This document shows positions 1 to 64,000 of a stretch of DNA of 64,000 bases, one piece after another. How positions within the stretch are numbered: the stretch's first letter is position 1; every line of letters starts with the position of its first letter. Location of the stretch: positions 864,001 to 928,000 of the forward strand of contig OY970355.1 in NCBI GenBank assembly GCA_963718525.1. The letters are read 5' to 3'. The translations under genes were made by a program, and so were the position numbers. Source of the DNA: Candidatus Dormiibacterota bacterium. GTDB lineage: Bacteria; Chloroflexota; Dormibacteria; Aeolococcales; Aeolococcaceae. The notes under the pieces are model-generated. The model saw nothing but the letters and a program-made list of their open reading frames with translations. It searched no databases and had not been told where the DNA came from.

Positions 1-10
1 GGGAGTCGAC

Positions 11-1147
11 GTGTCCGTGTCGAAACTCCTCGGATCCAGCCTGCTCGCGGCCGCAACGCCGACCGTGGATCCTCTTCTGATCAGCGCGACCGGGACAGTC
101 CTGTACGGGGCTTCTCAGGCACACGCGGATTTTCCCAGCGCCGCGTTTGGGGCACAGTTCACCACCCCGCAGTCCGGGTTGTCGAACTCGATCCGCCACA
201 TGTGGACCAGCGGCGCCACCTCTGACACCCCGCTGACCGCGACCTTCGCCAATGCCAGGACCGACCTCTTCACGTCGCCGGTCTTCAGTGGCCACTGGAT
301 CATCGTCAACCCGGTGCCGGTGAACTCGCTGGAGCCCAACCTCCTCGCGCTGACGCTCGGCGTCAATGACAGCGTCCACCGCCTGTTCCCAGTGACAGTG
401 CTTCCGGTGCTCATCCTGCTCGTGGGTCTTGCGTTCATCGCCACGACCCTGCTGTCACGCCGTATGTATCTCCCGGTACAGGCACTCACCGACCACGCGG
501 TCCTCGAGGAGCGTACCCGCCTGGCGCGCGAGATCCACGACACGCTCGCCCAGCAGCTGACCGGCATCGTGCTGGAACTGGAGGCCGCCGACACGCTGCT
601 GAATCGCGGCTCGGAGCGGCGCGCGAAGACGTCCGTGGAGAAGGCCCGGGAGCTTGCACGAGGGGCGTTGCAGGAGGCGCGGCGTTCGGTGTGGAACCTC
701 CGTCCCGCCCCGCTCTCCGCCACTGGCCTGGTCGCTGCAATCGGCCACGAGGTCGAGGCCTGGGAGGAACGCACCGGTATCCCGGCGCGGTTCAGAGCGC
801 GCACCGTGCCGCAGCACTCGCCGCTATCGCCCACTGCCGAGGTGGCGCTGCTGCGCATCGGCCAGGAGGCGCTCTCCAATGCGGCCCGGCATGGCAAGCC
901 CGAGCATGTCGACGTCGAGCTGCGGACGCATGCCCAGGAGCTGATCCTCTCGATCCGGGACGACGGGGTCGGCTTCGATCCGTCGGCGACCGCGCCGCGC
1001 GAGGACTGTTTCGGCCTCGACGGCATGGCCGAACGGGCGCGCAATGCCGGCGGAACGCTGACCGTGGTGAGTGCCCCCGGTCAGGGGACCACCGTCACCA
1101 CCAGGCTGCCATTCACTGAGGCTGCGGTCGAAGCGGTCAGCGCATGA
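11..1147 (+). CDS. Membrane sensor histidine kinase, NarX/LiaS-type (HisKA_3); probably 5'-partial
   Basis: TM helix then EERTRLAREIHDTLAQ H-box, QEALSNAARH N-box, DDGVGF and FGLDGMAER G-boxes; frame is open to the window edge. Confidence 0.9.
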   Translation: MSVSKLLGSSLLAAATPTVDPLLISATGTVLYGASQAHADFPSAAFGAQFTTPQSGLSNSIRHMWTSGATSDTPLTATFANARTDLFTSPVFSGHWIIVNPVPVNSLEPNLLALTLGVNDSVHRLFPVTVLPVLILLVGLAFIATTLLSRRMYLPVQALTDHAVLEERTRLAREIHDTLAQQLTGIVLELEAADTLLNRGSERRAKTSVEKARELARGALQEARRSVWNLRPAPLSATGLVAAIGHEVEAWEERTGIPARFRARTVPQHSPLSPTAEVALLRIGQEALSNAARHGKPEHVDVELRTHAQELILSIRDDGVGFDPSATAPREDCFGLDGMAERARNAGGTLTVVSAPGQGTTVTTRLPFTEAAVEAVSA

Positions 1148-1746
1148 TCAGCGTGCTGGTGGCCGACGACCATCCCGTCGTCCGGGACGGTCTCTGCACG
1201 ATGCTGGAGCTCGAACCGGACATCAGGGTGGTGGGCAGAGCGTCCGACGGTGCCGAGGCTGTGGAGCAGGCGCGACGGACTCACCCCGACGTGATCCTGC
1301 TCGACGTCCAGATGCCGGTGATGGACGGCATCGAGGCGCTTCGCAAGATCCGTGCTCGCGACCCCGAAGCCCGGGTGATTGTGCTGACCACGTATCGCAA
1401 CGAGGACTACATCTTTCCCTCGCTCAAGGCCGGAGCGCTCGGTTACCTGCTCAAGGATGCAACTCGCGAGGAGCTTGCCGGCGCGATCCGAGCGGTTGCA
1501 GCCGGCGAATCACTCCTCGACCCGCAGCTGGTCAGCGCGGCGGCGGAGAAGATGCCGTCGATCACCCGGCGCGAACGCGACGTGCTCCGGCTCATGGCCG
1601 ACGGCAAGAACAACGCGGAGATCGCGGTGCTGCTCTTCCTCAGCGAGAACACGGTGAAAACCCACGTGAGCAACATCCTCGAGAAGCTCGGATGCAAGGA
1701 CCGCGCCGCCGCGGTGCTGCTCGCCTGGAGACGCCACATCATCTAG
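1144..1746 (+). CDS. NarL/LuxR-family response regulator
   Basis: VADDHPVVR, LLDVQMP receiver, C-terminal LuxR HTH (ENTVKTHVSNILEKL); ATGA overlap with the kinase. Confidence 0.95.
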   Translation: MISVLVADDHPVVRDGLCTMLELEPDIRVVGRASDGAEAVEQARRTHPDVILLDVQMPVMDGIEALRKIRARDPEARVIVLTTYRNEDYIFPSLKAGALGYLLKDATREELAGAIRAVAAGESLLDPQLVSAAAEKMPSITRRERDVLRLMADGKNNAEIAVLLFLSENTVKTHVSNILEKLGCKDRAAAVLLAWRRHII

Positions 1747-1768
1747 GCGCCCATAGACTGTCCCAGCA

Positions 1769-3040
1769 ATGGAATCTGCTGGCGTCGGCATGCTGGGGCT
1801 GGGGACGGTCGGGTCCGCTGTTGCCAGGCGGCTCATCGGGGAGTGGGAATTCCTCGGCGAACGCGCGGGTGCGACGCCGCTGCTGCGCTGCGTCGCCGTG
1901 CGCGACATCTCGAAGCCTCGTGACGTCGATCTGAAGAACGTCCGGCTCGTCGCCGGTCCTCAGGACGTCATCGCCGATCCGGGGGTTGCCATCGTCATCG
2001 AGGTGATGGGCGGCACCGACCCCGCAACCGAGCTGATCGAGTCAGCGCTGCGCGCCGGCAAGAGCGTCGTGACCGCCAACAAAGCCGTGATCGCGGCGTC
2101 GGGTCCTCGCCTGACCGCTCTCGCTGCGGAGCACGGCGCTCGCCTGTATTACGAGGCGAGTGTCGGGGCGGGCCTGCCGATCATCGCGCTGCTGCGGAGG
2201 AGCCTGCTCGCCGATCGCATCGCGTCGCTCGACGGCGTGATCAACGGCACCACCAACGTCATCCTGACCCGGATGCGCTCGCCTGGGGTGAGCTTCGCCA
2301 ACGCGCTTACCGATGCGCAGCGCCGAGGTTTCGCCGAGGCGGATCCATCACTCGACGTGGACGGCTGGGATGCGGTGCAGAAGCTCGTGATCCTTGCGTG
2401 GCTGGCCCTCGACGTCTCGATCGCCCCCGGCGCGGTGGACCGCATCGGCATCCGCAAGGTCGCCGCTGCCGACGTCGGCGCGCTCGCCCAGCTCGGCTAC
2501 CGCGTGCGCCTGCTTGCTCACGCCGAGCGCGCTTCCAGCGGCGCCGTCCATCTCCGCGTCCGACCGACCGCCGTGGGCGCCGGACACCTCCTCCACGATG
2601 TCGATGATGCTGACAATGCTGTCATCATCTCGAGCGACCTCGCGGCAACGGTGATGCTCCGCGGGCTCGGTGCGGGGGGCGATTCGACGGCGAGCGCGGT
2701 GTTGAGCGACGTCGTCACAGCCGTGCGAGAACGCGGCGCGCCGCGCGAGTTCAGCACCGCTCCGCGGGTCGATGCGCCGATGCTCGGCGATGAGGACATC
2801 GAGGTCGCCGGGTACGTCCGGGTTCGCCTCTCCACGGAAGCGGATGCGCGCGCGCTCGTCATTCAGGCGATCGAGGACCGCGGTCTCGCCGTCGACGCGG
2901 CGGTCGATCTCGCCGGCTCGGAGCTGATCGTCCTCACCGGGATGGCGCCTCGGGCCGTCCACGACGGTGCGCTGGTGACCCTCGACACGCTGACTTCCGT
3001 CGACGAGATCCTCGGCGCCCTCGACCGGGTCGAGGCGTAG
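1769..3040 (+). CDS. hom: Homoserine dehydrogenase
   Basis: GLGTVG, VVTANK, EASVGAGLP, NGTTN, GFAEADP motifs. Confidence 0.95.
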   Translation: MESAGVGMLGLGTVGSAVARRLIGEWEFLGERAGATPLLRCVAVRDISKPRDVDLKNVRLVAGPQDVIADPGVAIVIEVMGGTDPATELIESALRAGKSVVTANKAVIAASGPRLTALAAEHGARLYYEASVGAGLPIIALLRRSLLADRIASLDGVINGTTNVILTRMRSPGVSFANALTDAQRRGFAEADPSLDVDGWDAVQKLVILAWLALDVSIAPGAVDRIGIRKVAAADVGALAQLGYRVRLLAHAERASSGAVHLRVRPTAVGAGHLLHDVDDADNAVIISSDLAATVMLRGLGAGGDSTASAVLSDVVTAVRERGAPREFSTAPRVDAPMLGDEDIEVAGYVRVRLSTEADARALVIQAIEDRGLAVDAAVDLAGSELIVLTGMAPRAVHDGALVTLDTLTSVDEILGALDRVEA

Positions 3041-3049
3041 GCGGTACCG

Positions 3050-4108
3050 ATGACCGTCCGCGCTCGGGGTGTCATCGCCCGCTGGGGAGACCGGCTCGCT
3101 CTCTCGCCGCGCGCGCCGCACATCAGTCTCGGCGAAGGCGACACGCCGTGCGTCGAATCGCTGACCATCGGCCCTTCACTCGGGCTCGCCTCGCTGCACT
3201 TCAAGCTCGAGGGGCTGAATCCGACCGGTTCGTTCAAGGACCGGGGCATGGTGGTCGCGGTCGCCGCCGCGCTGCACGAGGGGAGCCGGGCGATCATCTG
3301 CGCGTCGACGGGGAATACCAGTGCTTCGGCAGCGGCGTACGGCGGGCGCTTCGGGCTGCGCACCGTCGTGGTGGTTCCCCACGGACACATCGCCTCCGGC
3401 AAGCTCGTCCAGGCGCGGGTCCATGGCGCGACGGTGGTGAGCATCAATGGCGGCTTCGACGTCGCGCTCCGGATCGTCCGCGAGCTGTGCGAACGCCACC
3501 CCGTCACCCTGGTCAACAGCGTGAACCCGAACCGGATCGAGGGTCAGAAGACGGCAGCGTTCGAGATCGTCGATGAGCTCGGTGATGCGCCCGACGTGCT
3601 GGCGCTCCCCGTGGGGAACGCGGGCAACATCACCGCGTACTGGCGCGGCTTTCGGGAGGATCACCGTGATGGACGGGCGAGCCGCCTGCCCCGGATGTTC
3701 GGAGGCCAGGCGGCGGGCGCCGCGCCCCTCGTCCTCGAACGGCCGATCGACGATCCGCAGACGGTCGCGAGCGCCATCCGGATCGGCAACCCAGCGTCAT
3801 GGCACGGAGCGGTCGAGGCACGCGACGAGTCGGAGGGGATGATCGCCGCGGTCTCGGATGACGCCATCCTCGATGCGCAACGACGGCTGGCGCGGCTCGA
3901 AGGGATCTTCTGCGAGCCTGCATCCGCGGCCTCGCTGGCCGTGCTGGAGCGCGCCATTGCCGAAGGTGCTGTGGCGCCAGGGACCCATGCGGTCTGCGTC
4001 CTCACCGGCAACGGCCTGAAGGATCCGGGCGCCGTCGAGCCCGCGCTGGCGCCGATTCTCGAGGTTCCCCCCGACGCAGGCGCGCTGGCGCTCGCGATCG
4101 AGATCTGA
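3050..4108 (+). CDS. thrC: Threonine synthase
   Basis: NPTGSFKDRG PLP lysine, ASTGNTS, PVGNAGN, TGNGLKDP. Confidence 0.95.
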   Translation: MTVRARGVIARWGDRLALSPRAPHISLGEGDTPCVESLTIGPSLGLASLHFKLEGLNPTGSFKDRGMVVAVAAALHEGSRAIICASTGNTSASAAAYGGRFGLRTVVVVPHGHIASGKLVQARVHGATVVSINGGFDVALRIVRELCERHPVTLVNSVNPNRIEGQKTAAFEIVDELGDAPDVLALPVGNAGNITAYWRGFREDHRDGRASRLPRMFGGQAAGAAPLVLERPIDDPQTVASAIRIGNPASWHGAVEARDESEGMIAAVSDDAILDAQRRLARLEGIFCEPASAASLAVLERAIAEGAVAPGTHAVCVLTGNGLKDPGAVEPALAPILEVPPDAGALALAIEI

Positions 4109-4112
4109 GCGC

Positions 4113-5009
4113 GTGCGCGTCCGCGTCGCCGTTCCCGCCAGCGTCGCCAACCTCGGGCCGGGGTTCGACATCCTCGCCATGGCGCTCCAGCTCCAGAACG
4201 ACATTCGCGCAGAGCAGCGACCCGGTGCGCTCACCATCGACGCAGGTCCCGGCGCCTCCGCCGAGCTCAACGATCCTGACCGCAACCTGGTCACCGCCGC
4301 GTACGCGCAATCCTGTGCAGCGCTCGGTGTTCCGGTCACCGGGGTTCACTTCACCTGCGTGAACCGGATTCCGATCGGGCGGGGCATGGGATCGAGCGCG
4401 GCGGCGTCGCTCTCGGGTGTCCTCGTCGCGGCGGCCCTCCACCAGGCGCCATGGGACGAGAACGCCGTGCTCGACCGCGTCAGCGCGCTCGAAGGACATC
4501 GCGACAACGCGGCGGCAGCCCTGCTCGGCGGTCTCGCCATCTGTGCACCGGGCGCACCCGCGGTGCGCCTGTCAGTCTCCGACGACCTCCGCGCAGTCCT
4601 CTTCATTCCCGATTCGCCCTTCACGACCAGCGAATCGCGCCAGGTTGTCCCCACCACGTTCAACCGCGAGGACGCGATCTTCAACGCGAGCCGCTGCGCG
4701 CTGCTGGTCCGCGCGCTTGCCCTCGGTGACCACGCCGCCCTCGGCATCGCCATGCAGGATCGCTGGCACCAGGACGCGCGCTTTGCGCTCATGAAGGGTG
4801 CGCGGGAGATCGTCGCCGCCGCCGACGCCGCCGGTGCGTCCGGCGCCGCACTTGCGGGTGCCGGCCCCTCGGTGGTCGCCCTGACGCCACTCGACCCCGA
4901 GCCCATCGCCGCGGCCATGTCCGGTGCGGCGGCGAGCGCAGGCGTGCGCGGAGAGACGATGGTCCTCTCGCCACGCAACTACGGCACCAGAGTGGACGTC
5001 TCGGCGTGA
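4113..5009 (+). CDS. thrB: Homoserine kinase
   Basis: PASVANLGPGFD, PIGRGMGSS GHMP motif, EGHRDN. Confidence 0.93.
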   Translation: MRVRVAVPASVANLGPGFDILAMALQLQNDIRAEQRPGALTIDAGPGASAELNDPDRNLVTAAYAQSCAALGVPVTGVHFTCVNRIPIGRGMGSSAAASLSGVLVAAALHQAPWDENAVLDRVSALEGHRDNAAAALLGGLAICAPGAPAVRLSVSDDLRAVLFIPDSPFTTSESRQVVPTTFNREDAIFNASRCALLVRALALGDHAALGIAMQDRWHQDARFALMKGAREIVAAADAAGASGAALAGAGPSVVALTPLDPEPIAAAMSGAAASAGVRGETMVLSPRNYGTRVDVSA

Positions 5010-6223
5010 CCCGCGTCGTCCAGAAGTACGGAGGATCGAGCGTTGCGACGCCGATGCGGCTGCGCCGGGTCGCTCGGCGCATCCGGGAGTCGCTTGAGGC
5101 GGGATCCGAGGTTGTCGTTGTGGTCAGTGCCATGGGCGACACCACCGATGAGCTCATCGCACTTGCGCATCGCGTGACCGGCGACCCGCCATCGCGCGAG
5201 ATGGACATGCTGCTCAGCAGCGGCGAGACCATCACCGCGCCATTGCTGGCGATGGCGCTGCATGCCGCGGGCACACCGGCGATCTCGCTCACGGGTGCGC
5301 AGGCCGGCATTCGCACCAGCAGGGCACACCGGACCGCGCGGATCGTCGACATCGTCCCGCAGCGAGTGCTCGACGAGCTCGGGCGGGGCAACGTGGTGGT
5401 GGTCGCCGGTTTCCAGGGCGCAACCGAGGATATGGACGTGACCACCCTCGGGCGCGGCGGCTCCGACACGACCGCAGTCGCGCTTGCGGTGGCGATCGGC
5501 GCCGATCACTGCGAGATCTTCACCGACGTCCCCGGTGTGCACACCGCCGATCCGCGGATCGTTCCCTCTGCGCGGGTGATCCCGTCGATCGACTACGACG
5601 AGATGCTCGAGCTCGCCTCAGCGGGAGCGCGGGTGATGCATCCGCGCGCAGTCGAGATCGGCGAGGCCTACTCGATGGAGATTCGGGTTCGATCCACGTT
5701 CGACAACGAACCGGGGACAATCATCGCGAAGCAGGACCGCATGGAAATCCGCCAGAAGGTGCGCGCCATCGCGCACGAGACCGACGTCGCAAAGGTGACG
5801 CTCCTCCGCGTCCCGGACCAGCCGGGAGTCGCCGCGTCGATCTTCGGGCCCTTCGGTGAGGCGGGCATCGACATCGACATCGTGCTCCAGAACGTCAGCC
5901 ACGACGGCACCACGGACCTGAGCTTCACCATCGCCGAGTCGCACCTGCCCAAGGCCCGCCGCATGCTCGCGTCGGTGGCGAAGAGCGTGCACGCGCAGGG
6001 GTATACCGCCACCGCCGGCGTCGCCAAGGTCACCGTCATCGGGAGTGGGCTCAGGGGAACGCCGGGCATCTACGCGAAGATCTTTCGTGCGCTCGCCGAC
6101 GCGGACATCAACATCCAGATGATCGCCACCAGCGAGATTCACGTCACCTGCATCATCGATCGTCCACGCGTCCGCGACGCCGTTCGTGCGTTGCACACCG
6201 CGTTCGAGCTGGAAAGGATTTGA
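5006..6223 (+). CDS. lysC: Aspartate kinase with two ACT domains
   Basis: VQKYGGSS, TTLGRGGSDTTA, TDVPGVHTADPR. Confidence 0.95.
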   Translation: MTRVVQKYGGSSVATPMRLRRVARRIRESLEAGSEVVVVVSAMGDTTDELIALAHRVTGDPPSREMDMLLSSGETITAPLLAMALHAAGTPAISLTGAQAGIRTSRAHRTARIVDIVPQRVLDELGRGNVVVVAGFQGATEDMDVTTLGRGGSDTTAVALAVAIGADHCEIFTDVPGVHTADPRIVPSARVIPSIDYDEMLELASAGARVMHPRAVEIGEAYSMEIRVRSTFDNEPGTIIAKQDRMEIRQKVRAIAHETDVAKVTLLRVPDQPGVAASIFGPFGEAGIDIDIVLQNVSHDGTTDLSFTIAESHLPKARRMLASVAKSVHAQGYTATAGVAKVTVIGSGLRGTPGIYAKIFRALADADINIQMIATSEIHVTCIIDRPRVRDAVRALHTAFELERI

Positions 6224-7308
6224 GCCTCAGTGTCGGCATCGTCGGACTGCCCAACGCCGGCAAATCGACGCTGTTCAACGCCATGACTCAGGCCGGCGCT
6301 GCAGTCGGCAACTATCCCTTCACGACCATCGAGCCGAACACAGGCGTCGTCCCCGTTCCAGACGCGCGTCTCGAGCAACTCGCAGAGCTGTTCCAGCCTC
6401 CGAAGGTGATTCCGGCGACGGTCACCTTCACCGACATCGCCGAACTCGTGCGTGGCGCGAGCCGCGGCGAGGGACTGGGCAACCGCTTCCTCGGCCATAT
6501 CCGCGAGGCCGACGCGACGGCGCTGGTGGTCCGAGCATTCGAGGATCCAGACGTCACCCACATCGAGGGCGGTGTCGACCCGGTCCGCGACATCGACGTC
6601 CTGGAGCTCGAGTTGCAGCTCGCCGACCTCGAAACCGTCACCCGGCGGCTGGAGCGCACCGAGAAAACGTCTCGACTGCAGAAGGAGAAGGAGCCCGAGC
6701 TGATCGATCTGCTGCGCCGGGTCCAGCAGCATCTCGACCAGGGCAGGCCGGTTCGAACCATGCCGCTGAACCCCGAAGAGCAGTCGATGTTGCGGGAGTT
6801 CTGGTTGCTGACGGGAAAGCCGCTGATGGTTGTCGTCAACGTCGCGGAGGCCGGGGCGCAGGACCCCGTCCCCCAGGAGATCATCGAGCGAGCGGCGCTC
6901 GCCGGTGGCGACGCCATCGCCGTCTCGGCGCGCATCGAGAACGACATCGCCGAGCTCGATGCCGCCGACCGCGACGCGTTCCTGCACGACCTTGGCCTCG
7001 CGGAGCCCGGGCTGTACCGGGTTGCGCGCAGCGCGTACCGGTTGCTCCGGCTGATCACCTTCTTCACCGCGGGCGACACCGAGGTTCGCGCCTGGAACCT
7101 CCGCGAGGGCGAGACCGCGCTCGACGCGGCGGCGAGCATCCACACGGACATTGCCCGCGGGTTCATCCGCGCCGAGGTGACCGGCGCCGAGGAACTCCTC
7201 GATGCGGGCTCGTACGCCGTGCTGCGCGAGCGGGGCAAACAGCAACTCGAGGGCCGCGACTACGTGATGCGCGACGGCGACGTCATCCACGTGCGATTCA
7301 ATCTCTGA
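6220..7308 (+). CDS. ychF: Redox-regulated Obg-family ATPase YchF
   Basis: GLPNAGKST, NYPFTTIEPN, GEGLGNRFL, GFIRAE; G3 motif reads DIAE instead of DIAG. Confidence 0.93.
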   Translation: MSLSVGIVGLPNAGKSTLFNAMTQAGAAVGNYPFTTIEPNTGVVPVPDARLEQLAELFQPPKVIPATVTFTDIAELVRGASRGEGLGNRFLGHIREADATALVVRAFEDPDVTHIEGGVDPVRDIDVLELELQLADLETVTRRLERTEKTSRLQKEKEPELIDLLRRVQQHLDQGRPVRTMPLNPEEQSMLREFWLLTGKPLMVVVNVAEAGAQDPVPQEIIERAALAGGDAIAVSARIENDIAELDAADRDAFLHDLGLAEPGLYRVARSAYRLLRLITFFTAGDTEVRAWNLREGETALDAAASIHTDIARGFIRAEVTGAEELLDAGSYAVLRERGKQQLEGRDYVMRDGDVIHVRFNL

Positions 7309-7309
7309 C

Positions 7310-8029
7310 ATGGTCGCCAGCGCTGAGCGGCTCGAGCTGATCATCGATGGAGGCGCTCCCGGGCAGGAGAACATGCGTCGCGACCTGTCGCTGCTCGATG
7401 CGTGCGCGCACGGCGAGATCTCCGGCGCAGTCCGCCTCTACTGGTTCGAGCCGGCGTGCTTGAGCCTGGGCCGCATGCAACCGCTCGACGACGTGGATCT
7501 TGAGGCGTGCGCTCGCGACGGTGTCGACATTGTTCGCCGCCCGAGCGGCGGCCGCGCAGTGCTCCACGACCAGGAGGTGACCTACTCGGTGGTGTGCCGT
7601 TCGGACGATCCCATCTTCGGCGGACGCGTACTGGAGTCGTGCTCCAGGATTCACCAGGCCGTCGCGAGAGGCCTCGAGATGCTCGGGGTGCATGCCGTCC
7701 CGCGTGCGATGCCCGCAAACCTCCGACGTGACGCCCGCGATGGGGCGGCGGTCGCGGACTGCTTCGCCCGGCCGGCGGCGCACGAACTCCTCGACGACAC
7801 GGGTCGGAAGATGGTCGGCAGCGCTCAGGCGAGGCGAGCAGGTGCGCTGCTCCAGCACGGGTCGGTCCTGCTCGAGGCACCACGGGCGGCGGCGTATCTT
7901 CGCAGCGATACGGGACCGTCGTTCGGTGGCATCGGCGTGCGCGAGCTGCTTGGTCGCGAGGTGGGACGAGCGGAGCTCGTCGACGCGCTTGCTGAGGGGT
8001 TCAGCAACGCCCTCGAGCGGTCATCGTGA
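7310..8029 (+). CDS. Lipoate-protein ligase A / LipM-like octanoyltransferase
   Basis: RRPSGGRAVLH, KMVGSAQ, LLQHGS. Confidence 0.85.
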   Translation: MVASAERLELIIDGGAPGQENMRRDLSLLDACAHGEISGAVRLYWFEPACLSLGRMQPLDDVDLEACARDGVDIVRRPSGGRAVLHDQEVTYSVVCRSDDPIFGGRVLESCSRIHQAVARGLEMLGVHAVPRAMPANLRRDARDGAAVADCFARPAAHELLDDTGRKMVGSAQARRAGALLQHGSVLLEAPRAAAYLRSDTGPSFGGIGVRELLGREVGRAELVDALAEGFSNALERSS

Positions 8030-8719
8030 CGCGCAGGATCGCCGCGCCACAAAGACGTACTCGCGGCTCTCGTCGGTGAGCGGCGTGCTGTCGAAGTCGC
8101 CGTAGAGCGCTTCATGGTCGAGCCCCGCGACGTCGATGAGCCCGAGCCACTCGTTCTTGGTTGCCCACCAGAGCGAGCTGGTCGCGCCGCTGTCGAGCGT
8201 CATGTCGATCCTGTTATCGCCGACTGCATAACGGTTCGTATGAGGCAACGGGGAGTCCATGTGCTCCCCGTCGAGCTTCGACGCGACCTGGTGGTCGAAC
8301 GCAAAGACGTTCCACGCAAACCGCCCGCCCGGCTGCAGTGAGGCGGCCACGCCTTCGAACGTGCGGCGCCGTTCGGCCCACGTCCGCACGTGAAGAAGCG
8401 CCCGAAACGGGCAGTAGATCAGAGCCGCCGGCTCCTCGAGCGCGAAATCCCGCATGTCGCCAAAGCGCAGGTCGAGATCCACGCCCGCATCGGCCGCGCG
8501 ATCGCGCGCCTGGGCAAGCATCGCCGGCGACGTGTCGATCCCGATGACGCGCCGTCCGGTCTCGCGCGCCACCGGGATGGCGACGCGCCCGTTTCCGACC
8601 GCCAGCTCAACGAGCGGTCCTGCCGCCTCGCGCGCGAGCCCGACGTAGAAAGGGATGTCGGCGCTCATGGCATCCGACCACTCGTCGTACCGATTCGCGA
8701 ACTCCTCGTGCCAGCTCAC
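8021..8719 (-). CDS. Class I SAM-dependent methyltransferase
   Basis: LVELAVGNGR motif I, GIDTSPAML, GDMRDF. Confidence 0.85.
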   Translation of the reverse strand: MSWHEEFANRYDEWSDAMSADIPFYVGLAREAAGPLVELAVGNGRVAIPVARETGRRVIGIDTSPAMLAQARDRAADAGVDLDLRFGDMRDFALEEPAALIYCPFRALLHVRTWAERRRTFEGVAASLQPGGRFAWNVFAFDHQVASKLDGEHMDSPLPHTNRYAVGDNRIDMTLDSGATSSLWWATKNEWLGLIDVAGLDHEALYGDFDSTPLTDESREYVFVARRSCASR

Positions 8720-8873
8720 GCGCAGATGCTACGGGTTGCGCGCGCATCGAGCGGAGCGTCCCCAACCTCAGGCGCGCCTGAACCTGCTGCGAGCGAAGGC
8801 GGCGCCTGCGGCAGCGCGCCTCTGGCCGAACGAGTCTCGAGGGGCTATCCTCGTCGCGTCTCGAGGTGGCGTG

Positions 8874-9362
8874 ATGTCGTGGGGTCGTGACTGGTCGGAG
8901 CTGAAAGCGGGACGAAGGTGTCCAATCTGTCGTGACGTCGACCGGGAGGACAACGGCTACGGGCTTCGCTACTTCCGGGGCAACTGGATGAGCGCCTTCC
9001 TGCAACGGGAGGAGGTCGTGCCCGGATACAGCGTTGCCTACTGGCACGGGCGCCATGTCTGCGAGCCGTGGGAACTGCGTGACGACGAACTCATTGGCTA
9101 TTTCGGGGAGGTGAATCTCGTCAGTCGAACGCTGTCCGACCTCTTCGGCTCGGCCAAGATGAACTACCAAATTCTCGGCAACGTCGTGCCACATCTTCAC
9201 GTCCACATCCTCCCCAGGAGCCAGTCAGACCGAAGCCCACGCGCGCCCCTCGTCTGGCCTCCGGCGGCAGATTCACCCACCGGAAGGCAAAGGGTTCCGG
9301 AGTTCGACCTGATGAGGTACGTCACTGAGCTGCGCGGCCTGCTGCCCCAACCGCCCCCATGA
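8874..9362 (+). CDS. HIT-family hydrolase
   Basis: CPIC near the N-terminus, GNVVPHLHVHILPR histidine triad; GAGGTGG SD upstream. Confidence 0.85.
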   Translation: MSWGRDWSELKAGRRCPICRDVDREDNGYGLRYFRGNWMSAFLQREEVVPGYSVAYWHGRHVCEPWELRDDELIGYFGEVNLVSRTLSDLFGSAKMNYQILGNVVPHLHVHILPRSQSDRSPRAPLVWPPAADSPTGRQRVPEFDLMRYVTELRGLLPQPPP

Positions 9363-9387
9363 TGACTGCGGCGGGTAAACGTCTGAT

Positions 9388-9440
9388 TGAATACCCCCGC
9401 ATGATGTGTTAGCGTTCGGCAAAGGCCACAAGATGTAGGG
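9388..9440 (+). promoter_or_regulatory. Putative sigma70 promoter followed by an NrdR-box-like site
   Basis: TTGAAT(9388)-16 bp-TAGCGT(9410) with TG extension; GCCACAAGATGTAGGG at 9425-9440. Confidence 0.4.
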
Positions 9441-9465
9441 CTGCACCCCTTACTCCAAGGCTCGT

Positions 9466-9574
9466 CGGGCAGCGGGCGCCGGGCTTCACCACCGCTCAGG
9501 CCATGGCTCCCATCGTGGCCATCTCATCCGGAGGCCCGCTGCCTGCCCCGTCACCGTGGTGCGACGGCAGGCAG
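9466..9574 (+). ncRNA. Candidate structured RNA or leader with mutually exclusive stems
   Basis: GGCAGCGGGC(9468-77)/GCCCGCTGCC(9534-43) versus CTGCCTGCC(9539-47)/GGCAGGCAG(9566-74). Confidence 0.3.
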
Positions 9575-9626
9575 TGCTGCGCTGCCGGGTCGGGCGCGCA
9601 CCCCCCTGATACGCTTCGATCAATTC

Positions 9627-10094
9627 ATGGCCAAGAAGACCCGAAAGCAAAAACAGCGAACCGCGACGCGACGCCCGCAGGCATCCGCCCCTGCTTCGCC
9701 CGGCACGGCGGTGCGCCAGGCCCCCGCACCGCTGCCCGCAAGCCCGCGTCCGGCGCAGGCTCAGGTGCTGCCGCAAACGTTGCTGCCGCTCCCGGGTGCT
9801 GACCTCGACATCGAGTCCGAGCCGGCCGACGAAGCGCCCGCTGAGCAGCCGGGCGCTGACACGTCGGCACGCCGGCGTGTGCAGCGGGTCAACCCCGCAG
9901 CTCAGCCTCGCGTCATCAGGGGCCAGGTGAGCGCAGCCGCTCTCTTCCAGCCGCTCGAAACTGACGACGCGGCGATCCCGTTCGACCGAGTGCCCTATGT
10001 GCCTCGGGATCTGCGGCGGGTGGCGATCATGGCCTCGCTCATGGTGGTGCTCATCCTCGTCGCGGCGATCGTGGTGACGCGCATCAATCCGTGA
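9627..10094 (+). CDS. Hypothetical tail-anchored membrane protein
   Basis: Basic, Pro/Ala-rich disordered N-terminus; single hydrophobic helix ending about 5 residues from the C-terminus (YVPRDLRRVAIMASLMVVLILVAAIVVTRINP). Confidence 0.75.
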   Translation: MAKKTRKQKQRTATRRPQASAPASPGTAVRQAPAPLPASPRPAQAQVLPQTLLPLPGADLDIESEPADEAPAEQPGADTSARRRVQRVNPAAQPRVIRGQVSAAALFQPLETDDAAIPFDRVPYVPRDLRRVAIMASLMVVLILVAAIVVTRINP

Positions 10095-10110
10095 GCAGCG
10101 AGACACGCGC

Positions 10111-11283
10111 GTGCGAGTGATCCTCTACACAGGCAAGGGTGGCGTCGGCAAGACGACCGTCGCCGCGGCAACCGCTGTCAAGTGCGCGAGCCTTGGGCTC
10201 AAAACCCTGGTGATCAGCACCGACGCGGCACACAGCCTCGGCGACAGCGTCGACCAGGAGATCGGTGACCAGCCGACCCAGCTTGCGCCGAATCTCTGGG
10301 GGCAGGAGGTCAACGCGCTCCACGAGCTCGAGGAACACTGGGACCGCATCCACATCTACCTGACGTCGCTCTTCGCGTCGCAGGGTGTCGACGACATCGT
10401 CGCCGAGGAGATGGCCTCGCCTCCGGGTATGGAGGAGGTCGCGAGCCTCATGTGGATCAAGAAGCACAAGCGCGAGGGCAAGTTCGACGTGCTCATCGTG
10501 GACTGCGCCCCCACCGGCGAGACCCTGCAACTGCTTGCGTTTCCCGACGTCGCCAAGTGGTACCTCGATCGCATCTTCCCGATCCACAGGATGATGAACA
10601 AGGTGGCACGCCCGGTCATGCAGCCGTTCATCAACATCCCGCTGCCGAGCGACGAGATCTTCAGCAACGTCAAGGACCTTCTCCTCGATCTCGAGGGGAT
10701 GAAGAAGATCCTCGGCGATCCCAAGGTGTGCACCACCCGGATCGTGCTCAACCTCGAGAAGATGGTGGTCAAGGAAGCGCAGCGAGCGTTCACGTACCTG
10801 AGCCTGTATGACTACCTCACCGATCTCATCGTCGTGAACCGCGTGCTCCCTCCGGAGGTCACCGACACGTATTTCGATTCCTGGCGCGAGGCCCAGCAGC
10901 GGTATGCGGTGTTGGTGGAGAGCGCCTTCTCACCCATCCCGACACTGCAGACCAAGCTGTTCGATCACGAGATCGTCGGTCTCGAGTCACTCACCGAGAT
11001 GGGCGAGTCGATCTACGGAGACCGTGATCCCTCGCAGATCTTCTATCACGCCGTGCCGCAGCGCATTCGCAAGGTGGGCGACACGTACGAGCTCCAGCTG
11101 CACCTTCCGTTCGTCGGCAAGGAGGACGTCGACATCAAGCACCGCGAGGGCGAGCTCTTCGTCAGTGTCGGTCCGTACAAGCGTGAGATCTCACTGCCGC
11201 GGGTGCTCAACGGCAAGCGCGTGACCAGAGGGCGCATCGAAGACGGAATGCTCTCCGTCACCTTCTCGAATCGACGCCCATGA
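10111..11283 (+). CDS. ArsA/Get3-family ATPase with C-terminal Hsp20-like domain
   Basis: GKGGVGKT, STDAAHSL, DCAPTGET; single ATPase domain; beta-rich tail (YELQLHLPF...REISLPRVL). Confidence 0.9.
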   Translation: MRVILYTGKGGVGKTTVAAATAVKCASLGLKTLVISTDAAHSLGDSVDQEIGDQPTQLAPNLWGQEVNALHELEEHWDRIHIYLTSLFASQGVDDIVAEEMASPPGMEEVASLMWIKKHKREGKFDVLIVDCAPTGETLQLLAFPDVAKWYLDRIFPIHRMMNKVARPVMQPFINIPLPSDEIFSNVKDLLLDLEGMKKILGDPKVCTTRIVLNLEKMVVKEAQRAFTYLSLYDYLTDLIVVNRVLPPEVTDTYFDSWREAQQRYAVLVESAFSPIPTLQTKLFDHEIVGLESLTEMGESIYGDRDPSQIFYHAVPQRIRKVGDTYELQLHLPFVGKEDVDIKHREGELFVSVGPYKREISLPRVLNGKRVTRGRIEDGMLSVTFSNRRP

Positions 11284-11546
11284 CCGATGCGTGCCGCGTC
11301 TGCCCCACGCGTCTCATCGATGAGGCGTCGCGCGTCCTCGGGACATCGTTCGGAGACCTGGTTCCCCCCGAGGCACAGCGGCATCTGCTCATCGCGCAGC
11401 GCGAGCTGCTGCTTGCCCTGGCTGCGATGATCGAGCACCACACACGGCAACAGCCGGAGTCCACCGAGCATGCGACCCGTGGCCGGAGACGATCACGGAG
11501 CGGAACAGAGCGCTCGCGGCGGCCGTCGCGGGTCGAGCTCGAGTAG
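11280..11546 (+). CDS. Small CxxC-containing helical protein coupled to the ArsA-like gene
   Basis: ATGA overlap; CRVCP; amphipathic HLLIAQRELLLAL helix. Confidence 0.7.
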   Translation: MTDACRVCPTRLIDEASRVLGTSFGDLVPPEAQRHLLIAQRELLLALAAMIEHHTRQQPESTEHATRGRRRSRSGTERSRRPSRVELE

Positions 11547-11556
11547 CCGGCACCGG

Positions 11557-12294
11557 GTGATCACTCCCGGTACCTACCTGGCGATCGTCCTCTACACGTT
11601 GCCGGGCTTCGTGTTCGGCTCGGTCATCCACGAGCTCAGCCACAACGCGGTGGCGTTGCGCGGCGGCGATCCAACCCCGCGGCGGGACGGCCGCATGACA
11701 CTCGACCCTCGTCGCAACCTTGACCCGCTGGGCTGTCTCGCTATGCTCGTTGCCGGCGTCGGCTGGGGGCGGCCGGTCAAGCTCGACCCGCTGTACCTCC
11801 GTGAGGGCCGGCAGCGCGCGGCGGTCGCGGCGGCAGGACCGCTGGCGCATCTCGTCGTCGCAGCGGTCTTCGCCGGTGCGCTGCGTGTCGAACTCCTCGA
11901 ATCGGGCATCGACGCGTCAGGTTTCGTGATCCTCGCGCAGTTCACCCTCCAGGGGATCATCCTCGGGGTGCTGCTGCAGGGATTCCTCGTCAACATCGCG
12001 CTCTTCGTCTTCAACGCGCTGCCGATTCCGGGGCTGGACGGCTACGCCGTGGTGCGCGCTCTGCTGTTCAGCGCACTGCCTCGAGTGTTCCTGTATCTCG
12101 AGCAGTACCGGCATGCGATCTACGCCCTCGTCGCGCTCGCGCTGCTGCTGCCGCCGCCGCTGACTCACGGCGCTTTCGACCTGGCCTCCGCCATGACGGT
12201 TGGCACAGCCTCGCTCACGTTCGACCATCTGATCATGCCCGGCGTGCAGCCGCTCTTCCTCGGGCTGCCGAACCTGTTTCACCTTCTGTCGTGA
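11557..12294 (+). CDS. Site-2 protease (peptidase M50)
   Basis: HELSH, NLDP, AGPLA, FNALPIPGLDG. Confidence 0.9.
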   Translation: MITPGTYLAIVLYTLPGFVFGSVIHELSHNAVALRGGDPTPRRDGRMTLDPRRNLDPLGCLAMLVAGVGWGRPVKLDPLYLREGRQRAAVAAAGPLAHLVVAAVFAGALRVELLESGIDASGFVILAQFTLQGIILGVLLQGFLVNIALFVFNALPIPGLDGYAVVRALLFSALPRVFLYLEQYRHAIYALVALALLLPPPLTHGAFDLASAMTVGTASLTFDHLIMPGVQPLFLGLPNLFHLLS

Positions 12295-12800
12295 GCGCCG
12301 TCATCGTCGAGGGTGTCGAGTGGCAGGTGGAAGGTGCACAGATCGCGATCGTGGAGCGGGGACGCGTCCTGCTCCAGTTCCGGCCCTGGCCTCCGGGCTG
12401 GGAACTTCCCGGCGGGCACTGCGAGGCCGGCGAGGACCCGGCGGTCACTGCCGCGCGCGAGACCGCGGAGGAGACAGGCTACGAGGTGCGCATCGCCGGC
12501 ATCGTCGGTGTGTACTCGTGGCGGGGGCTGCGGTCGGCGGGCGACGTGGTCTATCTCGGGGTGGTGATCGGGGGTGCGCCGCGGCGGAGCATCGAAGCCT
12601 GGGCACTCCGCATGGCATCTCCTGACGCGCTCCCCCGAACGGTGTTCCCGTGGATGCGCGATCGCGTGCGTGACGCGGTCGCCGCCGCCGCGGGCGGCCC
12701 CCCGGTGCATCGCGTCCAACCGGTCACCATCCGCCATGTGCTCGGGTTCGCCACCGCATGGCTGCACACGCCGATCGACAGGTTGCTGCGCCGCCGATGA
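12291..12800 (+). CDS. NUDIX hydrolase
   Basis: WELPGGHCEAGEDPAVTAARETAEETG Nudix box. Confidence 0.9.
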   Translation: MSAVIVEGVEWQVEGAQIAIVERGRVLLQFRPWPPGWELPGGHCEAGEDPAVTAARETAEETGYEVRIAGIVGVYSWRGLRSAGDVVYLGVVIGGAPRRSIEAWALRMASPDALPRTVFPWMRDRVRDAVAAAAGGPPVHRVQPVTIRHVLGFATAWLHTPIDRLLRRR

Positions 12801-13786
12801 TCACTGCGCTGCTGTTCGTCGCGAGCCTGATCCTCGTGGTGATCGCGTCCGAGCTGTTCACCAATGCCATCGAATGGGCCGGGTACATGCTCAATCTCGG
12901 CACTGGCGCGACCGGGAGCCTGCTCGCGGCGCTCGGCACCTCGTTGCCCGAGACCGTCGTACCGATCGTTGCGCTCGCAACCCATTCGCCGTCGGCGAAC
13001 GCGGTCGCCACCGGTGCCGTGTTGGGATCGCCGTTCCTGCTGCTCACGGTTGGAGCGGGTGCAACCGGCGTCGCGGTGGTGATCCGCGGTGGTGCGCGCC
13101 GGCTCACAGTCGACCCCCGCCAGGCTCGACGTGACCTCGGGGTCTTTCTCGGGGCATTCACCGTCGCAGCGCTGTCGAGCCTGCTCCCGAGTGGCGCAAG
13201 AATCGCGGTCGGAGCGCTGCTGCTGCTCGCGTATGCCGTCTACGTTGTCGCAACACTCCGCGGCAGCACGGCGGCGGGCGAGAGTCCGGAACCGCTGCAC
13301 ATCGTGCGCTGGCGCCCGGGTGAGCCCCACCCGGTGCTGGTGACCGTGCAACTCCTCGTTGCCGTCGGCCTGCTGATCGTCGGTTCGCAGCTCTTCGTCA
13401 CCGCACTCGATCGGACGGCGTCGGCGTTGCAGATCCCCGCGATGGTGCTCGCGCTCGTGATCGTGCCCGTGGCAACCGAGCTGCCCGAGACATTCAACAG
13501 CGTGCTCTGGGTGCGCACCGACGACGACATGCTCGCGTTCGGCAACGTGGCCGGGTCCGCGGCCTTTCAGTCCTGCGTCCTCGCCGCGATCGGCATCGTC
13601 TTCACGACCTGGCACCTGGGGTCGGCCGGCCTCATCAGCGTCACGCTCACGCTGATCACGGCGGCCTTCCTGCTCGTGTCGCTCTGGACCGGCCGCGCCC
13701 GCGGCTCGCTGCTGATGCTCACGCTGGTGCCGTGGGTGGCGTATGTCATCGCGCAGGTCGCGACCGGTGGACGGCTGGCGGTCTGA
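12797..13786 (+). CDS. Sodium:calcium antiporter family protein
   Basis: Two alpha repeats (GTSLPE...GS; ATELPE...GNVAGS); about 10 TM helices. Confidence 0.88.
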   Translation: MITALLFVASLILVVIASELFTNAIEWAGYMLNLGTGATGSLLAALGTSLPETVVPIVALATHSPSANAVATGAVLGSPFLLLTVGAGATGVAVVIRGGARRLTVDPRQARRDLGVFLGAFTVAALSSLLPSGARIAVGALLLLAYAVYVVATLRGSTAAGESPEPLHIVRWRPGEPHPVLVTVQLLVAVGLLIVGSQLFVTALDRTASALQIPAMVLALVIVPVATELPETFNSVLWVRTDDDMLAFGNVAGSAAFQSCVLAAIGIVFTTWHLGSAGLISVTLTLITAAFLLVSLWTGRARGSLLMLTLVPWVAYVIAQVATGGRLAV

Positions 13787-13805
13787 GCGGGACAATCGCG
13801 GACTT

Positions 13806-14675
13806 ATGCGCGTTCACGCCACCGGCGACGTGGAGGAGTATGCCGCCGCAGCGGAGACGTTCCTCCGGGCCGAGCCGTGTGCTCGCAACGTGTTGCTCAC
13901 CATCGTGGACATCGTGCGAACCGCGCCGTCGATGTACGGTGCGCCGAGCTTCTGGTGGATCACGGACGCCGGCGCAGTCGTCGGTGCGGCCAGCTGGACC
14001 CCTCCCCACCACCTGCTGGTGTCCTCGATGCCGCCGGAAGCCACGGCCGGGATCGCGGCCGCCGCTCTCGAGCGCGCGACGGGGCTCGGCATCCGTCCCG
14101 GCGGTGTGGTCGGACCCGCGTCATCAGCGCGCGCGGTTGCGGCGGCATGGACCGCCATCACGGACGACACCATCGAACTCGACCGGCCCATCCTGCTCAA
14201 CGAGCTTGGTTCGCTCACGGAGGTGACGAGACCGCCCGGCGAGCGCCGGGGCGGGGTCGACGGCGACGTGATTCTCGTCGCCGCGTGGCTCGAGGAATTC
14301 ACGGCCGAGATCGAGCACATCGCGCCGGCGGACTCCCGGGCGATGGCGCAACATCTGATCCGGTCGGAACAGCTGGACCTCTGGGTCGTCGACGGAGAGA
14401 CTGTCTGCATGGTCGGGCACCGGCACGCTGCCGGCGTCCTGCGCGTCGGTCCCGTGTACACCCCTCCGCAGCACCGCAACCACGGCTACGCGAGACGGCT
14501 CACCTACGAGGTGACCGCGATCGCACTCGAGCATCCGGACGTCAACCACGCCATGCTCTTCACCGATGCAGCCAATCCTGTCTCGAACTCGATCTATCAG
14601 CAGGCCGGCTATCAGCCGCGCGGCGAGCACGTGGAAATCGAATTCGCGAAGCGGGACGTCCAACCCGGGCATTAG
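13806..14675 (+). CDS. GNAT-family acetyltransferase
   Basis: VGPVYTPPQHRNHGYA, LFTDAANPVSNSIYQQAGY. Confidence 0.88.
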   Translation: MRVHATGDVEEYAAAAETFLRAEPCARNVLLTIVDIVRTAPSMYGAPSFWWITDAGAVVGAASWTPPHHLLVSSMPPEATAGIAAAALERATGLGIRPGGVVGPASSARAVAAAWTAITDDTIELDRPILLNELGSLTEVTRPPGERRGGVDGDVILVAAWLEEFTAEIEHIAPADSRAMAQHLIRSEQLDLWVVDGETVCMVGHRHAAGVLRVGPVYTPPQHRNHGYARRLTYEVTAIALEHPDVNHAMLFTDAANPVSNSIYQQAGYQPRGEHVEIEFAKRDVQPGH

Positions 14676-14684
14676 AGTGGCGCG

Positions 14685-15590
14685 ATGAATCTCGAAGGCA
14701 AGGTCGCCGTGGTCACGGGGAGCGGCCGTGGCATCGGTCGCGCCTACGCGCTCGGGCTCGCCCAGGCGGGCTGCGCCGTCGTCGTCAACGACGTCGACGG
14801 TGATGTCGCGGAAGCCACTGCGGACGCGATCGCCAGTGCGGGTGGACGGGTCGTGGCCGAGGTGTGCGCGGTCGGATCCGCCGAGGCCTCCGAGCAGCTC
14901 GTCTCCGGTGCAGTCAAGGCCTTCGGGCATCTCGACATCATGTGCACCAACGCCGGCATCCTTCGTGACCGCGTGCTCTGGAACATGAGCGACGACGACT
15001 TCGACGTCGTGATCGAGACGCACCTTCGCGGCACGTTCACCTGCGCGCGCGCTGCGGTGCGGCAGATGCGCGAGCAGGGAACGGGGGGACGGATCGTGGT
15101 CGTCTCATCGATCGCCGGGCAGCGCGGCAACTTCGGGCAGACCAACTACGCGGCCGCAAAGGCGGGGATCGCGGCGTATGCGCGTACCTGGGCGATGGAG
15201 TGCGCGAAGCACAACATCACGGTGAATGCGATCGTGCCCAACGCGATCACCCGGATGATCTCGACGATTCCCGGCATGGCATCCCTGGTCGATGCGGCCG
15301 AACGAGGCGAGCCGCTCCCGGCGACCGTGCGCAAGCAGATGGGCATGGGAACTCCCGACGACGTCGCCCCGCTGCTGGTGTTCCTGAGCTCCGACGAGGC
15401 GGCCGGGGTCACCGGTCAGTGCATCGGCCTCGGCGGAGACAAGCTGTCGCTGTGGGCCCATCCCAAAGAGATCTCGGTCGCCTTCCGAGACGGTGGCTGG
15501 ACCGCCGACGCGATCGCGGAAGTCTGGTCGACCTCGGTCGGCTCCGAGCTCGAGACCTACGGCATCCAATTCCTCGGCGGTACCAGCTGA
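14685..15590 (+). CDS. Short-chain dehydrogenase/reductase
   Basis: TGSGRGIG, NAGILRD, YAAAK. Confidence 0.92.
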   Translation: MNLEGKVAVVTGSGRGIGRAYALGLAQAGCAVVVNDVDGDVAEATADAIASAGGRVVAEVCAVGSAEASEQLVSGAVKAFGHLDIMCTNAGILRDRVLWNMSDDDFDVVIETHLRGTFTCARAAVRQMREQGTGGRIVVVSSIAGQRGNFGQTNYAAAKAGIAAYARTWAMECAKHNITVNAIVPNAITRMISTIPGMASLVDAAERGEPLPATVRKQMGMGTPDDVAPLLVFLSSDEAAGVTGQCIGLGGDKLSLWAHPKEISVAFRDGGWTADAIAEVWSTSVGSELETYGIQFLGGTS

Positions 15591-15597
15591 GCTGCGC

Positions 15598-16327
15598 CTA
15601 CGGGGGCGGTGCCAGGGGCGGCGGTTGGAGCGGTTCGGGATCTGCAACCGCAGCCGGGGCGGGGACGACGACGAGCGCCGCGGCGTTGTACACGACGACC
15701 ACTGCGAGGATCACGAGCGCGACCCAGAGCCCGATGCCAATGTTCACGTTGAAGAGCGCGGCGGGGTCGAGCCCCGGAACGCTCGATCCCTGAACTCGAG
15801 GAGATTTTGGCGAGGAGGACGTCCCGAACGTGGAACTGATCGAGTATGAGCAGCGCGCCGGCACCCGCCGCGAATACGGCGGTGACGAACGCCCGGCTCC
15901 TCGCCGCCAGCAGTCCGAGCAGACCCGCACTCGAGAACAGCAGCGCAAAGCCGATGCTGACCAGTGCGAAGAGGGCCAGCAGCTGCGGGCCGATGTTCGC
16001 CGAGGACGTGTCGGCGCCGGCGGCGTTGTTCTGGTTGCACGCGGCGGGCACCGACCCGATCACCGGGTTCTTTCCAAGGGTGAGCTGCCAGCCGCTGTAC
16101 GTGAGGATGTTCACGCCGTTCAGCGCGTCGAGGCATTCGCTCACCTGAGCTGCCTGCGCCCCGCTGAGCCCCTGGGAGGCGTCGATCGATGCGATCTCGG
16201 ATTTGGTCGTGGCCGCATTGCAGGACACGCCGGTGAACGCCAGGAAGAAGGTCAGGATCACCAGCAGAAGCAGGAACGGGCTGACCCGGCGGGCACCGGG
16301 CTCGCCGACCAGCCAGGAGAGGTTCAC
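15598..16327 (-). pseudogene. Multi-TM hypothetical membrane protein split by an apparent 1-nt insertion
   Basis: Membrane-like coding switches frame near 15793 (KISSS | QGSSVPGLDPAALFNVNIGIGLW); removing one T from GAGTTCAG joins the frames; may be a sequencing error. Confidence 0.6.
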
Positions 16328-16440
16328 GCCGGCACGTCGGTGGGAACCTCAGCCAACCCGATCGAGCCCTTGAGTCACGCGTGGCAGTGTATCGGCACAC
16401 CTATACTCGCCCGCGACACCTGACGTTCGGAGGGAAGACC

Positions 16441-17133
16441 ATCGCGGACGCGCGCCGCCTCGCCGTGATCACGACAGCGTCGCTGCTGCTGCTCGGCGCC
16501 TGCGGCGGACCGTCACTCGATGCGAAGTCCTTGCTCAAGACGACCAAGGGAGTCATCGACAGCACCCCCTCGTTTCACTTCGTGCTCACCAGTGCAAACG
16601 TGAGCGGGTCGGGCGCGGAGCTCACCGGCGGCAGCGGTGACATGAAGAGGCCTGACAGCATGTCCGGGGTGCTCCAAGTATCCATCTTCGGCCTCGCCGT
16701 CACCGTGCCGGTCGTCTCGGTCGGGGGCACGTTCTCGGTGAAACTGCCCACGGGCTCGGGATTCTCGAGCGCGAATCCCGCCGACTATGGCTTCGCCGAC
16801 CCCACCAAACTCATCGACCCGAACACCGGGCTCTCGTCGCTCCTGCTGAAGTGTCAGTCGCCCCAGGTCCAGAGCGACGATCGCTACAACGGTGAGGCGC
16901 TGCACGAGATCGCCTGCACGCTTCCCGGGAGAGCGGTCGCCGCACTGCTCACCAGCGCCGACCCGTCAAAGACCGTCGCCGCAACCTTCGGCATCGACAC
17001 GAGCACCAGCCAGCTCCGGCGCGTCGTCCTCACCGGGCCGTTCGTCACCGCCAACGTCGACACCATCTACGCACTCGTTCTTACCAACTATGGCGAGAAC
17101 ATATCGGTGACACCGCCACCCGCCGGCGGGTGA
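16441..17133 (+). CDS. LppX/LprAFG-like lipoprotein; possible ATC start
   Basis: Lipobox LLLGAC; DPTKLIDPNTGLSSLL and LTNYGENISVTPP resemble LprG/LppX; GGAGG lies 7 nt upstream of an in-frame ATC. Confidence 0.75.
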   Translation: MADARRLAVITTASLLLLGACGGPSLDAKSLLKTTKGVIDSTPSFHFVLTSANVSGSGAELTGGSGDMKRPDSMSGVLQVSIFGLAVTVPVVSVGGTFSVKLPTGSGFSSANPADYGFADPTKLIDPNTGLSSLLLKCQSPQVQSDDRYNGEALHEIACTLPGRAVAALLTSADPSKTVAATFGIDTSTSQLRRVVLTGPFVTANVDTIYALVLTNYGENISVTPPPAGG

Positions 17134-18893
17134 ACACGCGCCGGCGCTGGATCCTCGCCATCGCGGCGGCGTCGGTGCTCGTCGCCGCGATGGACACGTA
17201 CGTGATCGTGCTGGCGCTGCCCGCCATCATGGCGGACGTCGGCATCGGGGTCGACCAGCTCCAGGCGGCCACGCCGATCGTCAGTGGATTCCTGCTCGGG
17301 TACATCGTGGTGATGCCGCTGCTGGGCAGGCTCTCGGATGTCTATGGCCGCCGGCCACTGCTGATCCTCTGCCTCGCGGTCTTCGCGGCCGGGTCACTGG
17401 TGACGGCGTCCGCAACCGACCTCGGATCAGTGGTGGCGGGCCGGGCACTCCAGGGGCTCGGTGGTGGCGGGCTCGTGCCGGTGACGCTCGCGCTGGTCGC
17501 GGACCTCTGGCCACCGGAGCGGCGCGGCGTGCCCCTCGGCGTGATCGGCGGAGTCCAGGAGCTCGGGAGTGTGCTCGGCCCCCTCTACGGGGGGCTGATC
17601 CTCACGGTGGCAACCTGGCAGACGATCTTCTGGCTGAACCTCCCGATCGCGGCGGCGCTCGGCGCCGGATTGGTGGTCGCGGGCCGGCGCGGCGCAGCCG
17701 GCGCTCCGGTGGCGCTGCGACCGCGGCTGGATCGTCTGTCTGTAGCGCTCGCCGCGGTCGCGATCGCGGCAGGGTGTCTGGCGATCGCAGCGCCCGGGCC
17801 GCTCCGCAACAGCGACACGACCGGCGTTGCCTACAGCGCGCTCGGCGGCATGACGTGGCTGACCCCGATCGCGCTGGTTGCCGCGACCGCCGCCCTGGCA
17901 TTGATCCTGTGGGAGGTGCGCGGTCACCGGTCGACGCGGAATCTGATTGAGTTCGGGCGTCTTCCGAGCGTTGCTGCGACAGTCGACTGGCCCGGGGCAG
18001 CCCTCCTGGGCGTCTGCCTCTCGACGGTCATCGTGAGCTTCTCGTCCCAGGACCCATCCGAGGGTGCCGTCTCTCCCGATGCGATCTGGCTGCTGCCACT
18101 CGGCGCGGTGGCGGCAGCGGCGTTGGTGATCAGGGAACGCCAGGCCCGCTCCCCGCTGATCGCAGCGGGTGAACTGCGTTCGCCAGGCGCGTATGGGGCG
18201 TTGCTGACCAACCTCGCCGTCGGGGCGGCTCTGATGGCGGCGCTCCTCGACATCCCCGTGCTCGCCCGCGCCACCGTCGACCCGAATTCCCAGTTGGGCG
18301 CCGCCCTGGTGCTCCTCAGGCTCCTGGTCGGTGTCCCGATCGGGGCCGTGGCCGGTGGCTGGCTCTCGCAACGACTGGGCAACCGCCTGGTTGCAGCGGC
18401 AGGAATGCTGATCACCGCGGCCGCATTCCTCGCAATGACACGCTGGACGGCGACCACGCTCGGCGACCCGTTCGGACCGGGCTGGCTGCATCCGAGCGAC
18501 CCGGTGCTCTTCGCCTGCGGACTTGGCTTCGGACTGGCGATCGCCCCGGTCAACGCATCGATCCTGGCGTCGGTCCGGGATCAGATGCACGGCTTGGCGT
18601 CGGCGCTGGTCGTCGTCGCGCGCATGATCGGGATGCTCGTGGGCATCTCCATCCTCACCGCGGTCAGCCTGCACATCTTCTACGCGACCGCGTCGGGGTT
18701 TCCGTCGCCGCAGGCACTCTGTCCGGCGTCTCCGCTCAACTGCCCGGCGTATGAGCGCGACGTGACCGCGGCGATCGTCACCGAGCTGCGCGCGGTGTTC
18801 CTCGGTGCGGCGCTCGCCGCTGCGGTCGCGGCGCTGCTCGCCGCAGTGCTGCTGCGCGGCCGGCCCGCTCGGCTGGGGACCGCGGCCCCGTGA
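17130..18893 (+). CDS. MFS transporter, P55/Rv1410c-like
   Basis: AAMDTYVIVLALP, GRLSDVYGRR, QELGSVLGPLYG, VVARMIGMLVG. Confidence 0.85.
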   Translation: MNTRRRWILAIAAASVLVAAMDTYVIVLALPAIMADVGIGVDQLQAATPIVSGFLLGYIVVMPLLGRLSDVYGRRPLLILCLAVFAAGSLVTASATDLGSVVAGRALQGLGGGGLVPVTLALVADLWPPERRGVPLGVIGGVQELGSVLGPLYGGLILTVATWQTIFWLNLPIAAALGAGLVVAGRRGAAGAPVALRPRLDRLSVALAAVAIAAGCLAIAAPGPLRNSDTTGVAYSALGGMTWLTPIALVAATAALALILWEVRGHRSTRNLIEFGRLPSVAATVDWPGAALLGVCLSTVIVSFSSQDPSEGAVSPDAIWLLPLGAVAAAALVIRERQARSPLIAAGELRSPGAYGALLTNLAVGAALMAALLDIPVLARATVDPNSQLGAALVLLRLLVGVPIGAVAGGWLSQRLGNRLVAAAGMLITAAAFLAMTRWTATTLGDPFGPGWLHPSDPVLFACGLGFGLAIAPVNASILASVRDQMHGLASALVVVARMIGMLVGISILTAVSLHIFYATASGFPSPQALCPASPLNCPAYERDVTAAIVTELRAVFLGAALAAAVAALLAAVLLRGRPARLGTAAP

Positions 18894-20287
18894 CGGCCGG
18901 CGTCCGTGTGGTGATCCCGGCATCGCCGGAGCTCGAAGACGTCCTCGAAGCGATCGCCGCAGCCGCTCGCGCCCTGGACATCGAGGTGTACCTCGTCGGT
19001 GGCTTCGTCAGGGACCGCCTCCTCGGCGGCGCGCTCAGCAAGGACATCGACCTGGTGACCGTGGGCGCCGACCCGATGCCGCTCCTGACGGCTGTGGCAT
19101 CCGGGTTCGGCTGGCATCCCCCGGAGCGCTTCGAGCGGTTCGGCACGGCCCAGATCCGAGGAGGCGCCTTCATCGTTGAGGGCGTCCGTGCGCGCGCCGA
19201 GCGCTATGACCCGGAGTCCCGCAACCCTGACGTGCGCCCCGGCACCCTCGAGGAGGATGTCTGGAGACGCGATTTCACGGTGAACTCCCTCTGCCAGAGC
19301 CTCGACGGCGAGGTCATCGACATCACCGGCCAGGGGCTAGCCGACCTCGTCGCGGGGGTGTTGCGCACCCCGCTCGACCCGGCGGAGACCTTCGCCGAGG
19401 ATCCGCTGCGGATGTTCCGGGCTGCGCGTTTTGTGGCCAGGCTGGGGTTCGAGCTTGCCCCGGGGACGATCGAGGCGATGCGCGCCCAGGCGGGACGAAT
19501 CTCGATCCTCTCCATCGAGCGGGTCAGCGACGAGATCCGCCGCATGCTTGTCGCCCCGTACCCGAGCGCCGGCATCGCGGTGCTCCGGGATGCCGGGCTC
19601 CTCGACCTCGTGCTCCCCGAACTTGTTGCCGCTGTGGGGATCGAACAGGGCGGCTATCACACCCACGACGTCTACGGGCACACGCTCGCGACGGTCGACG
19701 CTGCCCCGGCTGACCTGGTGACTCGAACCGCGGCGCTGCTCCACGACATCGCCAAGCCCCCAACTCATGCGATCGCGCCCGACGGCCGCCACACCTTCTA
19801 CGACCACCCGCAGATCGGGGCCGATATGGCCACGGCGATCCTGAGCCGCTGGCGTTTCAGCAACGACGAGATCAGTGACGTGAGCCGCCTGGTGCGGATG
19901 CACCTGCGCCCGATCCAGTACGAGCGCGAGTCGTTCAGCGATGCGGCGCTGCGGCGGCTGATCCGAGACGCCGGACCCCTGCGGGACAGGATGCTCGACC
20001 TCGCGCGAGCGGATACGACGGCATCCGCCTATCCGACTCTCGAGGAGCTCGATGAGCTCCGCGAGCGGATGGGGCGGCTCGACGCCGGAGGAGCAGTCTC
20101 GGCGATGGCCGATCCCCTGAGCGGCGACGACCTCATGACGATGGCCGGACGTGGCCCTGGTCCCTGGGTTGGCCGCGCCAAGACAGCCATCCGTGAAGCC
20201 GTGATCGAGGGGACGCTTCCGCCGGGCGACCGTGATGCGGCTCGCGAATGGGTGGAGGCACACCCGGAGGTCCTGGGTGAAGGTTGA
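18890..20287 (+). CDS. cca: CCA-adding enzyme / poly(A) polymerase family with HD domain
   Basis: VGGFVRD, DID, RRDFTVN, EDPLRMFRAARF, LLHDIAKP. Confidence 0.88.
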   Translation: MTAGVRVVIPASPELEDVLEAIAAAARALDIEVYLVGGFVRDRLLGGALSKDIDLVTVGADPMPLLTAVASGFGWHPPERFERFGTAQIRGGAFIVEGVRARAERYDPESRNPDVRPGTLEEDVWRRDFTVNSLCQSLDGEVIDITGQGLADLVAGVLRTPLDPAETFAEDPLRMFRAARFVARLGFELAPGTIEAMRAQAGRISILSIERVSDEIRRMLVAPYPSAGIAVLRDAGLLDLVLPELVAAVGIEQGGYHTHDVYGHTLATVDAAPADLVTRTAALLHDIAKPPTHAIAPDGRHTFYDHPQIGADMATAILSRWRFSNDEISDVSRLVRMHLRPIQYERESFSDAALRRLIRDAGPLRDRMLDLARADTTASAYPTLEELDELRERMGRLDAGGAVSAMADPLSGDDLMTMAGRGPGPWVGRAKTAIREAVIEGTLPPGDRDAAREWVEAHPEVLGEG

Positions 20288-20368
20288 ACGTATCGCCCCG
20301 CAGCCACAGTTCGCGCCGGTGTTATCTGATCGAGAACAACGGCAACAAAGTAGAATGCGCGGTTCGAG

Positions 20369-20749
20369 ATGTTGAGCAAGCTCCGCAGTGCCAAACGCCT
20401 TTTCGTCGATCTGCCGCGCATGCTGCGGCTTGCGTACTGCCTCATGTTCGACGCGCGCGTGCCCCGTTACATGAAGCTGGCGTTCGGCGGCGGACTGGCA
20501 CTGATCGCGCTGCCGGTCGTCGATCTTCCGGAGTCGCTGCCGGTGATCGGTGAGCTCGACGTTCTCGCCCTGAGCCTGCTTGCAACCCGCGCCTTCATCG
20601 CCGCATGCCCGCGTCACGTCGTCGCCGAGCAGGAGGAATTGATCACCCAACGGCGCAGCCGCTTCGACGACGATGTCCGCAACGGAGAACGTATCGCTTT
20701 GATGATCTACCGGCGCCTGCGCCCTGAGGAGCGCGAGGCGGTCTCGTGA
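20369..20749 (+). CDS. YkvA/DUF1232-like protein
   Basis: DARVP...K, VDLPESLPVIGELD. Confidence 0.7.
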   Translation: MLSKLRSAKRLFVDLPRMLRLAYCLMFDARVPRYMKLAFGGGLALIALPVVDLPESLPVIGELDVLALSLLATRAFIAACPRHVVAEQEELITQRRSRFDDDVRNGERIALMIYRRLRPEEREAVS

Positions 20750-21192
20750 AAGTTCTGTTTCTGAAGGAAGTGGCAGGAACTGCCAAGCCTGGTGACGTCC
20801 GCGAGGTGTCCCCTGGCTATGCGCGCAACTTCCTGTTTCCGAAACACCTCGCGGTGATCGCGGACCAGAACACGGTGGACCAGATTCGACGCCGCGAGGA
20901 AGCCACCCGCCGGCGGGTCGAGAAGGCGCTCATCGACGCCAAGGACACAGCGCAGCGACTTCGCAAGCTCACCGTGACGGTGTACGCCAAGGCCGGCGAG
21001 GCGGGGCGGCTCTTCGGGACCGTCACCACCGCCGACGTCGCCAAGCAACTCAAGCGGGAGGCGGGGATCGACATCGACAAGCGGAAGATCGAGATCGATC
21101 CGCCGATCCGCTCCCTCGGCCCGCACGAAGCCACCATTGAACTCCACCCGGAGGTCACGGAGACACTCAAGGTCGTCGTCGCGGCCCAATGA
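20746..21192 (+). CDS. rplI: 50S ribosomal protein L9
   Basis: VSPGYARNFLFP, GRLFGTV, IRSLG. Confidence 0.97.
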   Translation: MKVLFLKEVAGTAKPGDVREVSPGYARNFLFPKHLAVIADQNTVDQIRRREEATRRRVEKALIDAKDTAQRLRKLTVTVYAKAGEAGRLFGTVTTADVAKQLKREAGIDIDKRKIEIDPPIRSLGPHEATIELHPEVTETLKVVVAAQ

Positions 21193-22562
21193 CCTCCCTC
21201 CCGCAGACCGAGTTGTTGGGACGCGGGGCGACTGCGGGGACAGGGGCGATGCGCGTCCCGCCGCACGACAACGAAGCCGAACAGGCCGTGCTCGGCGGCA
21301 TCCTCATCGACCGCGAGGCGCTGTCGATCGTGCGCGACGTGCTCGTGCCCGAGGACTTTTACGCGGAGCGCCACGCGGTGCTGTATCGCGCCGCCCTCTC
21401 GCTGGATGATCGTGGCGAGGCGATCGACACGGTGACGCTGCGCGATCAGCTCGAGCGTGGTCCCGGCATCGGCCGTGCCGGCGGCATGGACTACATCGCC
21501 GAACTCACGCTCGTCGTGCCCAGCTCCGCGAGCGTCAAGCACTACGCCGACATCGTCATCGCGCATGCGCTGCGGCGCCGCCTCATCGAGGCCGGCGCCA
21601 GGGTGAGCCGGCTGGGATTCGACAACACGACCCCGGTCAGCGACGCGATCGACCAGGCCGAGCAGGAAGTGTTCAAGATCGGTCAGGAGAGCCGCGGATC
21701 GGAGATGCGCAACATCGCGCCGGTGGTGCGCGAGTGGTGGGACGTCCTCGAGAAGCGCATCGAGCACAAGCAGCTCGTGACCGGCGTGCCCACCAACTTC
21801 TCGAAGCTCGACATGCTCACCCAGGGTCTGCAACCGGGAGAGCTGATCATCCTGGCGGCACGTCCCGCCGTCGGCAAGACGTCGTTCGCGCTCAACATCG
21901 CACGCAACGCCGCGGTCCTCGCCGGACGCCCCGTCGTCGTCTTCTCGCTGGAGATGTCGCGGCAGTCGCTCGTCCAGCGGCTCATCTGCAGCGAGGCACA
22001 CGTCAACTCCTACATGCTGCGCACCGGGCAGGCGGATTCCATGGCCTTCCAGAAGATCGCCAAGGCGATGGACACGCTCACACATGCCGACCTCTGGATC
22101 GATGACTCACCCGGCCTCGCCATCAACACGCTCCGCGCCCGCGCCCGGCGGATGAAGGCGCAGCACAAGATCGAGCTGATCGTCATCGACTACCTGCAGC
22201 TGATGCAGGGGGGCAGGCGCGATTCCCGGGTCCAGGAGGTGTCGGACATCTCCTCGGGGCTGAAGTCCATCGCCAAGGAGCTGAACGTCCCCGTGCTCGC
22301 GCTCTCGCAGCTCTCCCGAGCGGCCGAGCAACGCGAGAACAAGCGTCCGCAGCTCAGCGACCTCCGTGACAGCGGTTCGATCGAACAGGATGCGGACGTG
22401 GTGCTCTTCCTCTATCGCGAGGGCATGCACAACCGTGAGATCGACAAGGGCAAGACCGAGCTCATCGTGGCGAAGAACCGCAACGGGCCGGTCGACGACC
22501 TGCCGCTGGTGTTCATCGCCGAGCAGACGGCGTTCCGAGAGCCCTACCTGGCGGCTGAGTAA
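21189..22562 (+). CDS. dnaB: Replicative DNA helicase
   Basis: AEQAVLG, AARPAVGKT, IDYLQLM, LSQLSR, DLRDSGSIEQDAD, KNRNG; no intein. Confidence 0.97.
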   Translation: MTSLPQTELLGRGATAGTGAMRVPPHDNEAEQAVLGGILIDREALSIVRDVLVPEDFYAERHAVLYRAALSLDDRGEAIDTVTLRDQLERGPGIGRAGGMDYIAELTLVVPSSASVKHYADIVIAHALRRRLIEAGARVSRLGFDNTTPVSDAIDQAEQEVFKIGQESRGSEMRNIAPVVREWWDVLEKRIEHKQLVTGVPTNFSKLDMLTQGLQPGELIILAARPAVGKTSFALNIARNAAVLAGRPVVVFSLEMSRQSLVQRLICSEAHVNSYMLRTGQADSMAFQKIAKAMDTLTHADLWIDDSPGLAINTLRARARRMKAQHKIELIVIDYLQLMQGGRRDSRVQEVSDISSGLKSIAKELNVPVLALSQLSRAAEQRENKRPQLSDLRDSGSIEQDADVVLFLYREGMHNREIDKGKTELIVAKNRNGPVDDLPLVFIAEQTAFREPYLAAE

Positions 22563-22657
22563 CGCGCCGTCTGCGCATCGCGTTGCAGGAGCGAACGCCG
22601 TGTCACGGTACGGCCCATGGCACATGGGCCCCGTCCAACCCTGATTCAATGGTGCAG

Positions 22658-23806
22658 ATGAAACGAGCCCTCCAGACCGCTCGCGCCGTGATCGGGTCTC
22701 CGTGGACCCGCGTGAGCGGAACGGTCGTCGGTCTCGCCATCCTCGCCCACTCCATCAACGTGCCCCAGGCCGTGGGAAGCCTGACGCATGCTGACCCGCT
22801 CTGGATCGCCGCAGCGCTCGGCCTGACGGTGCTCGCCGTGGCCGCGAGCGTGGTCGAGTGGGGAGTGCTCCTCCGCACCGCCAATGCCCCAGCCGGCGCC
22901 GGACCCGGTTCGCTGCTCAGCTGGCGCCGCCTGAGCTCCTCGTACCTTCAAGCCATGTTTTTCACGCAGATGCTTCCCGCCGGGGTTGGCGGCGACGCCA
23001 TGCGAACCGTCGAGATGGGCCGCCAGGTCGGTCACGGTAACGTCCTCGCCTCGCTCGCCGGCAGCCGCCTCGCCGGCATGCTCGGCATGACCTGCTGGGG
23101 AATCGCAGCCGCCATCCTGCTCCGCGCGCTGCTCGGTACCGGGGTTGTGATCGTGATCGCCGGTCTCGCCATGGCGGTGGTGATCATCTGGCTCCTGGCG
23201 CTCAGCGCCGACCGCCTGGTGCCGCATCGCCTGCTCGCCCGGGTGTCCGAGGCGATGAGCCGCGGCGTGCGCTCCTTCAGCGATGCGTTCGCCGGCTATC
23301 GCAACCATCCCCACGCCGTCGCCCAGTCACTCCTGGTCGGAGCCGCCGGGTGGGGATTCAATCTCCTCGCCCTGAGCGTCGCCGCCCGCGCCATCGGGGT
23401 GGATCTGAGCTGGACGGTGCTCGCGGTCTGCATCCCGATCACCCTGCTGGTCGCCCTGGCCCCCTTCAGCATCAACGGGCTCGGGCTCCGCGAAGGGGTT
23501 CTCGTGGCGCTGCTGTCCCACGCCGGTGTCTCGGTCGCGCACGCGGGAGCGATCTCCGTCCTCATCGACCTGCAGATGCTCCCCTTTGCCGTTCTCGGAG
23601 CAGTCCTCTGGTCGCGCCACCGGCGCAACAATCGTTCTCCGGTGGAGCTGGCGGTCGAGGTTGCCGCTGCAGAGGATGCCGCGCTCGCGGGATTGACGCC
23701 TGGTGCGCCTAGACTTCAGCGGCGTGACGCGGCAGTTCAGCGACTTCCTGGCAGCCCACGCGGCGCGGATCGCCGACCTGTGGGCGAGGCAGATATCACC
23801 GGCTGA
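22658..23806 (+). CDS. Lysylphosphatidylglycerol-synthase TM (flippase-like) domain protein
   Basis: LPAGVGGDAMR, PFSINGLGLRE; start uncertain; 3' end overlaps the next gene by about 80 nt. Confidence 0.8.
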   Translation: MKRALQTARAVIGSPWTRVSGTVVGLAILAHSINVPQAVGSLTHADPLWIAAALGLTVLAVAASVVEWGVLLRTANAPAGAGPGSLLSWRRLSSSYLQAMFFTQMLPAGVGGDAMRTVEMGRQVGHGNVLASLAGSRLAGMLGMTCWGIAAAILLRALLGTGVVIVIAGLAMAVVIIWLLALSADRLVPHRLLARVSEAMSRGVRSFSDAFAGYRNHPHAVAQSLLVGAAGWGFNLLALSVAARAIGVDLSWTVLAVCIPITLLVALAPFSINGLGLREGVLVALLSHAGVSVAHAGAISVLIDLQMLPFAVLGAVLWSRHRRNNRSPVELAVEVAAAEDAALAGLTPGAPRLQRRDAAVQRLPGSPRGADRRPVGEADITG

Positions 23807-24839
23807 TCCCGGTGCCCCTCTCGACCGCGCCCGAGGTCCGCGTCAGTTCGTCAACGCGGTGCTCGTCGCGCTGACGGCGGACGACTTCAGGCCGCTGATC
23901 GCCTACCACCATCTCGATGCCGATACCGGCATCGAGCGCCGGCTCGAGAACGCACTCGCCAACCTCACTGCGCTGCGCCAGGTGACCGCCGAGGCAGTCC
24001 GCGAGGAGCGGCTCGACCCCGAGGAGACGCTGGCCCTCGCGGCGACGACCGCCGACGACGTTGAGGCGGTCGGGCAGCGCCTCGCCGGGTCCTGCGTTGC
24101 GACCCTCGAGCATCGGCTGTCCAGCGCGACATCGGAGTCGTCAGCGCGGGGAACGTCCCTGTCGATCACCATGCACGAGCTCCGCCGCCCGCTCACGATC
24201 CTCAACAGCTACGGACAGCTGCTCAGCGCCGGGATGCTCGGGGCGCTGCCGGAGACGGCGATCGTCGCCATCGAAGGGATCACGGCCAGCACCGAGATGA
24301 TGGTTCGAATGGTGAACGCGCTCGCCGAGCTGGCACGGCTCGAGGATCCTGACGACCGTCTCGCGCTCGAGGTCATGGATGCCGAGGAGGTCGTCGCCGA
24401 AGCCATCGAGCACGTCGCCATGGAGGCGAAGCTTCGTGAGTTCCCGATCTCCAGCGAGTGCGAACATGGGCTGAGGATGAAAGGGGATCGGCGCCGGTTG
24501 ATCCTGGCGCTGACCAACCTGCTGGGCAACGCCGTCAAACACGGGCCGACCGGGTCTCCGATCGAGGTGCTGGTCGCTCGCGAGGGCGACTCGGTGCGGT
24601 TCACCGTTCGCGACCACGGCATGGGGTTTCCCATCGCCGATACGGGTCACCTGTTCGACAAGTATTTTCGATCGGTCGCCGAGCGCCAGCGCAAGGTGCC
24701 GGGGAGCGGTCTCGGCCTGTACATCGTGCGCACGGTGGCCGAGCGGCACGGCGGAACCGTTGCGGCTCGGAGCGTCCCCGGGAGCGGCGCCGAGTTCGAC
24801 ATGACGATCCCGTTGCATCGAGAGGAGGCGACCCAATGA
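23724..24839 (+). CDS. Cytoplasmic sensor histidine kinase (HisKA + HATPase)
   Basis: HELRRPLT, NLLGNAVKH, DHGMG, GSGLGLYI; no TM helix; start 23703 or 23724. Confidence 0.88.
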   Translation: MTRQFSDFLAAHAARIADLWARQISPADPGAPLDRARGPRQFVNAVLVALTADDFRPLIAYHHLDADTGIERRLENALANLTALRQVTAEAVREERLDPEETLALAATTADDVEAVGQRLAGSCVATLEHRLSSATSESSARGTSLSITMHELRRPLTILNSYGQLLSAGMLGALPETAIVAIEGITASTEMMVRMVNALAELARLEDPDDRLALEVMDAEEVVAEAIEHVAMEAKLREFPISSECEHGLRMKGDRRRLILALTNLLGNAVKHGPTGSPIEVLVAREGDSVRFTVRDHGMGFPIADTGHLFDKYFRSVAERQRKVPGSGLGLYIVRTVAERHGGTVAARSVPGSGAEFDMTIPLHREEATQ

Positions 24840-26275
24840 CGACGACGGCGACCGGCGCAACCGCGGCGACGAGGAGCGAGCGCGATTCGATGGGCGAGTT
24901 CGAGGTGCCGGCGGACGCCTATTACGGCGCAAGCACGATGCGAGCGAAGGTGAACTTCCCGATCAGCGACCTGCGCCTGCCGCGTGGCTTCATTCATGCG
25001 ATCGGGCTGATCAAGCAGCAGGCGGCGCTCGTCAACCGCGAGCTCGGGCTGCTCGACGAGAACATCGCGGGAGCCATCATTCGCGCCGCCCAGGACGTGG
25101 TGGACGGCACCCTCGACGCTGAGTTCATCGTCGACGTGTTCCAGACCGGCAGCGGCACCTCGACGAACATGAACGCCAACGAGGTGATCGCCAACCGGGC
25201 GATCGAGTTGCTCGGCGGTGTGCGCGGATCACGGACCCCGGTGCATCCCAACGATCACGTGAACCTCGGTCAGTCGAGCAACGACGTGATCCCGACGGCG
25301 ATCCAGCTCGCCGCCGCCGTGCTGATCAGCGAAGACACCATCCCCGGACTGCGAATCCTGGAGGCGTCGCTGCGGCGCAAGTCAGACGAGCTGTGGCCGG
25401 TGATCAAGACCGGCCGCACCCACCTGCAGGATGCGACGCCGATCAGGCTCGGTCAGGAGTTCCTCGGCTACGCGGGCCAGGTGGAGCGAGCGCGGCGCCA
25501 CTGCGAGGAGGCGCTTGGCGCACTTGCCGAATTGCCCCTCGGCGGCACCGCTGTCGGCACCGGCGTCGGAACCCACCCGGAGTTCCCCGCCAAGGTGATC
25601 GCGCTGCTCGCAGCGGATCTCGGCATCCCGCTTCGAGAGACCGACAACCACTTCAGCGCACAGTCGACGCTCGACGCCGTCGTCGCCGCGAGCGGAGCGC
25701 TTCGATCCACCGCCGTGGCGATGAACAAGATCGCCGGCGACATCCGGCTGCTCGGATGCGGACCGCGCGCCGGGATCGCGGAGATCGCGATTCCAGAGGT
25801 CCAGCCGGGCTCATCGATCATGCCGGGCAAGGTGAATCCGGTGATCTGCGAGTTGGTGACGATGGTTGCCGCGCAGGTGATCGGCAACGACGCGACCATC
25901 GCGTTCTGCGGCGCGGCGGGGTCGCTCCTCGAGCTCAATGTGATGATGCCGGTCGCCGCGTACGACCTCCTGCAGTCGGCGTCCTTGCTCGGCGCGGCGG
26001 CGCGCAACCTCGCCAGTCAATGCGTCGACGGCATCACCGCCACCGAGAATGGACCGGCCCTGGTGGAGCGCGGGCTGATGCTCTGCACCGCGCTCACCCC
26101 GGTGATCGGCTACGACGCCGCCGCTGCGATCGCGAAGGAGGCGTACAAGACCGGTCGCACCGTGCGCGAAGTCGCGCGCGAACGCAGCGGGCTCGACGAG
26201 GCGGAGTTGACCCGACTACTCGACCCCGAGGCGATGACCCGGCCCGGGCGCGATGCCGGACCGGCAGGAGGCTGA
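24836..26275 (+). CDS. fumC: Class II fumarate hydratase
   Basis: FQTGSGTSTNMN, SSND, KTGRTHLQDA, GSSIMPGKVNP; GAGGAGG SD. Confidence 0.93.
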   Translation: MTTTATGATAATRSERDSMGEFEVPADAYYGASTMRAKVNFPISDLRLPRGFIHAIGLIKQQAALVNRELGLLDENIAGAIIRAAQDVVDGTLDAEFIVDVFQTGSGTSTNMNANEVIANRAIELLGGVRGSRTPVHPNDHVNLGQSSNDVIPTAIQLAAAVLISEDTIPGLRILEASLRRKSDELWPVIKTGRTHLQDATPIRLGQEFLGYAGQVERARRHCEEALGALAELPLGGTAVGTGVGTHPEFPAKVIALLAADLGIPLRETDNHFSAQSTLDAVVAASGALRSTAVAMNKIAGDIRLLGCGPRAGIAEIAIPEVQPGSSIMPGKVNPVICELVTMVAAQVIGNDATIAFCGAAGSLLELNVMMPVAAYDLLQSASLLGAAARNLASQCVDGITATENGPALVERGLMLCTALTPVIGYDAAAAIAKEAYKTGRTVREVARERSGLDEAELTRLLDPEAMTRPGRDAGPAGG

Positions 26276-26276
26276 T

Positions 26277-27140
26277 GTGTCCGACGGGAGCCTGCTCGCG
26301 GTTGTGGGTGCGGGCGCGATGGGCGGGCAGATCGCGTACCAGGCGGCGCTGCACGGGTACGACGTTCGTCTGATCAGCCGGAGCGAGGATCGGCTCCGCG
26401 CGGCCAGCGCGTCGTCGACGGCGCTGCTCCGGCGCCGCGTCGAGAAGGGCACGCTCGAAGGCGGCGCGTGCGAGGCGGCTCTTGCGCGCGTGACCCTGGG
26501 CTCCGCATTCGAGGCGATCAAGGGCGCGGCGACGATCATCGAGTTGGTCGCCGAGGACCGCGACGCCAAGCGCGAGGTGTATGCGCGGATCTGCGAGCAC
26601 GCCGATGATACTGCCATCATCGGCACAAACTCCTCGACCATGCCCTCGTCGCTGCTCGAGGACGCGGTGACGCACTCCGAGCGTTTCCTCAACATCCACT
26701 TCTTCAACCCCGCGCTGCTGATGGCGCTCGTCGAAGTGGTGCCGGGACCGCACACCGCCGAGGACACGGTCCTCCGTGCCATGGACTTCGCCCGCGCAAT
26801 CGGCAAGACGCCGGTGCGGCTCGCACGTGAGGAATACGGGTTCATCGCGAATCGCATCCTGTTCATCGCGATCCAGGAGGCGATGCGGCTCGTGGAGAAC
26901 GGGTACGTCACCATCCACGACTGCGATCTCGCGGTACGGAACGCCCTGGGATGGCCGATGGGACCGTTCCAGCTGTCGGACCTGATCGGGCTCGACGTCG
27001 TCGAGGCGATCCTCGACGAGGGCTTCCGTCAGACAGGTGATCAGCGCTGGGAACCAGTCGAGCTGCTGCGAGCTCTGGTCGCGAGCGGACGTCTCGGCAG
27101 GAAGACGGGCGAGGGGTTCTTCACCACCTCAGAGTCGTGA
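26277..27140 (+). CDS. 3-hydroxyacyl-CoA dehydrogenase family protein
   Basis: GAGAMGGQI, HFFNP, GFIANR, PMGPF, LGRKTGEGF. Confidence 0.9.
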   Translation: MSDGSLLAVVGAGAMGGQIAYQAALHGYDVRLISRSEDRLRAASASSTALLRRRVEKGTLEGGACEAALARVTLGSAFEAIKGAATIIELVAEDRDAKREVYARICEHADDTAIIGTNSSTMPSSLLEDAVTHSERFLNIHFFNPALLMALVEVVPGPHTAEDTVLRAMDFARAIGKTPVRLAREEYGFIANRILFIAIQEAMRLVENGYVTIHDCDLAVRNALGWPMGPFQLSDLIGLDVVEAILDEGFRQTGDQRWEPVELLRALVASGRLGRKTGEGFFTTSES

Positions 27141-27632
27141 GAGGAATGGATACGGGTACTGGTTGACCAGCGCGCCGCGAGTGATCGTATAGACGATCCA
27201 CACCAGCGGGAAGGTGAGCCAGAGCAGGCCGTGACGGAGCCGCAACTGCCCCGATGGCGGCGTGACCAGCCAGTCGGCGAGCATCACCAGGGGCATGAGC
27301 TCGTGGACGACTGAGTTCACCCACGGTATCGCCGTGTCGACGTCGGTGTTCGACAGCAGGAGGGTGAACACGATGCCTGTGATGCTCATGTAGACCACGG
27401 CGCTCCCCCGCACCAGGTCGAGTGCCGGTGTGGCCGGGCGATCACGAAGGAGCGCTCCCGCGATCAGCACGCCGGTGGCGATGAGGTTGCTGTCGATCGT
27501 GAAGTAGCTGAAATAGTTGACCGGATTCAGCGTTCCCTTCGACGCGAGGCCGATCAGCTGCACGGCGATGGCCACCAACGTCAAGCCTGCAAAGAACAGG
27601 CGAAAGGCAGCGACCGATGACGCGCGGCTCAC
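27129..27632 (-). CDS. Pr6Pr-like membrane protein, possibly C-terminally truncated
   Basis: FSYFTIDSN, YMSITGIV, HELMP, YPYPFL followed almost immediately by the stop. Confidence 0.75.
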   Translation of the reverse strand: MSRASSVAAFRLFFAGLTLVAIAVQLIGLASKGTLNPVNYFSYFTIDSNLIATGVLIAGALLRDRPATPALDLVRGSAVVYMSITGIVFTLLLSNTDVDTAIPWVNSVVHELMPLVMLADWLVTPPSGQLRLRHGLLWLTFPLVWIVYTITRGALVNQYPYPFLSRL

Positions 27633-27671
27633 GCGCGGAACCTACTCCCGGCTCGCCCCCGTGGGACGCGG

Positions 27672-28532
27672 TCACCCCAGCCCGAAAGCCTCGAGCACAT
27701 CGGCGACCCCACCCTCCTCCGGGACCGCGCAGGTCGCGTCAGCGGCAGCGAGCACCTCGGGGCGTGACGACGCCACAGCGACTCCGTAGCCTGCAGCCGT
27801 CAGCAGCTCGACATCGTTGGGAGCGTCGCCGATCGCGACTGCCGCGGCGAGCGAGAAGCCGAGCCTCTTGCAGACGATCTCGCACGCAGCCGCCTTGCTG
27901 ATGTCAGCGTCGAGGATCTCGACGAACTCCGGGTTCGACCGCGTGACACGCGCGGTCCCGGCGAGCTCGCGTGTCATCACCGCGATCGCGCGATCCACCT
28001 CGCCGAGGTCTTCGATGACGCATGCGGCCTTCGTCGTCCCGTGCTCGAGCAGCGGTTCGAGGTCCGGAACGAGCCGGAACTGCACGCCGCTGATCCGGCT
28101 GTAGAGCCACGCCTCGGGGCGGTCCTGTTCGCAGAGAAGCTCGTCGTTCTGATACGCCTGGAAGTGCCAGTTCTGTGCGCGAGCCACGTCAAGCGCCTTG
28201 CGCGCCGGTGCCGGTCGGAGCGGCTGCTCGAAGATCGTCTGGCCAGGCGATCCGTCGTCCTGCGGCATCTCTCGGACCAGAGCGCCCTGATAGCAGACCA
28301 GCGGCTCGTGCACCCCGAGCTCCACGGCCCACGGCAGCGAGGACCGATACATCCGCCCGGTGGCGACGATCACCGGTACGTGCGCGGCCACGGATCGAAC
28401 CGCATCGCGGATGCGCGGGTGGAGTCGCTGCCGGTAGTCGATCGTTGTCCCGTCGAGATCGATGACCACGACCCGCGGCACGAATCCGGCAGCCAGGGGC
28501 TGCGATTCGCGGATGTCGGTGATCCGACTCAT
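27672..28532 (-). CDS. Cof-type HAD hydrolase
   Basis: DLDGT, ATGR, SK, GDAPND. Confidence 0.9.
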   Translation of the reverse strand: MSRITDIRESQPLAAGFVPRVVVIDLDGTTIDYRQRLHPRIRDAVRSVAAHVPVIVATGRMYRSSLPWAVELGVHEPLVCYQGALVREMPQDDGSPGQTIFEQPLRPAPARKALDVARAQNWHFQAYQNDELLCEQDRPEAWLYSRISGVQFRLVPDLEPLLEHGTTKAACVIEDLGEVDRAIAVMTRELAGTARVTRSNPEFVEILDADISKAAACEIVCKRLGFSLAAAVAIGDAPNDVELLTAAGYGVAVASSRPEVLAAADATCAVPEEGGVADVLEAFGLG

Positions 28533-28780
28533 TCGACAGCGAGCGTGGTGGCGTCGTTGCAAGGCATGAGAGGCGATCTTACGCAGGCGTCAGCGCACGA
28601 ATCCGGGGTACACGGACCGCGATGGCGCGAACCTCTGACATCACCGCGAGAGTTAGAACGCGTGAACGCGCCAATCCGGGGTATGCTCTGAAGGTCTTGC
28701 GTTCGTCTTCTCGCGCGCGGTTTGGTAGACCGCTCGCCGCAAGGCCCCGCCCGGCAGCTCCGGCGCCGGTCGATGAGGCC

Positions 28781-29947
28781 TTGAGTAATGTCATCCCCGA
28801 ACCGGTCAGCTTCGACGAGCTCGCCTTGAGCGTCGCCATGCAGCACACGGTTGCCGAGCTCGGATACACGATGGCCACGCCCATTCAGGCCGGATCGCTG
28901 CCGTTTGCGATGGCGGGGCGGGACGTCATCGGTCAGGCGCAGACCGGGAGCGGCAAGACCGCGGCGTTCGGGATTCCGATCATCGAGCGGCTCGATCCGC
29001 GTGACGGTCCCGTACAGGCGCTCGTGCTCTGTCCCACCCGAGAGCTGGCAGTCCAGGTGCACGACGAGCTGACCAGGCTGGGAAAGCGCCATGAGCTGCG
29101 CAGCGTCGCGATCTACGGCGGCGACTCGATTGGACGTCAGATGGAGGAGCTGCGCCAGGGAGCGCACATCGTCGTCGCGACCCCCGGCCGGCTGGGCGAC
29201 CACATCCAGCGGCGCTCCCTCACCCTTGCAAACGTCCGCGTCTGCGTCCTCGATGAGGCTGACCGCATGCTCGACATGGGATTCGCACCCGATGTCGAAC
29301 GGATCCTCAGGCAATGCCCGCCGCAGCGTCAGACGCTGCTCTTCAGCGCCACGATGCCGGAGTGGGTGCGCAGGCTCGCGCTGCGCCACATGCACGATCC
29401 GGAGACCGTGGAGATCAGCACGAGGCCGGAGATCCCCGCGGAGGTCCGGCAGCTCTACGTGCAGACCACCTGGGCGGACAAGACCGACGCGCTGGCGCAG
29501 ATCCTCGATCAGCCGGACGTGGTGATGGCGCTGATCTTCGTGGAGACCAAACGCACCGCCGACGTACTGCAGGCGCAGCTCGGGGGGCGCGGGTACCAGG
29601 TGGGACTTCTCCACGGCGACCTCACCCAGCGCGAGCGCGATCGCGCGATGCAGCAGTTCCGCGCCACGCACATCAAGTACCTCATCGCGACCAATGTCGC
29701 GGCCCGCGGCCTCGACATCGACGACATCTCGCACGTGATCAACTACGACGTGCCGCTCACCCCGGACGAGTACCTGCATCGCGTGGGTAGGACGGGACGT
29801 GCCGGGCGCGCAGGCGTTGCGGTCACGCTGATCACGCCCAGCGAGATCCTCAAGCTGCGCGACGTCGAGAAGCACGCGCGAACGCACATCGAGCCGGCGA
29901 CGCTCGCCGTGGATTTCCCCGCGGTGGTGGTCGCCGCCCAGGCCTGA
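28781..29947 (+). CDS. DEAD-box RNA helicase
   Basis: TPIQ, AQTGSGKT, PTRELA, DEAD, SAT, ARGLD, HRVGRTGR; start approximate. Confidence 0.95.
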   Translation: MSNVIPEPVSFDELALSVAMQHTVAELGYTMATPIQAGSLPFAMAGRDVIGQAQTGSGKTAAFGIPIIERLDPRDGPVQALVLCPTRELAVQVHDELTRLGKRHELRSVAIYGGDSIGRQMEELRQGAHIVVATPGRLGDHIQRRSLTLANVRVCVLDEADRMLDMGFAPDVERILRQCPPQRQTLLFSATMPEWVRRLALRHMHDPETVEISTRPEIPAEVRQLYVQTTWADKTDALAQILDQPDVVMALIFVETKRTADVLQAQLGGRGYQVGLLHGDLTQRERDRAMQQFRATHIKYLIATNVAARGLDIDDISHVINYDVPLTPDEYLHRVGRTGRAGRAGVAVTLITPSEILKLRDVEKHARTHIEPATLAVDFPAVVVAAQA

Positions 29948-29963
29948 GCCCGCGAGGACCAAA

Positions 29964-30743
29964 TTGCTGCCGGCCATCCACGACACTGGAAGTGGCGAGG
30001 CGGTGCTCTTCCTGCACGCGTTCACCATGGATGCGTCGCAGTGGGATCACCAGGTCGCAGCACTTTCAGGTGAATTGCGCTGCGTACGCCTCGACCTATG
30101 GGGCTGCGGCGCCTCGCCGGCGCCTCCGACCGGAGTGCCCACGCTCGATGGTTTCGCCGCCGCTGTGCTGGCCGCGCTCAACTCGCGCAACATCGACCGC
30201 GTCGCCGTGGTCGGACTCTCGATGGGAGGCTACCTCGCGTTCGCGCTCTGGCGGCTGGCGCCCGAGCGGATCCGCGCGCTGGTGCTCTGCAACACACGCG
30301 CGACCGCCGACGCCGAAGCACCCCGAAACGACCGCCTGACCATGGCCGATCAGGTGGAACGTGAAGGGTCGGTGGAGTCGATCGTCGAGCCGATGGTTGC
30401 GCGGCTCTTGAGTCCAAGAGCGCAGGCCGAGGCCCATATCGTCGAGCCGGTGCGGGGTCGCGTCCGGCGGTGCACGCCCGCCGGGATCGCGTTCGCGCAA
30501 CGCGCGATGGCCGCCCGGCCCGACAGCAGCGCACTGCTCGCCTCCATCAACGTCCCGACCCTGGTGATCGCCGGAACCCACGACGCGATCATCCCGGTCA
30601 GCGAGGTTCAGGCCATGGCTGACAGTATCCCGGGGGCCCGATGGGTTGCCCTCGATTCCGGCCATCTGAGCAATCTCGAGCTTCCCCGTGCCGTCAACGA
30701 GCAGCTCGCGGCCTTCCTCATTCCGGCGACAATGGCGCCGTGA
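29964..30743 (+). CDS. Alpha/beta hydrolase
   Basis: LHAF, GLSMGG, D and GHLSNLE triad residues. Confidence 0.9.
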   Translation: MLPAIHDTGSGEAVLFLHAFTMDASQWDHQVAALSGELRCVRLDLWGCGASPAPPTGVPTLDGFAAAVLAALNSRNIDRVAVVGLSMGGYLAFALWRLAPERIRALVLCNTRATADAEAPRNDRLTMADQVEREGSVESIVEPMVARLLSPRAQAEAHIVEPVRGRVRRCTPAGIAFAQRAMAARPDSSALLASINVPTLVIAGTHDAIIPVSEVQAMADSIPGARWVALDSGHLSNLELPRAVNEQLAAFLIPATMAP

Positions 30744-30934
30744 GTCAGCTTCCCAAGGATCTCCTCGAGATCATGGCCTGTCCGCGCTGCCGGGGACCGC
30801 TGGCCGTCGAGCCGGAATCGCTTCGCTGCGACGCCTGCATGCTCCGCTACCGCGTCGACAACGGCATCCCCGTGATGCTGATCCACGAGGCCGAGCATTT
30901 CGGCCCCGACGCGCAGGCCCCGCCGGCCGGCTAG
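30740..30934 (+). CDS. Trm112/YcaR-family protein
   Basis: LLEIMACPRCRGPL...C..C...YRVDNGIPVML. Confidence 0.88.
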   Translation: MSQLPKDLLEIMACPRCRGPLAVEPESLRCDACMLRYRVDNGIPVMLIHEAEHFGPDAQAPPAG

Positions 30935-30940
30935 ATCGGG

Positions 30941-32131
<1,191 letters not shown>

Positions 32132-32186
32132 GCAGCCAGTCTACCCAAAACCTGTCGAAACCTGACCTACCGGGTCCGGATTTGGT

Positions 32187-32522
32187 TCAGGACTTCGGGG
32201 GACGCCCGACCCGACGCGGTCCGGTGCCGCTGCGGGTCGTCTTCGTGGCAGCGCCGGCAGGCCGCGTCCGCGGCCTTCCGACCGGGCGCTTCACCGGCGC
32301 AGTCGTCGCTTTCGGCGGTCTGCCAACGGGACGCTTCACCGGCGTGCTCGGGGCGGCCACGCGCGGAGCAGGTTCCGATGCCATGGCGGCGAGGATCGTC
32401 CGCTCCGTCTCCTCGAGCCGCGCAGCCAGCGCCAGGACGCGTCGATGGGCCGCCCGTGTCGCGGTCAGCGCGTCGGCAAGCGAAACCGTCGCGCCGCCCC
32501 GCTTCTGCTTCTTTCCAGCCAT
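32187..32522 (-). CDS. Small basic protein: helical N-terminus plus three AT-hook-like GRP motifs (111 aa)
   Basis: KRPVGRPPK, KRPVGRPRT, RRVGRPPKS; fills the gap between moeB and murE. Confidence 0.7.
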   Translation of the reverse strand: MAGKKQKRGGATVSLADALTATRAAHRRVLALAARLEETERTILAAMASEPAPRVAAPSTPVKRPVGRPPKATTAPVKRPVGRPRTRPAGAATKTTRSGTGPRRVGRPPKS

Positions 32523-32553
32523 GATCGGAGCGACCCTACCATAGACTGGGACG

Positions 32554-34080
32554 GTGCATCCGACGCGTGCGGCGCGCCCCCTTGCCGCTCTGCTCGGGGC
32601 GACCGGGATCGAAGCCGCGCTCCAACCATCGGAGGCGGGGTCAGGGATCACCGCAATCACATCCAACTCCCGTGCGGTGACCCCGGGCAGCCTCTTCGTG
32701 GCGATTCGGGGCAGGCGGTCCGACGGCCATGACTTCATCGCCGACGCTGCCAAACACGGAGCTGCGGCAGTCATCGCCGAGCGGTCCCCGGAGCCCTCGA
32801 TCGCCCCACCGATACCGGTGGTCATCGTGAGCGACGCGAGGCTCGCTCTTGCCGGCCTGGCTGCCGCCTTCAACGACCACCCGAGCCGGCACCTGTGCGT
32901 CGTGGGGATCACCGGCACCGACGGGAAGACCACCACGGCGACCCTGCTCTGGCACGCCTGGCGCGCGGCCGGCATCGCCGCCGCGTCGATGACCACCGTG
33001 GACCGCCGGACGGGCGGCGACGTCGCCGCCAACCCATCGCGGCAGACCACGCCAGAGGCACCGGAGTTGCAGTCCGAGCTCGCGCGCGTCCGCGAGGCCG
33101 GGTGCACGCACGTCGCTCTCGAAACCTCGTCGCACGCGCTCGAGATGCGGCGCACCGACGGCGTGGACTTCCGCGCGGCCGTCTTCACGCGGATCACCAC
33201 GGAACATCTCGAACTCCACGGCAGTCGCGACCGCTACCTGGCGGCCAAGGCACGCCTGCTCGAGCAGGTGTCGACGCGGCCGGATGGCATCGCCGTGCTC
33301 GATGCCGGCGACCCGTTCGGATTTCCGCACCTCGTCAGCATCCCCGTCGCCACCAGGCTGACGTACACGGACCTGCCCGATATCGCCGCGGATCTGCGCG
33401 CCGTGGACATCGTGGCCGAGCCTTCGGCGGTCCGCTTCGGCGCTCGCACGCCATGGGGGGATGCGGTGGTCCGCCTCCGCCTCGCGGGCAGCTTCAACGT
33501 CCGCAACGCCCTCGCAGCGCTCGCAGCAGCCTGTGCCACCGGGGCGGACCTTGAGCGCGCGGTGCGCGGTCTCGAGTCGGCGCAGGCGGTCATCGGTCGC
33601 ATGGAGCGCGTCGATCTCGGCCAGCCATTCGAGGTGGTGGTCGACTACGCCCACACCGGTGACGCGCTCGAAACGGTCCTTCACGAGCTGCGCCACACCA
33701 CCACGGGCCGGCTCTGGGCAGTGTTCGGTTCAGCGGGGGAACGCGACCTGGAGAAGCGGCCGGCGATGGGAGCGGTGGCGGCGCGGCTGGCCGACGTCAG
33801 CGTGATCACCGACGAGGATCCGCGTGGCGAAGACCGCGATCGCATCCTCGAGCAGATCGCCGCGGGAGCCGTCGCCGCCGGTGGGGTGCGGGGCGGGAAC
33901 GTCTTCGTGATCCCGGATCGCCAGGAGGCCATCGATTTCGCGGTTGCGAGTGCGGCCCCCGGGGACACCGTCCTGTGCGCGGGCAAGGGTCACGAGAAAA
34001 CTCTCGAGACCCTGAGCGGGGAGATCCCGTGGAATGAGCGCGACGTCGTCGTGGACGCGATCCGGCGGCGGATCAGCTGA
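32554..34080 (+). CDS. murE: UDP-MurNAc-tripeptide synthetase
   Basis: GITGTDGKTT, TTPEA, ETSSH, DYAHT, DEDPR, AGKGHE. Confidence 0.95.
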   Translation: MHPTRAARPLAALLGATGIEAALQPSEAGSGITAITSNSRAVTPGSLFVAIRGRRSDGHDFIADAAKHGAAAVIAERSPEPSIAPPIPVVIVSDARLALAGLAAAFNDHPSRHLCVVGITGTDGKTTTATLLWHAWRAAGIAAASMTTVDRRTGGDVAANPSRQTTPEAPELQSELARVREAGCTHVALETSSHALEMRRTDGVDFRAAVFTRITTEHLELHGSRDRYLAAKARLLEQVSTRPDGIAVLDAGDPFGFPHLVSIPVATRLTYTDLPDIAADLRAVDIVAEPSAVRFGARTPWGDAVVRLRLAGSFNVRNALAALAAACATGADLERAVRGLESAQAVIGRMERVDLGQPFEVVVDYAHTGDALETVLHELRHTTTGRLWAVFGSAGERDLEKRPAMGAVAARLADVSVITDEDPRGEDRDRILEQIAAGAVAAGGVRGGNVFVIPDRQEAIDFAVASAAPGDTVLCAGKGHEKTLETLSGEIPWNERDVVVDAIRRRIS

Positions 34081-34720
34081 TCGGGTGGCGGCTCGGGGTC
34101 CCGGGCCTCCTCGGGTACCCAGCCGGGGTCGGCGCCACTTTCCGCACGATCAGCACGCCCTGGGCTGGTGCGGCTGGAGCGCCCCCGCCGCAGGCCGAGG
34201 CCGCGCTGGCGCAGGCGTGACGTGCGGCCGGTGCATCGGCCACCAACGCGGCGAGCGTGCCGCCGACGCTCAGCAAGGGCAGGGCGAGCTCGCAGAGCAC
34301 CGGTAGTGGTGCCGTCGCCCGCGACGTTGCGAAGTCGAATTGCTCGCGCAGGTCCGCACGGTGCCCGGCGTCCTCAGCGCGAATCGCCTCAACTCGCACC
34401 CGCGAGAGTCCCAGCAGACCGGCGACGTGGATGAGGAAGGCGCTCTTGCGCCGGTCGGAGTCGATGAGGGTGACCGACAGGTCGGGCCTGAGCACCGCGA
34501 TGACAATCCCCGGCACGCCACCACCGGACCCGATGTCGACGGCCCTGCAGCCATGCGGCGGAGCGATCACGTCGAGGAGCGCCTCAACCTCGGCGACGTT
34601 GCGTGCCCACATCTGCTCGCGCCTGATCGAGGTGAGGTTGAGACGCGCCGACCAGCGCTCGAGCTCATCGAGATATGCGTCGAGAGTCGCGTTCACGTCG
34701 CCGGTACGAAGCGATCCCAT
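34073..34720 (-). CDS. rsmG: 16S rRNA m7G methyltransferase
   Basis: WSARLNLTS, DIGSGGGVPG, RAE, SRA, YPRRPG. Confidence 0.92.
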   Translation of the reverse strand: MGSLRTGDVNATLDAYLDELERWSARLNLTSIRREQMWARNVAEVEALLDVIAPPHGCRAVDIGSGGGVPGIVIAVLRPDLSVTLIDSDRRKSAFLIHVAGLLGLSRVRVEAIRAEDAGHRADLREQFDFATSRATAPLPVLCELALPLLSVGGTLAALVADAPAARHACASAASACGGGAPAAPAQGVLIVRKVAPTPAGYPRRPGTPSRHPIS

Positions 34721-34820
34721 GGCGCCGAGCGTAGCGCCCGTCCGCAACCGTGCCGGGTCGGTGACGGTGGCTCGATTGGTCCCCCCACCTGCCTCCTCCG
34801 TGCGATCATGCAGTGGAGCG

Positions 34821-35015
34821 ATGGACACGAACCCGGAAACGTCCGACCGGTGCCCCGTATGCAAGGGGGAGATGCTCTCGGTGCTGTACTACGGCGCTGA
34901 GGGCGAGTCCGTCGGCGGCCACCGGATCTGCCCGGGCTGCGGTCCGCGATCGGTGGTCGAGATCGGCGCTGCCGACGAGGTCCGCCGCCGGCTCCTGGAG
35001 CGCAAGGCCTCCTAG
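34821..35015 (+). CDS. Small zinc-ribbon protein (64 aa)
   Basis: GGAG SD; CPVC...CPGC. Confidence 0.6.
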   Translation: MDTNPETSDRCPVCKGEMLSVLYYGAEGESVGGHRICPGCGPRSVVEIGAADEVRRRLLERKAS

Positions 35016-35159
35016 CTCACCGGGCGCTGAGCAGGTGCCCGCGGAAACGGCGACCCAATCGGATGTTCTGCGCGCGGCCGTGTGACGTCGCGGTGACGGC
35101 CGGTGACGGCGCGATGACATGGGGAGATCGGCGAGGCACCCGATGGGAGACTGGCCGCG

Positions 35160-36353
35160 ATGCGTCACCTCCGGTTTCCGTTCGCCCATCACCGTGTTGT
35201 GCTGGCGCTGCCGTTCGCGCTGATGCTGACGCTGATCGCCATGCCGGCGGCGGCAGGGCCGACGCCAGGGGTGACCGCGGCGCAATCCGCGGCGGCCGCA
35301 GCGGCCAAGGACGCCCAGAACGCGAAGGCTGCCGCCAACAACGCTGACACGGCGCTCGCGCTCGCGCGCAGCGCGCTCGCGGCGGCGAACGCACACCTTG
35401 CGCTCATCAACACCCAGATCAGCGCGCTCAACACCACGATCGCAGCGGACACCGCGACTCTGCGCACGGTCAATACGCAACTCACCGCGGATCGCGGTCA
35501 CCTCTCCGCGTATCTGCGCCAGTCGTACGAGAGCGGTGGCTCACAGGCATTGATCGCCTACATCATCTCGGCGAACACCATCGCAGCGGCGATTCAGCGA
35601 GATGTGCAGGTCAACGAAATCTCTTCGGCCAGCCAGCAGCTGGTCGGTCGCATCGCGGCCGAGGAGCAGAAAGCGAACGCAACGCTGGCACAGCACACCG
35701 CCGACCTTGCGCAACTCGCCGCAGAGGAAGAGCAGGCGCGCACCGAGGAAGCGATCATCAAGGTGCAGACGCAGACGCTCCTGGCGGCGGACATCACCGC
35801 ACACGCACACGTTTCCCAGGCGCAGAAGGCGCTTGCCGCCGCTGTCGCCGCCCTTGCCGCGGCGCGCGCTCGAGATGCGATCTACCAGGCGGTCCCCGGG
35901 CCGCTCTTCACCGTCGACACCAACCTCACCCTGCCCAGCGGTGAGACTGCTGCAAGCCTCGATCAGTTCCTGGCCGGCTCAGCGCTTGCCGGACTCGGCG
36001 GGAGCTTCATGCAGGCGGAGTCCACGTACCACGTCAGCGCGCGCTATTTCGTCGCCCACGCGATCCTCGAATCGGGCTGGGGCACGAGCGCCATCGCGCA
36101 GTTCAAGCACAATCTCTTCGGTTTCGGCGCCGACGACGCGAACCCCTACGGGGACGCAATGACGTTCACGAGCTTCGACGCGTGCATCCAGTACGTCGCG
36201 CAATTCATCGCAACCAACTACCTGACCGTCGGCGGGCAGTTCTATCACGGTCCGACTCTGCGCGGCATGAACGTTGACTACGCGAGCGACCCCAATTGGG
36301 CCGAGAAGATCGCGAGCATCGCCGACACGATTCCTCCGCTCGCCGTCCCCTGA
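35160..36353 (+). CDS. Secreted coiled-coil GH73 glucosaminidase (cell-wall hydrolase)
   Basis: Signal peptide, Ala-rich coiled coil, HAILESGWG, NLFG, YASDPNW. Confidence 0.88.
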   Translation: MRHLRFPFAHHRVVLALPFALMLTLIAMPAAAGPTPGVTAAQSAAAAAAKDAQNAKAAANNADTALALARSALAAANAHLALINTQISALNTTIAADTATLRTVNTQLTADRGHLSAYLRQSYESGGSQALIAYIISANTIAAAIQRDVQVNEISSASQQLVGRIAAEEQKANATLAQHTADLAQLAAEEEQARTEEAIIKVQTQTLLAADITAHAHVSQAQKALAAAVAALAAARARDAIYQAVPGPLFTVDTNLTLPSGETAASLDQFLAGSALAGLGGSFMQAESTYHVSARYFVAHAILESGWGTSAIAQFKHNLFGFGADDANPYGDAMTFTSFDACIQYVAQFIATNYLTVGGQFYHGPTLRGMNVDYASDPNWAEKIASIADTIPPLAVP

Positions 36354-36365
36354 CCTTCGGGTCGG

Positions 36366-36749
36366 TTACTTCGAACCGCGACGCCGGCCGGCCTTGAGAA
36401 CGCGCACCTCGTCGGCGAGCAACTCGCTGTCGACCTCTCGCTGTGAGTCGTCGTCGAGCTCCCCACTGACCGCCCATGTGAACTTCACATTGGACGGCTG
36501 CCCGCGATCGAACTTGACATTCCAGACCTCACCCACCGCGAGTGGCAGCTCGGCGCGCGGGACACGCAGCGACACTTCGACGGCCTTCGGTTCCATCCCC
36601 GGCGCATGCAGCATCACCTGGGCGCTCACGTGTGATGACAGACGGAGTCCGTGATCGGTCTCGACAAAGCTCACGAGCGTCGCCGTCCCCTCCACGGGCT
36701 CCTTCATCCGTCCGAACATCTCTGCCCAACTCCTGAGGATTGACGACAC
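36366..36749 (-). CDS. Hypothetical small beta-rich protein
   Basis: Plausible composition and fills the gap; start uncertain. Confidence 0.55.
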   Translation of the reverse strand: MSSILRSWAEMFGRMKEPVEGTATLVSFVETDHGLRLSSHVSAQVMLHAPGMEPKAVEVSLRVPRAELPLAVGEVWNVKFDRGQPSNVKFTWAVSGELDDDSQREVDSELLADEVRVLKAGRRRGSK

Positions 36750-36798
36750 CGCCAGTGTGATGCATTGGGCTGCCCATTTCAGCGGCTACGCTGGCCTG

Positions 36799-38502
36799 AT
36801 GCACCATCCGATCGGCGCGCACGCACTGCTCGCGGACTCGAGGACCGCAGCACTCGTCGACCCCGCAGGCAACGTGGCGTGGCTGTGCTGGCCGTGGATC
36901 GACTCGACGCCGCTGTTCTTCTCGATCCTTGACGACGTTCGAGGCGGCGCATTTTCCCTGCGGCCTGAGCAAGCCGACGCGCGTGTGATCTCCCGCCGCT
37001 ATCACCCCCGATCGCTCGTCCTCGAGACGGTATGGCAGGTCGGTGCGGCGCGGCTGACCGTCGACGATGCGCTCGAGCTTGGCGACGGTCCGCGGCTGGT
37101 TCGCAGCATGCGGATTGAGGGCGACGCAGTCGATGTGGTCGTCGAGGTCCATCCGCCGGCGTGGCCTGGGATCGTTGCATCGCTGCGCGTCGCTGACGAC
37201 TCGCTCGAGCTTGACGGAGCCAGCCATGTGGTCGTTCACGGGGCGTCGGGGTGGGCGGCGAGCGCGGACGGTGCCGTCAGCAGGTTGCATGTTCGCCCCG
37301 GATCGGCGGCGACGGTCACACTCGGCGCGGCAGGGGCCGTGCGGCGCGCATTCTCGTTCGACACGACGATCGCTTGCTGGCAGCGAACCATCCCGGCGAT
37401 GAACGCCCAGGGCGGAGCCCACATCGCTGGCGGGCTCCTCGAGACGACGGCGGCAGTGCTCATCGGTCTGCGCCGGACTGGCGGCGGCATCGTCGCCGCC
37501 CCGACCACCTCGCTGCCGCAGTGGCCCGGGTCGGGACGGACCTGGGACTACCGATACTGCTGGCTGCGCGACTCCTCAGTCGCCGCGCTGGCTCTGCTCC
37601 GGCTCGGCCTTGTGGACTCGGCAGCGTCGCTGGGGTCATTCATCGGTTCGGTGGTCATGAGCTCAGGACCGGTTCCGCTGGTCAGGGTTGACGGAAGCGC
37701 GCCGCCGGAGGAGATGGAGATCCCGCAACTCACCGGCTACGGCGGTGCTCGTCCGGTGCGGATCGGCAACGCTGCGGCGGGCCAGGCGCAACTCGACGTC
37801 CCCGGCGAGGTGATCGAGCTCGCCACGGCGCTCACCCGGGTGTCCGCGCTTCCCCACGAACTCGCGGCGGCCGTGCCGATTCTGGCCGGCTGGCTCGTGG
37901 AGCACTGGCGCGAGCCCGACCACGGGATCTGGGAGATCCGGGGTGCTCCAGGGCGATACACCCACTCCCTGGTGACCGCTCTCAGCGGACTGCATGGTGC
38001 CGCCGCGCTCGTCGATCAGCGCGTGGCCTCCGGCGACGCCGAAGCATGGCGGCACGCTGCGGCAGCCATCGAGGCCGACCTTGATGGGTCAGGCGGGCCG
38101 ATGCAGCTCCGCCTCGACGGCGGGGGCGCCGACGCAGCGCTTGCCCAGGCCGTACTTCTCGGCGGGCTCGACACCCTCGCCGGACGCGCCGCCCCCACCC
38201 TCGACCTGATCGTCCAGCAGCTCGACCGCGGCGGCCTTGTCGATCGCCATGAGCGGGACGTGGACCCAATCGCCGATCCGTGCGCGCCGTTCGTCTTCCC
38301 CACGTTCTGGCTCGCCGGAGCGCTCGTTGCAATCGGGCGCGACGGTTCGCGCTGGCGCGACGCGGCACTGTCAACCCGGGGACCGCTCGGGCTCTTCGGC
38401 GAGGTCGCCGATCCAGCCGATCATTCCCCGCTCGGCAACTACCCGCAGGTGCAGAGTCACGCTGCATTCGTCCTCGCCGTGGTGCCGGAGAAGCCCTTCT
38501 AG
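36799..38502 (+). CDS. Glycoside hydrolase family 15 (trehalase/glucoamylase-like)
   Basis: AAPTTSLP, WDYRYCWLRD, GIWE, LGNYPQ. Confidence 0.9.
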   Translation: MHHPIGAHALLADSRTAALVDPAGNVAWLCWPWIDSTPLFFSILDDVRGGAFSLRPEQADARVISRRYHPRSLVLETVWQVGAARLTVDDALELGDGPRLVRSMRIEGDAVDVVVEVHPPAWPGIVASLRVADDSLELDGASHVVVHGASGWAASADGAVSRLHVRPGSAATVTLGAAGAVRRAFSFDTTIACWQRTIPAMNAQGGAHIAGGLLETTAAVLIGLRRTGGGIVAAPTTSLPQWPGSGRTWDYRYCWLRDSSVAALALLRLGLVDSAASLGSFIGSVVMSSGPVPLVRVDGSAPPEEMEIPQLTGYGGARPVRIGNAAAGQAQLDVPGEVIELATALTRVSALPHELAAAVPILAGWLVEHWREPDHGIWEIRGAPGRYTHSLVTALSGLHGAAALVDQRVASGDAEAWRHAAAAIEADLDGSGGPMQLRLDGGGADAALAQAVLLGGLDTLAGRAAPTLDLIVQQLDRGGLVDRHERDVDPIADPCAPFVFPTFWLAGALVAIGRDGSRWRDAALSTRGPLGLFGEVADPADHSPLGNYPQVQSHAAFVLAVVPEKPF

Positions 38503-38509
38503 GTCTCAC

Positions 38510-39163
38510 TCACGAGCATGAGGCGGGATCCGGCGCGACGCCGGGATCGTGCACGCCGACAGCGACTCCGCCCGGCAGCACCGCGATGCACTCGATATCG
38601 GTTCTCAGGGCGCTGAGTTTGGGCGCGATCGCGAAGAGCCGGTCCAGCGACAGGGCCGCGTCGATCTGCGAGGCAAGCCCGGAGCCCACGAACCCGGGGA
38701 GGCCCAGCATCCCGATGTCGACCTCCGGGACCTGCGCAGCGATCGCCGGCCCGGTCGGACCCGGCTGCAGGGAGACACTGATGTGAGCAACGGCCGTCGC
38801 ATTGAACGGTCCGGCCGAGACCTGCGCCGAGACCACCAGCAGGCCCCCGCGAACGCGTACCTGAACGTCACGGAAGGCATCAGGGTGCGGGTTGTTGGCG
38901 ACGGCGAGCACCGTCAGGTCGCGCTCGCTGAGCACCACGACGCCGTGCGTCCCCTGGATGAGCTGCGCCGCCATCTCCTCGCCGAGGGCGAGCGCGATCG
39001 CCTCCTCGGTGGAGCCGTGAGACGGCCCCGCAGGCAGCCGGCCAAGGTCCGGCGCGGCCAGCGCTCGATCGGCGAGAAACGCCATCGCGCCGATGGCGAA
39101 CAGGAGGGCGAGCAGCCCGATGCAGCATCCGCGCACGATGCCGCGCTGGTCAGGGGGGGTCAC
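38510..39163 (-). CDS. Hypothetical N-anchored membrane protein
   Basis: N-terminal TM helix followed by a beta-rich domain. Confidence 0.6.
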   Translation of the reverse strand: MTPPDQRGIVRGCCIGLLALLFAIGAMAFLADRALAAPDLGRLPAGPSHGSTEEAIALALGEEMAAQLIQGTHGVVVLSERDLTVLAVANNPHPDAFRDVQVRVRGGLLVVSAQVSAGPFNATAVAHISVSLQPGPTGPAIAAQVPEVDIGMLGLPGFVGSGLASQIDAALSLDRLFAIAPKLSALRTDIECIAVLPGGVAVGVHDPGVAPDPASCS

Positions 39164-39166
39164 GCC

Positions 39167-41608
39167 CTATGTTCGACCTCCGGGCTCGGCCGCGTGCGCT
39201 GCCGGCACCGGGTGGAGGGTCAGCCGCGTTCTCGCGTGTCGGCGCACCTCCTGCGCGCTCCAGTACAGCGGGAACTGCCGGTTCGTGCGCCAGCGGCGTG
39301 AGAGATCCCGGTAGTGGCGGGAGCCCGGCTGTCCTGACTGCCCGGGGACGTGGATGCCCCCGCTCGCGTCCCATTTGCCGACGTCCAGGACCTGACGCCA
39401 GGATGGCGCCGAGAGACGGGTCTCGAACGGCTCACCCGGCACTTGCGATGTGGCCAGAACCGTATCGGTGTTGCCGCCAACTTTGATCGAGGGTGCGTTG
39501 AAGAACCAGGCGAGCCCCCGCCGTCGCCCGAACGCATGAATGAGCTCGAGCCTATGGACGCGTCCCCAGACCCAGCGACGTGAGCGCCGTCCGTAGCGGC
39601 CTCGGAGGTCGTTGGTGGCGTCGTCGAGCGACTTCGATACAACCTCGGCCCAGGTGGTCAGGCCCTCGAACAACGCGTCGTCTCCAAGTTCCCAGCGCTC
39701 GATCAGCGACGGCGTGAGACGGCCGATGATATTGCCCGGGTACTGAAAGACCGGGTGGGACAGGTCGACGCCTGCGAGGATCCGCCAGGCGTTGCCGCAC
39801 ACAGGGCTCAGCGAATGCTCCGCAAGGCGGGCCATGAACGCCTCGTAGATGGTCGGCTCGACACGATGCGGATCCATGACCGCGTCCCACTGCGCCAGGC
39901 GCTGGCGCGTCGCTTCCGCCGACGGATTCGCGCAGCGCATGGAAGCGAGCAGCCGGACCACCTGACGCGCCGGTGGGCACACGAGGTCCATCTGCGCCCG
40001 GGCCATATACGGGAGGTCGACCACTCGTTCGGAGAGCAGCTCGCCGATGCGCAGGGCGCGGTATCCCGACATGTAGTCGGTGCCGATGTAGAAGGGGAAG
40101 CCGTCGCCGGCAATCCGGTTGTTGGCGGTGATGATCTGATGCTCGGGAGGATCGAAGAGCTGGGGAATCTCGTCCGGGGTGAGATACCTGGTCCAGACGG
40201 CGCTCCCCGTCCAGCCCTGGATCGGAAGACCGCTCGGCTTCGCCTTGCGGACCGGGATCCGCCCGGACAGCAGGTACCCGATGTGGCCGTCGACGTCCGC
40301 GTACACGACGTTCTGGGAGGGCGCATCCAAGGACGCGAAGGCCTCTTTGAAGCTCCTCCAGTCTCCCGCGCGCTGCAGCCGGAGGAGTCCCTCAGCAGTG
40401 CCTCCCGGCTGCAGCGCGGTCCACTGCAGCGCGAGCCCCCGCCAGATGGAACGCTCCGGGTCCTCGATCCTTTCGACGACCGGTCCGTGACGGGTGACCA
40501 CCACCTCCTCGAGCACGTCGGACGCGTCCCTGACGTGGATGATCTCGCGCAGCCGACGGGTGGGCTCGAATCCCCGCTCCGTGCGGAATCGATCGGCGGC
40601 CGGGGAGTCGAACTCCTCGATGACCAGGTCCTGGCAGTCTGCGAAGGAATTGGTGAAACCCCAGGCGACACGCTTGTTGTGGCCGATGATCACGAACGGC
40701 ACCCCGGGCATGGTCACTCCGGTGGACTCGAAGTCCTCGCCGGCGTGAACATGCGCCGCGTACCAGATCGACGGCATTCCCGGGACCAGGTGCGGATCGT
40801 TGCAGAGAATCGGCCGCCCCGTCGTCGTCCGCTCGCCGGAGACGACCCAGGAGTTGCTCATGCCCCCGGCGGTGGGGATCCACCGCGCCGCCTCACGGAA
40901 CATCGTCAGCAGCTGCGTGCGGGTGTCGCTCCCGCCGGCCGCGCGGACCGTGCTCGCGAGGACGGTGGGATTCGCGTCGGGGTACACGATGTCGAGCCGG
41001 GCGGCGTGCTCCGGTCCGATCGCGCGCAGGAGTTCCAGCCGCTGCAGCTCGGTGTCCCAGTTCATGCTCAAGCCCAGCGCCAGCAGCTTGAACGCCGCGA
41101 GGCTGTGCATCGGCTCCCACGGCTCCGCCGTCACCCCGAGCAACCGGTACTCGAGCGGGAGCGGCCGTCCGGACTGGGCGATGGCGTTGACACCGGCCGA
41201 ATACGCCTTGAGCATCCGGCGCGCTTCGGGGGCCAGGCGGAGCTCCTCCTCGCGAGCAACCCGATGCAAGCCGACTCGGCGGATGAATCGATCGATGTTC
41301 ACCCCGTCCGATCCGATCAGCTCGCTGATCCGCCCGGTCGCGACCCGCCGGGTCACCTCCATCTGCCAGAGGCGATCCTGGGCGTGAACCACACCCAGCG
41401 CGAAGGCGGCATCCTCCATGCAGACGGCGTTGACGTGGGGTATGCCCCAGCGATCGCGGCCCACGGTCACGTCCGCCGTGAGGCCTCCGACGTCGAGCCT
41501 CCCTCGCACCTTGGGCAGGGACACGCCGAAGGTGCGATGGCGCGCGACCAGTAGAGCGGTGCAGAGGACGACCAGCAGGGCCGCCACGACGATGATGGCG
41601 ATGATCAT
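39167..41608 (-). CDS. Penicillin acylase family protein (Ntn hydrolase)
   Basis: RDRWGIPH, HAQDRLWQM, SNSWVV nucleophile, NDPHL, PGQSG. Confidence 0.93.
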   Translation of the reverse strand: MIIAIIVVAALLVVLCTALLVARHRTFGVSLPKVRGRLDVGGLTADVTVGRDRWGIPHVNAVCMEDAAFALGVVHAQDRLWQMEVTRRVATGRISELIGSDGVNIDRFIRRVGLHRVAREEELRLAPEARRMLKAYSAGVNAIAQSGRPLPLEYRLLGVTAEPWEPMHSLAAFKLLALGLSMNWDTELQRLELLRAIGPEHAARLDIVYPDANPTVLASTVRAAGGSDTRTQLLTMFREAARWIPTAGGMSNSWVVSGERTTTGRPILCNDPHLVPGMPSIWYAAHVHAGEDFESTGVTMPGVPFVIIGHNKRVAWGFTNSFADCQDLVIEEFDSPAADRFRTERGFEPTRRLREIIHVRDASDVLEEVVVTRHGPVVERIEDPERSIWRGLALQWTALQPGGTAEGLLRLQRAGDWRSFKEAFASLDAPSQNVVYADVDGHIGYLLSGRIPVRKAKPSGLPIQGWTGSAVWTRYLTPDEIPQLFDPPEHQIITANNRIAGDGFPFYIGTDYMSGYRALRIGELLSERVVDLPYMARAQMDLVCPPARQVVRLLASMRCANPSAEATRQRLAQWDAVMDPHRVEPTIYEAFMARLAEHSLSPVCGNAWRILAGVDLSHPVFQYPGNIIGRLTPSLIERWELGDDALFEGLTTWAEVVSKSLDDATNDLRGRYGRRSRRWVWGRVHRLELIHAFGRRRGLAWFFNAPSIKVGGNTDTVLATSQVPGEPFETRLSAPSWRQVLDVGKWDASGGIHVPGQSGQPGSRHYRDLSRRWRTNRQFPLYWSAQEVRRHARTRLTLHPVPAAHAAEPGGRT

Positions 41609-41646
41609 TTGGAAGCGGTCTGGCAACGTACTACACTCGCGAGCCC

Positions 41647-42732
41647 ATGGCCTTGCGAACCCCGCTGCACGACCGGCACGTCGCGGCCGGGGCACGCATG
41701 GTCGAGTTCGGCGGTTTCGACATGCCGTTGCAGTACTCGACGATCCGCGAGGAGCACGTGGCGGTCCGGACTCGCTGTGGCCTCTTCGACCTGTCGCACA
41801 TGGGCGAGGTGCGTTTCACCGGCGACAGGGCCCTCGACGACGTTCAGCGCCTGGTCACCAATGACGTCGCGCGCCTCGAGGTCGGCGGTGCCCTCTACGG
41901 CGTCATGTGCAACGACGGGGGCGGGATCGTCGATGACGTCGTCGTCTATCGCGAGGCGGGCGGGTACATGGTGGTGATCAACGCCGCCTGCCGGCCGAAG
42001 GATGTCGCCTGGATGGGCGACCACAGCGGTGACTCCAGGTTCGAGGACATCGGCGATTCGGTGGCGCTGCTCGCGGTGCAAGGCCCGCGCGCGGTCAGGC
42101 TGGTCAGCGGCCTGGCTGCCGACGACGTCGCCGAGCTCCGGCCGTTTCACTCCATCGACACGCAGGTTGCCGGCATCCAGGCGGCTGTGTCGCGCACGGG
42201 CTACACCGGTGAGGACGGTTTCGAGCTCTACGTCGACGCGTCGGACGCGCCAGCTCTCTGGGACAAGCTCCTGGAAGCCGGCGCTGGTGAGGGCCTGATC
42301 CCGTGCGGGCTCGGCGCGCGCGACACGCTGCGTCTCGAGGCTGGCCTGCGTCTCTACGGCCAGGACATGGACGACGCGACCGATCCGTACAGCTGCGCGC
42401 TGGGGTGGACCGTCAAGCTGCAGAAGGGCGAGTTCATCGGCAGGCCGGCGCTGCTCCAACTCGATCCATCGCATCCGCCGCGCCGATTCGTCGGCATCGA
42501 GATTGCAGGCAGGGCTATCGCTCGCCACGGACAGCAGGTGCTCGCAGCGGGCGAGCGGGTCGGCGAGGTCACGAGCGGGACCTACAGCTTCACCCTTGAT
42601 CACTCGATCGCCACGGCATCATTGGACGGCGACGTCCCCCTGGACGCCGAGCTCTCCGTCGACATCAGGGGCACCGCCGCCGCGGCAACGGTGGTGCCGC
42701 TGCCCTTCTACCGCCGCCCCAAGGGAGCCTGA
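41647..42732 (+). CDS. gcvT: Glycine cleavage system T protein
   Basis: LFDLSHMG, RTGYTGEDGFE, GLGARDTLRLEAG. Confidence 0.96.
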   Translation: MALRTPLHDRHVAAGARMVEFGGFDMPLQYSTIREEHVAVRTRCGLFDLSHMGEVRFTGDRALDDVQRLVTNDVARLEVGGALYGVMCNDGGGIVDDVVVYREAGGYMVVINAACRPKDVAWMGDHSGDSRFEDIGDSVALLAVQGPRAVRLVSGLAADDVAELRPFHSIDTQVAGIQAAVSRTGYTGEDGFELYVDASDAPALWDKLLEAGAGEGLIPCGLGARDTLRLEAGLRLYGQDMDDATDPYSCALGWTVKLQKGEFIGRPALLQLDPSHPPRRFVGIEIAGRAIARHGQQVLAAGERVGEVTSGTYSFTLDHSIATASLDGDVPLDAELSVDIRGTAAAATVVPLPFYRRPKGA

Positions 42733-42734
42733 AC

Positions 42735-43112
42735 GTGGCTGATCTCTCCAACTACCGCTTCACCGCCACCCACGAGTGGGTTCGCACCGACGGCTCGAAC
42801 GCGACTGTGGGGATCAGCGATCACGCTCAGGCGCAGCTCGGCGACGTGATCTTTCTCGAGCTTCCGGCGGTCGGGACCGAGGTGAAGGCGGGTGCCAAGT
42901 TCGGCGCCATCGAGTTGGTCAAGGCGGCCTCCGATCTGTATTCGCCCGTGAGCGGGACCGTGGCCGAGGTGAACTCGGCGCTGAACGACCGCCCGGAGCT
43001 CGTCAACTCCGACCCGTACGGTGAGGGCTGGATGCTCCGTCTCGAGAGTTCGAGCGACGACGGCGGGGACCTGCTCGATGAGGCGAGCTACACAAAGCTC
43101 GTCGGCGCCTGA
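42735..43112 (+). CDS. gcvH: Glycine cleavage system H protein
   Basis: HEW, GISDHAQ..LGD, lipoyl-lysine motif E(L)VKAASD, NSDPYGEGW. Confidence 0.95.
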   Translation: MADLSNYRFTATHEWVRTDGSNATVGISDHAQAQLGDVIFLELPAVGTEVKAGAKFGAIELVKAASDLYSPVSGTVAEVNSALNDRPELVNSDPYGEGWMLRLESSSDDGGDLLDEASYTKLVGA

Positions 43113-43129
43113 CCTAGACTTCTGGCCGG

Positions 43130-43206
43130 GGTCAGCTAGCTCAGCTGGTTAGAGCGCGCGGTTCACATCCGCGAGGTCGAGGGTTCGAGTCCCCCGCTGA
43201 CCACCA
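43130..43206 (+). tRNA. tRNA-Val(CAC)
   Basis: Acceptor GGTCAGC/GCTGACC, anticodon arm CGCGG-TTCACAT-CCGCG, TTCGAGT T-loop, encoded CCA. Confidence 0.95.
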
Positions 43207-43231
43207 TCTCCGTCAGTCGACCTTGGCGCGC

Positions 43232-43771
43232 TCACTCCCCGGTCTCCCCGTCGACCGCTTCCCTGATCAGGTCGGCGTGACCGTTGTGCCGCGCGTACTC
43301 CTCGATCATGTGGCAGAGGATCCAGCGCAGGCTCGGCACCTCACCGCTCGGTTCGGAGCGCTTGGCCAGGTGCCCCGGGCCGCCATCGGCCAGGGCTTTC
43401 TGGACGTTGGCGCGGGCGCGATCCACCCGCTCCTGCCAGAGCGCGCGCAGCTGCTCTGGTGTGTCCTGGGCCGCCGTGCGCCATTCCCAGTCGGGTTCCG
43501 CCTCCCAGTCGACGCTGTCCCACGGCGGTGCCGACTCTCGGCCCTCCAGCCACTCGGAGAACCAGTAGTCCTCCACCAGCGCCAGATGCTTGAGCATGCC
43601 CCCGAGCGTCATCGACGAGGCCGCTACGGTTGCCTGCAACCCCACCGCGTCGAGCCCGGCGGTCTTCCAGGCGAAGGTCGCGCGCTGGAACTCGAGGAAC
43701 CCGACCAGGGTCGCGGCCTCGTCGCCCGCGGAAGGCGGCCTCGGACGGCCCTGCTCGTCCAACTCAGTCAT
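43232..43771 (-). CDS. DinB/DUF664-family protein
   Basis: LGGMLKHLALVE..W, SLRWILCHMIEEYARHNGHADLIRE. Confidence 0.9.
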   Translation of the reverse strand: MTELDEQGRPRPPSAGDEAATLVGFLEFQRATFAWKTAGLDAVGLQATVAASSMTLGGMLKHLALVEDYWFSEWLEGRESAPPWDSVDWEAEPDWEWRTAAQDTPEQLRALWQERVDRARANVQKALADGGPGHLAKRSEPSGEVPSLRWILCHMIEEYARHNGHADLIREAVDGETGE

Positions 43772-43805
43772 GTCGCAGCTCAGTCATGTCGCAGCTCAGC
43801 CATGT
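43763..43805. repeat. 16-bp tandem repeat, about 2.7 copies
   Basis: CTCAGTCATGTCGCAG twice, then CTCAGCCATGT. Confidence 0.85.
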
Positions 43806-44755
43806 TGGATTGACTCTATCGACGCGGACGGCTCCCGGAAGTAGTGGCCCTGGTCGAGGTCGTCGAGGAGCCCTGGCTGGGTCGGTTCCCACCCCAGGAC
43901 CGCGCGGGTGAGCGCGCTCGAAGCCGGGCTGTCCAGTCCGACGAAGCCGCCCAGTGGCGCGAAGTGCTCTGGTGCGTCATCGGGAGCAATCGAAACCACC
44001 GGCAGATCCAGGTGGCGGCCGATGACTCCGGCGATGTCGCGCAGCGGCACACCCTCGTCCGCGACCGCGTGGAGCGTCGAGCACGCCGGAGCCCCCTCGA
44101 GCGCCAGACGGAAGAGATGCGCCGAATCCAGCCGGTGAACGGCAGGCCACCGGTTGCTCCCATCGCCGACGTACCCGGAGACGCCCTTGTCGCGGGCGAT
44201 ATGGACGAGCGTCGCCATGAAGCCGTGATCTCCATCGCCGTGATTCGTCGGTGGCAGCCGGAGGACCGATGAGCGGACGCCGCTGGAAGCGAGGGAGAGC
44301 GCCAACTCGGCGGTGCCATGCCGGGTCCGCGGACCGCCGCCCAGCGCCGCGAGCGCCGGACTGAGATCGTGACCGTCCAGTTCGGTGGCCACGTGGCCAA
44401 GTGCGACCCCGAGGGTACCTGAGGCGATCAGGAGTGGGCGATCCGAGCCGGCGAGCGCTTCGCCGAATGTCTCGACGGCACGGCGGTCGGCATCCGCGGC
44501 GTCCTGAAAGCCACCTGAGAACGCGATGTCGTGCTTGAAGGCAAGGTGGATCACGCCGTCCGAAGCGGCTGCTGCCTCTCGCAGCCCGGCGAGGTCGTCG
44601 AGGCTGCCACGACGCACCTCTGCCCCAGCCGCGACCACCGCGGCGGCCGAGGCGTCCGAGCGAGCCAGGCCGACAACCTGATGACCCGCTTCGAGGAGTT
44701 CGGAAACGACGGCGGAGCCGATCCAGCCGGACGCGCCGGTGACGAACACATGCAT
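43796..44755 (-). CDS. Extended SDR / NAD-dependent epimerase family protein
   Basis: VFVTGASGWIG, VIHLAF, WPAVHRLD; AAGGAGG SD. Confidence 0.9.
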   Translation of the reverse strand: MHVFVTGASGWIGSAVVSELLEAGHQVVGLARSDASAAAVVAAGAEVRRGSLDDLAGLREAAAASDGVIHLAFKHDIAFSGGFQDAADADRRAVETFGEALAGSDRPLLIASGTLGVALGHVATELDGHDLSPALAALGGGPRTRHGTAELALSLASSGVRSSVLRLPPTNHGDGDHGFMATLVHIARDKGVSGYVGDGSNRWPAVHRLDSAHLFRLALEGAPACSTLHAVADEGVPLRDIAGVIGRHLDLPVVSIAPDDAPEHFAPLGGFVGLDSPASSALTRAVLGWEPTQPGLLDDLDQGHYFREPSASIESIQHG

Positions 44756-44772
44756 GAAGGCCTCCTTCGGTT

Positions 44773-44823
44773 TGATGTCAGTTGCTGTCATCACTCTACC
44801 ACGTATGTCAGTCACTGTCATCA
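44773..44823. promoter_or_regulatory. Two imperfect palindromic operators, probably bound by the adjacent TetR
   Basis: TGATGTCAGTTGCTGTCATCA and TATGTCAGTCACTGTCATCA, 30 bp apart, between divergent SDR and TetR genes. Confidence 0.7.
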
Positions 44824-44843
44824 CAGACCGGTAGAATCACCGC

Positions 44844-45431
44844 ATGGCACGTTGGGAGCCGGACAGCCGAGGCAGGCTCGAGCGTGCGGCGCTCGCGCTC
44901 TTCGGCGAGCGCGGCTTCGAGAACACGACCGTTGCGGAGATCGCAGCCCGGGCAGGGCTGACGGAGCGAACCTTCTTCCGGTACTTCGCCGACAAACGTG
45001 AGGTCCTGTTCGGGGGTGCCGGTGCGCTTCGCGAGCTCTTGGTCAGGACGGTTGACGCCGCGCCTGCGACCGCCGAGCCCCTCGACGTTATCGTGGCCGC
45101 TTTCGAGGCGGCCGCCACCATGCTCCAGGAGCGGCGCGCATTCTCGCTGCAGCGTCACGTCGTGATCGCCGCGAATGCCGAGTTGGGTGAGCGCGAGGTG
45201 ATCAAGCTCTCCTTAATCTCCGCTGCACTCGCCGACGCGTTGCGCCGGCGCGGAGTCGCAGGCTCGGCGGCGTCGCTGACCGCTGATACCGGAATCGCGA
45301 TCTTCCGTGCCGCGTTTCAAACCTGGGTCGATGTGGCCGAGCAGCGAGAACTTCCGCAGCTCATCCGCGACACCTTCGAAGAGCTGAGGGCCGTTGCCGC
45401 GGGTGCCGAGATGCGTGGCGCGCGAGTCTAA
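44844..45431 (+). CDS. TetR-family regulator (leaderless)
   Basis: GFENTTVAEIAARAGLTERTFFRYFADK; TAGAAT-6 nt-ATG. Confidence 0.93.
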   Translation: MARWEPDSRGRLERAALALFGERGFENTTVAEIAARAGLTERTFFRYFADKREVLFGGAGALRELLVRTVDAAPATAEPLDVIVAAFEAAATMLQERRAFSLQRHVVIAANAELGEREVIKLSLISAALADALRRRGVAGSAASLTADTGIAIFRAAFQTWVDVAEQRELPQLIRDTFEELRAVAAGAEMRGARV

Positions 45432-45451
45432 AGTCTCGAGATCGTCACCGG

Positions 45452-46048
45452 TCACCACACGAAGGGGATCAACCGCTTCGTGCGCCGGCTGTACGCCGCA
45501 TATCCGGGAAGATCGCGGCGCAGCAGTGCTTCCTCGGCTGAGACCCGTCGGTGATACGCGAGCCCGAGAAGGCCGCCGACCGTCTCGACCACCGCGACGC
45601 TGCGCGATGTTAGTGCGAATCCTGTCCAGAACAAGAGCGATCCCGCGTACCCGGGATGGCGCAGGAATCGATACGGTCCGCGGTCGACGACGCGTTGCCC
45701 ATGCCCGACGCGCAGGGTCCGCGAATAGGACTGGCCGAGCGTACGCATCGACCACGCGCGCAGGCCGAGCCCGGCCGCTTCCAGACCGACACCCACGGGG
45801 CCGGCGGCGGCGCGCAGCCGCGGCCGCCGTAGGGTGCGGACCATGGGCGCCACCACCACCGCCGCTGCGTATGCCGAGATGATCATCCGGGTGGTTCCGC
45901 GATCATCGCGTGAAGCCTCCAGGCTCGCCGCTGCACCCCGTTCACGCGTCGACCTCTCGAGCACGAAGAAGGCTACGACACCCGCGTACCCGGCCACGAA
46001 CCATCCGATTCCATCGCCACGGCTTCGTCGCTCCGGCACCACGCGCAC
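45452..46048 (-). CDS. Isoprenylcysteine carboxyl methyltransferase family membrane protein
   Basis: GPYRFLRHPGY, EE, YAAYSRRTKRLIP. Confidence 0.85.
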   Translation of the reverse strand: MRVVPERRSRGDGIGWFVAGYAGVVAFFVLERSTRERGAAASLEASRDDRGTTRMIISAYAAAVVVAPMVRTLRRPRLRAAAGPVGVGLEAAGLGLRAWSMRTLGQSYSRTLRVGHGQRVVDRGPYRFLRHPGYAGSLLFWTGFALTSRSVAVVETVGGLLGLAYHRRVSAEEALLRRDLPGYAAYSRRTKRLIPFVW

Positions 46049-46085
46049 GGCGAGAGCGTGACACCTGGCTGGTACGCTCCGTCAC

Positions 46086-47234
46086 ATGAGTGACGACCGC
46101 CCCGTACTGCTCTTCGGTGAGACGTATCACCACCCGAACATCCTTTATCGCACCGGATTCCTTGTGCCGGACCCGATCGTGGTGGTCGATCGCGGCGGCG
46201 ATGACACCGTGCTGTGGGCGAGTGCACTCGAGGAGGGTCGCGCACGCAAGGAGGCATCGGTCGGTCAGGTGCGCAGCATCCTCGAGCTGACCATCCCGGC
46301 GGCGCGCCCTGGTGGCAACGAATTCGACGGCTGGGCGAATCTGGTGGAGGCCGTCTGTCGCGAGCACGGTCTCGCTGCGGTGGATGTCGATGCCGACTTT
46401 CCAGCGGTGCTCGCCGACCACCTGCGCCACAGCGACGTCGACGTCCGGCCGCTGACCAGCATCTATCAGCAGCGGCGCCGCATCAAGAGTCCGCAGGAAA
46501 TCGAGTGGATCACTGCAACAGAGAACGCCGGCATGGCCGCACTCCAGAAGGCGATCGATGTGATCGCAGCCGCTGAGATCCGCGATGGGCTCCTGGTTCG
46601 GGACGGTCGCAACCTCAGCAGCGCGGACCTGATCTTCGCCGTCGAGAGTCACCTGCTCGACAACGGCTACGGCACCGAGGACTCGATCTGCTGCGGTGGG
46701 CCCGAGTCGGCGGACCCACACCGCGCGATGAGCGATGTCATCCGCGCCGGGTTGCCGATCGTGCTCGACATCTACCCATTCGACAAGCGCACCCGCTACT
46801 GGGGCGACATGACCCGCACGGTGGTGCGCAGCACGCCGCCACCGGAGGCGATGCGCATGTGGGACGCCGTGCTCGAGGCGCAGCAGGCGGGGCTCGACAC
46901 CGTCAAGCCCGGAGTGAATGGCCGCGATGTGCATTTCGCCTGCTGCGAGGTTTTCAAGCAGCACGGCTACGGCTCGCTGCCCAGACCCTACCGGGACATC
47001 CAGAGCGATGCGCGCTTCATCCACGGCACCGGGCACGGGCTGGGGCTCGAGATCCACGAATATCCCCGGATCAGCGAGGCGGACGTTGTCCTCGAGGTCG
47101 GAGATGTGATCACTGTCGAGCCCGGGCTGTACGACCCACGCTTCGGGGGCATCCGCATCGAGGATCTCGTGGTCGTCACCGAGACCGGCTGCCGGAATCT
47201 CACCACCCTGCCCAAGACGTTCCGGCTGGACTGA
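46086..47234 (+). CDS. Xaa-Pro aminopeptidase (M24B)
   Basis: D...DMTRT, HGTGHGLGLEIHE, VEPGLY, RIED. Confidence 0.92.
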   Translation: MSDDRPVLLFGETYHHPNILYRTGFLVPDPIVVVDRGGDDTVLWASALEEGRARKEASVGQVRSILELTIPAARPGGNEFDGWANLVEAVCREHGLAAVDVDADFPAVLADHLRHSDVDVRPLTSIYQQRRRIKSPQEIEWITATENAGMAALQKAIDVIAAAEIRDGLLVRDGRNLSSADLIFAVESHLLDNGYGTEDSICCGGPESADPHRAMSDVIRAGLPIVLDIYPFDKRTRYWGDMTRTVVRSTPPPEAMRMWDAVLEAQQAGLDTVKPGVNGRDVHFACCEVFKQHGYGSLPRPYRDIQSDARFIHGTGHGLGLEIHEYPRISEADVVLEVGDVITVEPGLYDPRFGGIRIEDLVVVTETGCRNLTTLPKTFRLD

Positions 47235-47290
47235 GATCGGCTCCTGCTACACTGCGAACGCTTCTCATCGAGGAGCGTTTCCACATAACG

Positions 47291-47373
47291 CTTTCCTGCG
47301 CCCGGATCGCGACTGCCTGACCACCTCGGCAGTCACAGCACCCCGGGCGCCGCAAGCCCAGAGGAAAGGAGGT
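47291..47373 (+). promoter_or_regulatory. rpsF (S6:S18-binding) mRNA leader
   Basis: CTTTCCT/AGGAAAG stem overlapping the SD; GCGCCCGG/CCGGGCGC stem followed by CCG. Confidence 0.65.
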
Positions 47374-47380
47374 GCCACGC

Positions 47381-47842
47381 ATGGTGCGTGACTACGAGCT
47401 GATGTACATCGTCCGGCCGGAGCTGGAGGATGACGCGGTGCGCGTCACCGTGAAATCGGTGCGCGCGCTGATCGAATCCCAGGAGGGCGAGGTCGTCAAG
47501 ACCACGCTCTGGGGGAAGCGGCGCCTCGCCTACGAGGTGAAACGGCTGCGCGAGGGCCACTACGTCCTGGTCGTCTTCCACCTGGACGGCGGCAAGGTTG
47601 CCGAGATCGAGCGCGCGCTCAGGATCCACGACACGGTCTTTCGCCATCTCATCGTCGTCCACGAGGGTCCGATGCCCGAGCCTGAGGCCGAGATCGAGGA
47701 GGTGCAGGGGCCGGTCGAGCCCGAGGCTGAAATCGACCGCGGAGACGCGGATACTGTCGCTGCAGGGTCCGTGGGTGGGGACGACGATCTGGAAGCAGAC
47801 GACGTCCCCTCGGCAATCGATGACGACGAAGGAGATTTGTGA
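47381..47842 (+). CDS. rpsF: 30S ribosomal protein S6 with long acidic tail
   Basis: YELMYIVRP, WGKRRLAYEV, GHY. Confidence 0.96.
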   Translation: MVRDYELMYIVRPELEDDAVRVTVKSVRALIESQEGEVVKTTLWGKRRLAYEVKRLREGHYVLVVFHLDGGKVAEIERALRIHDTVFRHLIVVHEGPMPEPEAEIEEVQGPVEPEAEIDRGDADTVAAGSVGGDDDLEADDVPSAIDDDEGDL

Positions 47843-48294
47843 TGGCGGGTTCTCTCAATCGCGTGATGCTCATCGGCAGGCTGACCCGCGACCCCGAGCT
47901 CCGGTACACGCCGAGTGGAACAGCCGTCTGCAACCTCGCGCTCGCGACCAACAGGTACGGGAGCGACCCGGCGACCGGCGAACGCAAGGAATTCACGGAC
48001 TACCACGACGTGGTCGTCTGGAACCAGGGCACTCGCAAGCTGGCCGAGACCACGGCGCAGTACCTCCAGAAGGGAAGGCTCATCTACGTCGAGGGCCGCC
48101 TGCAGACGCGCTCCTGGGACGACGCCCAGAGTGGCCAGAAGCGCTACAAGACCGAGGTCAACGCCAACGACGTGCAGTTCCTTGACAGCAGCGGCCGTCA
48201 GGATGGTGCGCCCGCCGGCGACGGCGGCGGAGCAGCAGTGCCGGTCAGCGTGCCGGCGGGCGGTGACGTCGACCCTGATGACATTCCATTCTGA
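47842..48294 (+). CDS. ssb: Single-stranded DNA-binding protein
   Basis: [29 protein letters not shown]-terminal DDIPF. Confidence 0.97.
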
Positions 48295-48305
48295 GCTGGA
48301 GAGCC

Positions 48306-48533
48306 ATGCCTGATTTCGACCGCCGCCGCCGCAAGGTGTGCAGCTTCTGCCTGGAGCACATCGACTTCATCGATTACAAGGAGGTCACCCGGCTGCGCCG
48401 GTACCTGTCGGAGCGAGGAAAGATCCTGCCGCGCCGGATGACCGGGACGTGCGCGCGCCATCAGCGTTCGCTGACCGTGGCGCTGAAGCGGGCGCGGCAC
48501 ATCGCGCTGCTGCCGTTCGCGGAGATCCGCTAA
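48306..48533 (+). CDS. rpsR: 30S ribosomal protein S18 (zinc-binding form)
   Basis: CSFC, IDYK, GKILPRR.TG.CARHQR. Confidence 0.97.
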
Positions 48534-49007
48534 CCACCGAGCCCCGTCGATGGCGCCTTGAGCAGGATGACGTTGTCCAGCGCCGATCCGCCCGCACCGG
48601 TTGCGGCGAAACCGACGGTTGTCGTCGCCGTGGTTGCAAGCAACGACAGGTCTCCGTCGGTGCGTCTGCTCCCGGGCTGACGGACGCGCCGTCCTCGTTC
48701 AACGTGAGCGGCGCCAGCCTCGAGAGCGGAGGTGGCGACGCCTGCTGATGCAGTGGTTGACACACACCCGTGTCAGCCACGCAGCCGGTAGCTCCATCCT
48801 CGCGAGGGAGTCCCATGACCGCCACGCCTTGAGGAGGGTCTCCTGAACCGCGTCCTCGGCCTCGCCTTGGTCGCGAAGGATCGACAACGCGAGGCCATAC
48901 AGCCTGCGGGCATCGGCGACGGCGACCGCCTCGAACGTCCGGCCGGGCGCCGGCTCGCTCGCCCTGGACACAACTGTCGAGGCAATCACCTCTATCCCAA
49001 CGCTCAC
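48530..49007 (-). pseudogene. ECF sigma factor remnant (region 2 only) plus a downstream fragment
   Basis: LYGLALSILRDQGEAEDAVQETLLKAW...AWLTRVCVNHC, stop at 48699; no region-4 HTH recognisable in the three minus-strand frames. Confidence 0.65.
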
Positions 49008-49055
49008 CGAACCGGTTTTGCTGACACGCCGCTCCTATACTGGGCCGACAGGCGC

Positions 49056-50096
49056 ATGCGCCATCACCGGGCTCGTTCTCTCCACATCCTCGCCATGGCC
49101 CCGGTCGCCGCGATTGCCGCGGCTGTCCTCGGCCCGACGCCTCACGCCGTCGCAGCGTCCAGGGCACCAGCTCCGATCGTTGTCACCATCGATCCGGCCC
49201 ACGGCGGCCGGCCTGATCCGGCGCATCCGACCCACCCATTCGATGTCGGGGCGATCGCACTCAATGGTCTGGTCGAGAAGAACGTCGACCTCGACGTCGG
49301 AATCCGGCTGGCGAAGTTGCTGCGCGACGACCTGGTCGACGTGGTCATGACCCGAACTTCCGACGTCTACGTCTCACCCGCACAGCGCGAGCGGATCTCG
49401 ATTGCACATCACGCGGCACTCGTGGTCGGCATCCAGGCGAACGCCTCCGCCAATCCTCGTATTGGCGGCTCTCTCGTGCTCTATCCGGCAGCGGCGAGTG
49501 CGGCATTCGCGCAGACAGTGAGTGACGCACTCACCGCTCAGATCAGCGTTGATGGGACCCCCGACGGCGGTACGCGTCTCGGCGACACCGCGTGGGTTCG
49601 CAACCCCGTACCCCTGGCGTCAGTGGCGATGGGATATCTGAGCAACGGGGTCGACGCCTCGCTCATGGATACCGCGTTGTTCCGGCAGGATGTGGCGATC
49701 GGCGTGCGCGACGGGATCGAGGCGTACCTGCCCGCGATCGTCGCCCGACGCGACGCGATCCGAGCCTGGCGAAGCAGTCACCCCGGAATGGTGGCGCCAG
49801 GCTCCTTCGCCCCGGCGTCCGCCGTGCTTGGTGGGACCAACGGGTTCCAGTTCGGTGTGGTCATCGCCTGGCTTGCCGCCATCAGCGCCGCCGGGCTGGT
49901 GCTCCTGTTCCGTGAGGCGGTCGGACGCTTTATCGTGGTGTTCGTCGCCCTGATGGTTCGCCTGATCGGTGCGGTGATGTGGCTGGCCACTCATGTGGTG
50001 AGAAGAGGCCGCCGCCGCGCTCGGGTCCGCGCGGGCTGGCAAGCCGAGCCGGAACAGGTCAGAAGTGGATCCGTGTACGACGATATTCCGCTCTGA
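49056..50096 (+). CDS. Amidase_3-fold protein with degenerate active site and C-terminal TM helices
   Basis: IDPAHGG, EK, VVMTR retained; GIQAN for SIHAN; VAMGYLSN for VExGFxSN. Confidence 0.75.
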   Translation: MRHHRARSLHILAMAPVAAIAAAVLGPTPHAVAASRAPAPIVVTIDPAHGGRPDPAHPTHPFDVGAIALNGLVEKNVDLDVGIRLAKLLRDDLVDVVMTRTSDVYVSPAQRERISIAHHAALVVGIQANASANPRIGGSLVLYPAAASAAFAQTVSDALTAQISVDGTPDGGTRLGDTAWVRNPVPLASVAMGYLSNGVDASLMDTALFRQDVAIGVRDGIEAYLPAIVARRDAIRAWRSSHPGMVAPGSFAPASAVLGGTNGFQFGVVIAWLAAISAAGLVLLFREAVGRFIVVFVALMVRLIGAVMWLATHVVRRGRRRARVRAGWQAEPEQVRSGSVYDDIPL

Positions 50097-50207
50097 GCAC
50101 TGAGGACACGAGCATTCGGCGGCGGTAGCACCACGTGCCGGCACAGGCAGGCACCCCGACGGTGGTCTCGGGTCGTGTCGCGCGCGGCCTTCGGTAGACT
50201 TCGGCTC

Positions 50208-51386
50208 ATGGGTGAACCACAGCTCCGCGTTCCCGGTCCGACCCCGCTCCCCGCTCGCGTGGTCCGCTCCGCGAGCCGTCCCATGATCAACCACCGCGGC
50301 CCGGAGTTCGCCGCGCTGTTGGATGACGTCATCGGTGGCCTGCGCTGGGCGCTGCGCACCGAGAACGACGTTCTCCTGTACCCGTGCAGTGGCACCGGCG
50401 GCCTCGAGGCCGCGGTCGTCAACCTGCTGAGTCCCGGCGAGCAGGCGCTGTTCTGCGTCATGGGCTCGTTCGGCGAGCGCTGGGCGAAGATCGGCGACAT
50501 CTACGGCGCCGGAGTCGTGCGTCTGACCGTTCCCCCGGGCGAGCCGATCGACCCTGAGGATGTCGAGCGAACCCTTGCCGAGCATCCCGAGATCACCACG
50601 GTCTTCGTCACGCACAACGAGACATCGAGCGGCGTCACCAACGACCTTGCGGCGATCGCCGGTGTCGTCAAGAGCCGCGGCAAGATGCTGGCGGTCGACA
50701 GCGTCAGCGGAGCGGGATGCCTGCCCCTGGAGACCGATGCGCTCGGCGTGGATGTCCTGGTCACCGGCTCGCAGAAGGGCTGGATGGCACCTCCCGGCAT
50801 CGCCATGCTCGCCGTGAGCGCAGCCGCGTTCGCGCGCTCCGAGACGGCCACGAATCCACGCTTCTATCTCGACTTCGGGCGCGAGAAGAAGTCCCAGGAC
50901 AAGAAGCAGACCGCGACCACACCGGCGATCTCGGTGGTGTTCGCGCTCCAGGAAGGTCTCGCCATGCTGCGCGAGGAGGGCTTGGAGAACGTCTGGGCCC
51001 GCCACGCACGTGTCGGCCGGATGATCCGCGCGGGCGTCGAGGCGATGGGCCTCAAGCTGCTCGCCGCCCCGGGTCATCGGAGCGACACGGTCACCGCCGT
51101 GCACAGCCCGGCGGACACACCTGAGGCGCTCAAGCAGCTGCTCACGACCCTGCGGACGGCGCACGGCCTCGTGCTCGCGGGTGGGCAGGAATCGCTGATG
51201 GGCAGGATCTTCCGTATCGGCCACCTCGGCTACATCGACGACGCCGACGCCTACACGATCCTCGCGCTCCTCGAGGCTGGCCTCATCGACACGGGGCTGC
51301 GTACCCGTGGCGGGCTCGCCATCGCGGCGGCACAGGCGGAAGCGCGCGGGACAGTCGCGCAGGCAGAACCCGTCAGCGTCGGGTGA
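50208..51386 (+). CDS. Class V PLP aminotransferase (alanine-glyoxylate/SerC-like)
   Basis: PGPTP, HNETSSG, DSVS, GSQKG, FRIGHLG. Confidence 0.9.
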   Translation: MGEPQLRVPGPTPLPARVVRSASRPMINHRGPEFAALLDDVIGGLRWALRTENDVLLYPCSGTGGLEAAVVNLLSPGEQALFCVMGSFGERWAKIGDIYGAGVVRLTVPPGEPIDPEDVERTLAEHPEITTVFVTHNETSSGVTNDLAAIAGVVKSRGKMLAVDSVSGAGCLPLETDALGVDVLVTGSQKGWMAPPGIAMLAVSAAAFARSETATNPRFYLDFGREKKSQDKKQTATTPAISVVFALQEGLAMLREEGLENVWARHARVGRMIRAGVEAMGLKLLAAPGHRSDTVTAVHSPADTPEALKQLLTTLRTAHGLVLAGGQESLMGRIFRIGHLGYIDDADAYTILALLEAGLIDTGLRTRGGLAIAAAQAEARGTVAQAEPVSVG

Positions 51387-52999
51387 CCATCACCGCCGAC
51401 CCGCGCACCGTGGCCGGTACCGTGACCCGCATCCTCGTGGCTGACCCGATCGCCGACGATGGCGTGACCCGGTTGCGCGCGGCGGGCGAGGTTGACGTCA
51501 TGACCGGGCTGGAGCCGAGCGCGCTCCGCGAGCGCATCGGCGACTACGACGCGCTCGTGGTTCGCAGCGAGACCAAGGTGACGGCCGACGTGTTCGCTGC
51601 TGCACCGCGCCTGCGTGTGGTCGGACGCGCCGGTGTCGGCGTCGACAACATCGACATCGAAGCCGCCACGCGCCACGGCGTCCTCGTGCTCAACGCACCG
51701 ACCGGTAACACGATTGCTGCGACCGAGCACGTCATCGCGATGATGCTGGCCCTCGCCCGCAATCTTCCCGCTGCCGACCGCTCGCTCCACGCGGGGCTCT
51801 GGGAGCGCTCGAAGTTCATGGGTATCGAGCTGCGCGAGAAGACGCTCGGCGTGCTGGGTCTTGGCAAGATCGGATCCGAGGTTGCCCGCATCGCCCGCGA
51901 GGGTCTGCGCATGCGTGTGCTCGCCCACGACCCGCTGGTCACGGCCGAACGCGCCCAGCAGCTCGGCGTCGAGCTCGTCGACTTTGAGACGCTGTTGACA
52001 GAAACCGACTTCCTCACCGTGCACGTGCCGCTCACCGATGCCACCCGCGGCATCATCGGTGCGGCGGAGCTCAGGCGGATGCGCAAGGGAGCCCGGCTGA
52101 TCAACGTCGCGCGGGGCGGCATCATCGATGAGCACGCGCTCGCCGACGCGATACGCGATGGGCAGATCGCCGGAGCCGCCATCGACGTGTTCACCAAGGA
52201 GCCGCCTGACCCGGCCAATCCGCTGCTCCAGGTCGAGAAGGTCGTTGTGACCCCACACCTCGGCGCCAGCACGCGCGAAGCCCAGGTGAACGTGGCCTTC
52301 GACGTCGCCGATCAGATCGTCGAGTACCTCGCTGGCGGCACGCCGCGGTATGCGGTCAACGCGCCGACCGTGCTGCCCGAGGAGCTCGCACGCCTCCAGC
52401 CGTACCTCGTCCTCGCCGAGAAGATCGGATCGCTTGCGGCGCAGCTGGACGGTCGCAAGCTGCGCCATATCGTGTGCAGCTACTCCGGCGAGCTCGCCGG
52501 CATCGACACATCGATCATCACCGCGCACGTGCTGCGCGGTCTCTTTGCGCACTTCACGGAGACGCGCGTGAATCCCGTCAACGCCAAGGTGGTTGCCACG
52601 TCGATGGGCGTCGACGTCGATGAGCGTCATACCACGCGAAGCGTCGATCCGGAGGGGTCGCTGCTCGTTGAGGTGCGTGGCGAGCAGACGCTGCGCATCG
52701 CCGGAACCCAGTTCGATGACGGTCCCCGGATCACGCGCATCAACGATTTTCGCGTCGACATGCAACCTGCGGGCACGTTCCTCGTGGTCACGCACCAGGA
52801 TCGCCCGGGCGTGATCGCCGCCATCTCCACACTGCTCGCGCGGCACGACGTCAACATCGCGGGGATCGAGCTGGGCCGCGACCGGCCCCGGGGTCACGCG
52901 GTGATGCTGATGGAGATCGACGACCCGGTGGACTCCGAGTTGCTCGACGAGGTGCGCGATACCGCGATGCTCGATCAGCTTCGCCAAGTGCGGCTCTGA
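51383..52999 (+). CDS. serA: D-3-phosphoglycerate dehydrogenase
   Basis: RAGVGVDNID, GLGKIG, NVARGG, TPHLGAST, ACT domain. Confidence 0.96.
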   Translation: MTITADPRTVAGTVTRILVADPIADDGVTRLRAAGEVDVMTGLEPSALRERIGDYDALVVRSETKVTADVFAAAPRLRVVGRAGVGVDNIDIEAATRHGVLVLNAPTGNTIAATEHVIAMMLALARNLPAADRSLHAGLWERSKFMGIELREKTLGVLGLGKIGSEVARIAREGLRMRVLAHDPLVTAERAQQLGVELVDFETLLTETDFLTVHVPLTDATRGIIGAAELRRMRKGARLINVARGGIIDEHALADAIRDGQIAGAAIDVFTKEPPDPANPLLQVEKVVVTPHLGASTREAQVNVAFDVADQIVEYLAGGTPRYAVNAPTVLPEELARLQPYLVLAEKIGSLAAQLDGRKLRHIVCSYSGELAGIDTSIITAHVLRGLFAHFTETRVNPVNAKVVATSMGVDVDERHTTRSVDPEGSLLVEVRGEQTLRIAGTQFDDGPRITRINDFRVDMQPAGTFLVVTHQDRPGVIAAISTLLARHDVNIAGIELGRDRPRGHAVMLMEIDDPVDSELLDEVRDTAMLDQLRQVRL

Positions 53000-53034
53000 A
53001 GGCCTGACGCTCCGCCTGCGACGGAGACGCGCGC

Positions 53035-54315
53035 ATGGCCAGCGTTGAGCCCTTCGAGGCAACTCGATACAACCCCGAGCACGTGAAGCTCGGCGGGGTG
53101 CTCGCGCCTCCCTACGACGTGATCAGCGACGCGCAGCGGGACGAGCTGTACGGTCGCGATCTGCGCAACATCGTGCGCATCGATTACGGCCTCTCCTACC
53201 CCGATGATATCGAGGGTGTCGACGACCGGTACACGCGCGCCGCGTCGTTCCTCACCTCGTGGCGGGATCTCGGTGTCCTGGTTCGCGATACGCCCGCCGG
53301 CTACTACGCCGTCGATCACCACTTTCAGCACCCGGACGGGGGCCAGCGAAGGCGACGGGGTCTGCTCGCGACCGTGGCCGCCACGCCCTGGGAATCCTCC
53401 GACCTGCGTCCACACGAACGAACCCTCCGCGGGCCGAAGGCGGACCGTCTGGCGCTGCTGCGTGCAACGCGAGCGCAGACGAGCCCGGTGTTCGCCGTGT
53501 GGACGGGTGCGGATCGGCTCATCGAGACGCTCGACATCGTTGCCACGGGCGAGGCCCTGCTGGGAGGGCGCATCGACGGAGAGATCGCCTCGGAGAAGTT
53601 GCTGCTCTGGCGTGTCGCGGATCCGCAGCAGATTGAGGCGATCACCGGAGCCCTGCGGGGCGCCGAGCTCTATGTGGCCGACGGCCATCATCGCTACGAG
53701 ACCGCCGCAGCGTACGCGGCGGAGCGACGGGCAGCCGACCCGGATGCTCCGCGGGACGCGCCCTTCGAACGTTGCCTCGTGTACCTCACCGCGGCCGACG
53801 ATCCCGGCATCACCATCCTGCCGACACACCGTCTCGTGCGACCCGGCAGCGGCATCGCATTCAGTCTCGACGATCTCTGGGCACGCCTCGACGACGCCTA
53901 CGAGACATTGCCCGCTGCCGGCGGACGGGCGGCACTGGCTGCGGCCGCATGCATGCAGGCGACCCACCATGCGTTCGCGGTGGTCGCCCATGACGGAGCC
54001 GCGGTGCTTCGGCGTCCGCGACGCGTCGAAGGGTCCCCCCGTGAACGGCTCGATGTCGCCGTCCTCGAATCCGAGGTGCTCGAGCCTGCGGGCGTGTCCC
54101 GGGAGATGATCAGCAGCGGCGCGCTCGCGTACACGCGCGATCCGGACGGGCTCGACGCCGCGGTGAGCAGCGGCGAGGCGGTTCTCGCCTTCGGCGTGTC
54201 GCCGGTGAGCGCAGGAGATGTGATCGCCGTCGCCCGTGCGGGGGAGACGATGCCCCAGAAATCAACGTATTTCTACCCGAAGGTGCCGACTGGGCTGGCC
54301 CTGCTTGAGGTCTGA
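53035..54315 (+). CDS. DUF1015-family protein
   Basis: PPYDVI, PHERT, ADGHHR, MPQKSTYFYPK. Confidence 0.9.
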   Translation: MASVEPFEATRYNPEHVKLGGVLAPPYDVISDAQRDELYGRDLRNIVRIDYGLSYPDDIEGVDDRYTRAASFLTSWRDLGVLVRDTPAGYYAVDHHFQHPDGGQRRRRGLLATVAATPWESSDLRPHERTLRGPKADRLALLRATRAQTSPVFAVWTGADRLIETLDIVATGEALLGGRIDGEIASEKLLLWRVADPQQIEAITGALRGAELYVADGHHRYETAAAYAAERRAADPDAPRDAPFERCLVYLTAADDPGITILPTHRLVRPGSGIAFSLDDLWARLDDAYETLPAAGGRAALAAAACMQATHHAFAVVAHDGAAVLRRPRRVEGSPRERLDVAVLESEVLEPAGVSREMISSGALAYTRDPDGLDAAVSSGEAVLAFGVSPVSAGDVIAVARAGETMPQKSTYFYPKVPTGLALLEV

Positions 54316-54400
54316 ACAGCCGCCGTCACCGCGGCGTGTTTGGCTCGTGGCCGCGAGCGGGTACAGTTGGAGCGTTCAACCGCGAACAGGGAACCTTTGA

Positions 54401-54733
54401 TTGCCAACGTACGGATACCGCTGCCCCACATGCTCGACCGAATTCGAGGTATGGCAGTCGATGCGTGACAACCCTGGCGCGCCGTGTCCGAAGTGCGGTG
54501 CCGCCGCGGCCCGTCAGTTCTTTCCCGCGGGGATCGTCTTCAAGGGCTCGGGCTTCTACAAGACCGACAGCCGCGGCGCCGCTTCGTCGTCGATCACGTC
54601 GGACGGCGGCGACTCGAAGAGCGCCGTGACGAGCACGAAGACGGACACCGCAAAGTCTGAAAGCAAAACCTCTGCATCCGAAGCTTCACCGCCCGCAACC
54701 ACAAAACCGGCTTCGACTGACGCCGCCAGTTGA
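54401..54733 (+). CDS. FmdB-family zinc-ribbon protein
   Basis: PTYGYRCPTC...CPKCG...FKGSGFYKTD; Ser/Thr-rich tail. Confidence 0.88.
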   Translation: MPTYGYRCPTCSTEFEVWQSMRDNPGAPCPKCGAAAARQFFPAGIVFKGSGFYKTDSRGAASSSITSDGGDSKSAVTSTKTDTAKSESKTSASEASPPATTKPASTDAAS

Positions 54734-54774
54734 GTACGATGGATCAGCGGCTGCCCCACAACCAGGAGACCCAC

Positions 54775-55107
54775 ATGTCCCACCCCGTTACCGTCACCGA
54801 CACCAACTTCAAGGAAGAAGTCCTGGACTCGGAGCTGCCCGTCCTCGTCGATTTCTGGGCATCGTGGTGCACCCCGTGCAAGATGATCGCTCCGATCGTC
54901 GAGGAGTTCGCCACCCAGTACGACGGCAAGGTGAAGGTCGCCAAGGTTGACGTCGACGCCAACCCGATCACACCAGGCATGTTCGGGATCATGAGCATCC
55001 CGACGCTGATGATCTTCAAGGGCGGCAAGGCCGAGGAGCGAATCGTCGGCTACCAGCCGAAGCAGTCGCTCGAGGCCAAGCTCCAGGCCGTTCTCGCCGC
55101 CGCCTGA
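54775..55107 (+). CDS. trxA: Thioredoxin (WCTPC active site)
   Basis: VLVDFWASWCTPCK, SIPTL; AGGAG SD. Confidence 0.94.
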   Translation: MSHPVTVTDTNFKEEVLDSELPVLVDFWASWCTPCKMIAPIVEEFATQYDGKVKVAKVDVDANPITPGMFGIMSIPTLMIFKGGKAEERIVGYQPKQSLEAKLQAVLAAA

Positions 55108-55112
55108 ACCAC

Positions 55113-56390
55113 TCAGGCGCCGAGTAGGTCGATCACCTCGCCGGCGAGGTAGAGCGAGCCGCACACCACCACGACGCCATCTCGTCCAGCGAGGCGGCGT
55201 GCGCGGTCCAGAGCCGTCCCGACGCCGGCGGCACTCTCGGCCGGGGGATGGAACAGCCGCGATAGCTCGGCCGGCGGTGTCGCGCGCTCGACCGCCGGAG
55301 CCGTGACGATGATCTCGTGGGTGAGCGCCTCGAGCCCTGCGGCCATTGATTCGACGTCCTTGTTGCGCATCGCTGCGAACACCGCGACGCATCGCCGCCC
55401 TGCGATGAGCTCGCGTGCCGCCGCGACCATCGCGGCCATCCCGGCAGGGTTGTGAGCCCCGTCGATGAGGATCGGCGGTTGGCCGTCAATCCAGTCCATC
55501 CGACCCCGCCAGCGCACTGACTCGCATCCGCGAGCGACTGCGCCGGCACCGATGGCGACTCCGCTCGCCCTCAGCGCGTCGCTGACAGCGACCGCGGTGG
55601 CGATGTTGCCGACCTGAAACGCGCCGCGCAGCGGCGAATCGACGCTGATGGGGCGGCCATCGAACACCGTGTCCACAACCACGCCGCGCATCCCGAGGGA
55701 ACGCCCGCTGAAGGCAACGTCGACGCCGACCACGGTCAGGGACGCGCCGACATCGCTCGCACGCCCACGGATCACCGTCAGCGCCGGCTCGGTGGCGCCG
55801 GTCACCGCGCGGTTGCCGGGCTTGATGATCGCTGCCTTCTCGCCTGCTATCTCGGGAATCGTGGCGCCGAGCAGGTCCTGGTGGTCGAGCGCGACGTTGG
55901 TGACGGCGGCCACGCCGAGATCGAGGACGTTGGTGCTGTCCAGGCGTCCGCCAAGGCCGACCTCGCAGACCAGCACCTCGGCATCCGCCTCGTGCGCAAC
56001 CAGAATGCCCGCGGCCGTCAGCACCTCGAATCCGGTCGGCTGGAGTTCATCGGGGAGGGCCTCCGCGGCTTCCCAGACCCGAGCGACCAGGGCTCCGAAC
56101 TCCGCCTCGGTGATGGGAGTGCCGTCCCGGACGATGCGCTCGCAGTAGGAGACGAGATGCGGGCTGGTGAGCAGCACCGAGCGATAGCCGGCGGCGCGGC
56201 ATACCGAGTCGACGGTTGCGCAGACGGATCCCTTGCCGTTCGTGCCGGCAACCAGGACGCCTCGAAGCCCGACCTGGGGATTGCCGAGCGCGGCAAGCAG
56301 CGCCCGCGTGCGCTCGAGCCCGGGCATGATCCCGCGCCAGGCGACCGAATCCAGCGCCGCGACTGCGCGCGCGTACGTCGCGGCGGTCAC
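55113..56390 (-). CDS. folC: Dihydrofolate/folylpolyglutamate synthase
   Basis: AGTNGKGS, TSPHL, EVGLGGRLDSTN, DGAHN, GSLYL. Confidence 0.95.
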   Translation of the reverse strand: MTAATYARAVAALDSVAWRGIMPGLERTRALLAALGNPQVGLRGVLVAGTNGKGSVCATVDSVCRAAGYRSVLLTSPHLVSYCERIVRDGTPITEAEFGALVARVWEAAEALPDELQPTGFEVLTAAGILVAHEADAEVLVCEVGLGGRLDSTNVLDLGVAAVTNVALDHQDLLGATIPEIAGEKAAIIKPGNRAVTGATEPALTVIRGRASDVGASLTVVGVDVAFSGRSLGMRGVVVDTVFDGRPISVDSPLRGAFQVGNIATAVAVSDALRASGVAIGAGAVARGCESVRWRGRMDWIDGQPPILIDGAHNPAGMAAMVAAARELIAGRRCVAVFAAMRNKDVESMAAGLEALTHEIIVTAPAVERATPPAELSRLFHPPAESAAGVGTALDRARRLAGRDGVVVVCGSLYLAGEVIDLLGA

Positions 56391-56944
56391 GCCCAGTGCC
56401 AGGCCTCGTTCATCGCCTCACCCGGCTCAGGCCGTTGCACCAGCAGGCGGAGCGCCTTGAGCCAGGCTCCCCGCCGGGCGACGGCGTCTTCGATCTCCTC
56501 GACCGCGAGGTCGCGGAAGAGGCCACCGGTCTGGTGCGCGAGCACTGCCTGCAACTCCTGGTACTCGAGGAGGCCCGAAGCGTCAACGATCGCGGCGCGC
56601 CCGCCCTCAGCGTTGATGACCAGCCGGAAGACCCGACCCTGGTTGTCGTCGAAGGTCGATCTCGGCGTGATCGTGATTGCGCCGAGCGCCGGCATCAGTC
56701 CGGCGACGCGGTCGAGCCAGGCACGCTGCGGATCGGAGGACGCCTCGACGGCAGCGTCGACAAAGAGCTCACCGGCCAGCGAGAGCACCGCGGTCTGGAA
56801 CTGCGTGTAGTAGAGAAGATCGGCGCCGTTGAGGGCGACGCTGCCGACGTCCACGCCGTCGTCGCCGGCGAAGGTGACCATGAATGGGCGCGCGTAGGGT
56901 TTGCGCGCCTCCTGCTCACTCCAGCGAATCCGTAGCGAGGGCAT
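56387..56944 (-). CDS. Hypothetical protein with two internal repeats
   Basis: Coupled between folD and folC; repeated LLxYxx(F/L)Q...GxLFxDxAVE...AWL. Confidence 0.7.
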   Translation of the reverse strand: MPSLRIRWSEQEARKPYARPFMVTFAGDDGVDVGSVALNGADLLYYTQFQTAVLSLAGELFVDAAVEASSDPQRAWLDRVAGLMPALGAITITPRSTFDDNQGRVFRLVINAEGGRAAIVDASGLLEYQELQAVLAHQTGGLFRDLAVEEIEDAVARRGAWLKALRLLVQRPEPGEAMNEAWHWA

Positions 56945-56949
56945 CCGGG

Positions 56950-57816
56950 TCAGCCCTCCACACGGCCGCGCCGCACCCGCGCGAGCGCCAGCGTGTTGCG
57001 CAGCAGCATCGCGATCGTCATCGGCCCCACCCCACCCGGAACGGGCGTGAGCCACCCTGCGACGGGTTCCACCAACTCGCGGTCGATGTCGCCGACCACC
57101 ACGCCGTCTTTCGGTGTGGTACCCACGTCGATCACGAACGCGCCGGGTTTCACGTACGAGGCGTCGATCATGCTGGGGCGGCCGATCGCCGAGACGAGGA
57201 TGTCGGCCTCACGGCACACGGACGCGAGGTCCGGGGTCCTCGAGTGGCAGATCGTCACCGTGGAGTCCGCATTGGTGAGCATCAGCGCGACGGGACGTCC
57301 GACGATGGCGCTGCGTCCGATCACGACCGCCCGGCTGCCGCGCAGCGGCGCGTCGTAGCGGCGGAGGAGTTCCATACATCCGAGTGGTGTACCGGGTGCC
57401 ACGACGGCGGGATGGCCTTCGGCGAGGCGCCCGAAGTTGTACGGGTGGAATCCGTCGGCGTCCTTCTCCGGGGAGATGCGCGCCATCACCGCGTCTCGAT
57501 CGATCTGCGAGGGCAGCGGGAGCTGCACGAGGATCCCGTCGACGGCATCGTCGGCATCCAGTCTCCGCACCAGCTCGACAAGTTCATCGGTGGTGCTTTC
57601 CCGGGGTGGCGTGTGCAGCTGGAACCGGATCCCGGCGCGTTCGGCGGCTCGCCCCTTGTTGCGCACGTAGATCGCGGAAGCTGGGTCGTCGCCGCAGAGG
57701 ACCACCGCCAGCGAAGGCGGCGCCAATCCCAGTGCCTTCATCTCGGTGACGTGAGTTGCGAGCTCCTCGCGAAGTTCCGCGGCCACCGCTCTGCCGTCGA
57801 CGATCACGGCGCTCAT
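56950..57816 (-). CDS. folD: Methylenetetrahydrofolate dehydrogenase/cyclohydrolase
   Basis: YVRNK, GILVQLPLP, KDADG, GRSAIVGRP, TPVPGGVGPMT. Confidence 0.96.
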   Translation of the reverse strand: MSAVIVDGRAVAAELREELATHVTEMKALGLAPPSLAVVLCGDDPASAIYVRNKGRAAERAGIRFQLHTPPRESTTDELVELVRRLDADDAVDGILVQLPLPSQIDRDAVMARISPEKDADGFHPYNFGRLAEGHPAVVAPGTPLGCMELLRRYDAPLRGSRAVVIGRSAIVGRPVALMLTNADSTVTICHSRTPDLASVCREADILVSAIGRPSMIDASYVKPGAFVIDVGTTPKDGVVVGDIDRELVEPVAGWLTPVPGGVGPMTIAMLLRNTLALARVRRGRVEG

Positions 57817-58190
57817 GAACGGGGCCCGCCCTCTCGCTCGATGATCACCCAGCAGCGATCGATTGCTCCCGCAATGGGTGGCTGCTTGCCCACACGCACT
57901 TTCACGCTGCCGATTCGGGGCTCGATCAGCAGGACCCCGGCGATTCGCGCGGCAACTGTCTCGAGCAGCGCGAACTGCTGGTCTTCGACCACCCCGCGGA
58001 CCAGCTCGAAGACGTGGGCGTAATCGAGGGTATCGGCGATATTGTCGGTCCGGCCCGCGACGGAGAGGTCGATGCGGATCTCCACGTCGACATGAAACCG
58101 GTTGCCGAGCGTGCGCTCGGCCTGAGTTTCACCGTGGTAGCCGTAGAACGACATTCCCTCGAGAACGAGCAGATCCATCGAGCCAGGCAC
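57813..58190 (-). CDS. folB: Dihydroneopterin aldolase
   Basis: FYGYHG..AE, DTLDY, LLE, K.P. Confidence 0.93.
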   Translation of the reverse strand: MPGSMDLLVLEGMSFYGYHGETQAERTLGNRFHVDVEIRIDLSVAGRTDNIADTLDYAHVFELVRGVVEDQQFALLETVAARIAGVLLIEPRIGSVKVRVGKQPPIAGAIDRCWVIIEREGGPRS

Positions 58191-58264
58191 GGCGCGATTG
58201 TACGAAGGCGTGCCGTCGCCAACGGCCGCGAGCCGGCGGGGAGCCGGGCGATGAGGCGGCGCCC

Positions 58265-58534
58265 TCAGACCCCGCGAACGCCGCCCTCGGGTCGCAACAC
58301 CTGCTCGTGGTGATCGACCGGGTTGACCATCACGACCTGGAAGAGGTCCTCGAAATCACAGTCGAACAGCTGCATCAAAGACTGGCGCAGCTTCGGTCCC
58401 GGATTGCGCGTACCCGCCTCGAGTGCGGGAATGTAGTTCTGGGTCACCCCGAGCCGGCGCGCCAGCTCACGCTGGGTCAGGTGATGCTTGTCACGCATCG
58501 CCCGCAATCCAACGGCCCTCACCTCGACATTCAC
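58265..58534 (-). CDS. XRE-family HTH regulator (leaderless GTG)
   Basis: LTQRELARRLGVTQNYIPALEAGTRNP. Confidence 0.85.
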   Translation of the reverse strand: MNVEVRAVGLRAMRDKHHLTQRELARRLGVTQNYIPALEAGTRNPGPKLRQSLMQLFDCDFEDLFQVVMVNPVDHHEQVLRPEGGVRGV

Positions 58535-58541
58535 ACGGACA

Positions 58542-58571
58542 AATATACCCACCTGTGAGTGTGTTCGTCAA
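58542..58571 (-). promoter_or_regulatory. Sigma70 promoter of the XRE gene with a palindrome in the spacer
   Basis: TTGACG-18 bp-TATATT; ACTCAC-AG-GTGGGT at 58547-58560. Confidence 0.55.
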
Positions 58572-58621
58572 CGCAACGAGGCTCGCACCCTCGGACATCT
58601 GCTAGAGAGTCGGTTGTGAGC

Positions 58622-59146
58622 ATGCCCCCACGCGAAGCGCTGCGTACCGCCCGGCTGGTGCTGGAACCGATCTCCCATGCCCACGACAGCGACCTGTTCC
58701 AGGCGTCGCTGGCTTCGCGAGCCGAGTTGCTGCCCTGGATGCCCTGGGCCGTCGATCTGACCATGAACGCCCAGTCCGCGTATGCGGACCGGGCGCGTTC
58801 GGAATGGGAGGCCGGGTCTCCGGCATTCGCGATCACGGAGCACGGCGTGGCCATCGGTGTCATCGGGCTCACGCGGGAGAGCGATTCGCAGTACGAGATC
58901 CATTACTGGCTGGCCACGGACCGCACCGGACGTGGCTTTGTCACCGAGGCTGCACAGACCCTGCTCGAGTGGGCGCGGGATGTCCTCCGAGGCCAGCGCA
59001 TCACTCTCCACGCCGGCATGGTGAATCGACGCAGCCTCGCGATCGCGGAGCGGCTCGGATTCACCCGGGACGGTGAGCTCGAGGGAGGGATGACCGGCGG
59101 AAGCGTCGCCGTGTTTCCTGCGTACGGTCACCACCTCGACCTTTAG
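58622..59146 (+). CDS. RimJ/RimL-type GNAT acetyltransferase
   Basis: LPWMPW, EIHYWL...GRGFVTEA, N.RS.AIAERLGF. Confidence 0.88.
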   Translation: MPPREALRTARLVLEPISHAHDSDLFQASLASRAELLPWMPWAVDLTMNAQSAYADRARSEWEAGSPAFAITEHGVAIGVIGLTRESDSQYEIHYWLATDRTGRGFVTEAAQTLLEWARDVLRGQRITLHAGMVNRRSLAIAERLGFTRDGELEGGMTGGSVAVFPAYGHHLDL

Positions 59147-60006
59147 CCGCTGCGCTTGAGCAGGCCAAGCCGCTTTGCGCGCCGTTCTGCCCTCGCGAAG
59201 ACGAACACGCCGCAGGGAATGAGCACCGCACCCATGACGAGGAGCACCAGCACCGTTCCGAACAGCGAGCCGATGCCCGCGTGATCGAGCAGTGCCGAGC
59301 GAATGCCGCTCAGGGTGTACGTGAGCGGTGATGCCTGCCCCATGACGCGCAGGACGGTCGGAAGCACGGTGATCGGGTAGTACACACCCGAGACGAGCAG
59401 CAGCACACCCTGGACCGCAACCGCCATCTGCTCGCCCTTCTCGGGAGAGAGCAGGGGCAGGATCGAGGTGAAGATCCCGAGACCGAGCACCGGGAACGTC
59501 GCCGCCGCGAGCACCAGCAACGCCGAGCCGATGTCCGCGTGGGACAGGTCGAGATGGAAGGCGAGCGCGATCGCGATCATGATGATCACGCTGCGCAGGA
59601 GCGCGTAGATGATCGCGAAGGAGCAGATGCCGAGCAGGTGGGTGGTCCGCCGCACCGGCGCCATGAAGGTGTATTCGATGGTTCCCTCCCAGCGCTCCCA
59701 GGCGATGGCGAAGGACACGTCGAAGAACATCAGCGACAGATAGCTCCAGAGCAAGGAGCCGATCAGCAGGTACAGCTGCGCGCGCGCGATGTCGACATGA
59801 GCGCTCGCACCACTGAACGACCCGAGCCCGGACGCCAGGTACCCGATGCTCAGCGTGCTCACGATGCTGTAGACCAGCCAGACGACCTCCCAGATCCAGT
59901 AGCGCTTGTAGAGGTTGCGCTGGCGCTCGAAGAACCCGAGAAACGCGTTCGCCTCGAAGCGCAGACCGGGAGACGGCATCTCGACGTCGCGAATCTGCGT
60001 GCTCAT
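59143..60006 (-). CDS. ABC-2 type exporter permease
   Basis: ERWEGTIE, SGVYYPITVLP, SPLTY; about 6 TM helices. Confidence 0.9.
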   Translation of the reverse strand: MSTQIRDVEMPSPGLRFEANAFLGFFERQRNLYKRYWIWEVVWLVYSIVSTLSIGYLASGLGSFSGASAHVDIARAQLYLLIGSLLWSYLSLMFFDVSFAIAWERWEGTIEYTFMAPVRRTTHLLGICSFAIIYALLRSVIIMIAIALAFHLDLSHADIGSALLVLAAATFPVLGLGIFTSILPLLSPEKGEQMAVAVQGVLLLVSGVYYPITVLPTVLRVMGQASPLTYTLSGIRSALLDHAGIGSLFGTVLVLLVMGAVLIPCGVFVFARAERRAKRLGLLKRSG

Positions 60007-60854
60007 GATTCCTCCTCCTGCTCGGCTTCACTGTCGTCGTCAAATGTCTTGCCCGTGAGCCGCAGGAAGACGTCTTCCAGCGACGCGCCATCGCCGCTCA
60101 CGCTGTGCTGCGCGCGCAGCTCCGCCGGTGATCCCTCGGCGAGAATCCTGCCGCGATCGAGGATGACCACGCGGTCGCAGAGCCGCTCCGCCTCCTCGAG
60201 GTCGTGCGTGCTCAGCAGCACGGTGACCCCGGACTCCGCGCGAATGTCACGTACGAATCCCTGCACCTCGCGCTTCGAACGCGGATCGAGGCCCGTTGTC
60301 GGCTCATCCATGAGCAGCAGTGATGGGCTCGTCAGCAGGCTGCGCGCGATCGCGACCTTCTGCTGCTGCCCGCGCGACAGCTGCTTCATCGGCCGGTCGA
60401 CGGTGTCGCGAGGGAGACCGAGACGCGTGAGCGCGGCAACCGCGGCGTCGCGCGTGCCCTTACCGCCCTGTCCATAGAGGCGCGTCGCGTAGGAGAGGTT
60501 CTCCCACGGGCTCATCTCTTTGAAGAAGCTCGCCTCCACGGAGACGCGGTTCACGTGGCGCCGAACCTCGTGGCCGTCGTCCACGACATCGTGGCCGAAG
60601 ACAAGCGCCGTCCCCTCATCAGGAATGGTCAGCGTTGCCAGGACCCGAAGCAATGTCGACTTGCCGCTGCCGTTCAGGCCGACGATGGCGACCATCTCAC
60701 CATCGGTGACGCGCAGGTCGACTGAATCGACGGCGCGTTTGTACCGGCTCGACTGCTCGCGCCGTCGCCACGGCGGTCCGCGTCGTTCGCGCCGGAACGA
60801 CTTCACCAGCCTGGTCACCTCGACGGCGATGCCGCCGTCACCTACCCTGGACAC
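60003..60854 (-). CDS. ABC exporter ATP-binding protein (DrrA-like)
   Basis: GLNGSGKST, LSRGQ, LMDEPTTGLD, STH; AGGAG SD before GTG. Confidence 0.93.
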   Translation of the reverse strand: MSRVGDGGIAVEVTRLVKSFRRERRGPPWRRREQSSRYKRAVDSVDLRVTDGEMVAIVGLNGSGKSTLLRVLATLTIPDEGTALVFGHDVVDDGHEVRRHVNRVSVEASFFKEMSPWENLSYATRLYGQGGKGTRDAAVAALTRLGLPRDTVDRPMKQLSRGQQQKVAIARSLLTSPSLLLMDEPTTGLDPRSKREVQGFVRDIRAESGVTVLLSTHDLEEAERLCDRVVILDRGRILAEGSPAELRAQHSVSGDGASLEDVFLRLTGKTFDDDSEAEQEEES

Positions 60855-60892
60855 CGATTTCTCCTGCTCACGTTGTTGTTGCTCTTCTGGAC

Positions 60893-60929
60893 AAACAAAA
60901 GGACCGTGCCGGCCGGGCCGCACGATCCT
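60893..60929 (-). terminator. Intrinsic terminator inside the 5' leader of the ABC operon
   Basis: Minus strand AGGATCGTGC...GCACGGTCCT followed by TTTGTTT. Confidence 0.7.
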
Positions 60930-60958
60930 GTGAGCAGAGCTCTTCGATGCTCAGAGAC

Positions 60959-61033
60959 TCAAGGAGCGACCCCCGACGTGCGGACACGTCCCACGGTGGG
61001 TCTGCCGCCGACTCCAATGCACTGCGTTGTCAT
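60959..61033 (-). CDS. Putative leader peptide MTTQCIGVGGRPTVGRVRTSGVAP
   Basis: AAGGAG SD; 24 codons between the promoter and the terminator. Confidence 0.55.
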   Translation of the reverse strand: MTTQCIGVGGRPTVGRVRTSGVAP

Positions 61034-61069
61034 CAAAAAGCGCTCCTTTGCGCGAACGAACGAGCGGTC

Positions 61070-61098
61070 ATGTTAGGTGCTGCGCGCGACGGTGTCAA
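61070..61098 (-). promoter_or_regulatory. Sigma70 promoter of the ABC leader
   Basis: TTGACA-17 bp-TAACAT. Confidence 0.7.
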
Positions 61099-61131
61099 AC
61101 GCGCAGCGGTGGCTCGGGTTATCCTCGGCGC

Positions 61132-61497
61132 ATGTGCCGCGTCTGCATGAAGCGACCGGAGATCCCGGATGAGCGCTACGGCCGCTGCGAGCAGTGCGCC
61201 AAAGCCGGTCGCAACGCGTTTCGTTTCCGGCTCTTTCCCGCCCGCGGCGGCCCCGGGTTCACGGTCAAAGCCGGCGAGCTCTCGCCGCACGCGCTGCGCC
61301 AGAAGTGGCGTGCGCCGCTCGCCGCCTACAAGGGCCATGTGTCCACGAAGACGAATCTGGGGCTCCACGAGCTGGAGATGATCACCGCGAAAGAACGGGT
61401 CGAGAGCCTGCGGGTGGCGCCGGACCTCGCGGGACATGACGCAGAGGTGCTCGCCGCGTTGCACGATGCAGCCGAGCGGACCGATTCGGCGTGGTGA
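61132..61497 (+). CDS. Hypothetical protein with N-terminal C4 zinc finger (leaderless)
   Basis: CRVC...CEQC; TATCCT-6 nt-ATG. Confidence 0.65.
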   Translation: MCRVCMKRPEIPDERYGRCEQCAKAGRNAFRFRLFPARGGPGFTVKAGELSPHALRQKWRAPLAAYKGHVSTKTNLGLHELEMITAKERVESLRVAPDLAGHDAEVLAALHDAAERTDSAW

Positions 61498-61508
61498 CCA
61501 GGCGCGAG

Positions 61509-62777
61509 TCAGGCTGAGAACAGCCTCCACGTCAGCGACGGAGCGGCGATGGCGCTCGCGCTGACCACCCTCCACGTGATCGAGGTCTTTGCGTCCAGGA
61601 CTCCAGTGACCATCCCCACGGTCGTCCCCGCCGCGATCGGAGCGGGCGGAGACAGGTCGGTCACGTGAAAATGGAGCGCCGCGCCGGCACGTATGAACGC
61701 CTCAATGGTTTCCGTCGGCGACAGCGTCACGAGGGCGCTGTCCCCCCAACGCGTTGTCACCGACCCCGAGACCTGCGGGGCGAACGCGGCGAGATCGACC
61801 GCAGCATAGGCACCGTCCGCGGCGCTGACCGCTTGCTGCGCTGCAGCAAACGCCTGGCCGAGCTCAGGATGTGCCGGATCCCCAGCGGCTGCCGGCGGCT
61901 GCCCGAGCACCGCGCCCCACACCGTGACCATCTCACCAGTGCCGTACGTGATCTGGTCGGCGAAGAGCAGGCAGCCTCCTGCCGCTCCGGTCCAACCGGT
62001 TTTGATGCCCAGCCATCCCGCCTGCTGGTTGAGCAGGATGTCGAGGTTGTTGAGGATGGTGCCGTCGGGAAGCGACGCGTGCGCGGTTCCCACCAGGTCC
62101 TGGAGCGCGGGGTTGGCGATCACAGCCTTGGCGAGCGCGACGAGATCCGCTGCAGTCGAGACCGTTCTGACGCTGAGGCCGCTCGGATCGGCGAAATGCG
62201 TATGCGCCATGCCCAGCCCTGCCGCGGTTGCGTTGAGACGTGCGATGAACGCCGAACGGTTGCCCGATACCCAGACAGCCAGTGTCTCCGCGATGTTGTC
62301 GGCAGACGGCAGCAGCAGTGCCAGCAGGAGGTCGCGCTCAGTGAGGACCTCGCCCGCACGGACCCGGAGATTGGAGCCACCCTCGGCCAACGCCTGTCGA
62401 TACAGCAGCACGTCCGAGCCGGTCATCGTGATCGACGGACCATTCGCGCCGGGATCGAGCGGATGCGCAGCCAGGACGACGAGCGCGGTCATGGCCTTGG
62501 CGACCGATCCGATCGGCCGGACCGCAGCGGCGTTGCGCGCCACGATGCTCCCGCTCATGCTGGTCGCGAGCGCGAAACTGCCAGTGCCGGGCACGGGGAT
62601 CGGGGGAGGCCCGCTCCCATCGAGCAACACGGCGGCCGGCACATGGAGGCTCACCGCCGCGGGCGGTGGTGGAGCGGTGAGCCTCACGGCGACGAACGTG
62701 CCCGGTGCGATCACCACCGCGGTGATCACGACAACGAACACGATCCATACCCACGACGATCGCCGTGTCCCTGCCAT
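61509..62777 (-). CDS. D-alanyl-D-alanine carboxypeptidase (S11)
   Basis: SVAK, THFADPSG, KTG; N-terminal TM helix. Confidence 0.88.
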   Translation of the reverse strand: MAGTRRSSWVWIVFVVVITAVVIAPGTFVAVRLTAPPPPAAVSLHVPAAVLLDGSGPPPIPVPGTGSFALATSMSGSIVARNAAAVRPIGSVAKAMTALVVLAAHPLDPGANGPSITMTGSDVLLYRQALAEGGSNLRVRAGEVLTERDLLLALLLPSADNIAETLAVWVSGNRSAFIARLNATAAGLGMAHTHFADPSGLSVRTVSTAADLVALAKAVIANPALQDLVGTAHASLPDGTILNNLDILLNQQAGWLGIKTGWTGAAGGCLLFADQITYGTGEMVTVWGAVLGQPPAAAGDPAHPELGQAFAAAQQAVSAADGAYAAVDLAAFAPQVSGSVTTRWGDSALVTLSPTETIEAFIRAGAALHFHVTDLSPPAPIAAGTTVGMVTGVLDAKTSITWRVVSASAIAAPSLTWRLFSA

Positions 62778-62873
62778 CAGGCCTGTCTACACGCGTCGAC
62801 CCGTAGCATGCCTGGGTGCCTACCCACGACGACGTCGCAACGGCGACGGCGTCACATCACCCGACCTGACGGA

Positions 62874-63188
62874 TCAGGCCTTGGCCCGGCGCGGACCCCG
62901 AGCACCCTTCACCGCGGTGGAAAGCGAGGTGCTCGCCGAGAAACGAACCACCCGGCGGGCCGGCACCTTGACCGCCTCGCCTGTCCGCGGGTTGCGACCG
63001 AGCCGGGCTGCTCGCTGCGCCGTTTTGAAGTTGCCGAATCCATGGATGCGAACCTCGTCGCCCTTCTCCAGCGACTGCGCGATGGTGTCGAAGAACCAGC
63101 GCACCTCATCGCGTGCGGCGGTGACGGTGATTTCTGCACGATCTGCGAGTTGCTTTGCGAGCACATCGCGTGTCACGACTGTGGCCAT
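62874..63188 (-). CDS. hup: HU-family DNA-binding protein
   Basis: GFGNF, GRNPRTGE; GGAG SD. Confidence 0.93.
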   Translation of the reverse strand: MATVVTRDVLAKQLADRAEITVTAARDEVRWFFDTIAQSLEKGDEVRIHGFGNFKTAQRAARLGRNPRTGEAVKVPARRVVRFSASTSLSTAVKGARGPRRAKA

Positions 63189-63293
63189 GCGTTCTCTCCA
63201 AGAGTCTGACGGGGAAACGGCCGCGATTGTAAGGAAAACCGACGTGCTTTCTCAACATCGATCGTGCCGGGCGCTGTGCTAGCGTCGCAACAC

Positions 63294-64000
63294 GTGTCGA
63301 TGGCACACACCGGCGTCGCAGACGCGGAGTGGGACTTCGCGCTGCAGCGCATGGGCGGCCACTTCCTGCAGAGCACCCTGTGGCAGCGCGTCCAGACCGC
63401 TCTCGGCCATGACGTCATCTGGGCTCGTGACGAGCACTGGATGTGGGCCGGAGCCATTCGTGCCGGCCACTTTCCGCGTTACGTGTATCTGCCGCACGGC
63501 CCCACCGCGACGTCGGAGGATGCGCTGATCGATGCGCTCGCGCACGCCGTCGACGCGGCCCGTGTGCGCTCGCTCGACTTCGTCCGTGCCGAACCGCCCG
63601 GCGCGTTCGCGCCGTCTGCTCTCGCGGCCTCCGGCGCGCATCCGAGCAGATCGATCCAGCCGCGCTGGACGTGGATTCTCGATCTCACACCGGACGAGGC
63701 GGCGCTGCGACGCGGGCTGAGCTCCGGACACCGAGGGGCGATCAATGCCGCATCGCGGCGGGGCCTGACCATCCGCGCGAGCGAAGATCCTGACGACATC
63801 GACGTTTTCCTGGCTCTCCAGGAGCGCACCGCTGCGGCGGGACGGTTTCGCGGACAGGAGCAGTCGTATCACCGTGCGGTGGCTCGGACGCTGATGCCCG
63901 AGCACGCCGCGGTGCTCTATATCGCTGAAGCGTCGGGCGTCCCCGTCGCTGCCGCACTCTGCTTCGACTTCTCAGCGACCAGGTACTACGCGCACGCCGT
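63294..64000 (+). CDS. FemX/FemAB-family peptidoglycan bridge transferase (3'-partial)
   Basis: GHFLQSTLW, YLPHGP, IQPRWTWILDL; runs off the window end and is absent from the ORF track. Confidence 0.8.
   Translation, partial: MSMAHTGVADAEWDFALQRMGGHFLQSTLWQRVQTALGHDVIWARDEHWMWAGAIRAGHFPRYVYLPHGPTATSEDALIDALAHAVDAARVRSLDFVRAEPPGAFAPSALAASGAHPSRSIQPRWTWILDLTPDEAALRRGLSSGHRGAINAASRRGLTIRASEDPDDIDVFLALQERTAAAGRFRGQEQSYHRAVARTLMPEHAAVLYIAEASGVPVAAALCFDFSATRYYAHA

Follow-up and report, generated by a model that had tools for sequence, protein, structure and literature searches.

Does a compact cluster of four genes in a soil bacterium encode a single, integrated GET-like module, in which a tail-anchored protein, a Get3-like ATPase, a small partner and an intramembrane protease work together? 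The initial annotation of a 64,000-nucleotide stretch of Dormibacteria DNA (the window) had proposed such an arrangement. All four open reading frames (ORFs) are real and close-packed between 9627 and 12294, and they are followed by a fifth gene:

9627..10094, + strand: TA155, tail-anchored protein, 155 aa (ORF list; no Pfam or NCBIfam match)
10111..11283, + strand: P-loop ATPase assigned to the Get3/TRC40 type, with a C-terminal alpha-crystallin domain, 390 aa (ORF list, Pfam and NCBIfam HMMs, PDB search, Foldseek)
11280..11546, + strand: S88, small partner, 88 aa (Pfam AF_1253, PF27253; ORF and precomputed family label)
11557..12294, + strand (longest ORF 11470–12294, 274 aa): small M50 (site-2 type) intramembrane metalloprotease (PF02163)
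12291..12800, + strand: NUDIX hydrolase (ORF and domain match; 4-nt overlap between its start and the M50 stop)

The genes are co-directional and as tightly spaced as had been described: a 16-nt gap separates TA155 from the ATPase gene, a shared ATGA joins the ATPase stop to the S88 start, and a GTG at 11557, 10 nt past the S88 stop, opens a reading frame for a 245-aa protease. This GTG, and not position 11470, is most likely the true M50 start, because 245 aa is the ORF length of most relatives. A scan of 8600–14000 for promoters and terminators revealed nothing above chance. The four genes are probably co-transcribed in the window, and the NUDIX hydrolase gene is probably co-transcribed with those upstream; it is a neighbour at order level only and lies outside both of the conserved pairs described below.

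The ATPase and its relatives

The ATPase comprises an ArsA_ATPase domain (PF02374, 7.8e-91, 304.9 bits) at residues 1–302 (about 10111–11016) and an ArsA_HSP20 domain (PF17886, 1.4e-19) at residues 323–385 (about 11077–11265). Its P-loop is intact: GKGGVGKT (residues 8–15), the deviant Walker A motif, is invariant in homologue alignment A2, as are D131 and the APT at 133–135 (G136 being almost so) of the DxAPTG switch II motif.

The Pfam name ArsA_ATPase would suit an arsenite-pump ATPase powering an arsenical efflux carrier, but the chance that this is such a pump appears practically negligible. The score against the ArsA equivalog TIGR04291 is 85.6 bits, far below the cut-off of 650, and covers residues 4–153 only; there is one ATPase domain where ArsA has two halves; and E. 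coli ArsA ranks only 41st by fold in Foldseek. The single ArsB-family match of the whole genome is ~1.9 Mb distant, and genome searches for acr3 and ArsD gave no match. By contrast, the score against the TRC40/GET3/ArsA family TIGR00345 (259.1 bits) is well above the cut-off of 135.

The nearest ATPase core, by both sequence and fold, is that of archaeal Get3/TRC40. The top match in a PDB sequence search was the Methanothermobacter thermautotrophicus protein (3ZQ6, 8.5e-48), with the Methanocaldococcus jannaschii protein (3UG6) at 1.8e-41, and Foldseek of the predicted model also retrieved 3ZQ6 (6.4e-26). The mean confidence of this model is pLDDT 80.8, the helical subdomain being low, as expected for a mobile subdomain. 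With 324 and 349 residues, the two archaeal proteins match ATPase residues 5–307 and 3–308, respectively, leaving the crystallin tail, which is modelled with seven strands at 317–386, unmatched; we know of no partner for either archaeal protein. The helical subdomain (residues 69–202) contains seven methionines, and its alignment with archaeal TRC40 in the PDB sequence search continues across the insert region. The CxxC zinc motif of eukaryotic Get3/TRC40 is absent from the ATPase, whose cysteines are at 25, 132 and 207 only. Judged from sequence and model, the protein is thus a Get3/TRC40-type ATPase with a C-terminal alpha-crystallin (Hsp20-like) domain and not an arsenite-pump ArsA. This agrees with the earlier description of a Get3-like, single-domain ArsA-family ATPase that has an Hsp20-like tail and no arsB, acr3 or arsD nearby. 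Binding of a tail-anchor helix by its groove is a possible, candidate function.

The same two-part architecture is found in Get3d of plants and cyanobacteria (AtGet3d 8ELF, NosGet3d 8EGK/3IGF). Get3d likewise has a C-terminal alpha-crystallin domain, and the ATPase model aligns with 8EGK over its full length (396 columns, TMq 0.69). However, in sequence it is distant from the Get3d equivalog (NF050088, Get3_fold_NosAFP: 132.1 bits, cut-off 325), and the cyanobacterial loci examined, unlike the window, have no AF_1253 partner downstream. The available part of the Get3d report (PMC10248533) also describes an incomplete active site, in contrast to the P-loop here, and gives the partners of Get3d as unknown and the role of its crystallin domain as unclear. 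The features ascribed to Group 6 of the bacterial Get3 homologues in the accessible text of PMC6593721, namely a single domain, an insert or groove, no CxC/CxxC and an alpha-crystallin domain, are all shared by the ATPase, and the phyla named for that group include Chloroflexi and Actinobacteria. The same portion of that paper assigns Group 6 proteins no function and mentions operons only where its table deals with ArsA; what the present loci add is a dedicated small partner gene, which stands behind the ATPase in many lineages.

The small partner of the ATPase

A partner profile was run on the ORFs of 170 ATPase loci (50 from Dormibacteria, 40 from other Chloroflexota and 80 from a wider genome collection). 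All 93 matches lie directly downstream of the ATPase and on the same strand, so that the tight linkage of an 88-aa protein to the ATPase, first read as translational coupling, extends well beyond the window. The partner stands behind the ATPase in 50/50 Dormibacteria loci, in 18/40 loci of other Chloroflexota and in 25/80 loci of the wider collection, including Actinomycetota, Acidobacteriota, Desulfobacterota and Planctomycetota. Across five Dormibacteria families (f1–f5, f1 being that of the window), the two genes are present or absent jointly: the ATPase was found in 17/18, 5/5, 0/23, 22/23 and 10/11 genomes, and the partner in 17/18, 5/5, 0/23, 21/23 and 9/11. We refer to these two genes as pair 1.

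Many ATPases of the same architecture have no such partner (cyanobacteria, Chlorobi, the Chloroflexus type and Firmicutes), and the crystallin domain therefore has a partner-independent role. A column comparison found conservation of this domain to be about equal in ATPases with and without the partner, and the difference is modest, with only F334 (0.98 with partner versus 0.50 without) and R364 (0.78 versus 0.24) standing out. A search for natural ATPase–partner fusions yielded none that was usable: candidate P0121 proved to be a frameshift artefact, its crystallin domain being translated in the wrong frame, and candidate P0122 an anomalous fragment. Our literature searches found no described partner of bacterial Get3 homologues.

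S88 is predicted to form helices at residues 9–27 and 30–57, followed by a flexible basic tail with V-E-L-E at its end (11532–11543); the structural model correspondingly shows a hairpin (9–57) and a disordered tail, and Foldseek matched it to nothing in the PDB. The window's own S88 (P0067, 100% identity) and all 120 homologues listed carry the precomputed label PF27253.1. A local Pfam/NCBIfam scan of S88 gave no match, the PF27253 model being outside that Pfam copy, and a literature search found no paper with this accession. The CRVCP cysteines, to which the initial annotation had drawn attention, are missing from most family members and were discarded as a conserved motif.

The ending of the tail is strongly enriched. 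An [IVL]x[IVL][DEK] terminus is present in 56/121 small ORFs downstream of the ATPase, compared with 30/6812 other ORFs of 40–200 aa in the same loci, and the strict form is absent from 22/71 profile-positive partners. Archaeal ORFs in the partner position that were missed by the profile end in KIEIK, KVEIK or RIEID, and actinobacterial ones have IDL or IPV followed by an acidic extension. A separate feature of the actinobacterial S88 analogues is a CxxCPxC motif.

In sequence, the S88 ending resembles the IXI tail by which small heat-shock proteins dock on alpha-crystallin domains; the genome's own small heat-shock protein has QIPVS after its crystallin domain. As in the IXI/V anchor of those proteins, a short [IV]x[IV] tail follows a flexible linker. 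The acidic extension past IXI/V, reported for a cyanobacterial small heat-shock protein in the available part of PMC12925178, is paralleled in the actinobacterial partner analogues. The difference is that the two elements are here on different proteins, the tail on the small partner and the crystallin domain on the ATPase; docking would therefore take place between two proteins, with no oligomer of the small heat-shock type. Among the papers listed by a literature search, none combines 'Get3' and 'IXI motif'. By this analogy, we infer that the S88 tail may dock on the alpha-crystallin domain of the ATPase, in the way that small heat-shock proteins place their IXI tail in the beta4/beta8 groove. 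Such docking would tether the S88 hairpin beside the ATPase dimer through the flexible basic linker, and the hairpin might then act as a co-chaperone or regulate either the nucleotide cycle or the hydrophobic chamber for clients.

TA155 and the site-2-type protease

TA155 has a single hydrophobic stretch (residues 132–151, mean Kyte–Doolittle 2.98), after which only four residues remain. Residues 1–105 are 73% P/A/Q/R/S/T/G; the N-terminus is basic, 8 of the first 15 residues being lysine or arginine, and leads into a Pro/Ala-rich linker and a conserved juxtamembrane motif, IPxD-RVPYxxxDLRR. A search of 1.84 billion proteins gave 171 cluster representatives of homologues; in the 150 that were listed, the match lies at the C-terminus or within about 10 residues of it. 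A further source gives 481 homologues, has no Pfam family for them and names Dormibacteria only, and a protein atlas places around TA155 only unnamed Dormibacteria and Chloroflexota clusters.

The protease matches PF02163 (Peptidase_M50) at 34.4 bits (cut-off 27.2) and has a multi-pass membrane core in which HELSH (25–29) and NALPIPGLDG (152–161, numbering of the 245-aa form) are intact; a sequence search against solved structures gave no match. The first and fourth genes were thus correctly read at the outset as a disordered protein whose only transmembrane helix is at the extreme C-terminus and an M50 intramembrane protease. With its HExxH and LDG motifs, its multi-pass core and an adjoining protein that crosses the membrane once and has a very short external tail, the protease is like known site-2 proteases; it differs from them in having no PDZ or CBS domains, and its neighbour is an orphan tail-anchored protein, not an anti-sigma factor.

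These two genes, which we refer to as pair 2, stay together where pair 1 is missing. In f3, the family without ATPase and partner, TA155 was found in 21/23 genomes and the M50 gene in 20/23, and in all 20 genomes that have both, M50 is about 0.06–0.75 kb downstream of TA155 on the same strand (by coordinates; five loci were inspected directly). TA155 is kept in f3 without the ATPase and is therefore not dependent on it there. Nor does TA155 need the protease, because 10 of 18 sampled f1 genomes, in which M50 was not found, keep the other three genes. Among the loci examined, pair 2 occurs in Dormibacteria only, and a generic scan of 143 loci detected upstream tail-anchored proteins in this class alone.

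Proteins with a single C-terminal helix and about four external residues are a type of substrate that M50-like proteases accept without a first cut. Given the very short external tail of TA155, pair 2 is most likely a small intramembrane protease with its substrate or regulator.

Two separable pairs and their possible functions

Four Dormibacteria families share the order of the four genes, even where ATPase identity falls to 54%, so that in four of the five families pair 1 is placed between the two genes of pair 2. In f4 and f5, an extra gene (DUF1003 or DUF4446) lies between TA155 and the ATPase. Synteny across the class extends to the flanks, with ychF/lplA and selA/selB; conservation of the neighbourhood within Dormibacteria is therefore weak evidence of function and may reflect simple inheritance. 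Outside Dormibacteria, pair 1 occurs without an upstream tail-anchored protein or M50, and its neighbours vary among phyla. The cluster is thus two separable pairs and not one indivisible module. What had been expected of the neighbourhood held for gene order in four families, but not for f3, not for the f1 genomes in which M50 was not found, and not in distinction from the equally syntenic flanks. Of the initial reading as a whole, the Get3-like ATPase, its linked partner and the conserved order stand, whereas the single obligate module does not.

A GET-like role of the locus is possible. In an integrated pathway, the ATPase would capture the TA155 anchor (or TA155 would be a receptor), S88 would serve as adaptor, and M50 would clear mis-inserted or surplus protein. 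The conserved order, the tight or overlapping spacing in the window and the very hydrophobic TA155 helix would all fit, as would the basic N-terminus of TA155 on its long flexible linker, which we take to resemble the Get2 tether. In addition, Get3d of the same architecture captures a tail-anchored protein in vitro, according to the available part of PMC10248533. We nevertheless consider the integrated pathway improbable: in f3 pair 2 persists with neither ATPase nor partner, M50 was not found in the f1 genomes noted above, upstream tail-anchored proteins turned up only in Dormibacteria in the scan of 143 loci, and an intervening gene splits TA155 from the ATPase in f4 and f5. TA155 may still be a favoured client of the ATPase, although not one dependent on it.

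The syntenic flanks and the change of pair 1 neighbours from phylum to phylum would suit a general stress holdase or chaperone, formed by the ATPase and its partner without any special link to membrane proteins, the neighbours in the window reflecting inherited synteny alone; ATP-independent holdase activity is known for Get3 (PMC6593721, in its accessible text). This, too, seems unlikely to us, as the helical subdomain retains the insert and Met-rich character of client-binding Get3, and pair 1 sits exactly between TA155 and M50, with short or overlapping spacers, and nowhere else in the block. We lean slightly towards a string of two separable pairs, one an ATPase with a partner docked through an IXI-like tail and the other a protease and its substrate or regulator.

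Get3 relatives that carry an alpha-crystallin domain are spread over many bacterial phyla, archaea and chloroplasts; according to the available parts of PMC6593721 and PMC10248533, it is not known what they do, which proteins they work with or what the additional domain is for. The occurrence of a small protein behind the ATPase in many lineages, with a docking tail of heat-shock type, provides a concrete binding hypothesis. The Dormibacteria arrangement offers in addition a candidate client and a candidate protease–substrate pair, with f3, which has no ATPase, as a natural control. More broadly, but with rather little likelihood at present, the alpha-crystallin domain of prokaryotic Get3 relatives may be a docking platform for an IXI-tailed AF_1253 co-chaperone, and in Dormibacteria the two together may be connected to a client with a tail anchor and to a site-2 protease. 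If true, this would be the first GET-like circuit in bacteria, for both insertion and quality control, that has a named client of its own.

Gene string and identity of the ATPase

Homologue names assign the window (G+C ~68%) to Candidatus Dormibacteria, a group that falls within a larger phylum with mainly Chloroflexota among its named relatives. ORF calling recovered all four plus-strand ORFs of the initial annotation, together with a fifth, overlapping gene in the same direction:

9627–10094, + strand: 155-aa tail-anchored protein (TA155)
10111–11283, + strand: 390-aa Get3/TRC40-type ATPase
11280–11546, + strand: 88-aa protein (the partner)
11557–12294, + strand: site-2-type protease (M50)
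12291–12800, + strand: NUDIX gene

Among the first four genes, 16 nt separate TA155 from the ATPase, the ATPase and the partner overlap by ATGA, and 10 nt lie before M50 if it starts at GTG 11557; from that codon the protease has 245 aa, the same ORF length as in most relatives. Downstream, a Na/Ca-exchanger-family ORF (PF01699; 12758–13786) has its longest-ORF start 43 nt ahead of the NUDIX stop, and its true start is probably later. Upstream, taking the longest ORFs gives a 65-nt overlap between a minus-strand methyltransferase gene and a plus-strand HIT-domain ORF (8021–9362); in a comparison of 30 related loci, HIT was found solely at the window's own.

The domain assignments also held: ArsA_ATPase and ArsA_HSP20 on the 390-aa protein, and Peptidase_M50 on the fourth gene. 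Pfam and NCBIfam scans gave no domain match for the 155-aa and 88-aa proteins. As annotated, arsenic-pump genes are not nearby; the sole ArsB-family match in the genome lies ~1.9 Mb away, and acr3 and ArsD were not found genome-wide.

The ATPase passes the TRC40/GET3/ArsA subfamily model (259 bits, cut-off 135) and fails the equivalogs for ArsA (85.6 bits versus 650) and Get3d (132 bits versus 325). By sequence, its nearest solved structures are archaeal Get3/TRC40 proteins (3zq6, 8.5e-48; 3ug6, 1.8e-41), followed at lower rank by E. coli ArsA (5.2e-27), eukaryotic Get3 (~1e-24) and NosGet3d (1.7e-21). A structure model built from 28 input sequences (pLDDT 80.8, pTM 0.81; lowest confidence in the helical subdomain) shows a seven-strand sandwich at residues 317–386; Foldseek again ranks 3zq6 first (6.4e-26), places ArsA at rank 41 and matches NosGet3d (8egk) across 396 columns, crystallin domain included. 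The P-loop is intact, CxxC is absent, and seven Met lie within residues 69–202. Weak NCBIfam BagA/BagB matches are those of the window's own ATPase; outside the window, two neighbouring minus-strand ArsA-family genes (G000 contig 1, 312478–314342; L002, L003) may be a BagA/BagB-like pair.

The class of the ATPase is already known: its features match those of the 'Group 6' bacterial Get3 homologues in Table 1 and section 7 of a review (PMC6593721), where no function is given for them. Get3d, which has the same architecture, captures a tail-anchored protein in vitro, and the same paper describes its partners and the role of its crystallin domain as unknown (PMC10248533).

Gene content across Dormibacteria

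Profiles made from the window's genes were run over a first set of 90 loci: 50 from Dormibacteria (23 in the window's genus, 27 outside it) and 40 from elsewhere in the phylum. The 88-aa gene was found at 68 of these (Dormibacteria 50/50, others 18/40), TA155 at 49 (49/50 and 0/40), M50 at 45 (45/50 and 0/40) and NUDIX, restricted to order level, at 38. In the ATPase tree, Dormibacteria ATPases form a single clade that branches by family. Presence was then counted across five families (f1, the window's own, to f5), in the window's genome and 80 sampled from the class.

Genomes carrying each gene, by Dormibacteria family
Gene: f1, f2, f3, f4, f5
TA155: 17/18, 4/5, 21/23, 23/23, 10/11
ATPase: 17/18, 5/5, 0/23, 22/23, 10/11
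Partner: 17/18, 5/5, 0/23, 21/23, 9/11
M50: 8/18, 5/5, 20/23, 20/23, 9/11

The ATPase and the partner are therefore present or missing together, and TA155 and M50 persist without them. The family counts, locus analyses and ATPase tree include seven unpublished genomes (G027, G032, G036, G311, G213, G078 and G381), which were left out of the alignments (A1–A3); no conclusion depends on those genomes alone.

In f3, the family without the ATPase, coordinates place M50 ~0.06–0.75 kb 3' of TA155, and co-directional with it, in all 20 genomes with both. Among five inspected f3 loci (L179–L183), M50 follows TA155 directly in two, a 137-aa ORF intervenes in two, and selA replaces M50 in one; these loci have ychF or lplA on the upstream side and selA-selB on the downstream side. 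The intervening ORF (137–138 aa; L179 and L180, genus g15) is conserved between both loci. The window likewise carries ychF and an LplA-like gene upstream of TA155 (6220–8029), and these shared flanks, with selA-selB in f3, mark the region as a syntenic block across the class, within which the ATPase and partner are a presence/absence unit between TA155 and M50. Small membrane-protein genes also occur between TA155 and the ATPase, of DUF1003 in f4 (L050, L054, L058) and of DUF4446 in f5 (L053, L055, L057). At five f1 loci NUDIX stands in M50's place, and an M50 query over the genomes of these same five loci (90–98% complete) found no match anywhere.

The partner family and its C-terminal tail

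Homologues of the partner, the window's own protein among them, carry the precomputed label PF27253, which is not among the Pfam models scanned above and which the protein atlas names AF_1253, an uncharacterised family; no function is attached to this Pfam number. In its alignment one helix is conserved (PPEAxxHLxxAQRELLLA, where His35 and Glu42 never vary), as is the C-terminus, and a basic stretch of low complexity lies in between; the model has helices at 9–27 and 30–57 and a disordered tail. The CRVCP cysteines singled out initially are not conserved in the family alignment.

Iterated over all ORFs of 170 loci (the first 90 plus 80 more ATPase loci from many phyla), the partner profile gave 93 matches, every one immediately 3' of the ATPase and co-directional with it; the taxa represented include Actinomycetota, Acidobacteriota, Desulfobacterota and one Scalindua genome. 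On the ATPase tree the partner label requires 14 changes, versus a mean of ~45 with shuffled labels. Outside the window's genus, a small co-directional ORF follows the ATPase at 121 of the 144 loci with enough downstream DNA.

A C-terminus of the form [IVL]x[IVL][DEK] occurs in 56 of these 121 ORFs versus 30 of 6812 other same-size ORFs from the same loci. Related endings appear in downstream ORFs missed by the profile: KIEIK and KVEIK in Thermoplasmatota (61 aa), RIEID in Methanomassiliicoccales, and, in actinobacterial ORFs with CxxCPxC, IDL or IPV ahead of an acidic tail. No ORF of this kind was present at the loci examined from cyanobacteria, Chlorobi, the Chloroflexus type and Firmicutes. 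The small heat-shock protein of the same genome carries QIPVS after its crystallin domain. From this enrichment, the variant endings in other phyla and the genome's own QIPVS, we infer that the partner tail may dock, in the manner of an IXI peptide, on the crystallin domain of the ATPase. Compared column by column, the crystallin domains of ATPases that have a partner and of those that lack one show little difference, except at F334 and R364.

Seven Actinomycetota loci (L132, L137, L144, L146, L152, L160 and L170) have a longer downstream ORF (113–149 aa), in each case with IDL, IDV, IDI or IPV near the end and then an acidic tail; CxxCP is seen in the last four, extending to CxxCPxC in three, and the window partner's CRVCP may be what is left of it.

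No intact natural ATPase–partner fusion exists among the database proteins searched; one candidate from a relative's assembly (P0121, 478 aa) was rejected as a frameshifted read-through with the Hsp20-like domain out of frame. Our literature searches found no paper describing a partner of such ATPases, and none of the papers listed joins Get3 and the IXI motif.

TA155, M50 and the meaning of the linkages

TA155 has one very hydrophobic stretch, residues 132–151, then four residues to its end. All 23 relatives compared share its build: ~8 of the first 15 residues are Lys/Arg, the linker is rich in Pro and Ala, and IPxD-RVPYxxxDLRR and a terminal helix are present. Searching 1.84 billion proteins with a profile of its final 62 residues found 171 cluster representatives; lengths among the 150 listed run from 41 to 236 aa, with the match at the C-terminus or within ~10 residues of it. 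The 481 homologues have no Pfam family, and their source names are exclusively Dormibacteria. A generic scan of 143 loci found upstream tail-anchored ORFs in Dormibacteria only, bar two probably spurious ones.

The linkages shown are those of the ATPase with the partner and of TA155 with M50. The initial annotation's four-gene GET-like module of client or receptor, chaperone, adaptor and quality-control protease is not borne out, since f3 keeps TA155 and M50 without the ATPase pair and only 8/18 f1 genomes have M50. TA155 in f3 cannot depend on this ATPase, and M50 is dispensable in much of f1. For site-2 proteases, a protein in which just four C-terminal residues follow the sole helix is a plausible direct substrate. 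M50 and TA155 may thus stand in a protease–substrate relation, and TA155 may be a facultative client of the ATPase in the four families in which the ATPase pair lies inside the TA155–M50 string.
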